In this document: in pieces, positions 1 through 8,610 of the stretch
Layout: every line of letters begins with the position of its first letter
How positions within the stretch are numbered: position 1 is the stretch's first letter
Source: a virus
Taxonomy: Duplodnaviria; Heunggongvirae; Uroviricota; Caudoviricetes
Direction: 5' to 3' (one strand)
Virus record (IMG/VR): IMGVR_UViG_2778261030_000017
Location: 1-8,610 of that record
Length of the DNA: 8,610 bases
Translations under genes and position numbers: made by a program
The notes under the pieces: generated by a model
What the model saw: only the letters and a program-made list of their open reading frames with translations
What the model was told of the DNA's origin: nothing
The model's database searches: none

Positions 1-137
1 ACCTGGCGCTGCGCAGGGCGAAAAGTGATGTTCAGAAGTGGGAGCGAGTCTGCGCCGCGCTGCGGGAGCTGAACAAGCACCGGGATATTGTTCGACAGAT
101 TACTGATTCTTCCCGCCGTGTTGTATCGGAAAAGTGA
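1..137 (+). CDS. 3' end of an upstream gene (partial, hypothetical phage protein)
   Basis: Open frame entering from the window edge (codons phased from position 3) ending at TGA 135-137, translating ...LALRRAKSDVQKWERVCAALRELNKHRDIVRQITDSSRRVVSEK. Backbone-like GC content. The stop sits 15 nt before the next start. No family recognised. Confidence 0.4.
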   Translation, partial: LALRRAKSDVQKWERVCAALRELNKHRDIVRQITDSSRRVVSEK

Positions 138-152
138 TTGCCGGAGGCGCTT

Positions 153-566
153 ATGGCAAAAGTATTTACACAGGAAGAGCGGGAAAAAATTAAAGGGCAG
201 GTTGTTGAGCTAGTACGCCGGAGTGGGCGCGAGACGTTACGGCAACTGGAAGCCAAGACAGGTGCGACAAGATATCTGATGAGCGTTCTTGCCAGAGAGC
301 TGGTTGCCAGTGGCGATGTATACAACTCTGGTTACGGGTTATTCCCATCTGAACAGGCTCGTAAGGACTGGCAAAACGCCCGCAAAAAACTATCGAGGGC
401 AAAACTGAAGAAACCGGTTGTGGTTGATCCTGACCTTATCTGGTCATTACCAGACGGAGAAATACGCCGCTATGACAGGCAATTGAACATAATTTGTAGT
501 GAGTGCCGTAACAGTGAAGTGATGCAGCGAGTTTTGATATTTTACACAGGAGTAATGATGGAATAG
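153..566 (+). CDS. hypothetical phage protein (about 137 aa)
   Basis: ORF-track frame 138..566; I place the start at ATG 153 because GGAGG at 143-147 sits 5 nt upstream (138 is TTG). Translation MAKVFTQEEREKIKGQVVELVRRSGRETLRQLEAKTGATRY... No family recognised with confidence. Confidence 0.55.
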   Translation: MAKVFTQEEREKIKGQVVELVRRSGRETLRQLEAKTGATRYLMSVLARELVASGDVYNSGYGLFPSEQARKDWQNARKKLSRAKLKKPVVVDPDLIWSLPDGEIRRYDRQLNIICSECRNSEVMQRVLIFYTGVMME

Positions 567-797
567 TGAAAATAACATGAAACCTTTGGATTCTGGTGTT
601 TCAGTGGATGGGAAAAGAGCAGATACATAGAAAATGAATAGCAATAATTCACAGTCTGGATGTTGTTTGTATGCTTATAAAATGATCCTAGTATGCATTG
701 CCGGAGTTGAATCAGCTCCAATGAAGAAACTGAGAGGAGTATTTAGAAGATAGCTAAATGGATGTAATTATTAGTATCTAAAAAATAGTATTTTTGA

Positions 798-863
798 AAT
801 GGGTCTAAGAACACAACAATGTACAAATGAGAAGTTATCTTTTAATATGTTCAAAGACCCATT
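798..863. repeat. long imperfect inverted repeat in the intergenic region downstream of the esterase gene
   Basis: AATGGGTCT (798-806) is the reverse complement of AGACCCATT (855-863). A second 5-bp segment pairs as well (809-813 with 848-852), giving a roughly 14-bp interrupted stem around a 34-nt loop. No T-run follows on either strand. Confidence 0.3.
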
Positions 864-917
864 AGGATTGATATCAGTTATGTTAGCTAGATTGATAAAG
901 TGATTACATATTTTCTG

Positions 918-1691
918 TTATATGCTGAAATGAATAATGCTATTCCAGAGTGCAGCAGAGAAAGTCTCCTGATGATTGAGCTCTGGAAATTGTACAATAG
1001 AAAAATTACTGTATTTTTCTGTCAAAATATTTCTCAAAACAGATTCCGCTTTGATGGCTTCAGGATATAAAGATGCGGAGTAATCAAGGCTAAGATTTCC
1101 GTTAAGCAAGCATATACTTTTAGTGTGCTTTGATTCTGATATATCATCTTTAATTATCTTGATGATTCTTTCATTCTGCCATAGAAGTGATGGTGCAGAT
1201 ATATAATAATAGTTAAAGCATGAATTATTTTTTAAGCAATCAAGCACAAAAATAGCACCTAGCGAGTGCCCCCATATACCGATTCTGGAACTGTTCGGAG
1301 CAATAGTACTAACCCATGGCATGATCTGAGTTAGTAATAATTCTCGGAAAGACTGGCTTCCTCCACCAGTAAAGTAGATCCATGCTGGTTTAGAGTTATC
1401 AACAATAGCATTTTCACCATCAGGAGTATAATCGTAAGCACGGCGATGAATGCTAAGGTTATTCCAAGATTCATAACCAAGTGTAACTAACACTGGTGGA
1501 TTGGGTAGTGCATCAATAACAGGCAGAATATCAGAAATGTAATTGTTGGCACTATTCCCATCAAGTATATAAAGAGTTGCATTATTTTTTTTAATGTTTT
1601 TTGGAGTAAAAATACATATTTTATATTTGGTGTCATGGTTAATTGAGTTAAATATGCGTGTTTGACAATGAATGTCCATATGTTTAGTCAT
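918..1691 (-). CDS. alpha/beta-hydrolase fold esterase (putative esterase family, serine hydrolase), 257 aa
   Basis: Minus-strand ORF with a GxSxG nucleophile motif (IGIWGHSLGAIF), an upstream YILDGN segment and a C-terminal His (FPELNHQ), consistent with a Ser-Asp-His triad. GGAG lies 5 nt upstream of the ATG on the minus strand (complement of 1697-1700). Very AT-rich relative to flanking DNA. No signal peptide evident. Confidence 0.75.
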   Translation of the reverse strand: MTKHMDIHCQTRIFNSINHDTKYKICIFTPKNIKKNNATLYILDGNSANNYISDILPVIDALPNPPVLVTLGYESWNNLSIHRRAYDYTPDGENAIVDNSKPAWIYFTGGGSQSFRELLLTQIMPWVSTIAPNSSRIGIWGHSLGAIFVLDCLKNNSCFNYYYISAPSLLWQNERIIKIIKDDISESKHTKSICLLNGNLSLDYSASLYPEAIKAESVLRNILTEKYSNFSIVQFPELNHQETFSAALWNSIIHFSI

Positions 1692-1854
1692 GCGTTCTCC
1701 CCATGAGCATTAAAGGATGCTTAAGATATGCTATGTCACTGATAAAAAATTTGTTGTGTGTGTTTAGTTATTTTATCTACCTCCATTATGATTTAAGACT
1801 GATATATGTTATCAGCAAAGGTACATCGTTATTATTTTACCTGTCAATACATTT

Positions 1855-1873
1855 GATATTGATTATCGTTTAC
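1855..1873. promoter_or_regulatory. Fur-box-like sequence in the esterase upstream region
   Basis: GATATTGATTATCGTTTAC matches the 19-bp Fur consensus GATAATGATAATCATTATC at 14 of 19 positions by my hand alignment. It lies about 165 bp upstream of the esterase start on the minus strand. The background is AT-rich, so a chance match is plausible. Confidence 0.2.
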
Positions 1874-2169
1874 ATCGCTTGCTTAGGAAATTGAAGGCAG
1901 GTAACTATCATGTCAATGAACTAACCCACAGTCTAACGTACTTCTTTCCCCAATCACCAACAACCAAATTCCTGTTATCACCACTGGGATTTTGGCGCAA
2001 CTTCATGGTGCAGAGGTAAATAGCATCAAGCAAAATCTCTTTTTCCGTTGTTGTCCTTATGGGACGTCTGTCTTTCTGACCGATTTCATATTGGCGAGGT
2101 AATGGGAAGTTAAGTAGAATAGCTGCGGGTGCTTGAGGCTATCTGCCTCGGGCATGAACACCAACGGCA

Positions 2170-2250
2170 GATAGAGAAAAGCCCCAGTTAACATTACGCG
2201 TCCTGCAAGACGCTTAACATTAATCTGAGGCTCAATCCATGCTGAACACA
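2170..2250 (-). ncRNA. sok: predicted Sok-type antisense RNA region of the hok/mok locus (boundaries approximate)
   Basis: By analogy with hok/sok loci, the antisense RNA is made from the opposite strand across the mok start (ATG 2239). A candidate minus-strand promoter is TTGCCT, 17-nt spacer, TAACCT (complement of about 2254-2282). A minus-strand hairpin GCGTC-N6-GACGC lies further downstream. Exact ends are not determinable from sequence. Confidence 0.3.
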
Positions 2251-2451
2251 TGTAGGTTAGCCTCTTACGTGCCGAAAGGCAAGGAGAAGCAGGCTATGAA
2301 GCAGCAAAAGGCGATGTTAATCGCCCTGATCGTCATCTGTTTAACCGTCATAGTGACGGCACTGGTAACGAGGAAAGACCTCTGCGAGGTGCGAATCCGA
2401 ACCGGTCAGACGGAGGTCGCTGTCTTCGTAGACTACGAATCTGAGAAGTAA
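2239..2451 (+). CDS. mok: Mok (modulator of killing) reading frame, in-frame N-terminal extension of Hok
   Basis: ATG 2239 opens MLNTCRLASYVPKGKEKQA, which runs in frame into the Hok start. The MLNTCR beginning matches my recollection of MokC-type proteins. Confidence 0.55.
   Translation: MLNTCRLASYVPKGKEKQAMKQQKAMLIALIVICLTVIVTALVTRKDLCEVRIRTGQTEVAVFVDYESEK
2296..2451 (+). CDS. hok: Hok/Gef family type I toxin (51 aa membrane peptide), HokD/RelF-like
   Basis: Hand translation gives MKQQKAMLIALIVICLTVIVTALVTRKDLCEVRIRTGQTEVAVFVDYESEK: one transmembrane helix plus the conserved Hok C-terminal motif. A G-rich interrupted hairpin follows at about 2458-2485, as at hok mRNA 3' ends. Confidence 0.9.
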   Translation: MKQQKAMLIALIVICLTVIVTALVTRKDLCEVRIRTGQTEVAVFVDYESEK

Positions 2452-2570
2452 GAGACCAGGCGGGGGAGTAATCTCCCGCCACCTCTGATGTGTCAGGCAT
2501 CCTCAACGCACCCGCGCTTTACCATACTGAAAATGCTGTTTGAATGTTCATCTCTGAAAGAGGACTATGA

Positions 2571-2915
2571 ATGAAAAAGGTATTGATTGCAGCACTTATT
2601 TCCGGTGTGTCTTTTGGCGCTTTTGCACAGCAGGGTGGTTTCCAGGGGCCAGAAGCAGAGCGTTCAACAGTAGCGCAGGCAAAAGAACTGAAGGATGATG
2701 CATGGGTTATCCTTGAAGGGAGCATCGTTAAAAAAGTGGGTGATGAACGTTATGAGTTTCGTGACAATAGCGGGACAATTGTCACGGATATTGATGACAG
2801 CGTATGGGCCGGGCAGAATGTTTCTCCGAAAGACAAAGTAAGAATTGAGGGTGAAATTGATAAAGACCTGAGCAGTGTTGAAGTTGATGTAAAGGCACTG
2901 AAATTATTAAAGTAA
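2571..2915 (+). CDS. secreted OB-fold protein, YgiW/YdeI (BOF, DUF388) family, 114 aa
   Basis: N-terminal signal peptide MKKVLIAALISGVSFGAFA followed by QQGGFQGP. The mature part follows the YgiW-type pattern (KDDAWVILEGSIVKKVGDERYEFRDNSGTIVTDIDDSVW...KDKVRIEGEIDKD). RBS AGAGGA lies 6 nt upstream of the ATG. Confidence 0.85.
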   Translation: MKKVLIAALISGVSFGAFAQQGGFQGPEAERSTVAQAKELKDDAWVILEGSIVKKVGDERYEFRDNSGTIVTDIDDSVWAGQNVSPKDKVRIEGEIDKDLSSVEVDVKALKLLK

Positions 2916-2933
2916 CCGCCCCTGCTTGTTAAG

Positions 2934-2960
2934 CCCGTCTTACTGACGGGTTTTCTGTTT
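2934..2960 (+). terminator. rho-independent terminator after the YgiW-like gene
   Basis: CCCGTC (2934-2939), loop TTACT, GACGGG (2945-2950), then TTTTCTGTTT. Confidence 0.6.
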
Positions 2961-2987
2961 GTACATTCCGGCGTATTGCCTTACAAT
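2959..2987 (+). promoter_or_regulatory. candidate sigma70 promoter for the operon running from the 3037 ORF through DUF968, rusA and Q
   Basis: TTGTAC (2959-2964), 17-nt spacer, TACAAT (2982-2987), about 50 nt upstream of ATG 3037. Found by eye only. Confidence 0.3.
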
Positions 2988-3036
2988 TCGCGCAGTCAGC
3001 CTGAACAACTGACACCTGCTGTCACCGGAGAATCCG

Positions 3037-3309
3037 ATGACACAACACATAAAATCCCACAATTCTGAAGCCGACCCGGAAATTAAGCAGGGGAGGCGTT
3101 TTCGTGCGCCTCAGTATGGCTGGTTTCACTATCTGTTCTGTACGATCGATGAGGCAGATATGCTTCAAGAGGCGTATCTGCGTCGCGGTGTCCGTGTGGA
3201 GCGGAGTCTGAACGCTGATCGTCTGACCTGGACCGTTTCTGTATATCTTCCTGTTCGTGCACATCTGCCACGGACACATGCCTGCTACCGTCAGCGCGTC
3301 TGGAGGTAA
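3037..3309 (+). CDS. hypothetical protein (90 aa), translationally coupled to the DUF968 gene
   Basis: GGAG at 3027-3030 sits 6 nt before ATG 3037. The stop TAA 3307-3309 is followed by the GTG start of the next gene at 3311. Family not recognised. Confidence 0.5.
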   Translation: MTQHIKSHNSEADPEIKQGRRFRAPQYGWFHYLFCTIDEADMLQEAYLRRGVRVERSLNADRLTWTVSVYLPVRAHLPRTHACYRQRVWR

Positions 3310-3310
3310 T

Positions 3311-4360
3311 GTGCGGGTATTACTTCGACCTGTTCTGGTTCCGGAACTCGGGCTGGTGGTCCTTAAGCCCGGTCGTGAATCATTGCCAGTTTTTCATCGC
3401 GGCAGGGTGCTGGTGGAGCCGGAACCGAAAAACATGCGGGCGCTGCCATCTGGAGCGGTTCCTACTGTTCGCCAGCCGCTGGCGGAAGATAAATCACTGC
3501 TGCCATTTTTCAGCGATGAGCGGGTGATTCGTGCAGCTGGCGGCGCTGGTGCACTGTCTGACTGGTTATTACGTCACGTGAAATCCTGCCAGTGGCCACA
3601 CGGCGATTATCATCACAGCGAAACCGTTATTCACAGTTACGGTGCTGGCGCAATGGTGTTGTGCTGGCACTGCGACAACCAGCTGCGCGACCAGACCTCC
3701 GAATCACTTGAGCAACTTACTCAACAAAATCTGACAGCCTGGATGATTGACGTCATACGCCATGTAATGAATGGCACGCAGGAGCGGGAATTATCGCTGG
3801 CTGAATTATCCTGGTGGGCGGTCCGCAATCAGGTGGCGGACGCGCTACCGGAAGCGGTATTACGTCGTTCGCTGGGGTTGCGTGCGGAAAAAATCCGCTC
3901 AATGTACCGTGAAAGCGACATCATACCGGGAGAACAGACCGCCACCAGCATACTGAAGCAGCGCACAAAAAATATTGCGCTACCGCCTCACACCCACCAG
4001 CAACAGAACCCACCACAGGAAAAGACGGTGGTCAGCATTGCCGTTGATCCGGAGTCTCCGGAATCCTTCATGAAACGACCTAAACGTCGCCGCTGGGTAA
4101 ATGAGAAATACACACGCTGGGTAAAGACACAGCCGTGTGCGTGTTGTGGTAAGCCAGCGGACGATCCTCATCATCTGATTGGTCATGGTCAGGGTGGAAT
4201 GGGAACAAAATCCCACGATATTTTCACGCTACCGCTGTGTCGGGAGCATCACAACGAGCTTCATGCGGATCCGCTGGCGTTCGAAGAAAAGCATGGTTCC
4301 CAGGTTGATTTAATTTTTCGTTTTCTTGATCACGCCTTTGCAACCGGCGTGCTCGGGTAA
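3311..4360 (+). CDS. DUF968 family phage protein (YdfU-like) with a C-terminal Cys/His HNH-like zinc motif, 349 aa
   Basis: Start reassigned to GTG 3311 (RBS GGAGG 3302-3306, 4-nt spacing), giving (M)RVLLRPVLVPELGLVVLKPGRE... and a 349-aa product that fits my recollection of YdfU-like proteins. C-terminal motif CACCGKPADDPHHLIGHG...CREHHNELH. The ORF-track start at 3257 has no RBS. Confidence 0.85.
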   Translation: MRVLLRPVLVPELGLVVLKPGRESLPVFHRGRVLVEPEPKNMRALPSGAVPTVRQPLAEDKSLLPFFSDERVIRAAGGAGALSDWLLRHVKSCQWPHGDYHHSETVIHSYGAGAMVLCWHCDNQLRDQTSESLEQLTQQNLTAWMIDVIRHVMNGTQERELSLAELSWWAVRNQVADALPEAVLRRSLGLRAEKIRSMYRESDIIPGEQTATSILKQRTKNIALPPHTHQQQNPPQEKTVVSIAVDPESPESFMKRPKRRRWVNEKYTRWVKTQPCACCGKPADDPHHLIGHGQGGMGTKSHDIFTLPLCREHHNELHADPLAFEEKHGSQVDLIFRFLDHAFATGVLG

Positions 4361-4372
4361 AAGAGGTTACTG

Positions 4373-4744
4373 ATGCGTATAGAGTTTGTTTTGCTTTACC
4401 CGCCGACGGTGAACACCTACTGGCGACGTCGTGGCAGCACATATTTTGTATCAAAAGCCGGTGAGCGTTATCGCCGGGCTGTGGCGCTTATTGTTCGCCA
4501 GCAGCGGCTGAAATTAAGCCTGTCCGGAAGGCTGGCGATAAAGGTGATTGCAGAGCCACCGGATAAGCGCCGCCGTGACCTGGACAACATTCTGAAAGCA
4601 CCGCTGGATGCGCTGACGCATGCGGAAGTGCTCATTGATGACGAGCAGTTTGATGAAATCAATATTGTGCGCGGTCAGCCTGTGCCAGGTGGACGGCTGG
4701 GCGTGAAGATTTACGAAATCAGAGGTGGTAACGATGGCGCGTGA
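4373..4744 (+). CDS. rusA: RusA family Holliday-junction resolvase
   Basis: 123 aa with the RusA signature [39 protein letters not shown] lies 6 nt upstream of the ATG. Position between the DUF968 gene and Q is the usual nin-region place. Confidence 0.9.
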
Positions 4745-5105
4745 TATCCAGATGGTTCTTGAGCGATGGGGGGCATGGGCAGCAAATAATCATGAAGATG
4801 TAACATGGCCCTCGATAGCTGCTGGTTTTAAAGGATTAATCCCGACTAAAGTGAAATCACGTCCTAAGTGTTCTGATGATGACGCCATGATAATTTGTGG
4901 TTGTATGGCACGATTAAACAAGAATAATCAGTATTTGCACGATTTGTTGGTGGATTATTACGTAGGTGGAATGACATTTATGGCTCTTGCACGTAAGCAT
5001 AGATGTTCTGATGGGCTTATTGGTAAAAGGCTTTATAAAGCGGAAGGTATTATTGAAGGAATGCTTATGGCTCTGAATGTCCGGTTAGATATGGATATGC
5101 GGTAG
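4734..5105 (+). CDS. late-gene antiterminator Q (phage antitermination protein Q family, QuuD-like)
   Basis: [25 protein letters not shown]...[11 protein letters not shown]...[27 protein letters not shown] matches my recollection of QuuD/82-type Q proteins. Start ATG 4734 follows GAGGTGG and overlaps the rusA stop by 11 nt. The ORF-track start at 4725 is a GTG inside that RBS. Confidence 0.85.
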
Positions 5106-5196
5106 GGATATATAGTGATGAGGGTTATGTTTTCTGTGTTTATAATTAACATGTTTATTTTTTGATGGTCATGTATTGTGGAAGGTAGATAAAATG

Positions 5197-5225
5197 TTGC
5201 CTGGTGAATTGAAAATATTGATAAT
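5197..5225 (+). promoter_or_regulatory. candidate sigma70 promoter for the CPBP gene
   Basis: TTGCCT (5197-5202), 17-nt spacer, GATAAT (5220-5225), about 30 nt upstream of ATG 5257. A separate perfect TATAAT at 5141-5146 may belong to the phage late promoter, but I cannot assign it. Confidence 0.3.
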
Positions 5226-5256
5226 CAATCTTCATCATTAAATAAAAGGAGTGCTT

Positions 5257-6075
5257 ATGTGGATTGTGTTAGTACTGTCACTGTCAACTCTCAGTTGGCA
5301 TAAGGTAGTGGCTTTTTCATTGTTGACGGTGTCTGTTGTCCTGGCTGTGCTTAATGATATTATTGATTGGTCGGTGTTATTTTTTGTTGCTACAATCGTT
5401 TTTTTTATTATTTTGAAGTTCAACTGGAAATATAACGCCTGGGCTAAATCTATATATGAAGTTGGCATAGTTTTATCAGCCATAGCATTATCTTTCCATC
5501 TATGGCCAGGGTTTCACAATCCTGTAGTGCTAAATTCTGTTACTGTTGGCCCTCAAAGTACTCCCTATACAATGTATTTTAATTTTGATAAAGCGCTGGT
5601 GCCATTTTTGTTAGTCCTGTGTACATCTTCTTTGTTTAAAAAAGAAGTAAAATCAGAAGTGTCTTTGTGGAAGTGGGGGGCTCTGTCGCTCTCTGTTCCT
5701 CTTATCCTGTTTTTGGCTGTTTTTTTTGGTGGATTAAAGCCAGAGATTCATTTTCCTGAGTGGTTGCCAGAGTTTATATTGGCTAATTTGTTTTTTGTGT
5801 CTCTGGCAGAGGAATCATTATTTAGAGGGTATATTCAATCACGGCTATCAGAAGTAACGTCTCCATTGGTTGCATTAATTGTGGCGGCTTTGTTGTTTGG
5901 TTTTTATCACTATTCAGGTGGTGCTTTACTTGTATTATTTGCCACGTTATCTGGTGTTGTGTATGGATTGTCATGGATGTGGAGTGGGCGTTTGTGGGTT
6001 GCCACCCTTTTCCATTTTGGTTTGAATCTGTGTCACTTGTTATTCTTTACCTATCCATTTTTAAAACATAATTGA
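5257..6075 (+). CDS. CPBP family intramembrane metalloprotease (CAAX protease / Abi domain), polytopic membrane protein, 272 aa
   Basis: All three CPBP motifs are present in order: EExxxR (AEESLFRGY), FxxxH (FGFYHYS), HxxxN (HFGLNLCH). Multiple hydrophobic helices. Start placed at ATG 5257 because AAGGAG 5246-5251 sits 5 nt upstream (the ORF-track GTG at 5251 lies inside the RBS). Strongly AT-rich compared with the Q gene immediately upstream. Confidence 0.85.
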   Translation: MWIVLVLSLSTLSWHKVVAFSLLTVSVVLAVLNDIIDWSVLFFVATIVFFIILKFNWKYNAWAKSIYEVGIVLSAIALSFHLWPGFHNPVVLNSVTVGPQSTPYTMYFNFDKALVPFLLVLCTSSLFKKEVKSEVSLWKWGALSLSVPLILFLAVFFGGLKPEIHFPEWLPEFILANLFFVSLAEESLFRGYIQSRLSEVTSPLVALIVAALLFGFYHYSGGALLVLFATLSGVVYGLSWMWSGRLWVATLFHFGLNLCHLLFFTYPFLKHN

Positions 6076-6216
6076 TTTTTTCTATGGTTTTAAATTTATA
6101 AGACTGAAAAATAGCAGGACGTGACATTTGCATGAAAAATATGCACGGCAAAGCATTTACGTACGTAAAAAATCAGGTATGCTGTTAAGAGTGGTTATTT
6201 CGCCGCATAGCTTGAC

Positions 6217-6240
6217 CCCGCCTCTGAGCGGGTTTTTTGT
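6217..6240 (+). terminator. rho-independent terminator downstream of the CPBP gene
   Basis: CCCGC (6217-6221), loop CTCTGA, GCGGG (6228-6232), then TTTTTTGT. Confidence 0.6.
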
Positions 6241-6361
6241 GCCCGCAAAGTAGCGCAGTGCGTTAAATGTGCTGGTAGTTATTAATACAGGTCTTTCAGC
6301 TTGCTGGCTTTTTCGACAAGAGTTATTGGTGTGTCACGTTAACCGGAAAGGGTAAAAAGAC

Positions 6362-6601
6362 ATGCTGAAACAGCAGGATATGACAGAAACCGCCAGAGTT
6401 GTGTTTGATGAATTAAGCGTCACCGAACCGGCGACGGTCGGGGAGATTGCGCAGAATACGTACCTTTCACGCGAGCGCTGCCAGTTAATACTGACCCAGC
6501 TGGTTATGCGGGTCTGGCAGACTATCAGTTCGGTTGTTACAGACGCCTTCAGTCCTGAAGGCTTTTTTATTTGTGGTAAATGGGCGGCTGGTGGGTGTTA
6601 G
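6362..6601 (+). CDS. questionable small ORF (79 aa, possible small HTH protein); may instead be non-coding late-leader RNA
   Basis: The ORF has backbone-like GC and a segment that could be a helix-turn-helix (TVGEIAQNTYLSRERCQLILTQL). Its last 57 nt contain a strong intrinsic terminator (6545-6570) upstream of the stop, and the RBS is weak. Coding status doubtful. Confidence 0.3.
   Translation: MLKQQDMTETARVVFDELSVTEPATVGEIAQNTYLSRERCQLILTQLVMRVWQTISSVVTDAFSPEGFFICGKWAAGGC
6545..6570 (+). terminator. strong rho-independent terminator (candidate tR'-like late-leader terminator)
   Basis: GCCTTCA (6545-6551), loop GTCC, TGAAGGC (6556-6562), then TTTTTTATTT. Perfect 7-bp stem. Confidence 0.6.
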
Positions 6602-6629
6602 CGGCACCTGTCAGTCCTTTGCTTATGTG

Positions 6630-6660
6630 TTGATGATAATTTACCTTTTGGGGCTATAAT
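6630..6660 (+). promoter_or_regulatory. candidate promoter for the AraC-family gene
   Basis: TTGATG (6630-6635), 19-nt spacer (longer than optimal), perfect TATAAT (6655-6660), about 35 nt upstream of ATG 6696. Confidence 0.3.
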
Positions 6661-6695
6661 TGAACTAACCAATTGCTAATGAAAGTAAAATTATA

Positions 6696-7409
6696 ATGGT
6701 TGTTGTCTGTTCAGTTATCATGGTTTGCTCCCCAATTAATATTTTTCTTGAAAAGGATACGTTGTCACTTAAGCCCGGCTCAGTCGTTCTGGCCACCAAA
6801 TGCATCAGGGCGCTTTTCCTTATGCATTATGGCAAAGTTAAAATTTTCGATATAAACCATTCCATAGTAAGTCAATATCTGGAAATTCAGCATAAGCTGA
6901 CAAGAACTCATCTGACTGACGTTCCGCTTTATCTGTCACTGGAACCCAACAACCCTGCGTTGGCTGAGGCTTTAATTACCAGCCAGAGATTTTCCGGAGA
7001 TACCACGGATATGTTTCTTATGATGGCATGCCTGTCGCTGTTTGAATCAGATGAACGGATATTATTATTTTTAAGTGGATGTTTATCCAGTATAAGTGCC
7101 AAAGTCAGGGCGATAATTCAGACAGATATATCAGCAAGCTGGACGCTTGGTGCGATTGCGTTACGCCTGCATATGAGTGAGAGTTTGTTAAAGATAAAAC
7201 TGAAAAATGAAGGGCACATGTTCAGTCGCTTGTTGCTGGAAGAGCGGATGCGTGTTGCTGTCAATATGTTATGTTCCCGGCATGGATATGGACAGGCTGT
7301 AGCAGAAAAATGCGGTTATTCAAGCTGGTCCTACTTTATTTCTGTATTTCACCGCTATTATGGCTTCCCGCCAGACAGATATGTATCCAGGCAAGGGCTT
7401 GATTATTGA
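6696..7409 (+). CDS. AraC/XylS family transcriptional regulator, small GadX/YdeO/AppY-like type (resembles prophage-encoded PatE/Psr-type regulators)
   Basis: 237 aa. The C-terminal about 100 aa show the AraC double-HTH pattern (WTLGAIALRLHMSESLLKIKLKNEGHMFSRLLLEERMRVAVNMLCSRHGYGQAVAEKCGYSSWSYFISVFHRYYGFPPDRY). The N-terminus MVVVCSVIMVC resembles AppY-type proteins as I recall them. AT-rich island; weak RBS, start could alternatively be ATG 6720. Confidence 0.85.
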   Translation: MVVVCSVIMVCSPINIFLEKDTLSLKPGSVVLATKCIRALFLMHYGKVKIFDINHSIVSQYLEIQHKLTRTHLTDVPLYLSLEPNNPALAEALITSQRFSGDTTDMFLMMACLSLFESDERILLFLSGCLSSISAKVRAIIQTDISASWTLGAIALRLHMSESLLKIKLKNEGHMFSRLLLEERMRVAVNMLCSRHGYGQAVAEKCGYSSWSYFISVFHRYYGFPPDRYVSRQGLDY

Positions 7410-7437
7410 TTTTCATCTGATTATTATTTTTTGACCC

Positions 7438-7513
7438 GGCCCTTTAGCTCAGTGGTGAGAGCGAGCGACTCATAATCGCCAGGTCGCTGGTTCAAATCCA
7501 GCAAGGGCCACCA
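7438..7513 (+). tRNA. ileZ: tRNA with CAT anticodon, Ile2 (lysidine-type, ileX/ileZ-like) rather than Met
   Basis: 76-nt cloverleaf folded by hand: acceptor GGCCCTT/AAGGGCC, D-arm GCTC-AGTGGTGA-GAGC, anticodon loop CTCATAA, T-arm GCTGG-TTCAAAT-CCAGC, discriminator A, encoded CCA. Closely resembles E. coli ileX as I recall it. Confidence 0.85.
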
Positions 7514-7520
7514 TCACATA

Positions 7521-7597
7521 CCGCCATTAGCTCATCAGGAAAGAGCGCCAGCTTTCGAAGCTGGTTGCGCGGAGTTCGGGTCCCCGAAGGCGGTCCA
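7521..7597 (+). tRNA. argN: tRNA-Arg (anticodon TCG), divergent and possibly a weak or pseudo-tRNA
   Basis: 77-nt fold with anticodon stem CCAGC/GCTGG and loop TTTCGAA (anticodon TCG), and a canonical D-arm. The acceptor stem has one A-A mismatch, the T-stem one A-C mismatch, and the T-loop is TTCGGGT instead of TTCRANT. Gene symbol assigned by position in the Stx-phage trio only. Confidence 0.55.
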
Positions 7598-7610
7598 TTA
7601 TCTGTATCCT

Positions 7611-7687
7611 GCGTTGTTAGCTCAGCCGGACAGAGCAATTGCCTTCTAAGCAATCGGTCACTGGTTCGAATCCAGTACAACGCGCCA
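7611..7687 (+). tRNA. argO: tRNA-Arg (anticodon TCT, reads AGA)
   Basis: 77-nt cloverleaf: acceptor GCGTTGT/ACAACGC, D-arm GCTC-AGCCGGACA-GAGC, anticodon stem ATTGC/GCAAT with loop CTTCTAA, T-arm ACTGG-TTCGAAT-CCAGT, discriminator G, CCA. Confidence 0.85.
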
Positions 7688-7701
7688 CACTTATTTTCCC
7701 T

Positions 7702-7727
7702 GGCTCGCTTTTGCGGGCCTTTTTTTT
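7702..7727 (+). terminator. rho-independent terminator directly after the tRNA cluster
   Basis: GGCTCGC (7702-7708), loop TTTT, GCGGGCC (7713-7719; one U-G wobble), then T8 (7720-7727). Confidence 0.6.
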
Positions 7728-7923
7728 AAATGTCTCACAATTCAGGCGGTTGACTGTTGTCTGGTTTGCGGGGAGTTTGTTAAAAGAAACTGGCATGGTG
7801 AATCCCCCTGTGCGGAGGGGCAATCAGCGAGTAGGTATATGGGATAATCGCGGATTCAGGTGCTGGTACTGAATTCACCGGGAGGCACCCGGCACCATGC
7901 AATGGCACATAGCGCCACTCTCC

Positions 7924-7950
7924 AGCCCCTCTCCGGAGGGGCTTTCTTAT
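7924..7950 (+). terminator. terminator-like hairpin (+ strand)
   Basis: AGCCCCTC (7924-7931), loop TCCG, GAGGGGCT (7936-7943), perfect 8-bp stem, followed by TTCTTAT. Confidence 0.45.
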
Positions 7951-7954
7951 GGAC

Positions 7955-7983
7955 AAAAAAAGCCCGCGCAGGGAGACGCGGGC
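7955..7983 (-). terminator. terminator-like hairpin oriented for the minus strand
   Basis: GCCCGCG (7962-7968), loop CAGGGAGA, CGCGGGC (7977-7983), preceded on the + strand by A7 (7955-7961), which is a T7 run after the hairpin on the minus strand. No convincing minus-strand gene upstream of it in this window. Confidence 0.35.
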
Positions 7984-8051
7984 GGCAAGGAATAAACAAC
8001 AAAACGTGAAGTAATATTTCAGCTGGCGAATAATATCCGACAGTAATCACT

Positions 8052-8074
8052 CTGCGCAATAGCGCGGCCTTTTT
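8052..8074 (+). terminator. terminator-like hairpin upstream of the NanS-p-like gene
   Basis: CTGCGC (8052-8057), loop AATA, GCGCGG (8062-8067; one U-G wobble), then CC and TTTTT (8070-8074). Confidence 0.35.
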
Positions 8075-8176
8075 CGTATTGCGGGCTGTTGTCTCTCTTC
8101 TGCCATTGTCCTGTAACTTCCGGACTTCAGCCCGCTCCTCATTTTACTCACAATATTATCCCGGCCGGGAGGATTC

Positions 8177-8610
8177 ATGGCATTTAAACACTATGATGTT
8201 GTCAGGGCGGCGTCGCCGTCAGACCTTGCGGAAAAGCTGACACACAAACTGAAAGAGGGCTGGCAGCCATACGGCGGACCGGTTGCCATTACGCCGTACA
8301 CACTGATGCAGGCGGTGGCTATTGAAGGAGATCCACAGGTCGGCCCTTCATCTAAGCCGGACTGGTTCTACGTGGTTGTGCTTGCCGGACAGTCCAACGG
8401 CATGGCCTACGGTGAAGGGCTTCCGTTACCGGATTCTTACGATGCTCCGGATCCGCGCATTAAACAGCTGGCGCGCCGCAGCACGGTAACTCCGGGTGGA
8501 GAGAGTTGTACGTATAACGACATCATTCCGGCTGACCACTGCCTGCATGATGTGCAGGATATGAGTACGCTGAATCATCCGAAGGCAGACCTGAGCAAAG
8601 GGCAGTACGG
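8177..8610 (+). CDS. nanS-p: 5' part of a NanS-p-like 9-O-acetyl sialate esterase (DUF1737 N-domain followed by an SGNH/SASA hydrolase domain); continues beyond the window
   Basis: RBS GGGAGG (8167-8172) 4 nt before ATG 8177. Hand translation MAFKHYDVVRAASPSDLAEKLTHKLKEGWQPYGGPVAITPYTLMQAVAIEG..., then FYVVVLAGQSNGMAYGEG carrying the SGNH-type GQSN catalytic-serine block. This matches my memory of the gene found just downstream of stx in Stx phages. Confidence 0.8.
   Translation, partial: MAFKHYDVVRAASPSDLAEKLTHKLKEGWQPYGGPVAITPYTLMQAVAIEGDPQVGPSSKPDWFYVVVLAGQSNGMAYGEGLPLPDSYDAPDPRIKQLARRSTVTPGGESCTYNDIIPADHCLHDVQDMSTLNHPKADLSKGQY

Follow-up and report, generated by a model that had tools for sequence, protein, structure and literature searches.

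What does a single antisense gene, carried on AT-rich DNA within a rightward phage operon, contribute to a lambdoid prophage or to its host? The question arises near the start of the window, the 8,610-nt stretch of tailed-phage DNA analyzed here. GC content is 0.334 at 567-1900, compared with 0.498 at 1-566 and 0.501 at 1901-5100, and the low-GC interruption of the operon described in the first-pass annotation is therefore genuine. So is its one antisense 257-residue reading frame, located at 918-1691 on the minus strand. The gene is ECs1077 (WP_000160654.1) from the lambda-like prophage Sp4 of E. coli O157:H7 Sakai. It is currently annotated as 'hypothetical' or 'alpha/beta hydrolase', and a literature search on ECs1077, which included guessed EDL933 tags, found nothing relevant.

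The cargo module and its slot

Replication-module genes encoding DUF1627 and DUF977 lie to the left of the block, and hokD, DUF968, RusA and Q to the right. By this gene content, the site corresponds to the nin region in a lambdoid prophage. The left backbone flank is the DUF977 gene (138-566, plus strand; Pfam PF06163, E = 4e-27), which is kept in prophages with other cargo. The right flank is a hok/sok type I toxin-antitoxin module (hokD; 2072-2451, plus strand; Pfam HOK_GEF, E = 1e-22), with an Rfam sok match of 113.5 bits at 2127-2301. Backbone homology to a prophage with QueH-type cargo (L002) is lost after position 544 and picks up again at 2072; over all comparisons with other prophages, the restart falls at 2051-2079. 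A divergent esterase allele (L009) gives continuous homology up to ~1943-1944. The block is thus real, but the limits of 567-1900 first assigned to it need adjusting: the module (~33% GC) spans 545-1943, is exchanged in one piece between DUF977 and hok, and is followed by the remnant of an ORF6N-domain gene. This remnant (1944-2036, plus strand) covers only residues 10-40, aligns with the intact ORF6N protein of another prophage (L012) at 65% identity over 31 residues (tblastn, E = 8e-11), and is annotated in RefSeq as a truncated pseudogene. Judged from these alignments, it is what is left of cargo that previously occupied this slot.

The esterase fills this slot in 471 genomes, versus 635 that have a shorter QueH-type fill. 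QueH, a metabolic protein, is the most common alternative cargo; further fills include a SIR2-family protein, a Sll1717-family P-loop ATPase, ORF6N, DUF551 sets and toxin-antitoxin genes. The island is accordingly variable among related prophages rather than conserved backbone in all of them, and the genome comparison marks the junction between DUF977 and hok in lambdoid prophages as a hotspot of cargo exchange. A search for direct or inverted repeats at the module edges gave only short matches at chance level; exchange more probably proceeds by homologous or illegitimate recombination within the flanking sequence. The island DNA is present in none of the 50,697 phage records searched. A tblastn search of the same collection returned four matches, all to ordinary iroE-type genes of ~29% identity in large or unannotated records.

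As expected of a moron, a compositionally distinct insert has been replaced between homologous backbones. Comparable cases are bor and lom of lambda and PsrA of Sp4, each a lone gene of foreign composition set among backbone genes, differing from one related phage to the next and read without dependence on the operon, though for ECs1077 autonomous expression is only predicted.

The ECs1077 product and its family

The reading frame cannot be extended, since an in-frame stop lies six codons 5' of the ATG. A Shine-Dalgarno sequence, GGGGAG (1697-1702, minus strand), can be read 5 nt upstream of the start codon and is identical in the divergent allele; the gene does have its own ribosome-binding site, as had been proposed.

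Searching the PDB with phmmer identifies IroE (2GZR) as the best match, with E = 5e-26 over the full length (residues 8-253), followed by BES (9e-13), PfeE (1.5e-11) and then fungal siderophore esterases. AlphaFold2 reached a pLDDT of only 47 from the single sequence, and an alignment-based model (pLDDT 90.7, pTM 0.91) was used instead. The best 30 Foldseek matches to this model in the PDB are all siderophore esterases, after which E-values step from 1e-14 to 1e-10; IroE aligns with E = 3e-19 and TM of 0.78-0.80. Matches to other esterase classes are at least four orders of magnitude weaker. Profile libraries are less informative. The Pfam Esterase family (PF00756) scores 17 bits, below its gathering score of 22. 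Two relatives, P0020 and P0100, do match PF00756, indicating that the shortfall is a failure of sensitivity on a divergent member. From Pfam by itself, ECs1077 would have stayed without a family. NCBIfam has no match for ECs1077, and PHROGs places it only in an unannotated family (phrog_8493). A word-indexed homology search found the E. coli copies and one distant match, and the wider family was recovered by an exhaustive search of ~15 billion proteins. Among the viral proteins of BFVD, none shares this specific fold; the top match is a generic α/β hydrolase (E = 1.5e-8, TM 0.56).

The nucleophile elbow GHSLG (G141-H142-S143-L144-G145) and a C-terminal His, H240, are present as first noted, together with D44 and R84. 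Family members show no variation at D44, R84 or D87, and 63-64 of the 65 keep S143 and H240. The protein also retains the GGG motif and the Asp and Arg of the LDGN and RxYDYTP motifs. Larsen et al. reportedly ascribed, in 2006, a catalytic role to the conserved Asp and Arg, and in ECs1077 the invariant D44 and R84 would line the active site. The D-R-S-H spacing is 40/59/97, and the step from S143 to H240 fits the Ser189/His287 catalytic dyad of IroE (PMC10515146). S143 would accordingly serve as nucleophile and H240 as general base. On this sequence evidence and the structural model, the ECs1077 product is a very divergent, uncharacterized member of the IroE/PfeE/BES family carried as prophage moron cargo. 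The serine α/β-hydrolase esterase originally proposed is borne out by both the IroE match and the confident model, and from the functions left open at that stage the evidence favors a siderophore esterase.

ECs1077 is far removed from its relatives. No protein outside E. coli among the ~15 billion exceeds 33% identity, the clade forms a long, isolated branch, and identity to characterized esterases is only 21-29%. The N-terminus differs as well. About 46 N-terminal residues of IroE are absent, as is the conserved mature segment PDxxPLGPxIADxGS of the relatives, and no hydrophobic segment is found (maximum 12-mer hydropathy 0.0). A hydrophobic N-terminal segment occurs in 46 of 62 relatives, with a median extension of 41 residues. 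A search upstream of ECs1077 in all frames found no remnant of a signal peptide. Lacking such a peptide, the protein should be cytoplasmic, unlike IroE and most relatives. The gene is also an orphan, adjoined by DUF977 and hok/sok and accompanied by no transporter or biosynthesis partner. The relative P0020 lies in a locus with EntE/EntB/EntA, a TonB receptor and FecCD, and P0100, itself leaderless, adjoins a FecCD importer. The closest relatives, from Pantoea and Duffyella, are again orphans outside siderophore loci.

These features can be set against the characterized enzymes. IroE, the salmochelin/enterobactin esterase of iroBCDEN (2GZR/2GZS), is the best match in both sequence and structure, although identity is only ~29%. 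Both are single-domain α/β hydrolases with no lid domain, and share a Ser-His dyad and an upstream Asp and Arg at the same spacing. IroE is periplasmic (PMC7403778), whereas ECs1077 has no signal or anchor and is encoded outside an iro cluster, on prophage DNA of 33% GC. PfeE, the ferric-enterobactin esterase of P. aeruginosa (6GI0-6GI5; Foldseek E = 1.6e-18), shares the fold and family and acts on a catecholate trilactone, but is periplasmic, belongs to the pfeA-pfeE uptake locus and is ~22% identical. For an enzyme without a leader, the nearest parallels in function are the bacillibactin esterase BesA/BES of Bacillus (2QM0; Foldseek 3e-18) and fungal EstB, of the same family. These cytoplasmic enzymes free iron from ferric trilactone siderophores after import; they differ from ECs1077 in being chromosomal and linked to their own siderophore systems, with ~20% identity. 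Fes and IroD, the cytoplasmic enterobactin/salmochelin esterases, share the predicted compartment of ECs1077 and its likely role, intracellular trilactone hydrolysis. Fes carries a lid domain at its N-terminus and uses a Ser-His-Glu triad (PMC10515146), while ECs1077 is a single 257-residue domain without a lid. The structural match to Fes is much weaker (E ~2e-9, target TM ~0.46) and covers less than half of Fes.

Candidate regulatory elements

A σ70 promoter, ATAACA-16-CATAAT, is predicted by consensus scan at 1785-1812 on the minus strand, although the number of σ70 sites predicted in the scan is not above that in shuffled sequences. The predicted -35 element is overlapped by a perfectly conserved palindrome, CTGATAACATATATCAG (1799-1815). 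Between the two alleles, the promoter region is 90% conserved compared with 83% at third codon positions, and the upstream 190 nt as a whole are more conserved than synonymous sites. Farther upstream, a Fur-box-like 19-mer, GTAAACGATAATCAATATC (1855-1873, minus strand), has 15/19 matches to GATAATGATAATCATTATC; when the 384-nt upstream region was dinucleotide-shuffled 300 times, just two shuffles reached that score. In the divergent allele, 14/19 positions still match. ECs1077 is therefore possibly under Fur or iron control, with the caveat that repressor sites do not typically lie as far upstream of the -35 as this one (~45 nt from the predicted element). Downstream, a candidate terminator (798-863, minus strand) consists of an inverted repeat forming a stem-loop and then a U-rich tract, ~55 nt past the esterase stop codon. 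Its RNA fold has z = -3.0, with 1 of 200 shuffles as stable, and it is poorly conserved in the divergent allele (74%, with gaps). From the antisense orientation and the conserved upstream region, we infer that ECs1077 is expressed in the lysogen.

Proposed role and competing explanations

On balance, we favor the view that ECs1077 is a cargo-slot moron encoding a leaderless IroE-family esterase, most likely cytoplasmic, that cleaves catecholate trilactone siderophores. A single-gene module in the recombinationally swappable DUF977|hok/sok slot of Sp4-like prophages would be read antisense to the early-right operon from its own upstream region and expressed in the lysogen. Its product, staying in the cytoplasm, would most likely hydrolyze the ester bonds of enterobactin-type substrates and act functionally alongside Fes and BesA. 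The prophage would then probably give its host an extra siderophore-cleaving enzyme in the cytoplasm, not a phage-defense gene. Counting against this role, the hosts already possess Fes, the gene is an orphan that IS1203 interrupts in some O26 strains, and its product falls short of the Pfam threshold and lacks the conserved mature N-terminal segment. Moreover, given the long isolated branch and the 21-29% identity to characterized esterases, the substrate may have shifted.

Such a shift would be complete if the IroE fold had been kept for cytoplasmic hydrolysis of a different ester, such as a depsipeptide or lactone, an acylated metabolite or a lipid. The divergence from everything outside the E. 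coli clade is what one would expect of a neofunctionalized enzyme, as are the loss of both leader and conserved N-terminal segment, the sub-threshold Pfam score and the lack of siderophore partners, which extends to the Pantoea and Duffyella relatives. We nevertheless consider this unlikely, since every characterized neighbor in sequence and structure is a siderophore esterase, with the gap to other classes already described; the family-specific D44, R84, D87 and GGG motif are retained, and P0020 and P0100 reside in iron-siderophore loci. A gene without any selected function, 5'-truncated on capture and thereby deprived of its export signal, could also account for the ~46 missing residues. This decaying passenger would be in keeping with IS1203 insertions in ECs1077 in some O26 strains, where the gene must be dispensable, with AT-rich DNA that is likely silenced (an extrapolation from composition), and with the literature search, which gave no ECs1077 phenotype. 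The gene is, however, present as a single copy in 471 of 5,426 complete E. coli genomes and its frame is intact in ~467 of these. Comparison with the divergent allele gives a dN/dS of 0.165 at a dS of 0.31, codon-position identities of 93.0/96.1/82.9%, and catalytic residues that are all kept, from which ECs1077 is under purifying selection. The Shine-Dalgarno sequence, 5' UTR and promoter region are also more conserved than synonymous sites, and the structural model shows a complete domain, predicted with confidence. Decay is thus very improbable.

A defense or counter-defense effector, an option raised in the first-pass annotation, appears very improbable. The moron layout would suit one. 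The only link to defense is that in other prophages the slot is taken up by defense-like cargo: the SIR2-family protein, the Sll1717-family ATPase and toxin-antitoxin genes. No family in the PADLOC-DB v2 models matched ECs1077 at E ≤ 0.1, consistent with the earlier remark that no established phage-defense family fits. Furthermore, no partner sensor or effector genes are present, the most common alternative cargo is metabolic, homology to siderophore esterases is clear and full-length, and BFVD viral proteins offer only the generic hydrolase. Immunity to siderophore-microcins was considered separately and rejected by reasoning: these toxins work at the inner membrane or in the periplasm, where a cytoplasmic enzyme could not reach them.

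If ECs1077 is a leaderless siderophore esterase, its wider significance can be stated only tentatively. It may be the first prophage-encoded enzyme of this kind, supplying EHEC with an IroE-like activity in the cytoplasm, under Fur control, that alters the handling of catecholate siderophores. Nothing relevant to a prophage-borne siderophore esterase was found in the literature searched, and we know of none described as prophage cargo. To our knowledge, EHEC is without the iro cluster. Were the proposal true, iron could be released from xenosiderophores on which Fes acts poorly. Another possibility is that apo-enterobactin would be linearized before export, yielding the (DHBS)3 trimer. In Salmonella, IroE and Fes generate this trimer, which confers MacAB-dependent protection against peroxide (PMC7403778). 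Iron and oxidative-stress physiology would then be a phage-conferred trait of O157, O26, O103 and O145 lineages. The DUF977|hok hotspot, with its defense-like SIR2 and P-loop ATPase genes, should itself be useful for mining prophage accessory genes. For ECs1077, which resides in a heavily studied pathogen genome, the IroE-family assignment provides a specific and cheaply testable hypothesis, and it connects the prophage with the way EHEC lineages acquire iron.

Identity and family of the antisense gene

The esterase is encoded by a 257-residue ORF on the minus strand (918-1691), with GGGGAG located 5 nt ahead of its ATG; an in-frame stop six codons upstream excludes a longer reading frame. GC content over 567-1900 is 0.334, compared with 0.498 (1-566) and 0.501 (1901-5100) in the flanks. 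The surrounding plus-strand genes, DUF977, hokD, a YgiW/BOF OB-fold protein, DUF968, RusA, and the Q antiterminator, make this the nin-equivalent region of a lambdoid prophage. The first-pass annotation, made from the sequence alone, had described just such a low-GC block in the rightward operon of a nin region, with a single opposite-strand ORF carrying its own RBS, and these features are all borne out, as are the GHSLG elbow (residues 141-145) and C-terminal histidine (H240) of its proposed serine hydrolase.

Prophages of EHEC-type E. coli (O157:H7, O26, O103, O145) match the region at 99.6-100% identity. In O157:H7 Sakai the gene corresponds to ECs1077, annotated as a "hypothetical protein"; it belongs to Sp4, a lambda-like prophage integrated beside yccA. 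RefSeq labels ECs1077 "alpha/beta hydrolase" (WP_000160654.1). Of 5,426 complete E. coli genomes, 471 carry the gene, each as a single copy; 458 of these copies are at least 99% identical and 13 are at 90-95%. IS1203 (IS3 family) splits it in O26:H11 11368, RM8426, and 2012C-4606, which makes it dispensable in those O26 lineages. Island DNA occurs in no record of a 50,697-genome phage collection.

The Pfam Esterase family (PF00756), suggested for an HMM search in the first-pass annotation, reaches 17 bits, below its 22-bit cut-off; the esterase fold itself is recovered by structure prediction and Foldseek. NCBIfam and PADLOC give no match to the protein, and PHROGs matches an unannotated family only. 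Searching the PDB by sequence identifies IroE (2GZR) with E = 5e-26 over residues 8-253, followed by Bacillus BES (9e-13), Pseudomonas PfeE (1.5e-11), and then fungal siderophore esterases. At the level of homology, this search is decisive for the putative siderophore-esterase assignment. A model built from a 65-sequence family alignment has a pLDDT of 90.7 and pTM of 0.91 (a single-sequence version reached pLDDT 47 only). Its top 30 Foldseek matches in the PDB are all siderophore esterases (IroE E = 3e-19, TM 0.78-0.80); feruloyl esterases, esterase D, and Fes rank after these, at about 1e-10 to 1e-9.

Residues D44, R84, D87, G110, and G141 are invariant across the alignment, and H142, S143, and H240 are kept in 63-64 of the 65 sequences; the Ser/His site is intact together with the family Asp and Arg. 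The D44-R84-S143-H240 spacing is 40/59/97, which we take to be that of IroE D90-R130-S189-H287 as well. IroE uses a Ser189/His287 dyad (PMC10515146). Given the agreement of sequence, fold, and catalytic residues, ECs1077 very probably belongs to the IroE-like siderophore-esterase family.

A cargo-exchange site between DUF977 and hokD

The gene is a swappable single-gene module. Homology to a QueH-type prophage stops at window position 544 and restarts at 2072, and a search of E. coli genomes with the two flanks joined finds a shorter, plus-strand, QueH-annotated fill between DUF977 and hokD in 635 genomes. Other fills, surveyed in a spread sample of related prophages, comprise a SIR2-family gene (plus IS481), an Sll1717-family P-loop ATPase, DUF7167 and DUF5677 sets, a DUF551/DUF4014 set, and an ORF6N-domain gene; several look like defence genes. 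All alternative cargoes inspected lie on the plus strand, the esterase being the only antisense one seen among them. The DUF977|hokD junction is a cargo-exchange hotspot of lambdoid prophages, seen in six comparison loci (L002-L006 and L012) and equivalent to window 545-2071.

A pig-isolate prophage with a different replication module carries a divergent allele of the esterase (90.7% nucleotide identity). Homology to this allele's locus runs unbroken from DUF977 to 1944, which sets the esterase module proper at 545-1943. Between this module and hok/sok lies a plus-strand remnant (1944-2036) of residues 10-40 of an ORF6N gene, 65% identical over 31 residues (E = 8e-11) to the intact gene of another prophage. 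Judged by this match, the remnant is the scar of an earlier slot occupant; since the intact gene fills the same slot elsewhere, serial cargo replacement is indicated. No flanking repeats indicative of transposition were found around the esterase module.

Other features of the window deserve mention. The plus-strand BOF stress-tolerance gene (YgiW/YdeI family, 2571-2915) is intact here and annotated as frameshifted in the O26 RM10386 prophage, which is elsewhere 99.7% identical. A second AT-rich block (5106-6250, GC 0.37), directly downstream of Q, encodes a CPBP/CAAX (Rce1-like) intramembrane protease, ECs1085 (5251-6075, plus strand), and looks like another moron-type cargo; the ECs1085 counterpart is frameshifted in the pig-strain prophage. 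At 6696-7409 (plus strand) lies PsrA (ecs1087), the AraC/YdeO-like regulator known to be prophage-encoded and to govern gadE and type III secretion; according to a 2026 paper (PMC13502914), the phage sRNA HnrS controls it via relief of H-NS/Hha silencing. The tRNA trio ileZ(CAT)/argN/argO is followed by a strong match to the STnc100 sRNA (7438-7954, plus strand; Rfam 138 bits at 7764-7954), the late-region arrangement also seen in Stx phages, although stx itself is absent. The first tRNA is Met according to ARAGORN and Ile in RefSeq.

Divergence from IroE and Fes

An exhaustive HMMER scan of 1.84 billion cluster representatives (~15 billion proteins) finds nothing above E = 1e-30 apart from fragments of this E. 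coli protein itself. The next matches, of which the named ones are from Pantoea, are 31-33% identical. IroE and the Pantoea proteins share 40-53% identity with one another but only 29-32% with the prophage protein, whose clade has a branch length of 0.41 and ranks 65th of 66 in nearest-neighbour distance. IroE carries an N-terminal signal/anchor and then a conserved PDxxPLGPxIADxGS segment, whereas the prophage protein has neither, and nothing resembling them is found upstream of its ORF. A hydrophobic segment at the N terminus is present in 46 of 62 distant relatives, whose median extension is 41 residues. IroE is periplasmic and converts apo-siderophore into the linear trimer, while Fes is cytoplasmic and favours the ferric siderophore (PMC7403778). 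ECs1077 is not an IroE orthologue, because it is leaderless, outside an iro cluster, and 29% identical; nor is it Fes/IroD-like, as it has no lid domain.

No siderophore partner genes lie near the esterase, and its nearest relatives in Pantoea and Duffyella stand alone as well. The closest plasmid-borne relative outside E. coli (32% identity, with a signal peptide) is on the Duffyella plasmid pEM01 (8043-10360 of that locus), where it adjoins an MFS transporter and a ter (tellurite-resistance-like) cluster, outside siderophore loci. Among the relatives, P0020 adjoins EntE/EntB/EntA-type genes, two TonB-dependent receptors, and a FecCD importer, and P0100, also leaderless, adjoins a FecCD/ABC/binding-protein importer.

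Selection, expression, and proposed role

The two alleles differ with a dN/dS of 0.165 at dS 0.31, reflecting purifying selection, and all 26 of 26 substitutions fall outside the catalytic residues. Identity is 93.0/96.1/82.9% at codon positions 1/2/3. The 5'UTR (88%) and promoter region (90%) both exceed third positions, and identity falls to 74% in the 3' non-coding stretch 567-797. A predicted minus-strand promoter (ATAACA-16-CATAAT, 1812-1785) comes from a scan that as a whole is not above chance. Its -35 is overlapped by a palindrome, CTGATATATGTTATCAG (1799-1815), identical in the ~90% allele, which could serve some regulator as an operator or belong to an extended Fur site. A predicted Fur-box-like 19-mer (1855-1873) has 15/19 matches, a score reached by 2 of 300 shuffles (14/19 in the divergent allele). 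Because the promoter scan is not above chance and this site lies upstream of the predicted -35, regulation is treated as hypothetical, and Fur control appears doubtful. About 55 nt past the stop codon, a stable hairpin (z = -3.0) running into a U-rich tract may be a terminator, although it is poorly conserved.

We lean towards an enzyme that would remain in the lysogen cytoplasm, would be expressed from a promoter of its own, antisense to the early-right operon, and would hydrolyse ester bonds in enterobactin-type catecholate trilactone siderophores, a role nearer to that of Fes/BesA than of periplasmic IroE. Cytoplasmic location is the likely part of this proposal; for a siderophore substrate, the balance tips only slightly in favour.

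The long branch and orphan status would also suit a neofunctionalised esterase acting on another substrate, but its neighbourhood consists exclusively of siderophore esterases and we consider this unlikely. A decaying, truncated passenger is very improbable given the dN/dS, the conserved regulatory region, and frames intact in about 467 of 471 genomes. A defence or counter-defence role draws its sole support from the SIR2 and P-loop ATPase genes in the slot of other prophages; PADLOC reports no match, QueH, the commonest alternative cargo, is metabolic, and no viral protein in BFVD has the esterase's specific fold, which makes this role very improbable.

Literature searches turned up no work on ECs1077 and no account of a siderophore esterase encoded by a prophage. 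ECs1077 is an uncharacterised member of a known esterase family in an unusual prophage location, and its compartment is probably a different one. This assignment overturns nothing, but it gives a gene labelled "hypothetical" in Sakai/EDL933-type strains a hypothesis about iron metabolism that can be tested directly.

Follow-up and report, generated by a model that had tools for sequence, protein, structure and literature searches.

An intact hok/mok/sok module of the hokW-sokW type predicted in a lambdoid prophage nin region

The 8,610-nucleotide stretch of viral DNA analysed here (the window) carries at positions 2091-2520, on the + strand, a complete hok/mok/sok type I toxin-antitoxin module. 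Judging from its sequence, we hold with a probability of roughly 0.92 that this locus is an intact and functional module, that it represents the hokW-sokW allele, and that it travels as a small cassette within the nin region of a lambdoid prophage. The locus is not new: it has been annotated since the genome of phage 933W appeared (AF125520), and experimental work on the allele followed in 2021. Its value as a discovery is small, and its use is rather that of a well-annotated example, the complete form of a module that the Qin prophage of E. coli K-12, with its hokD gene, has lost.

The toxin and its leader peptide are encoded by two nested reading frames:

2296-2451, + strand: hok reading frame, 51 amino acids, Pfam HOK_GEF, with the Shine-Dalgarno (SD) sequence GGAG at 2283-2286
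2239-2451, + strand: mok reading frame, 70 amino acids, opening 57 nt upstream of hok in the same frame, with the SD sequence GAGG at 2227-2230

The Hok protein matches the Pfam profile HOK_GEF (PF01848) over its whole length (profile positions 1-42 of 42) with 79.8 bits (cutoff 22) and E=1.1e-22, and it has the conserved residues of the family, namely C15, T17, T25-R26-K27, L29-C30-E31 and Y47-E48. The Mok product, as given in the list of open reading frames, is MLNTCRLASYVPKGKEKQA followed by Hok, 70 amino acids in all. A preliminary description of this DNA had pointed out a complete Hok frame preceded by an in-frame Mok extension, and both frames are indeed intact, hok at 2296-2451 and mok from the ATG at 2239. 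The 57-nt in-frame geometry is common to the R1-type locus, to hokC and to the prophage loci L002 and L003. The view that mok is out of frame in plasmid R1 was ruled out by inspection of the R1-type locus, where mok lies in frame 57 nt upstream of hok; an in-frame mok is therefore the norm in the family and no peculiarity of the present locus.

The toxin mRNA and the elements from which its structural switches could be built are the following:

2091-2120, + strand: hok promoter, with -35 TTGGCG (2091-2096), an 18-nt spacer and -10 TAGAAT (2115-2120), 9 of 12 consensus matches
2127 to about 2520, + strand: full-length hok mRNA, with a predicted length of about 394 nt; its 5' end is taken from the start of the Rfam model and the conserved GGGUGCUUGAGG, the 3' end just past fbi by analogy with the family
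2127-2138, + strand: tac, GGGUGCUUGAGG, the 5' end of the hok mRNA
2129-2155, + strand: metastable hairpin at the 5' end of the nascent transcript, formed between 2129-2139 and 2145-2155
about 2179-2187, + strand: ucb, or anti-SD, AAGCCCCAG, which pairs with the mok SD when the mRNA is closed and with tac when it is open
2227-2264, + strand: Sok-target (sokT) hairpin, in which the mok SD GAGG (2227-2230) pairs with dcb (2255-2264)
2459-2480, + strand: GC-rich hairpin after the hok stop codon (fold of -18.8 kcal/mol), with an equivalent in the R1-type locus
2501-2513, + strand: fbi, CCUCAACGCACCC, complementary to tac

These elements, including the concept of the metastable hairpin, are used as defined by Le Rhun et al. 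(PMC9841398). The span of 2100-2520 first proposed for the locus proves nearly exact, with fbi ending at 2513, except that the -35 box of the hok promoter falls just outside it. This promoter lies 6 nt upstream of the predicted +1. Its -10 box is shared with 933W and its -35 side is different, because homology with 933W begins only at 2105; the strength of the promoter could therefore differ from that in 933W and Sp5.

According to folding predictions, the sequence can form all the switches of the R1 type: ucb with the mok SD, tac with ucb together with the mok SD with dcb, and the metastable hairpin. The minimum free energy (MFE) fold of the full-length mRNA (2127-2520) has -162.6 kcal/mol (z=-7.4), with both ends of the molecule paired. 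In this fold tac is bound to fbi, while in the isolated 5' domain its partner is ucb. The pairings of ucb are seen in the full-length MFE fold and in the folds of 2176-2236 and 2127-2187, and the corresponding alignment columns (71-77) are conserved. The region 2127-2160, folded by itself, gives the metastable hairpin at -18.8 kcal/mol, and the sokT hairpin, which is also present in the Rfam structure line, forms at -13.4 kcal/mol in the fold of 2222-2270; its loop is the heptanucleotide CUGAACA (2242-2248), with the YUNR motif CUGA. When the tac/ucb pairing is enforced on the 3'-truncated RNA, the sokT hairpin appears in a structure 1.7 kcal/mol above the MFE. The MFE structure of this truncated RNA has the metastable hairpin at its 5' end, favoured over the open tac/ucb form by that margin, and energy prediction therefore cannot decide which of the two forms is used. 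RNAalifold, applied to 22 diverse leaders, recovers the tac/ucb pairs, the adjacent stem and the SD/dcb pairs; four pairs of tac/ucb and the adjacent stems show changes on both sides, one pair of the adjacent stem has both of its bases changed in 12 sequences, and the GGC/GCC pairs of sokT are kept in all 22 loci.

The tac-fbi duplex comprises 12 pairs with a single bulge and has -21.5 kcal/mol, a value that none of 200 shuffled sequences equalled. The fbi element lies 49 nt past the stop codon, a position typical of the family: in a set of 44 distinct hok loci (from Escherichia, Shigella, Kluyvera, Photorhabdus, Pantoea, Enterobacter, Buttiauxella and others), the best partner of tac is found 45-60 nt past the stop codon in most cases, and in 40 of the loci tac and the end of fbi are 353-401 nt apart. 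Moreover, tac and fbi covary, a GGGUGC/GCACCC class standing beside a GGGCGC/GCGCCC class through a compensatory change of U-A to C-G. The hairpin at 2459-2480, between the stop codon and fbi, is presumed, by analogy, to be the point where 3' trimming halts to yield the translatable, truncated mRNA.

The leader is also recognised by the Rfam model named 'sok' (RF01794), which matches 2127-2301 on the + strand over its full length (model positions 1-157) with 113.5 bits and E=6e-26, the gathering score being 59. Since RF01794 is listed in Rfam as an sRNA and antitoxin gene and its match here falls on the + strand, one might take it for a sense small RNA, similar to CssrC, rather than for a part of the toxin mRNA. 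We give this reading practically no credence and have rejected it. The 157 positions of the model span the leader of the hok mRNA on its sense strand, from the conserved +1 to the hok start codon, taking in the mok SD and ATG, and not the 71-nt Sok; the same model matches the sense strand of hokC, of the R1-type hok and of hokW, all loci with an annotated hok; and the genuine Sok is a 71-nt reverse complement. The match is thus one to the hok leader.

The antitoxin side of the module is read from the opposite strand:

2177-2247, - strand: Sok antisense RNA, 71 nt, with coordinates transferred from the sokW misc_RNA of 933W by means of the mokW offset
2254-2282, - strand: Sok promoter, read from the sequence, with -35 TTGCCT (2282-2277), a 17-nt spacer and -10 TAACCT (2259-2254); start site at 2247

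Sok is predicted to fold into a single-stranded 5' tail of 14 nt, an interrupted hairpin of 55 nt and a U tail (-30 kcal/mol, z=-5.0). It differs from the sokW RNA of 933W at one position (2204), in the tetraloop of the hairpin, and its promoter is identical, base for base, to the sokW promoter of 933W and Sp5. The preliminary description had rightly suspected an antisense promoter, which it drew across the mok start; the promoter actually lies past the mok ATG, within codons 6-15 of mok, and it is the Sok transcript that spans the mok ATG and the mok SD. A scan for consensus sigma-70 promoters and a search with a terminator pattern detected neither the Sok promoter nor the Sok terminator. The former was missed because its -10 hexamer, TAACCT, agrees with the consensus at 3 of 6 positions, which is under the threshold, and the latter because the Sok hairpin is interrupted, which the pattern does not allow. 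We rejected the idea that this failure proves the promoter absent, as the same promoter has been validated experimentally in sokW: primers YO-421/422 replace the equivalent of window positions 2253-2259 and abolish the antitoxin activity of the Sp5 constructs (PMC8621323).

The argument that the module is functional rests mainly on its closeness to this tested allele. In a megablast search against phage genomes, the locus is found at 99.1% identity in 933W, in VT2-Sakai (Sp5) and in many other Stx phages, and the 933W record AF125520 (the Plunkett annotation) labels the region as mokW, hokW and sokW antisense RNA. No difference from hokW-sokW of 933W and Sp5 is seen in Hok, in Mok, in the Sok promoter, in the 5' tail of Sok or in any of the regulatory pairings. 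Across 2110-2520, three positions differ from 933W: 2121, between the hok -10 box and +1; 2204, in the Sok hairpin tetraloop; and 2459, where the G present here gives the 3' hairpin one more G-C pair at its base. None of these lies in a reading frame, a promoter hexamer or a predicted base pair. The transcribed unit differs by only two bases (2204 and 2459), and nucleotides 2205-2458 are the same as in 933W hokW. The primers and probes of Takada et al. tell the same story, 11 of the 12 checked matching the window exactly and the exception lying in the upstream flank specific to Sp5. The northern probe for sokW, YO-592, matches window positions 2218-2247 without a mismatch, and window positions 2145-2299 correspond, except for base 2204, to the sokW fragment that complemented in trans.

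What is known of the allele comes from the work of Takada et al. (2021, Toxins 13:796, PMC8621323) on Sp5. HokW is toxic, and its toxicity is neutralised by sokW when this is expressed from its own promoter. A mutation of the sokW -10 box restores toxicity, and a fragment bearing sokW rescues the cells in trans (PMC8621323). Both hokW and sokW RNAs were detected on northern blots, and part of the antitoxin effect requires RNase III and Hfq (PMC8621323). After treatment with mitomycin C, the sokW RNA vanishes and HokW is made in a RecA-dependent manner and localises to the inner membrane (PMC8621323). Compared with a deletion mutant, induced cells carrying Sp5 hokW-sokW arrest growth about 40 min earlier and give an approximately two-fold higher phage yield, while deletion of the locus has no growth phenotype without induction (PMC8621323). 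The assays proposed in the preliminary description (ends of Sok, promoter mutant, northern blots, toxicity) have thus already been published for this allele.

Inactivity is frequent among chromosomal hok loci, and one may ask whether the present one is likewise a decayed, non-functional relic, as are most hok loci of K-12, where hokD is cut by relBE and hokA, hokC and hokE are disrupted by insertion sequences. The Hok protein of Qin hokD (relF) is 92% identical, the 3' hairpin and fbi are kept, and the gene occupies the same position on the lambdoid map, where it immediately precedes rem-ydfU(DUF968)-Q and points the same way. However, tac, ucb, mok, sokT and sok are replaced there by relBE, the end of relE being found farther upstream. 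The statement in the preliminary description that Qin lacks mok and sok is correct; it lacks tac and ucb as well, because its homology reaches no farther than about 16 nt upstream of the hok ATG, and the Rfam sok model finds no match on Qin hokD. The window shows instead the full leader, and not a hok gene that has lost leader, mok and sok and lies behind relBE. In K-12 hokC/mokC/sokC (gef), which is at a chromosomal site and not in a prophage, Hok is 80% identical, Mok begins with the same five residues (MLNTC), tac is of the same class, and the sokT loop and Sok 5' end, ATGCTGAACACATGTAG, are the same as here; homology ends right after the stop codon, beside IS186, and no fbi aligns.

The parB locus of R1 has the same layout as the present one, with mok in frame 57 nt upstream and the Sok promoter inside mok, and the same elements (tac, fbi, ucb, dcb, metastable hairpin, 3' hairpin) in an mRNA of similar length. 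Its Hok is only 45% identical, and tac contains GGCGC in R1 and GGGUGC here, with fbi changed to match. Relative to R1, the leader carries an insertion of 18-20 nt that lengthens the Sok hairpin and is without a 5' stem-loop segment of 16-17 nt. The R1 module is plasmid-borne, whereas the present locus is prophage-borne. The tac/fbi pairing, the Sok promoter and the Sok terminator hairpin, which the preliminary description had wished to see confirmed, are all present. A decayed locus had been expected to show itself by an absent antisense promoter or absent leader pairings; the Sok promoter and all pairings of the R1 type are present. Every element pairs correctly, the reading frames are intact, and the transcribed unit is two bases away from one shown to be toxic and Sok-controlled (PMC8621323), so that decay seems highly improbable. 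The earlier proposal of an active element rather than a relic is, to the extent that sequence likeness can tell, supported because the transcribed unit is only two bases off the experimentally validated hokW-sokW.

From these data and the R1 precedent, the following mode of action can be proposed. The weak hok promoter would give rise to a stable mRNA of about 394 nt. By analogy with R1, the nascent molecule would be silenced by the 5' metastable hairpin, and the completed one by the pairing of its ends through tac and fbi, with the mok SD sequestered by ucb. Slow trimming from the 3' end back to the hairpin at 2459-2480 would, as in R1, remove fbi; tac would then pair with ucb and the mok SD would enter the sokT hairpin, which would make the mRNA both translatable and accessible to Sok. 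The 71-nt Sok, transcribed from the promoter inside mok, would bind across the mok start region by means of its single-stranded 5' tail, block the translation of mok and hence the coupled translation of hok, and mark the duplex for RNase III. Antitoxin activity, its dependence on the promoter and its partial dependence on RNase III and Hfq have been established for the nearly identical Sp5 locus. When Sok is lost, which in Sp5 follows RecA-dependent prophage induction, Hok would be made, insert into the inner membrane and damage the cell. By analogy, the module is likely to play the same role in lysis and phage release here, though only if the prophage is inducible.

It could be argued, in line with the preliminary description, that the main job of the module is prophage addiction, or abortive infection directed against superinfecting lytic phages, rather than assistance to the phage's own lysis. 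R1 hok/sok stabilises plasmids and, when present in high copy number, lowers the plating of T4 by 42% and its plaque size by about 85%, in the words of work cited in PMC8621323; hok genes are about four-fold enriched in prophages; and the annotation of 933W hazards the guess 'prophage maintenance'. Nevertheless, the only effect measured for hokW-sokW is on lysis timing and phage yield (PMC8621323), and chromosomal hok loci failed in tests of post-segregational killing and with rifampicin, by the account of a recent preprint (bioRxiv 10.1101/2025.08.07.668861). We consider addiction or exclusion as the main role rather unlikely; either could coexist with the role in lysis.

The surroundings identify the region as the nin-equivalent of a lambdoid prophage. 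The gene order is DUF977, a reverse-oriented alpha/beta hydrolase gene of low GC content, hok/sok, a ygiW-like BOF protein gene and a rem-like reading frame, then DUF968, RusA, Q, a CPBP protease, an AraC-type regulator, three tRNAs and STnc100. The placement in the nin region given in the preliminary description is therefore correct, the locus lying between replication-side genes (DUF977) and DUF968-RusA-Q. In 933W, in contrast, the cassette is situated beyond the tail genes, adjoining attR, on the int strand, and this attR-proximal location downstream of the tail genes, proper to 933W and Sp5, is not the one found here. Homology with 933W is confined to 2105-2962, an 858-bp cassette made up of hok/sok and the ygiW-like BOF gene, and lambdoid genomes thus carry this same cassette at two different sites.

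It is common for EHEC genomes and prophages to carry the hokW-sokW allele in the nin region, and the transcribed unit is identical to copies in sequenced EHEC genomes. In particular, 2127-2960 is identical to the nin-region copy in E. coli 2013C-4225, position 2121 being the sole difference across 2110-2960. Two arms of the window, 1-2237 on the left and 3299-8610 on the right, match one prophage of that strain, L002, which carries a different hok allele, while 2105-4714 matches a second prophage, L007, about 16 kb away in the same genome. The exact combination of arms and cassette is absent from every complete genome in the collection. To judge from these matches, this is ordinary lambdoid mosaicism, with a crossover placed inside the hok leader, between 2205 and 2237. 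Copies with at least 99% identity occur in 526 complete E. coli genome records (about 10%), and some relative of the locus is found in 4712 of 5426 genomes.

The position of hok along the early transcripts suggests a further, quite tentative, possibility. In all six lambdoid contexts examined, hok is co-oriented with an antiterminated early transcript. It follows the rightward transcript that runs from the replication genes to Q in the window, in L002, L003 and L007 and in Qin; in 933W it lies along the leftward int transcript once the genome has been circularised across attP. Judging from orientation, the toxin might be wired into phage early transcription, so that, at induction, read-through would free Hok by depleting Sok. 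Sense transcription reading through the locus would run into the convergent Sok promoter and also provide additional target RNA. Depletion of Sok in this manner would explain the RecA-dependent loss of sokW RNA, which Takada et al. left unexplained. A related observation concerns specificity: the Sok 5' tail and its target loop (2242-2252) are hypervariable between hok copies, which may prevent cross-protection among the several hok/sok pairs of a poly-lysogen.

Finally, the end of the hok reading frame contains a further structure:

2424-2448, + strand: hairpin with the loop CUACGAA, a candidate site of A-to-I editing by TadA, present in the full-length MFE fold

Its 7-nt loop is closed by the stem UAGA/UCUG and contains the Tyr47 codon (TAC, 2434-2436) followed by GAA. 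The hexanucleotide TACGAA, whose meaning as an editing motif has been described (bioRxiv 10.1101/2025.08.07.668861), is invariant across the 6 hok loci compared. By analogy, A2435 is a candidate position for TadA editing, which would change Tyr47 to Cys.

Two prophages of E. coli 2013C-4225, L002 (which carries a different hok allele) and L007, lie about 16 kb from each other, and the window is mosaic with respect to them: segments 1-2237 and 3299-8610 match L002, and 2105-4714 matches L007. One crossover of the mosaic falls within the hok leader, at 2205-2237. Among the complete E. coli genomes of the collection searched, none carries this exact combination of segments. The hok/sok module and the downstream ygiW-like BOF gene move as one, in an 858-bp cassette (2105-2962) whose left junction lies within the hok promoter spacer. 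In phage 933W this cassette adjoins attR, whereas in the window it occupies the nin region, among the following features.

Features of the window in and around the hok/sok cassette
918-1691, reverse strand: 257-aa ORF, alpha/beta hydrolase by RefSeq annotation
2052-2066, forward strand: weak terminator-like hairpin with a T-rich run on its 3' side (pattern scan), shortly upstream of the hok promoter
2424-2448, forward strand: candidate TadA A-to-I editing site (A2435), from a predicted hairpin and a motif match
2571-2915: ygiW-like BOF gene, downstream of hok/sok (Pfam BOF, E=1.9e-33)
3037-3309: rem-like ORF
3257-4360, forward strand: 367-aa mechanical ORF covering the DUF968 gene (ORF listing)
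within 5251-7409, forward strand: gene for a CPBP (Rce1-like) intramembrane protease
6362-6601, forward strand: TrmB-like gene, frameshifted
6696-7409, forward strand: gene for an AraC-type regulator
7438-7687, forward strand: three tRNA genes (anticodons CAT, TCG, TCT)
7764-7954, forward strand: prophage sRNA STnc100 (Rfam RF02076, 138 bits)

Within the module, the short stretch that separates the mok ATG from the Sok -10 (2242-2252) coincides with the loop of the Sok-target hairpin sokT and with the 5' tail of Sok. It is hypervariable among hok copies, as judged against 3742-3752 of L002 and the further loci L008-L035. It reads CTGAACACATG in the window, AACGGCAAATC in L002 and CTAGACACATG, CTTTGCACATG or TCTCACAAATG at other loci. 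Around it, the SD, its hairpin partner dcb, the Sok promoter and the hok SD are all conserved in the compared loci. This pattern of sequence variation suggests that the sokT loop and Sok tail may insulate paralogous Sok/hok pairs from one another in poly-lysogens. K-12 hokC and hokW have the same 17 nt in this region, and hence the first 9 nt of SokC are those of SokW.

Further into hok, folding predicts a short stem capped by the 7-nt loop CUACGAA, which holds the Tyr47 codon TAC and the GAA that follows it. The predicted loop is a TadA A-to-I editing motif, making it a candidate site in hokW; editing at A2435, if it occurs, would recode Tyr to Cys. Editing by TadA has been reported in hokB and stated for hokC/D/E (bioRxiv 10.1101/2025.08.07.668861).

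On the upstream flank, the hairpin at 2052-2066 could, in the lysogen, keep transcription that starts further upstream from reaching hok, but it may mean nothing, since the scan is expected to yield 0.7 such sites by chance. The reverse 257-aa ORF, without any match in a Pfam profile search, looks like a moron set between DUF977 and hok.

Downstream, the 367-aa ORF is too long at its start: RefSeq homologues (349 aa) begin at the equivalent of 3311, directly after the rem-like ORF. The protease, TrmB-like and AraC-type genes lie between Q and the tRNAs, at the expected site of the late promoter region. The first tRNA is tRNA-Ile by RefSeq annotation. The three-tRNA arrangement is typical of Stx phages, but no stx genes follow it in the window. 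Shortly 3' of the cluster comes STnc100, ahead of a nanS-p-type esterase present in L002; this sRNA has been linked to the PasD sRNAs (2026 preprint).

Follow-up and report, generated by a model that had tools for sequence, protein, structure and literature searches.

A CPBP membrane-protease gene of chromosomal origin is optional phage cargo between the antiterminator gene Q and the late promoter PR'

The stretch of Caudoviricetes DNA analysed here (8,610 nucleotides from IMG/VR record IMGVR_UViG_2778261030_000017; hereafter the window) carries a gene for a membrane protease directly after the gene for the antiterminator Q, and this raises the question of what such an enzyme does at this site, and for whom. 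The original prediction, drawn from the sequence alone, was that the gene constitutes an undescribed phage-exclusion or immunity module, with a promoter and a terminator of its own, placed where Stx phages carry their toxin. The gene is not undescribed, having already been annotated as ECs1085, a gene of the O157 prophage Sp4, entered in RefSeq as a CPBP endopeptidase (WP_000265267.1) and filed as phrog_13291. A literature search by protein accession and locus tag returned only ECs1087, which is psrA, and no expression, activity or phenotype of ECs1085.

ECs1085 is a real, intact membrane-protease gene. The block after Q encodes one gene, as had been proposed, a plus-strand open reading frame that runs from 5251 (GTG) or 5257 (ATG) to 6075; the true start is the ATG at 5257, which has a Shine-Dalgarno sequence (AAGGAG) at 5246-5251 and agrees with the N-terminal MW found in all 34 aligned CPBP homologues. 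The family and topology of the 272-residue product, for which an HMM search and a transmembrane prediction had been suggested as checks, both bear up: Pfam PF02517 matches residues 171-260 at 70.6 bits (cut-off 22.4), and about ten helices are predicted. All three motifs characteristic of CPBP proteins (EExxxR, FxxxH and HxxxN/D) are present, as EESLFR at residues 185-190, FGFYH at 214-218 and HFGLN at 253-257. Among 34 phage and chromosomal homologues E185, E186, R190, H218 and H253 show no variation, N257 is nearly invariant (at least 90%), and PF02517 was assigned to each of the 120 homologues among the matches listed. ECs1085 shares family, motifs and, by prediction, a polytopic helical fold with MmRce1 (PDB 4CAD), the structural prototype of PF02517, and a profile of the ECs1085 family found no sequence-level match in the PDB. 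Judged by its intact motifs, the product is likely to be a catalytically competent CPBP (Rce1-like) glutamic-type intramembrane endopeptidase. It departs from the general CPBP/Rce1 model in two conserved, family-specific segments, a beta-hairpin MY(Y/F)NFDKALVPF and a loop GGLKxExHxPxW, both of which are predicted to face the periplasm. E. coli is not known to have a prenylated substrate of the CAAX type. In some sources homologues of ECs1085 bear the label 'lysostaphin resistance A-like'. Two minus-strand open reading frames inside the gene (5238-5483 and 5822-5974) were discounted, nothing supporting either, and Rfam recognised no known RNA within 5106-6250.

The left neighbour and constant partner of the gene is the antiterminator Q gene ECs1084 (plus strand, 4734-5105; a 372-nt coding sequence in RefSeq), a member of the Q933/PF06530 family (174.5 bits) whose product is 82-84% identical to Q of the Stx2a phage P13374 and distantly related to Q21 (PDB 6P18). 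An AT-rich block of about 1 kb had been noted immediately after the Q stop. The low GC content is evident (0.34-0.39 over about 4950-6300 against 0.50-0.57 over 3000-4800), but its onset precedes the end of Q, the drop starting within the 3' half of that gene (0.393 over 4801-5100). Homology between the window and GN05476, which has a related Q and an ORF6N cargo, stops at 5095 and restarts at 6130-6156, and phage ev207 has only Q and positions 6156-6237 in common with the window. From the homology breaks seen in three comparisons, together with GC content (0.361 against about 0.50 in the flanks; 0.379 for the CPBP gene itself), we delimit a swappable, AT-rich cargo cassette of about 1.05 kb at about 5096-6155 on the plus strand, comprising a promoter and the CPBP gene. 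The proposal of a compositionally foreign, single-gene insertion directly after Q is thus upheld.

The right boundary of the cassette, though not itself part of it, is a sequence homologous to the late promoter PR' (plus strand, 6156-6183), within which a Q-binding region is embedded; it consists of a -35 element TTTACG at 6156-6161 and a -10 element TATGCT at 6178-6183, with a predicted start near 6190. In the window, as in 40 of 43 IMG/VR loci, the block to which it belongs (about 6150-6240) follows the CPBP stop by 73-97 nt; the block is conserved in all Q933/PF06530 loci regardless of cargo, occurs in 83 deposited phages and is also present in phages without the CPBP gene. It is homologous to the mapped PR' region of the Stx2a phage Sp5 of strain Sakai, where the distance from the start set by the element TTTACG-16-TATCAT to the end of the tR' U-run is exactly 258 nt, in agreement with the dRNA-seq and Term-seq mapping (PMC7547250). 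The GC hairpin and T-run at 6217-6240 (plus strand), originally described as a strong terminator of the protease gene itself, do exist, but they belong to this shared block, lying at about +28 to +50 in the PR' leader and being conserved with it. Their Sp5 counterpart at +24 to +52 does not stop the 258-nt PR' transcript (the precursor of StxS), which extends beyond it, and the hairpin was accordingly rejected as tR', the main terminator. The cassette therefore has the footprint of a promoter but no private terminator, the first hairpin being part of the PR' leader, the fold of which is not exceptional (z = -1.31). We also rejected an arrangement with PR' directly after Q, which would place the gene in a PR'-tR' leader: homology with loci of related Q ends before the Q stop and resumes past the cassette, where it corresponds to the mapped PR' of Sp5. 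Production of the sRNA HnrS from this block was rejected as well, since HnrS is encoded in Sp9, Sp10 and Sp12 and not in Sp4. The CPBP gene precedes PR', and it is here that the proposed likeness to the toxin-cargo site breaks down: stx occupies the position downstream of PR'-tR' and is Q-dependent, whereas the cassette of the Q933 lineage lies between Q and PR', so that the CPBP gene of the window lineage would be outside Q control.

A promoter of its own had also been thought plausible for the gene, and here conservation agrees. The candidate sigma-70 promoter, found by consensus scan at 5197-5225 on the plus strand (TTGCCT-17-GATAAT), has its hexamers kept as GATAAT with TTGCCA or TTGTCA in copies that are 84-97% identical, with a spacer that varies, and in the clades at 60% identity the corresponding position is occupied by hexamers of their own, TTGACA..TATAAT or TTGCAT-18-TATAAA. 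This conserved sigma-70-like sequence supports autonomous expression of the CPBP gene. AT-rich DNA of this sort is often silenced by H-NS, which counts against expression in the lysogen. Since the promoter is a sequence footprint within such DNA, lysogen expression is something that we infer.

The gene is optional phage cargo, a 'moron', missing from close relatives and deviant in composition. The same Q family occurs without it in ev207, 434B, P13374 and GN05476, and the same slot may hold an ORF6N gene, a DnaD_N/HTH open reading frame or reverse-strand porins instead. The GC content of the phage copies is 0.36-0.41 against 0.45-0.52 in their flanks, 8-12 points lower in every copy. In these respects the cassette resembles other morons of the lambdoid Q-lysis region, such as stx and the porins annotated NmpC or OmpD in 434B and ev207, which are likewise optional, compositionally deviant, located in the same variable region and missing from sister phages, and which have a promoter of their own, as the cassette would through its candidate promoter; it differs from them in encoding a predicted inner-membrane enzyme rather than a toxin or a porin. 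The CPBP gene is carried by 572 of 5426 complete E. coli genomes (about one in ten), mostly EHEC of serogroups O157, O145, O111, O103 and O121, and one copy lies directly upstream of stx1d; the Stx1d prophage of strain C311 (NZ_CP062204.1) is an inducible carrier. A survey of homologues at prophage Q-junctions, which had been put forward as a test, revealed that the gene recurs after Q even where identity falls to 55-62%, that two unrelated families of Q precede it, and that all prophage copies lie between Q and the lysis genes. Only in lambda-Q-type prophages does a pR'-tR'-like unit precede the CPBP gene, with a holin gene following it. Deposited phages yielded no DNA match to the gene and, at the protein level, two weak Listeria fragments only; it is in none of the deposited phages with a Q of the window type. 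Thirty-nine of the 42 complete IMG/VR copies are intact, and dN/dS among phage copies is 0.12-0.30, indicative of purifying selection; between the window and the copies at 60% identity, synonymous sites are saturated for both Q and CPBP. The three pseudogenes among the 42 copies indicate that the gene is dispensable. In Sp4, a defective prophage (PMC2669165), it remains intact.

The chromosomal relatives of ECs1085 show from where this cargo came. Proteins of about 50% identity are encoded in at least 183 species representatives, as single native chromosomal genes, and the family gene is near-universal in several genera. In none of 80 fetched loci did Q, RusA, DUF968 or a holin lie within 3 kb of the chromosomal homologue, the median gene-to-flank GC difference is -0.003, and the contexts are non-syntenic and housekeeping-like. 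In E. coli, Shigella and E. albertii, by contrast, the family is found on prophages only. The phage copy was captured from a chromosomal single-gene family whose native hosts are many Enterobacterales, Proteus and Serratia among them, and Pseudomonas aeruginosa, in which the gene stands between gpmI and that of an M23 peptidase. The non-synteny of the chromosomal copies is a pattern that also fits an accessory, conflict-related gene.

The explanation that we favour, and regard on balance as probable, is that ECs1085 is a cargo gene of chromosomal origin between Q and PR' which is expressed in the lysogen and supplies an active protease with a lysogenic-conversion role in the envelope. According to this model, the gene would be transcribed in the lysogen from its own sigma-70 promoter at 5197-5225 and, upon induction, additionally by transcripts from PR that read through Q; transcripts from both promoters would run into the PR' block. 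A membrane-embedded substrate would enter the protease laterally, as in other members of the family, and be selected, probably, by the periplasm-side beta-hairpin and loop, and a glutamate of the E185/E186 pair, helped by H218, H253 and N257, would hydrolyse the peptide bond. In the least certain steps of the model, the enzyme would do for the envelope of the lysogen what the chromosomal orthologues do elsewhere, and its role would be lysogenic conversion rather than that of a dedicated abortive-infection system. It should be noted that recurrence by the lysis genes behind two unrelated Q families could instead mean a phage-cycle or anti-phage role.

A single-gene protective determinant, in which the protease of the lysogen would cleave a foreign membrane-inserting phage protein or peptide toxin, is an unlikely alternative that nevertheless deserves to be weighed. 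Its more specific form as superinfection exclusion or abortive infection, with the tape-measure protein, ejection protein or holin of an incoming phage as the target, we consider improbable. Prophage cargo beside Q and the lysis genes occupies a site typical of lysogen-protective genes, and the recurrence of the gene after Q in diverged prophages with two Q families keeps a lysogen-protective role compatible with the data, as do purifying selection and retention in Sp4; moreover, the ORF6N protein that is the alternative cargo of the slot has weak PADLOC matches to the candidate system PDC-S05 (E 6.5e-5). However, a search of PADLOC-DB v2 gave no match to the window protein at E <= 0.1 or to four other phage and chromosomal CPBP members at E <= 0.01. 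The case for exclusion had leaned on the family name, an argument that fails because calling PF02517 'Abi (abortive infection)' is a misnomer and no longer held to be appropriate (bioRxiv 10.1101/2023.06.07.544157); CPBP proteins are absent from the lactococcal Abi systems, a 2026 review of which contains no CAAX, Rce1 or PF02517 protein. Our search of the literature on CPBP proteins with prophages, defence or O157 found no anti-phage CPBP protein and nothing on ECs1085. Furthermore, the chromosomal orthologues, genus-wide and free of phage genes within 3 kb, share the same substrate-side motifs, which argues for a target common to cells and not specific to phages.

Somewhat more doubtful is that ECs1085 might be an orphan gene for immunity to a peptide toxin that acts on membranes, whether a bacteriocin, a microcin or an antimicrobial peptide of the host. 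The analogy is with the Gram-positive CPBP bacteriocin self-immunity proteins, which are single small membrane proteins of the same family with a proposed protective role. Family-specific loops predicted to face the periplasm would suit such a function, as would a solitary, non-syntenic and horizontally mobile distribution like that of orphan immunity genes. The Gram-positive immunity genes, however, adjoin bacteriocin structural genes, and no bacteriocin, microcin or toxin gene adjoined ECs1085 or its homologues in about 15 prophage and chromosomal contexts inspected. The earlier observation that the gene has no partner thus extends from the window to every homologous context inspected, and the suggestion that homologues might recur next to bacteriocin loci is not borne out, most of them being native chromosomal genes in ordinary neighbourhoods. 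Near-universality in several genera is unlike a strain-variable immunity gene, and a search for a Gram-negative precedent found none. No result positively supports phage exclusion or toxin immunity by ECs1085, and we hold either to be unlikely.

We think it very unlikely that the protease serves the lytic programme, processing a holin, an antiholin, a spanin or a membrane protein of the host so as to modulate lysis or shield the infected cell. The constant position between Q and the lysis genes would accord with this, as would the pR'-tR'-like unit and holin that frame the gene in lambda-Q-type prophages, where it would be the first late gene, and the co-transcription with Q that may be expected on induction in the window lineage. 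Yet cultured phages of the same Q family grow normally without the gene, chromosomal orthologues have no phage context, Sp4 has kept the gene while being incapable of a lytic cycle alone, and the gene stands on different sides of PR' according to lineage, so that no fixed timing is conserved. Finally, a non-catalytic scaffold or regulator that modulates a membrane enzyme or sensor kinase is scarcely credible: the co-opted members SpdC/LyrA, LnsB and APH-1 have lost catalytic residues (PMC7387801), as in S. aureus SpdC/LyrA (PDB 6U0O; partner of the SagB glucosaminidase and 15% identical to ECs1085), whereas ECs1085 keeps them all and its family has them invariant or nearly so across 34 sequences.

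A captured protease that acts on the lysogen envelope is thus our preferred account of this locus. The corrected map, which places the cassette between Q and PR' and assigns the hairpin to the late-control leader, bears on the engineering and interpretation of the Q-PR'-stx region. Were the protective reading true, no CPBP protein before ECs1085 would have had a role against phages or toxins demonstrated in Gram-negative bacteria, and this would be the first function for a family found in at least 183 species. The ECs1085 family forms a Gram-negative branch of these proteases that is conserved yet unstudied, and identification of its substrate would give a function to a gene found across Enterobacterales and P. 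aeruginosa and would explain its long retention next to Q in lambdoid phages.

Gene calling, Pfam and RNA searches identify the window as the Q-proximal portion of a lambdoid prophage whose counterpart in E. coli O157:H7 Sakai is prophage Sp4 (98.4-98.9% identity except over 2524-3298). Its 5' part carries, in order, a DUF977 gene, an AT-rich reverse ORF, hok/sok and a BOF-family gene, followed by DUF968 (3257-4360), RusA (4373-4744), the antiterminator gene Q (ECs1084, ending at 5105) and the CPBP gene ECs1085 (5257-6075), annotated in Sakai as 'phage CAAX amino terminal protease family protein'; 3' of it lie a small ORF (6362-6601), an AraC-like gene (6696-7409) and three tRNAs (7438-7687). 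Sp4 lacks any match to 2524-3298, the segment with the BOF (YgiW/YdeI-family) gene (2571-2915), between flanks that are 98-99% identical, which marks a local module exchange. The type I toxin-antitoxin hok/sok (2127-2451) comprises a Hok-family ORF (2239-2451, PF01848) and the sok antitoxin RNA (2127-2301; Rfam, 113.5 bits). A further cargo gene of the early region, likewise uncharacterised, is ECs1077, a 257-aa ORF on the reverse strand in very AT-rich DNA (918-1691; GC about 0.30-0.35; phrog_8493, function unknown; a weak, sub-threshold esterase match only).

The true start of ECs1085 is ATG 5257 and not the listed GTG 5251, because AAGGAG stands 5 nt upstream and MW begins every homologue, giving a 272-aa product. 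It matches PF02517 (Rce1-like) at 70.6 bits against a cut-off of 22.4, which bears out the family named in the original prediction; the CPBP subfamilies of NCBIfam give sub-threshold matches only, PHROGs returns a full-length match to phrog_13291 (function unknown), and a PDB search with the family sequence profile found nothing. All three anticipated CPBP motifs are present (EESLFR 185-190, FGFYH 214-218, HFGLN 253-257); across 34 aligned phage and chromosomal homologues E185, E186, R190, F214, H218 and H253 are invariant and N257 is found in at least 90%. The AlphaFold2 model from this alignment (pLDDT 92.3, pTM 0.90) has about ten helices, as expected of the polytopic membrane protein first proposed. 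We take the protein to be an active glutamic-type intramembrane endopeptidase because its catalytic residues are kept, whereas the non-protease CPBP-fold proteins SpdC, LnsB and APH-1 have lost theirs (PMC7387801). By the positive-inside rule, the family-specific conserved segments (H81; PGFHN 84-88; G98..S101..MY(Y/F)NFDKALVPF 106-117; GGLKxExHxPxW 158-169) would face the periplasm, and the MY(Y/F)NFDKALVPF region forms a beta-hairpin in the model.

The block at 6156-6240 has TTTACG and TATGCT separated by 16 nt, then a short leader followed by a GC hairpin with a T-run. It is present in 83 deposited phages, and eight diverse loci keep it; in one of them, Stx2a phage P13374, it begins where the Q gene ends. 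For the Stx2a phage of Sakai, the mapping by Sy, Lan and Tree put 258 nt between the PR' start and the tR' 3' end (PMC7547250). From the homologous TTTACG-16-TATCAT in the current Sakai record, a start is predicted near locus position 846, and a GCCAGCC..GGCTGGC hairpin has a U-run that ends at 1103, exactly 258 nt past that start; both sites match the published coordinates with one 142-bp offset between record versions, which is our own calibration. This agreement identifies the window block as the PR' promoter, in which the qut/QBE is expected partly between -35 and -10 (PMC6266700; also the Q21 architecture). ECs1085 therefore lies upstream of PR' and hence, unlike stx, is not a Q-dependent late gene in this lineage. 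Likewise, the strong terminator assigned to the gene at 6217-6240 is, within the leader of PR', the first hairpin (about +28 to +50). The counterpart of this hairpin in Sakai Sp5 is read through by the 258-nt transcript, and the local fold is unexceptional (z = -1.31).

Sp4, a non-Stx prophage, carries this homologue of the Stx phages' mapped PR' (TTTACG-16-TATGCT, start near 6190) and leader hairpin. The sequence at 6286-6316 (ggtctttcagcttgctggctttttcgac) resembles a degenerate remnant of the StxS terminator, and a short constitutive StxS-like RNA may be made at 6156-6316. Prophages with a different Q family (locus L003) share the module that runs from about 6256 to the tRNAs. Within it, ECs1086, the small ORF between PR' and psrA (79 aa; phrog_331, function unknown), is named by PGAP either hypothetical or 'TrmB family transcriptional regulator', depending on the genome. 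In the AraC-like gene one recognises psrA (ECs1087), whose product is known as a prophage-borne regulator, an activator of gadE and a repressor of type III secretion; the CDS has 588 nt in the Sakai annotation versus 714 nt by PGAP. The tRNAs are the ileZ-argN-argO trio usual in Stx-type phages, the first (7438-7513) being tRNA-Met (anticodon CAT) to ARAGORN and ileZ (tRNA-Ile with CAT) in RefSeq; a match to the STnc100 sRNA (7764-7954; Rfam, 138 bits) lies just 3' of them.

GC content is 0.34-0.39 over about 4950-6300 against 0.50-0.57 upstream; the AT-rich block first noted is real, but the drop starts within the 3' half of Q rather than after its stop. Three comparisons set the limits of the cassette. 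In GN05476, with a related Q, homology stops at window 5095 and restarts at 6130-6156, with an ORF6N-domain gene in between; ev207 and 434B have the same Q family followed by a reverse-strand porin gene, after which 6156-6237 recurs in ev207, about 140 nt 5' of the holin; and in the C311 Stx1d prophage homology spans RusA-Q-CPBP to 6242-6275 and then ends. Together these indicate that 6156-6240 belongs to the Q family rather than to the cargo. Occupants of the Q-PR' slot vary: the ORF6N-domain protein (L002, the GN05476 locus, 2528-3088) has weak PADLOC PDC-S05 matches (E 6.5e-5), the porins of ev207 and 434B fill it on the reverse strand (L018 3076-4218), and Shigella phage 7888 has a DnaD_N/HTH_36 protein there (L021 383-976). 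The intact-looking C311 Stx1d prophage holds an 84%-identical CPBP copy between Q and stx1d (5616-8974 of locus L004, from NZ_CP062204.1). A promoter of the gene's own, as originally suggested, is predicted at 5197-5225 (TTGCCT-17-GATAAT): copies 84-97% identical have TTGCCA or TTGTCA and retain GATAAT while spacer and flanks vary, and 60%-identity clades have TTGACA..TATAAT or TTGCAT-18-TATAAA at the equivalent position. This conserved footprint supports an autonomous sigma-70 promoter.

The 5106-6250 block occurs in 572 of 5426 complete E. coli genomes, at 99% identity or more in 547 of the 572 and at 100% in O145, O111 and other EHEC genomes; none of the deposited phages searched carries it. 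The order Q933-type Q, CPBP, PR' block holds in 40/43 IMG/VR loci, in which 146-201 nt separate Q from CPBP if the CPBP match is continuous, and the PR' block begins 73-97 nt past the CPBP stop. Intact genes make up 39 of the 42 complete IMG/VR copies; the other three (L061, L066, L070; over 99% DNA identity) have premature stops leaving ORFs of 52-159 codons, and the gene is thus sometimes lost. Among phage copies dN/dS is 0.12-0.30, and Q and CPBP alike show saturation at synonymous sites; the pair has therefore long travelled together. Prophages of E. coli and Shigella also have copies of 59-62% identity, here too behind a PF06530 Q, and a 55%-identity copy lies behind an unrelated lambda-Q-type antiterminator (PF03589) and ahead of a holin, with a promoter-plus-strong-hairpin unit between Q and the CPBP gene. 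Neighbour-joining separates a clade of Q933-linked copies (199/200 bootstraps) from one of lambda-Q-linked copies (200/200), and all phage copies group together in only 7/200; hence either the gene came to its post-Q position at least twice or it moved between phage lineages.

In 183 species-representative genomes a homologue of about 45-55% identity stands as a single chromosomal gene; these genomes cover essentially all listed species of Photorhabdus, Xenorhabdus, Proteus, Providencia and Serratia. P. aeruginosa has the gene too. Their contexts are ordinary and non-syntenic (modF-CPBP-galE in Hafnia, gpmI-CPBP-M23 peptidase in P. aeruginosa, and others), one Salmonella copy lying within an IS-rich island, and the 80 loci retrieved show no Q, RusA, DUF968 or holin gene at a distance of up to 3 kb. 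Chromosomal copies match their flanks in GC (median difference -0.003), whereas phage copies fall 8-12 points below theirs. All E. coli, Shigella and E. albertii matches among the top 120 belong in the phage clade. The chromosomal homologue closest to the lambda-Q-linked copies (L025 and L026, 6001-6822) lies a few kb from yccX-tusE-yccA, the neighbourhood of Sp4-type prophage integration in E. coli, which may be coincidence.

We consider it reasonably likely that ECs1085 is a CPBP protease captured from this chromosomal family, its gene forming an autonomous cargo cassette in the Q-PR' slot, and that it would probably be expressed in the lysogen and act on some membrane-embedded substrate. 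Phage exclusion, one of the roles originally proposed, seems unlikely. The case for it, or for immunity more broadly, is circumstantial: the cargo gene is conserved and under selection, has a predicted promoter of its own, occupies a classic moron site and is kept in a defective prophage (PMC2669165), and the ORF6N cargo of the same slot weakly resembles a candidate defence protein. However, the argument from the family name fails, since the 'Abi' label for PF02517 has been described as no longer appropriate and a 2026 review of lactococcal Abi systems mentions no CAAX, Rce1 or PF02517 protein; moreover, PADLOC matched none of the family members tested, and no anti-phage case appears in the 25 papers naming both CPBP and prophage. 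Immunity to a toxin is somewhat less probable still; no homologue in the contexts inspected adjoins a bacteriocin gene. A function in the phage cycle is improbable, and a non-catalytic scaffold, given the kept catalytic residues, highly so.

The original observation was thus largely right, its terminator and 'late-gene junction' having been mis-assigned. Tests of the CPBP gene could conveniently use the C311 Stx1d prophage as an inducible system. ECs1085 adds a new, uncharacterised protein to a known enzyme family, and its gene occupies a genomic slot of a known kind.

Follow-up and report, generated by a model that had tools for sequence, protein, structure and literature searches.

Introduction

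The late leader of phage lambda, pR'-6S-tR', joins a constitutive late promoter to a promoter-proximal loading site for the antiterminator Q and to an intrinsic terminator that Q-modified polymerase ignores (10.1101/651190, PMC6606751). In both lambda and phage 21, the Q-binding element lies in the spacer between the -35 and -10 hexamers of that promoter (PMC6606751). The lambda leader has a single terminator and holds no gene. In Sp5, the Stx2a prophage of Escherichia coli strain Sakai, the pR' start determined by dRNA-seq lies 258 nt upstream of the tR' 3' end determined by Term-seq (PMC7547250), and the pR' transcripts of lysogens end at a second terminator (StxS RNA; PMC7547250). This leader RNA of Sp5, StxS, acts as a small regulatory RNA (Sy, Lan & Tree 2020, PMC7547250). 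Two terminators are annotated after pR' in phage 933W, and the 258-nt interval of Sp5 fits the annotated 933W promoter and the second of them. A comparable arrangement is found in the IsrK-orf45-anrP region of Gifsy-1 in Salmonella, where a short terminated RNA is made 3' of a Q-family gene and partial read-through of its terminator yields an mRNA with a small ORF as its first cistron (Hershko-Shalev 2016, PMC4825925).

Here, we describe the corresponding region of an 8,610-nt stretch of DNA from a tailed phage (IMG/VR record IMGVR_UViG_2778261030_000017, positions 1 to 8,610), which we call the window. The initial annotation, made from the sequence of the window, drew attention to a 79-amino-acid (aa) ORF with a strong terminator inside it and offered two readings: a short non-coding late leader RNA miscalled as a gene, or a real small helix-turn-helix (HTH) protein with an attenuator. 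Our analyses support neither of these in full. The ORF is a decayed member of a conserved family of winged-helix genes, and the hairpin marks the end of the native gene.

Results

Many E. coli O157:H7 chromosomes match the 611 bases around the hairpin with 100% identity, and O157 genomes have as many as seven related copies. In strain Sakai, this segment belongs to prophage Sp4, and the 79-aa ORF (6362-6601, + strand, ATG start, TAG stop at 6599-6601) is ECs_1086, a "hypothetical protein" at 1,178,343-1,178,582; window positions are converted to Sakai coordinates (NC_002695.2) by adding 1,171,981. The window carries, in order, hok/sok (2127-2451), a DUF968 gene (3257-4360), rusA (4373-4744), the gene for a Q antiterminator of the Q21/Q933W family (ECs_1084; 4725-5105, + strand; Pfam PF06530, E = 8.7e-52), and a moron of low G+C content (0.33-0.41) encoding a CPBP/Rce1-like membrane protease (5251-6075, + strand; Pfam PF02517). 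The late-leader block follows at ~6110-6640, and after it come the psrA moron (6633-7409, ORF 6696-7409, + strand; an AraC-like regulator, ECs_1087, with Pfam HTH_18/HTH_AraC) and the tRNA genes ileZ-argN-argO (7438-7687). As the initial annotation had observed, the block at 6110-6640 lies between Q and the three tRNAs and stands apart in composition, with a G+C content of 0.43-0.52 across 6100-6600 versus 0.31-0.40 in the flanking CPBP and AraC-like genes.

The window Q is 79% identical to the Q protein of 933W over 121 aa, and it also matches the solved Q21 structures 6P18 and 6JNX, the match to Q21 being weak (phmmer E = 9.6e-08). Its gene lies upstream of the late promoter on the same strand, as a cognate Q should, with the ~1-kb moron in between. 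Alignment with the Q-pR'-tR' region of 933W, a check that the initial annotation had proposed, revealed that window positions 6156-6238 correspond by homology to the stretch in which pR', qut, and the first terminator of that phage are annotated. The putative pR' of the window (6156-6183, + strand) consists of a -35 hexamer TTTACG (6156-6161), a 16-bp spacer, and a -10 hexamer TATGCT (6178-6183), and it aligns base for base with the annotated 933W pR' (TTTACG-16-TATCAT). It matches the consensus at 8 of 12 positions, which is below the threshold of the promoter scan; it was found through homology, and it is on its homology to the 933W pR' that we assign it as a sigma-70 late promoter. By alignment with Sp5 and 933W, the transcript is predicted to start near A6190, at the A of AAGAGTGG.

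The initially transcribed region (6184-6216, + strand; GTTAAGAGTGGTTAyTTCGCC...), in which the sigma-dependent pause and the qut site are expected, is conserved along with Q. Its motif TAAGAGTGGTTA is present in both the window and 933W, where qut is annotated in this region; it is invariant in all seven loci whose Q is homologous to that of the window (45-80% identity) and absent from three loci with a 250-aa protein of the Q-lambda family. Among the Q-lambda-type loci, SfV carries the lambda-like CAACGATGGG, and Stx2k and Citrobacter phiNP carry neither motif. Across a wider set of IMG/VR and phage loci, TAAGAGTGGTTA and CAACGATGGG mark separate groups, so that the sequence upstream of the first terminator tracks the Q family. 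The -35/-10 spacer is common only to the three closest Qs, as would be expected if the Q-binding element lay within it. We found no convincing conserved -10-like pause hexamer in 6190-6216, and the Q21 binding repeat TGAGCA (PMC6606751) is absent, as expected for a Q that matches Q21 weakly.

Q-specific sequence gives way to shared sequence just upstream of the first intrinsic terminator, T1 (6217-6238, + strand), which was recovered by a terminator scan. T1 has a CCCGC/GCGGG stem, a 6-nt loop, and a T6 tract (-9.0 kcal/mol), and it is homologous to the first annotated terminator of 933W (CCCGC...GCGGG plus a T-run) and to an annotated terminator of SfV. Together with pR', it lies ~350 bases upstream of the gene-end terminator. 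Of 109 related loci, 100 have a canonical terminator ~128 nt before the ORF; its stem varies in sequence (CCCGC, CCGCC, CCACC, CTCGC). Between T1 and the ATG, no promoter-like site was detected by scan and none was convincing by eye, and the consensus fold of this 5' untranslated spacer is without covariation support (covariation term +0.62). No Rfam family matched 6080-6700 at gathering thresholds; relaxing the search to E ≤ 10 returned insignificant matches to isrK, P9, and a snoRNA. The isrK match, at 6161-6238, scores 13.9 bits (gathering score 50; E = 1.9), and its end coincides exactly with the U-tract of T1. Two related loci (L011 2467-2583 and L012 2524-2637, equivalent to window 6128-6253) have annotated "hypothetical protein" ORFs across pR'-T1, and these, unlike ECs_1086, are likely spurious calls on a non-coding leader.

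Several lines of evidence establish what ECs_1086 is. RefSeq annotates exactly 6362-6558 (+ strand), not 6362-6601, as a "TrmB family transcriptional regulator, frameshifted," and both alignment and tblastn agree with a pseudogene of PHROG 331. One G is missing after 6508, where the window reads GGTTAT-GCGGG and phiP27 L23 and SfV orf47 read GGTTATGGCGGG; with an intact protein as the tblastn query, the match to the window breaks into two frames at 6508. Restoring the G yields a 65-aa protein ending in ...AGLADYQFGCYRRLQS, followed by a TGA at 6556-6558. The annotated ORF is made up of 49 native codons and 30 out-of-frame codons that run through the second terminator (T2) into a downstream stem-loop (HP3). 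Where an intact frame of 63-67 aa ends in AGLxDYQFGCYxRL, residues 50-65 of the window copy are replaced by 30 unrelated residues. The gene is dead in Sp4 because these unrelated residues take the place of the wing of the winged helix. ECs_1086 is thus a frameshifted pseudogene of a small conserved winged-helix gene, and its 79-aa product, which has no Pfam match, is not the real protein. The pseudogene call was already known, RefSeq marking the gene as frameshifted, and so was the kind of element. We rejected programmed frameshifting, as TTATGCGGG contains no slippery sequence and the intact alleles are simply one G longer.

The broken allele is a minority form. Of 1,534 E. coli records with the segment, 347 match it exactly; identity is 95-99% in the remaining 1,187, and the non-exact records among the matches listed all span 64 nt, the length of the intact allele. 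In the phage and IMG/VR set, the broken allele was found in 3 of ~120 loci, the window counted. A second, independent C-terminal variant of the small protein, P0104 (...AGLGAQQIWCFSSPQS), represents 83 member sequences and suggests recurrent decay of the winged-helix gene in prophages.

The intact family presents a very different picture from that of a non-coding leader. We compared 10 intact homologues of 63-67 aa from phages of E. coli, Shigella, Klebsiella, and Citrobacter. Their pairwise dN/dS values are mostly ~0.03-0.15, and the alignment varies in 23 columns at codon position 1, in 16 at position 2, and in 55 at position 3. A protein database holds 327 homologues across the Enterobacteriaceae, and the PHROG 331 profile matches the repaired window sequence with E = 3e-37 and the 79-aa ORF with E = 5.7e-32. 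Judged by these patterns of substitution, the small winged-helix proteins are the products of real genes under strong purifying selection. The initial annotation had named conserved homologues under purifying selection as the finding that would contradict its proposal of a protein call made on a non-coding leader, and for the gene family this is what we observe.

The intact phiP27 protein scores 18 bits against Pfam TrmB (PF01978), below the gathering threshold of 25.6, and the window ORF has no match to it; NCBIfam and a sequence search of solved structures gave no match to the small protein. AlphaFold models an intact member as a winged helix (pLDDT 91), with helices at residues 4-16, 26-33, and 37-49 and a wing formed by strands 53-56 and 59-62, and a fold search places it with generic winged helices of the IclR/MarR-like N-domain type (TM 0.7-0.8). 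On this model, the frameshift at residue 50 would eliminate the wing (residues 53-62), and the corresponding stretch, AGLxDYQFGCYxRL, ranks among the best conserved of the family. The intact relatives phiP27 L23 and SfV orf47 are 98% identical to the window copy over its first 49 residues and share with it the order of T1, a ~128-nt spacer, the ORF, and a hairpin that overlaps the stop codon; they differ in that the window copy is frameshifted and without its wing.

The hairpin itself is as the initial annotation had described it, a 7-bp stem followed by T6 upstream of the stop codon of the annotated ORF, and folding and covariation agree on it. In T2 (6545-6568, + strand; terminator scan and RNA folding), GCCTTCA (6545-6551) pairs with TGAAGGC (6556-6562) over 7 bp, four of them G-C, around a GTCC loop (6552-6555), and T6 (6563-6568) and then ATTT follow. 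We defined a canonical intrinsic terminator by a G+C-rich stem of at least 5 bp, a loop of 3-8 nt, and a U-tract immediately after, and T2 has the stem, loop, and T6 of such a Rho-independent terminator. Its RNA folds at -10.5 kcal/mol (z = -3.8), and none of 200 shuffles was equally stable. Across 25 distinct variants of the stem, 90% of cells are paired, versus 33-68% with slid partners. The pair that joins a synonymous third position of a Leu codon to its partner is never broken: 13 sequences have C-G there and 12 have U-A. The stop codon lies within the loop or the 3' arm of the T2 hairpin in all 10 intact phage homologues, and the native TGA of the window (6556-6558) provides the first three bases of the 3' arm. 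T2 is therefore an ordinary gene-end terminator that the shifted frame overruns; it appears to lie "inside" the ORF because a 1-base deletion makes the frame skip its stop and run 43 bases further. The U-tract is canonical in 72 of the 109 related loci, including those of the window type, and absent in 37, which makes T2 less constant than T1. What is conserved may accordingly be the T2 hairpin, not termination.

Beyond T2 lies a block that is better conserved than the adjoining gene. A 21-nt sequence, AATGGGCGGCTGGTGGGTGTT (6579-6599), does not vary among the 11 phage loci, not even in those whose ORF has as little as 53-70% identity, and forms the 5' arm of HP3, an interrupted 20-bp stem-loop (6580-6626, + strand) recognized by conservation and folding. 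The folding energy of HP3 is about -30 kcal/mol in relatives; in the window, where the stem-loop is a decayed remnant, it is -20. In the HP3 alignment, 99% of cells are paired (37-58% with partners slid), and substitutions in the 3' arm almost always keep the pairing, as G-C to G-U or U-G to U-A changes, which fits an RNA hairpin on the + strand; because most of the sequences were collected for having the exact 5' arm, two-sided covariation is not countable. An exact-match scan of IMG/VR with AATGGGCGGCTGGTGGGTGTT found at least 119 contigs, and among the matches listed, which were selected through AATGGGCGGCTGGTGGGTGTT, a Dam methylase gene follows the block in 115 of 120 loci.

The 5' arm of HP3 contains a Chi octamer (GCTGGTGG; 6587-6594), one of five in the 8.6-kb window versus 0.15 expected from shuffles; the others lie at 3352 and 3409, on the + strand like that at 6587, and at 3942 and 3994, on the - strand. 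Many relatives have an extra Chi between T1 and the small ORF, at a place where the window copy is degenerate (6262-6269, GCTGGTAG). The + strand copies face the lysis/cos side, which, by comparison with lambda, would be the orientation recognized by RecBCD entering at cos. The HP3 block could possibly act as a Chi site, as an element of RNA processing or translation, or in both ways.

Homology between the window and its methylase-bearing relatives ends near 6632, and psrA replaces the Dam methylase that most of them carry. ECs_1087 is psrA, a prophage-encoded secretion regulator (PMC13502914); a literature search on this locus tag yielded the psrA name alone, and the same search on ECs1086 found no match. 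The gene is low in G+C and is preceded by a promoter-like site at 6633-6660 (ATGATA-16-TATAAT) that matches the consensus at 10 of 12 positions. The Sakai annotation gives it a length of 588 nt, starting later than the 714-nt ORF. HnrS resides in Sp9, Sp10, and Sp12, not in Sp4.

Discussion

We think it probable that the Sp4 late leader comprises pR', T1, the frameshifted winged-helix gene, and T2, with the native stop codon of the gene in the 3' arm of T2. That the promoter is active in Sp4, that transcripts end at T1 and T2, and that Q governs their read-through are predictions from homology. In the absence of Q, polymerase leaving pR' would stop at T1 or, upon leaking past it, at T2, giving short RNAs with predicted lengths of ~49 nt and ~379 nt. 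Once Q is loaded at the promoter-proximal pause, polymerase would pass both terminators and go on to transcribe psrA, the tRNAs, and the lysis genes. A ribosome translating the leader would miss the TGA owing to the G lost after 6508, read through T2, and stop at 6599-6601. T1 has the look of a competent terminator, and few polymerases may reach T2 in a lysogen; the end of the Sp5 lysogen transcript, on the other hand, fits the second terminator of 933W, which implies that the T1 homologue there is at least partly read through. By analogy with that leader, T2 is probably a second Q-sensitive terminator of the Sp4 leader.

The homologous 933W/Sp5 leader is the closest described system (PMC7547250). 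The two share a homologous promoter, initially transcribed region, and first terminator, a Q that is 79% identical, a second intrinsic terminator a few hundred nucleotides downstream, and the ileZ-argN-argO tRNAs after it. What lies between the terminators, however, is not related in the two: 933W has the non-coding StxS there, with 258 nt from start to end, whereas the Sp4 leader, at a predicted ~379 nt, holds a broken protein gene. Q and pR' overlap in 933W and are separated by the 1-kb moron in Sp4, and Sp4 has no stx downstream. Lambda is more distant, with a Q of family PF03589 in place of the PF06530 of Sp4. The resemblance to IsrK is one of analogy, not homology: the sequences show no significant relationship, the genes downstream differ, and the Orf45 protein is not conserved, in contrast to the ORF family of the window.

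The separation of Q from pR' (5106-6155, occupied by the CPBP moron) is unlike the textbook arrangement and counts against a late leader. At the same place between Q and pR', phiP27 has a GIY-YIG nuclease and Stx2a_1447 has two genes on the reverse strand, and the site looks like an insertion hot spot. The late-leader proposal of the initial annotation holds with respect to location, a pR'-like promoter, and, through homology to 933W, the start of a late unit; its non-coding character does not, given the conserved gene. A tR'-like role for the hairpin at 6545 is similarly plausible by analogy with the two-terminator leader of 933W and Sp5. The placement of pR', T1, and T2 in Sp4, with the promoter 1 kb downstream of Q and two terminators in series after it, is a new detail.

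Other readings of these data have to be weighed against the two-terminator leader. T1 alone could be the working tR'. T2 would then take no part in Q control and serve only as the 3' end or stabilizing hairpin of the small gene's message, and that gene would be either an ordinary first late gene or one driven by its own weak promoter. The constancy of T1, canonical in 100 of 109 loci and travelling with its neighbors whatever the Q type, is what this reading predicts, and so is the retention of the T2 hairpin in the 37 of 109 relatives that have lost its U-tract. We nevertheless think it rather unlikely, as T2 of the window has a full T6 and folds at -10.5 kcal/mol, no promoter-like site was detected between T1 and the ATG, and the pR' transcript of Sp5 lysogens ends 258 nt downstream, at a position that fits the second terminator of 933W (PMC7547250).

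Two further readings, each descended from the initial annotation, concern the ORF. The 79-aa protein could be a functional variant and T2 a translation-sensitive attenuator: ribosomes crossing 6545-6568 would mask the hairpin, and pR' transcripts would leak into psrA and the tRNAs. The shifted frame does put ribosomes over the terminator, the first 49 residues (helices 1-3) are intact, and the allele is fixed in a large EHEC lineage (347 exact-match records). Against this, the lost C terminus, AGLxDYQFGCYxRL, is the wing and among the best conserved stretches of the family, the new tail merely translates T2 and an arm of HP3, RefSeq calls the gene a pseudogene, and the independent variant P0104 suggests that decay is recurrent. 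The stop codon of the intact gene lies within the hairpin, which makes the terminator one at a gene end and not an internal attenuator, and we consider the functional-variant reading highly improbable. We give still less credence to the notion that the whole segment is a non-coding late leader RNA of the lambda 6S/StxS type and the protein call a pure artefact of annotation. Its position downstream of Q and pR' and the non-coding nature of the equivalent 933W/Sp5 interval (StxS, PMC7547250) would suit such an RNA, but the intact homologues have a 3:1 excess of third-position changes, dN/dS of ~0.03-0.15 across genera, a conserved length of 63-67 aa, and a confidently predicted winged-helix fold. 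For the gene family, the non-coding reading is refuted; at the window locus, it is true only in the trivial sense that a pseudogene no longer codes.

T1, the ORF, T2, and the downstream block travel together behind different types of pR', and the recognition of this conserved module of T1, gene, hairpin, and stem-loop is new. A broader proposal is that T1, the winged-helix gene, its stop hairpin, the Chi stem-loop, and the Dam methylase form a self-contained module that follows the late promoter in many enterobacterial lambdoid phages, of any Q family, and whose protein could control the methylase or read-through of the leader. We regard this proposal as unlikely. Were it correct, the protein would be made at a low level in lysogens from a constitutive pR' through a leaky T1, and the Chi hairpin could act both on RNA, in processing or translation control, and on DNA, in RecBCD protection near the cos-proximal end. 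The replacement of the methylase by psrA in Sp4 would then have made the regulator dispensable, which would explain the decay of the gene.

In the two-terminator leader that we favor, pR' and its terminators would govern read-through into psrA, whose product regulates type III secretion and acid resistance, and into three rare-codon tRNAs. The Sp4 leader could also, with StxS of Sp5 as the precedent, be a new regulatory RNA. Otherwise, this is ordinary biology, a decayed gene beside its terminator. ECs_1086 and similar calls should be treated as pseudogenes, as RefSeq does already.

The tRNA cluster downstream of psrA has its own features. ileZ-argN-argO is the usual tRNA set of Stx phages, and the gene at 7438-7513 is called tRNA-Met (anticodon CAT) by ARAGORN and ileZ (tRNA-Ile, CAT) by RefSeq and the Sakai annotation. 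A promoter-like site at 7399-7427 (TTGATT-17-TATTAT) occupies the position of the annotated tRNA promoter pT of 933W. A terminator lies 3' of the cluster at 7702-7727, and just past it, at 7764-7954, is a match to the small RNA family STnc100 that scores 138 bits against a gathering score of 47.

Follow-up and report, generated by a model that had tools for sequence, protein, structure and literature searches.

The regulator gene psrA, listed as z1789 of EDL933, was reportedly described in 2011 by Tree et al. with a role in acid resistance and type III secretion. [quoted passage not shown] PsrA also contributes to persistence in sheep (PMC10877973, PMC8565820). PsrB, for which 90% identity to PsrA has been published, is encoded by z2104 in OI-57 together with nleG2-3, nleG6-2, and nleG5-2 (PMC10877973, PMC8565820). 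Direct binding of PsrB to the gadE and hdeA promoters and an increase in acid survival have been reported, deletion of psrB alone having little effect on secretion (PMC10877973). Activation of gadE and hdeAB has been reported for PatE (PMC10877973). Upon manipulation of the sRNA HnrS, the expression of psrA and that of gadE move together, and changes in psrA expression have been reported in strain Sakai (PMC13502914).

Identification of the regulator gene as psrA

The stretch of 8,610 nucleotides analyzed here, referred to as the window, corresponds to the junction between the early and late regions of a lambdoid prophage. The gene under study and its DNA-binding region are located as follows.

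6696..7409, plus strand: psrA coding sequence, 237 aa plus the stop codon (open reading frame list, Pfam and NCBIfam matches)
7095..7394, plus strand: part of psrA that codes for the AraC/XylS DNA-binding domain, residues ~134-233 (phmmer match to 3mkl, Foldseek, pLDDT)

This gene is psrA, a known prophage-borne AraC-type regulator gene of EHEC; it is real, intact, and not new. Read from the upstream ATG, its product is 100% identical over 237 aa to ECs1087 of the Sakai prophage Sp4, which is named "psrA (ecs1087, Sp4)" in a 2026 paper from the laboratory (Tree) that described the Psr proteins (PMC13502914). In resequenced EDL933, the same protein (WP_000261909.1) is encoded by the yccA-adjacent prophage, i.e., at the CP-933M position. 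The gene order of Sakai Sp4 is that of the window (DUF968, RusA, Q, CPBP protease, TrmB-like open reading frame, psrA, ileZ-argN-argO, and esterase), with ECs_1087, annotated as "AraC-family transcriptional regulator", just before ileZ1-argN1-argO1 and pchA ~4 kb downstream. The psrA gene itself is the same in the window and in Sp4, but the prophage around it is a mosaic variant. A pch gene is located downstream of each Sakai copy, namely pchA downstream of psrA on Sp4 and pchB downstream of the Sp11 gene; the window stops short of the pch position. The effector genes of Sp11 are exactly the nleG2-3, nleG6-2, and nleG5-2 set of OI-57. The prophage location and the linkage with pch regulators and effector loci are thus those of a Psr gene.

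The Sp11 copy, ECs2191 (PsrB), has the same length as PsrA and is 90.7% identical to it, with 22 amino acid differences, so that the relationship expected of a Psr protein (~90% identity to PsrB) is found at the sequence level. The psrB gene occupies the same slot just upstream of ileZ and has the same promoter-like element as psrA, but it is preceded by a different Q gene and argN is absent. PatE (z0321 in OI-8; ECs_0287 on Sp1 of Sakai) resembles PsrA in being a prophage-borne AraC-type protein with a two-domain layout and the same N-terminal motif. It is a protein of 247 aa, and its gene is located terminally in a degraded prophage and not in the Q-to-tRNA slot occupied by psrA. Comparison of the window protein with the regulators singled out in an earlier note on this DNA gave identities of 100% (PsrA), 90.7% (PsrB), 37% (PatE), 35% (GadW), 31% (YdeO), and 29% (AppY), the last four over full-chain alignments. 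The proposal of that note, a lysogenic-conversion regulator of the PatE and Psr kind, was essentially correct; the gene being the already studied psrA, the finding is correct but not new. It carries little weight as a discovery, as the publication of psrA and of its role in linking prophage carriage with acid resistance and type III secretion dates from 2011, and several reviews have followed.

A psr-type gene was present in 726 of 5,426 complete E. coli genomes; the copy number had a median of two and reached four at most, and 504 of these 726 genomes carried the window allele at an identity of at least 99%. A segment of 1.64 kb around psrA was 100% identical in many EHEC chromosomes, O103 and O157:H7 alike. 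The product is labeled only "helix-turn-helix domain-containing protein" in RefSeq, its PHROGs family is of "unknown function", and an exact-sequence cluster look-up for the window protein returned generic names only and no locus tags. For annotators, the present analysis may be useful with respect to these generic RefSeq and PHROGs names, the late starts of the Sakai models, and the mismatch in the OI-50/CP-933N placement (see below for both).

Domain architecture and relationship to other AraC-type regulators

In PsrA, a short N-terminal beta/alpha domain (residues ~1-105) of the GadW/YdeO/AppY/PatE type is joined by a helical linker to a C-terminal double helix-turn-helix (HTH) domain of the AraC type. 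The C-terminal portion matched the Pfam families HTH_18 (residues 155-230; 36.6 bits, cut-off of 33.6) and HTH_AraC (35.3 bits, cut-off of 26.6). [quoted passage not shown] The closest solved structure, both by sequence and by fold, was the DNA-binding domain of GadX (3mkl; phmmer, E value of 1.5e-18, PsrA residues 134-233), and the modeled C-terminal domain of PsrA superposed on it with a TM score of 0.90, an rmsd of 1.6 A, and 42% identity (Foldseek). The mean pLDDT of the AlphaFold model was 72, with values of 80-93 in the DNA-binding half and only moderate confidence in the N-terminal beta-rich part.

Both HTH units of PsrA were complete and aligned without gaps with those of GadX, GadW, YdeO, and AppY. 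The earlier note had called the gene a 237-aa AraC/XylS regulator, and the open reading frame at 6696-7409 on the plus strand, with its complete double HTH, bears this out, the coordinates being accurate. A truncated or inactive HTH, which the same note took as counting against its interpretation, was not seen, as indicated by the gap-free alignment of both units and the superposition of the modeled domain on GadX. The dN/dS ratios between the psrA, psrB, and Stx2k-phage alleles were 0.22-0.43, and psrA is, as judged from these comparisons, intact and under purifying selection.

Assignment to the GadX/YdeO/AppY size class was also sound, since the whole PsrA chain aligned with GadW, YdeO, and AppY. 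GadX differs in having a longer N terminus that does not align with PsrA, only the DNA-binding domain being close. All four of these E. coli K-12 regulators (GadW, YdeO, AppY, and GadX) converge on gadE. Among the NCBIfam models, that for YdeO gave the best match over the whole length and that for GadX came next, but the scores of PsrA remained far below the equivalog cut-offs of both, YdeO (NF007407; residues 1-229, 104.1 bits versus 348) and GadX (NF007432; C-terminal half only, 88.5 bits versus 500). By sequence, PsrA is therefore of the GadW/YdeO/AppY size class but an equivalog of no K-12 member.

The best whole-chain Foldseek matches were the small virulence regulators of the AraC type Rns, CsvR, and ToxT (E values of about 1e-8), in which, as in PsrA, an N-terminal beta-rich domain precedes the AraC domain. 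The identity to these proteins was 13-22% and the TM score was about 0.4, the domain arrangement being different or poorly modeled. The N-terminal domain of PsrA is shorter than that of Rns, CsvR, and ToxT, and a fatty-acid pocket was not indicated.

Predicted action of PsrA on the host

We consider, with a probability of about 0.9, that the window contains psrA as a small cassette within the late-regulatory part of a lambdoid EHEC prophage resembling Sp4/CP-933M and that the effect of PsrA on the host is exerted via GadE and YhiF. In the proposed mechanism, the two HTH units of PsrA would bind AT-rich sites upstream of gadE, and PsrA would activate gadE transcription as does the GadX/GadW/YdeO/AppY group. 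Direct activation of gadE by binding, as for PsrB, AppY, and the Gad regulators, is suggested by the 90.7% identity to PsrB and by family membership. The raised levels of GadE and YhiF would lead to repression of the LEE, and type III secretion would fall.

A possible but less favored variant assigns to PsrA a primary role in acid resistance, with direct activation of gadE and hdeAB, as for PsrB and PatE, and repression of type III secretion merely downstream. PsrB, the 90.7% identical close paralog encoded by Sp11, is the reported binder of the hdeA and gadE promoters that raises acid survival, and AppY, PatE, and PsrB all feed the AR2 system. This variant shifts the emphasis more than it competes with the main reading, since both outputs run through GadE; furthermore, secretion is altered by deletion of psrA and not of psrB, and PsrA aids persistence in sheep (PMC10877973, PMC8565820).

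Translation start of psrA

The Sakai gene models ECs_1087 and ECs_2191 are 195 aa long and start at Met43 (ATG at position 6822 of the window). The N terminus read from the ATG at position 6696 contains the motif MxxVCSVI, which is common to PsrA, PsrB, PatE, GadW, YdeO, and AppY; this conservation supports the upstream start. Thus, the Sakai models of ECs1087 and ECs2191 probably start 42 codons (126 nt; window positions 6696-6821) too late, as judged from the alignments.

The opposite view, that the functional product is the 195-aa protein initiated at Met43 (ATG 6822) and that the first 42 codons are an untranslated leader, is improbable. The downstream start is used in the Sakai annotation, 195 aa is the length given in many database entries, and direct reading of the sequence revealed a clear Shine-Dalgarno motif before neither ATG. 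However, residues 1-42 align with the N termini of PatE, GadW, YdeO, and AppY, including MxxVCSVI and the first beta-strands, and the NCBIfam YdeO model match begins at residue 1. The RefSeq PGAP call is also 237 aa. In three alleles (psrA, psrB, and Stx2k phage), codons 1-42 are uninterrupted and hardly vary, and they stay open in homologues down to 40% identity, and the structural model places four beta-strands in residues 5-34.

A swappable cassette between a terminator-like hairpin and the phage tRNAs

The features surrounding psrA, read as the 237-aa form, are the following.

4725..5105, plus strand: Q-family antiterminator gene (Pfam Phage_antitermQ, E value of 8.7e-52; RefSeq "antiterminator Q family protein")
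6217..6238, plus strand: terminator-like hairpin, CCCGC-loop-GCGGG followed by T6 (the "late terminator" of the earlier note)
6362..6601, plus strand: small TrmB-like open reading frame, frameshifted according to RefSeq, matching phrog_331 and accompanying the slot
6631..7434: swappable cassette (moron slot) of 804 bp, comprising the promoter-like element and psrA, delimited by homology breakpoints relative to the Stx2a phage WGPS2
6633..6660, plus strand: sigma-70 promoter-like element, ATGATA-16 nt-TATAAT, ~36 nt before the ATG, with 10 of 12 consensus matches
7438..7687, plus strand: phage tRNA genes ileZ (cat), argN (tcg), and argO (tct) (ARAGORN, Rfam, and ileZ1/argN1/argO1 of Sakai)
7702..7727, plus strand: terminator-like hairpin with T8 right after argO, the first strong site of this type downstream of psrA

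The GC content was 42.3% for psrA and 34% for the 94-nt leader (6602-6695), compared to 51% for the TrmB-like open reading frame upstream and ~51% for the tRNA region. The "AT-rich island" described in the earlier note is therefore real in having a low GC content but moderate in degree (42.3% and 34% versus flanks of ~51%); two other low-GC blocks precede it in the window, at ~450-2100 and 4800-6300, which makes it the third and not the second. The gene does not sit quite alone, as had been stated, since the frameshifted TrmB-like open reading frame (6362-6601) is located between the terminator and psrA; its position between the terminator-like hairpin and the tRNAs holds.

In the Stx2a phage WGPS2, homology to the window was found at 6160-6630 and 7435-7728, with a DNA methylase gene between these segments in place of psrA. 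Sequence comparison thus defines psrA as the cargo of a moron in the sense of a discrete, replaceable insert with a base composition unlike that of its flanks. Regarding the promoter and terminator that a moron may have of its own, a promoter-like consensus match was present in three cassettes, and a strong terminator-like site was present only after the tRNAs. The Stx2k phage phiSTEC1575 carries a 237-aa psr allele (6479-7192 of the phage locus) that is 89% identical to PsrA and 92% identical to PsrB. This allele lies between the antiterminator gene and the tRNAs, with stx2k immediately after. A Psr-type regulator can therefore ride on a toxin-converting phage (phiSTEC1575-Stx2k) and not only on cryptic effector prophages. 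The TrmB-like open reading frame of the window is 73% identical to its Sp11 equivalent; it is intact in the Stx2k phage (73 aa), has 65 aa in Sp11, and is always ahead of the cargo slot.

Transcription signals and possible coupling to late transcription

The element ATGATA-16-TATAAT (6633-6660) was the best promoter-like site in 4700-8300, as a match to the consensus only. It is identical in the psrB cassette of Sp11; in the Stx2k-phage cassette, the -10 hexamer is identical and the -35 hexamer differs by one base (ATGAGA). The "perfect TATAAT upstream" of the earlier note occupies 6655-6660, and the ATG is overlapped by another copy at 6692-6697. The hexamer was rejected as stand-alone evidence, as it occurs 6 times in the window versus 6.24 times expected by chance; it is notable only in combination with the -35-like ATGATA.

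The terminator-like hairpin with its T-run at 6217-6238 accounts for the "late terminator" of that note, and its identity as tR' is what we infer. Lambdoid prophages that differ in their Q genes share a conserved block that starts at this place (6217 in the comparison with the Stx2k phage and 6228 with Sp11), as expected if a promoter specific for Q is followed by this hairpin as a tR'-like site. Consensus scanning for PR' gave candidates just after Q (5166-5238), none of which was assignable, and nothing convincing in 6076-6216. Two weaker terminator-like sites (6545-6562 and 6586-6616) are located in or just after the TrmB-like open reading frame. The tRNA cluster begins 28 nt after the stop codon of psrA; its first member, called Met(cat) by ARAGORN, is ileZ/tRNA-Ile in the reference genomes. 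No convincing terminator was found between psrA and ileZ, the sole call (7388-7401) being a 5-bp stem without a T-run that overlaps the last codons of psrA.

In the lysogen, psrA would be expressed from its own putative promoter. Upon induction, additional read-through from the Q-dependent late promoter may occur, in line with the coupling to late transcription that the earlier note proposed from the position upstream of the tRNAs. The Q gene lies 1.6 kb upstream of psrA on the same strand of the same prophage, and psrA shares its strand with Q and the late genes, a layout compatible with late read-through. In the Stx2k phage, the psr allele is likewise found between Q and the toxin genes. Since psrA is carried by the late strand, downstream of Q and upstream of the tRNAs, and no convincing terminator precedes the tRNAs, prophage induction might result in a burst of PsrA synthesis from the late transcript modified by Q, a proposal that we regard as tentative and rather unlikely; our search for psrA expression data after induction found none. 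If the proposal is true, induced cells that are soon to lyse would, while making toxin, turn on acid resistance via GadE and turn off type III secretion. It would also establish a regulatory link between induction and the host program that is absent from the literature consulted.

The placement of psrA between Q and the tRNAs, in the region of late regulation, together with that of the Stx2k-phage allele directly upstream of stx2k, might also be taken to mean that PsrA mainly regulates the phage itself (for example, late genes, tRNAs, or the neighboring toxin or esterase genes) and that the host effects are side effects of overexpression. This is very improbable, since Stx2a phages swap the slot for an unrelated methylase gene while keeping the flanking functions, the closest relatives of PsrA all act on the acid fitness island, and reviews attribute the phenotypes of deletion and complementation to GadE/YhiF and the LEE (PMC10877973, PMC8565820, PMC4456613). 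Although psrA is AT rich, and hence a likely H-NS target, its TrmB-like neighbor is frameshifted, and Sp4-type prophages contain IS insertions, it is scarcely credible that it is a silent remnant of a defective prophage with no current function, since the gene is intact, under purifying selection, and widely kept, and changes in its expression have been reported in Sakai (PMC13502914).

Location of psrA in EDL933

Reviews place psrA at z1789, in OI-50/CP-933N (PMC10877973, PMC8565820). The potC-potB prophage of resequenced EDL933 (NZ_CP008957.1), which carries the OI-50 effector genes nleL, espN, and espK, contained no psr homologue, and none was found in Sakai Sp6, the equivalent of the OI-50 prophage, or in Sp8, Sp10, and Sp14. 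In resequenced EDL933 and in Sakai, psrA is thus located in CP-933M/Sp4 and not in OI-50/CP-933N, which affects the reading of the phenotypes of whole-island (OI-50) deletions.

The sRNA EvrS provides a landmark for comparison of the assemblies. Its published map position is 1,641,353 of the original EDL933 sequence, with z1789 on one side and the esterase gene z1793 on the other, and the published extent of OI-50 is 1,626,570-1,673,884. EvrS is therefore offset by 14,783 bp into OI-50, compared to 13,369 bp for the corresponding site of the resequenced prophage. Swapping the RusA-to-sRNA segment (1,630 bp) for one of the window type (3,061 bp) predicts an offset of 14,800 bp, compared to the 14,783 bp published. 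From these offsets, CP-933N of the original EDL933 assembly seems to have included a window-type segment, which in later assemblies is confined to CP-933M/Sp4. The agreement between 14,800 and 14,783 bp would explain the conflict as an assembly difference, short of proof.

The window contains a candidate for the same sRNA.

7764-7954, plus strand: match to the STnc100 sRNA (Rfam, 138 bits; gathering score of 47), between the tRNAs and the esterase gene

This match is probably the published EvrS, as judged from its position (z1789-z1793) and size (154 nt); the EvrS paper makes no mention of STnc100. The match ends at a hairpin (7924-7943), and a strong terminator-like hairpin on the minus strand abuts at 7983-7962. 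HnrS was also considered as an sRNA of the window and was rejected, as it is located on Sp9, Sp10, and Sp12.

Mosaicism and other genes of the window

The remaining annotated features are as follows.

918-1691, minus strand: alpha/beta hydrolase gene, with a weak Pfam Esterase match below the cut-off; phrog_8493, unknown function
2127-2301, plus strand: hok/sok module, sok antitoxin RNA (Rfam, 113.5 bits); a hokD toxin open reading frame is annotated at the equivalent place in the reference genomes
2571-2915: gene for a BOF (bacterial OB-fold) protein
3257-4360: DUF968 gene
4373-4744: RusA gene
5251-6075, plus strand: gene for a CPBP (Rce1-like/Abi) intramembrane protease; phrog_13291, unknown function

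Outside 2524-3298, the window was ~98.4-98.9% identical to Sp4. The segment 2524-3298, which includes the BOF gene, is absent from Sakai Sp4 and EDL933 CP-933M, where 363 bp are found instead, and is present in Sp11 at 98% identity, indicating that the prophage of the window is a mosaic. No complete genome of the collection covered more than 91% of the window in a single place.

The hok/sok sequence at 2127-2301 is an ordinary prophage module. The first AT-rich block contains the alpha/beta hydrolase gene (34.5% GC). The possibility that this gene and the PatE-adjacent gene of equal length on Sp1 mark a common module of a hydrolase and an AraC-type gene was dropped, since tblastn revealed no similarity. 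The CPBP protease gene (38% GC) is a second AT-rich cargo gene; it fills the space between Q and the hairpin, where Sp11 and the Stx phages do not have it.

Follow-up and report, generated by a model that had tools for sequence, protein, structure and literature searches.

The DNA analysed here (hereafter the window) is a stretch of 8,610 nucleotides, corresponding to positions 1 to 8,610 of the viral record IMGVR_UViG_2778261030_000017 (Caudoviricetes). In its second half, the gene for the antiterminator Q (4725-5105, PF06530) is followed by a gene for a CAAX/CPBP protease (5251-6075), a TrmB pseudogene and an AraC-type gene (6696-7409), which corresponds to ECs1087 of E. coli O157:H7 Sakai and has been named psrA (PMC13502914). 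Compared with the gene order of Stx phages, these are three extra genes between Q and the tRNAs. The tRNA genes themselves, all called by ARAGORN on the plus strand, comprise a tRNA with the anticodon CAT (7438-7513), annotated as tRNA-Ile/ileZ in relatives, tRNA-Arg(TCG) (7521-7597) and tRNA-Arg(TCT) (7611-7687), with Rfam tRNA matches in the cluster as well; by the RefSeq and Sakai annotations the trio is of the ileZ-argN-argO type. Just upstream of them, a scan revealed a plus-strand promoter-like site (TTGATT-17-TATTAT, 7399-7427), which corresponds to the "pT, putative tRNA promoter" of phage 933W. The last gene, also on the plus strand (8177-8610), leaves the window at its end, so that only the 5' part of a NanS-p-type sialate O-acetylesterase is encoded. 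The fragment matches the Pfam DUF1737 N-terminus (1.6e-16) and is identical to Sakai ECs1088 in 144 of 144 amino acids. A near-identical full-length relative comes from strain Z570, where the DNA of the locus shows 98.6% identity to the window; it contains DUF1737, SASA and DUF6645, and it is 54% identical to the esterase of 933W. The assignment of this gene to the NanS-p homologues, made initially from the letters of the window, is thus supported by DUF1737 within the window and by the SASA domain that the full-length relative exhibits beyond the window end. Taken as a whole, the locus shows the late synteny of Stx phages, i.e. Q, ileZ-argN-argO and, ahead of the genes for lysis, a NanS-p-type esterase.

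The end of the last tRNA (7687) and the ATG of the esterase gene (8177-8179) delimit a spacer of 489 nt (7688-8176), and both the tRNA calls and the position of the ATG agree with the gap length given in the initial annotation. The spacer is 100% identical to that between argO1 and ECs1088 in prophage Sp4 of Sakai, where the flanking genes match too (psrA/ECs1087, ileZ1-argN1-argO1 and ECs1088), and the window position equals the Sakai coordinate (NC_002695.2) minus 1171981. A partial record of phage Nil3 is likewise 100% identical over the 91% of the spacer length that it covers. Among 5426 complete E. coli genomes, 2865 match some part of the spacer and 978 hold at least 80% of it, while the rest of the window shows 98.6% identity over 91% of its length to the best complete-genome matches, which are other O157:H7 and O111 strains. 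The spacer is therefore an already known sequence, common in E. coli prophages. Related loci were compared by means of MAFFT alignments.

A consensus scan recovered all four terminator-like hairpins that had been pointed out in the spacer before, at the same positions. The 2-kb stretch that was scanned contains six terminator-like sites, four of them in the spacer, versus 2.1 +/- 1.5 in shuffled sequences. According to z-scores calculated against dinucleotide shuffles (n=200), three of the hairpins fold far better than expected: hairpin 1 (7702-7727, plus strand; stem 7702-7719 in the scan, followed by T8) with -13.8 kcal/mol and z = -3.3, hairpin 2 (7924-7950, plus strand; stem 7924-7943) with -18 kcal/mol and z = -3.3, and the minus-strand hairpin (7955-7983; stem 7983-7962 followed by T7) with -16.7 kcal/mol and z = -4.0; none of the 200 shuffles folded as well in any of these cases. 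Hairpin 3 (8052-8074, plus strand; stem 8052-8067) is weaker, with z = -1.7 and 13 of 200 shuffles as good. It is the best-conserved element of the spacer across prophages, retained in Sp4, Sp5/933W, Sp9, Sp10, Sp11, Sp15 and Sp17. Some 100 nt separate it from the esterase gene downstream, and it has been assigned to no known sRNA.

Alignment of the spacer with the regions flanking the toxin genes of Stx phages revealed where the two kinds of sequence part and meet again. After argO, 933W possesses the same terminator as the window, ggctcgcttttgcgggcctttttt, i.e. the sequence of hairpin 1, annotated there as [quoted passage not shown], and hairpin 1 is the intrinsic terminator that closes the tRNA unit. 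Past the T-run of this terminator, 933W continues with the stx2 promoter region, stx2A and stx2B, and about 40 nt past the stx2B stop the homology with the window resumes at TCACAATTCAG (window position ~7735). From there to the start of the esterase gene the window is colinear with the DNA downstream of stx2B in 933W and Sp5, and of stx1B in the Stx1 phage and Sp15. Since the flanks align on both sides, the stx2AB cassette of Stx2 phages (~1.33 kb; 933W locus L004, ~2410-3740) is cleanly missing to within a few bases, at 7727-7735, and nothing is inserted at this point. In terms of the stx flanks, hairpin 1 belongs to the upstream side and the remaining three hairpins to the downstream side. 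Neither stxA nor stxB, which define a Stx-converting phage, is found in the interval that runs from the tRNAs (or PR'/tR') to the sRNA dyad and nanS-p described here. The proposal of an stx-negative locus with a Stx-phage-like architecture is upheld by this alignment.

Downstream of the stx point, the plus strand carries an sRNA gene of the STnc100 family (7764-7954). The Rfam model RF02076 was matched with 138 bits (gathering score 47, E = 3e-31) over model positions 1-206 of 206, and hairpin 2 forms the 3' stem in the model alignment. For seven STnc100 copies, RNAalifold predicted 33 base pairs, five of which are retained through changes on both sides, and the common structure comprises a long-range stem around three inner hairpins, plus the terminator. 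The RNA is thus placed in the family both by the full-length model score and by the conserved structure, and hairpin 2 is its intrinsic terminator. STnc100 matches have been also found directly after stx2B in 933W and Sp5 (208 bits) and after stx1B in the Stx1 phage and Sp15 (177 bits), and the family is present in the Sakai prophages Sp4, Sp9, Sp10, Sp11, Sp15 and Sp17.

The sRNAs of this region have been described in EHEC. Tree et al. 2014 (PMC4104026) reported "convergent sRNAs" between a moron CDS and a conserved ORF downstream of PR' in the lambdoid prophages Sp3, 4, 5, 9, 10, 11, 15 and 17, and listed for Sp4 three Hfq-CRAC peaks, EcOnc05 (plus strand), EcOnc08 and EcOnc21 (both minus strand), in their Table S2. 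A review (PMC7873438) regards EcOnc42, EcOnc21 and EcOnc08 as confirmed via Northern blotting and Hfq-CRAC and the dyads as present in at least eight Sakai prophages, and in later papers stx is described as "bookended" by the dyad sRNAs. Assuming zero offset between the Sakai genome versions at Sp4, as judged solely by where the probes lie with respect to the peaks (the offset is about +135 at Sp5), the peaks map in the window to 7825-7933 on the plus strand for EcOnc05, and on the minus strand to 7957-8029 for EcOnc08 and 8035-8120 for EcOnc21. The RNA evidence, both CRAC and Northern, comes from Sakai, where the sequence is identical.

The STnc100-family sRNA of the window corresponds to EcOnc05 of Sp4, and the published EcOnc05 Northern probe is the exact reverse complement of 7822-7856. 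On the Northern blot it measures ~222 nt (Tree et al. 2014, PMC4104026), a size that would place its 5' end closer to ~7730 than to the start of the Rfam match at 7764. A search for the promoter of EcOnc05 yielded a conserved TTGAC (7750-7754) with no -10 element at the proper spacing; a TTAAAT at 7726-7731 would fit the 222-nt size, and it occurs in an altered form in the Stx1 and Stx2 phages. Later papers treat EcOnc27, the Sp5 homologue of EcOnc05, as the same RNA as sRNA103 of EDL933 and the predicted STnc100.

On the opposite strand, the terminator starts one base past the end of the STnc100 match (7954), and the two RNAs face each other. The Northern probe common to EcOnc08, EcOnc21 and EcOnc42 is the exact plus-strand sequence of 8029-8063, and it therefore detects a minus-strand RNA; both EcOnc08 and EcOnc21 are listed as having EcOnc42 of Sp15 for a homologue (PMC4104026, Table S2). 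The minus-strand hairpin is an intrinsic terminator, the 3' end of the Hfq-bound EcOnc08/21, and in PhiR49_2 its stem is maintained via compensatory changes. The EcOnc21 peak represents an upstream Hfq-binding region of the longer minus-strand RNA and includes an A/G-rich stretch, AGAAGAGAGACAACAG. An unannotated antisense RNA had been suspected at this terminator from the sequence; the published CRAC peaks and the matching Northern probe demonstrate that the suspected RNA is real but not new, having been published in 2014 as EcOnc08/EcOnc21 (EcOnc42 in Sp15).

A promoter for a shorter minus-strand RNA is predicted at 8030-8059, with the -35 element TTGCGC (8059-8054), an 18-nt spacer and the -10 element TATTAT (8035-8030). 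In an alignment of the minus-strand module from seven phages (Sp4 type, PhiR5_1, PhiR5_2, phi296, Stx2_14040, PhiR49_2 and the Stx1 phage) neither hexamer varies, and the sequence between them changes while its length is constant. The conserved promoter and terminator would define a discrete RNA of ~69 nt (8024 to 7956) in the same place as the CRAC peak of EcOnc08; the equivalent ends in Sp15 would be at about 2924267 (5') and 2924335 (3') on the plus strand. We consider it possible, although somewhat doubtful, that the minus strand yields such a primary sRNA besides the published RNA of ~271 nt, the size of EcOnc21 on the Northern blot (Tree et al. 2014, PMC4104026). The probe common to EcOnc08/21/42 is located upstream of the predicted start at 8024, so the 271-nt band must represent a longer, overlapping transcript. 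For a 271-nt RNA that ends at 7956, no plausible sigma-70 -10 element was found near 8226-8260, nor any candidate containing TA at 8228-8260; the only promoter-like site for a longer RNA, 8183-8155, would give ~193 nt, and a possible extended -10, TGtTTAAAT (8190-8182), would give ~220 nt. If the longer RNA starts inside the esterase gene, it would be also antisense to the ribosome-binding site of the esterase.

The 5' arm and the loop of hairpin 3 also contain the -35 of the predicted minus-strand promoter, and hairpin 3 probably plays a dual role, terminating plus-strand transcription before the esterase gene and providing the -35 region for the minus-strand promoter. A similar arrangement can be recognized in 933W, where TAAAAT stands before the RACE-mapped 5' end of AsxR and TTGCGC, within hairpin 3, another 18 nt upstream of it; judging from these elements, the AsxR promoter of 933W appears to have the same position and the same -35 as the minus-strand promoter of the window.

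AsxR (RF02703), AgvB (RF02702) and EcOnc03 form a group of "anti-sRNAs", whose primary transcripts are 51-60 nt long and have their own promoter; the promoter in the window predicts ~69 nt. In Sp5 and 933W, AsxR starts on the opposite strand 1-2 bases past the STnc100 match, and its slot is taken by AgvB in Sp10 and Sp17 and by the AgvB-like EcOnc03 in Sp9. The minus-strand RNA of the window occupies the position characteristic of this group, i.e. it lies in the interval from the moron site to the esterase gene, where it faces and abuts the STnc100 sRNA, whereas the ~42-nt conserved 3' region of the group, with the terminator GCCCGAACCCAYTCGGGC, is absent here. The Rfam models of AsxR and AgvB were not matched over the whole window (E <= 1) or over the spacer with lax filters (E <= 10), and no Rfam family matched the minus-strand RNA over the spacer even at E <= 10; the sub-threshold minus-strand matches, to anti-hemB, OmrA-B and SgrS, lie on the terminator hairpin or run into it. 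Membership of the minus-strand RNA in the AsxR/AgvB/EcOnc03 group was consequently rejected, given the lack of a Rfam match and an alignment in which both the terminator and the body differ. If real, the ~69-nt RNA would be a fourth occupant of the "anti-sRNA" slot, unrelated in sequence to AsxR, AgvB and EcOnc03. Its 5' part is U/G-rich, CGUUUUGUUGUUUAUU, and is more like the G/U-rich seed of GcvB than like a target of GcvB. When pairing was tested with AgvB, AsxR and EcOnc03, only AgvB gave a marginal result, a duplex of -10.8 kcal/mol with its CACAACAA region, which was equalled by 2.1% of shuffles; pairing between the ~69-nt RNA and AgvB is a speculation. An RNA of this kind, provided that it exists, could act on GcvB-type targets or cross-talk with the AgvB of a sister prophage.

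Several other readings of the spacer have to be weighed against these data. It might encode one or more small proteins, with the hairpins being incidental. The initial annotation regarded the spacer as free of ORFs, which holds in the sense that there is no credible ORF, but mechanically defined ORFs of 43-77 amino acids do overlap it, and hypothetical proteins are annotated at the spacer in the records of the Stx1 phage, phi296 and PhiR49_2. On the other hand, neither of the two longest overlapping ORFs matches Pfam, and the alignment of homologous spacers contains indels of 19, 14, 8, 5 and 4 nt, none of them a multiple of three, which together make protein coding unlikely; besides, conservation tracks the RNA stems and the promoter hexamers, not the reading frames. 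We consider this reading extremely improbable. Hardly more credible is the view that the hairpins are mere terminators or checkpoints for Q read-through in an empty cargo site, the minus-strand hairpin being an orphan. It is true that the three plus-strand hairpins resemble intrinsic terminators, that hairpin 1 is annotated in 933W as a terminator upstream of stx, and that hairpin 3 has been assigned to no known sRNA. However, a full-length STnc100 match has hairpin 2 as its 3' stem, both strands of an identical sequence have published Hfq-CRAC peaks and Northern bands, and a conserved promoter stands upstream of the minus-strand hairpin. What survives of the earlier suggestion of "Q-readthrough checkpoints" is that the three plus-strand hairpins are terminator-like; hairpin 2 and the minus-strand hairpin end facing genes of Hfq-bound sRNAs, and Q read-through can apply to the plus-strand terminators only, on the grounds of what is generally known of lambdoid Q antitermination.

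A different question is whether the site is a scar, left by precise deletion of stx from an ancestral Stx phage, or belongs to a lineage that never carried the toxin genes here. The former possibility is in line with flanks that on both sides agree with those of Stx2 phages to a precision of a few bases, and with the mosaic sRNA copy of the Stx1 phage, whose 3' half is 98.7% identical to the window and which shows that Stx and non-Stx prophages have recombined here. Nevertheless, there is no stx remnant or repeat at 7727-7735, and the spacer is uninterrupted at a coverage of at least 80% in the 978 of 5426 complete E. coli genomes mentioned above. Moreover, different cargo is found at or near the same slot elsewhere, e.g. 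a TerB-like gene in Sp10 and Sp11, which fits a general insertion hot spot. We regard a scar as unlikely, though less so than the two readings discussed above.

We find it very probable that the spacer is the stx-free moron-insertion site of a Sp4-type lambdoid prophage, with facing Hfq-binding sRNAs and four self-contained transcription signals. Hairpin 1 would terminate the phage tRNA unit; the plus-strand, Hfq-binding STnc100-family sRNA EcOnc05 (7764-7954) would end at hairpin 2; the facing, minus-strand, Hfq-binding EcOnc08/EcOnc21 would end at the hairpin 7955-7983; and the conserved plus-strand hairpin 3 would precede the esterase gene and carry the -35 of the minus-strand promoter. In a lysogen, the tRNA unit, from the promoter-like site at 7399-7427 to the terminator at 7702-7727, and the two sRNA genes would be separate small transcription units. 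Both sRNAs, made from their own promoters, would act in trans via Hfq on host or prophage transcripts, by analogy with their siblings in the same slot, AsxR, which acts on FnrS, and AgvB, which acts on GcvB. In lambdoid phages, RNA polymerase modified by Q reads through terminators. Upon induction, such a polymerase, starting downstream of Q (4725-5105), would transcribe past hairpins 1-3 as far as the genes for the esterase and for lysis. As to the minus strand, the TTGCGC-18-TATTAT promoter may give rise to the short ~69-nt RNA, alongside the longer RNA already published.

The finding adds little to what is known, as the module, a facing dyad of Hfq-binding sRNAs at the moron site, which in Stx phages is home to the toxin genes, has been present in the EHEC literature since 2014 and was re-identified here from raw sequence. 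In genome annotations the spacer is still either empty or given small ORFs of doubtful standing. The small addition made by the present analysis is the conserved promoter, which predicts a ~69-nt RNA in the slot that is occupied by AsxR in Stx2 phages.

Among the systems known to date, several can be compared with the module. Zhu, Shabalina and Storz (2026, bioRxiv 10.64898/2026.05.13.724894) reported that PasD1 and PasD2 of EPEC E2348/69 are related to STnc100 in structure. According to the same work, PasD2 adjoins a sialic-acid esterase gene in a lambdoid prophage, and the PasD RNAs are too diverged from STnc100 for detection by BLAST; their likeness to the window is taken from this published description only. 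The pairs EcOnc06/AgvB of Sp10 and Sp17 and EcOnc28/EcOnc03 of Sp9 exhibit the same arrangement, a facing sRNA pair upstream of a NanS-p-type gene, but their minus-strand partners have the ~42-nt conserved 3' region that the partner in the window does not have.

The two types of Stx phages can be compared as well. Sp5 and 933W, with EcOnc27 (sRNA103, STnc100) and AsxR, display the same order of tRNAs, terminator, STnc100 sRNA, facing sRNA and hairpin 3, and after hairpin 3 the order is also the same, with the esterase 5' UTR and the NanS-p gene. They differ in carrying stx2AB at the equivalent of window positions 7727-7735, and in their minus-strand partner, the 53-nt AsxR, whose conserved 3' part and terminator are absent from the window. 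In Sp15 and the Stx1-converting phage, with EcOnc42, the DNA corresponding to window positions 7871-8176 is 98.7% identical, and the minus-strand module and the probe are the same; Sp15, on the other hand, carries stx1AB, lacks the upstream tRNAs, and has an STnc100 copy with a 5' half of the type found in Stx2 phages. The closest system is the dyad of EcOnc05 and EcOnc08-EcOnc21 in Sp4 of Sakai, which has the same neighbours (psrA, ileZ-argN-argO and ECs1088) and zero differences in the spacer, and whose published probes and peaks fall on the features of the window.

Cargo in the window is inserted also upstream of the tRNAs, since three additional genes lie on the plus strand between Q and the tRNAs (region 4725-7409). 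The gene for the antiterminator Q itself (4725-5105, plus strand) is followed by a gene for a CAAX/CPBP protease (5251-6075), a frameshifted TrmB-like gene and psrA/ECs1087 (6696-7409), which encodes an AraC-type regulator, all in the same orientation, and the interval between Q and the tRNAs also contains additional terminator-like hairpins at 6217-6232 and 6545-6562. In the prophage early region, positions 2127-2301 (plus strand) gave a full-length match to the Rfam family sok, scoring 113.5 bits where the gathering threshold is 59. Because this match overlaps a gene that is annotated as the toxin gene hokD in a genome nearly identical to the window, the segment is identified as a hok/sok type I toxin-antitoxin locus.

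On the minus strand of the spacer, the Hfq-bound RNA known as EcOnc08/21 in Sakai prophage Sp4 and EcOnc42 in Sp15 has a size of ~271 nt (PMC4104026). If this RNA ends at 7956, it should start ~50 nt into the esterase coding sequence (8177-8260, minus strand), and it would then be antisense to the ribosome-binding site of the esterase; a promoter fitting the ~271-nt RNA was sought and none was found. A shorter RNA of 69 nt is also predicted, and its 5' part (7990-8010, minus strand; CGUUUUGUUGUUUAUU) can pair with the region CACAACAA of AgvB, an occupant of the same slot in other prophages. The predicted duplex has -10.8 kcal/mol, compared to -5.5 +/- 2.2 for shuffles, 2.1% of which equal it, and pairing between the two RNAs is weakly indicated and speculative.

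The minus-strand sRNA partner is exchangeable. In some Stx2a phages the module of the Sp4/Sp15 type is found 3' of stx2B, where it replaces AsxR (as in phage Stx2_14040, locus L016, 401-870), and the partner therefore exchanges independently of the toxin type. The facing STnc100 sRNA gene is mosaic in the Stx1 phage and Sp15 (L002, 3875-4084): its 5' half resembles the copy of Stx2 phages, and the remainder, beginning at the equivalent of window position 7871, shares 98.7% identity with the Sp4 type. This pattern indicates a recombination joint within the sRNA gene. The toxin slot itself also accepts other genes, as Sakai Sp10 (L010, 428-859) and Sp11 (L013, 1551-1982) carry a TerB/TciA-like gene that follows the tRNAs and precedes the sRNA dyad, where stx2 sits in Stx2 phages, which is a further case of alternative cargo in the same slot.
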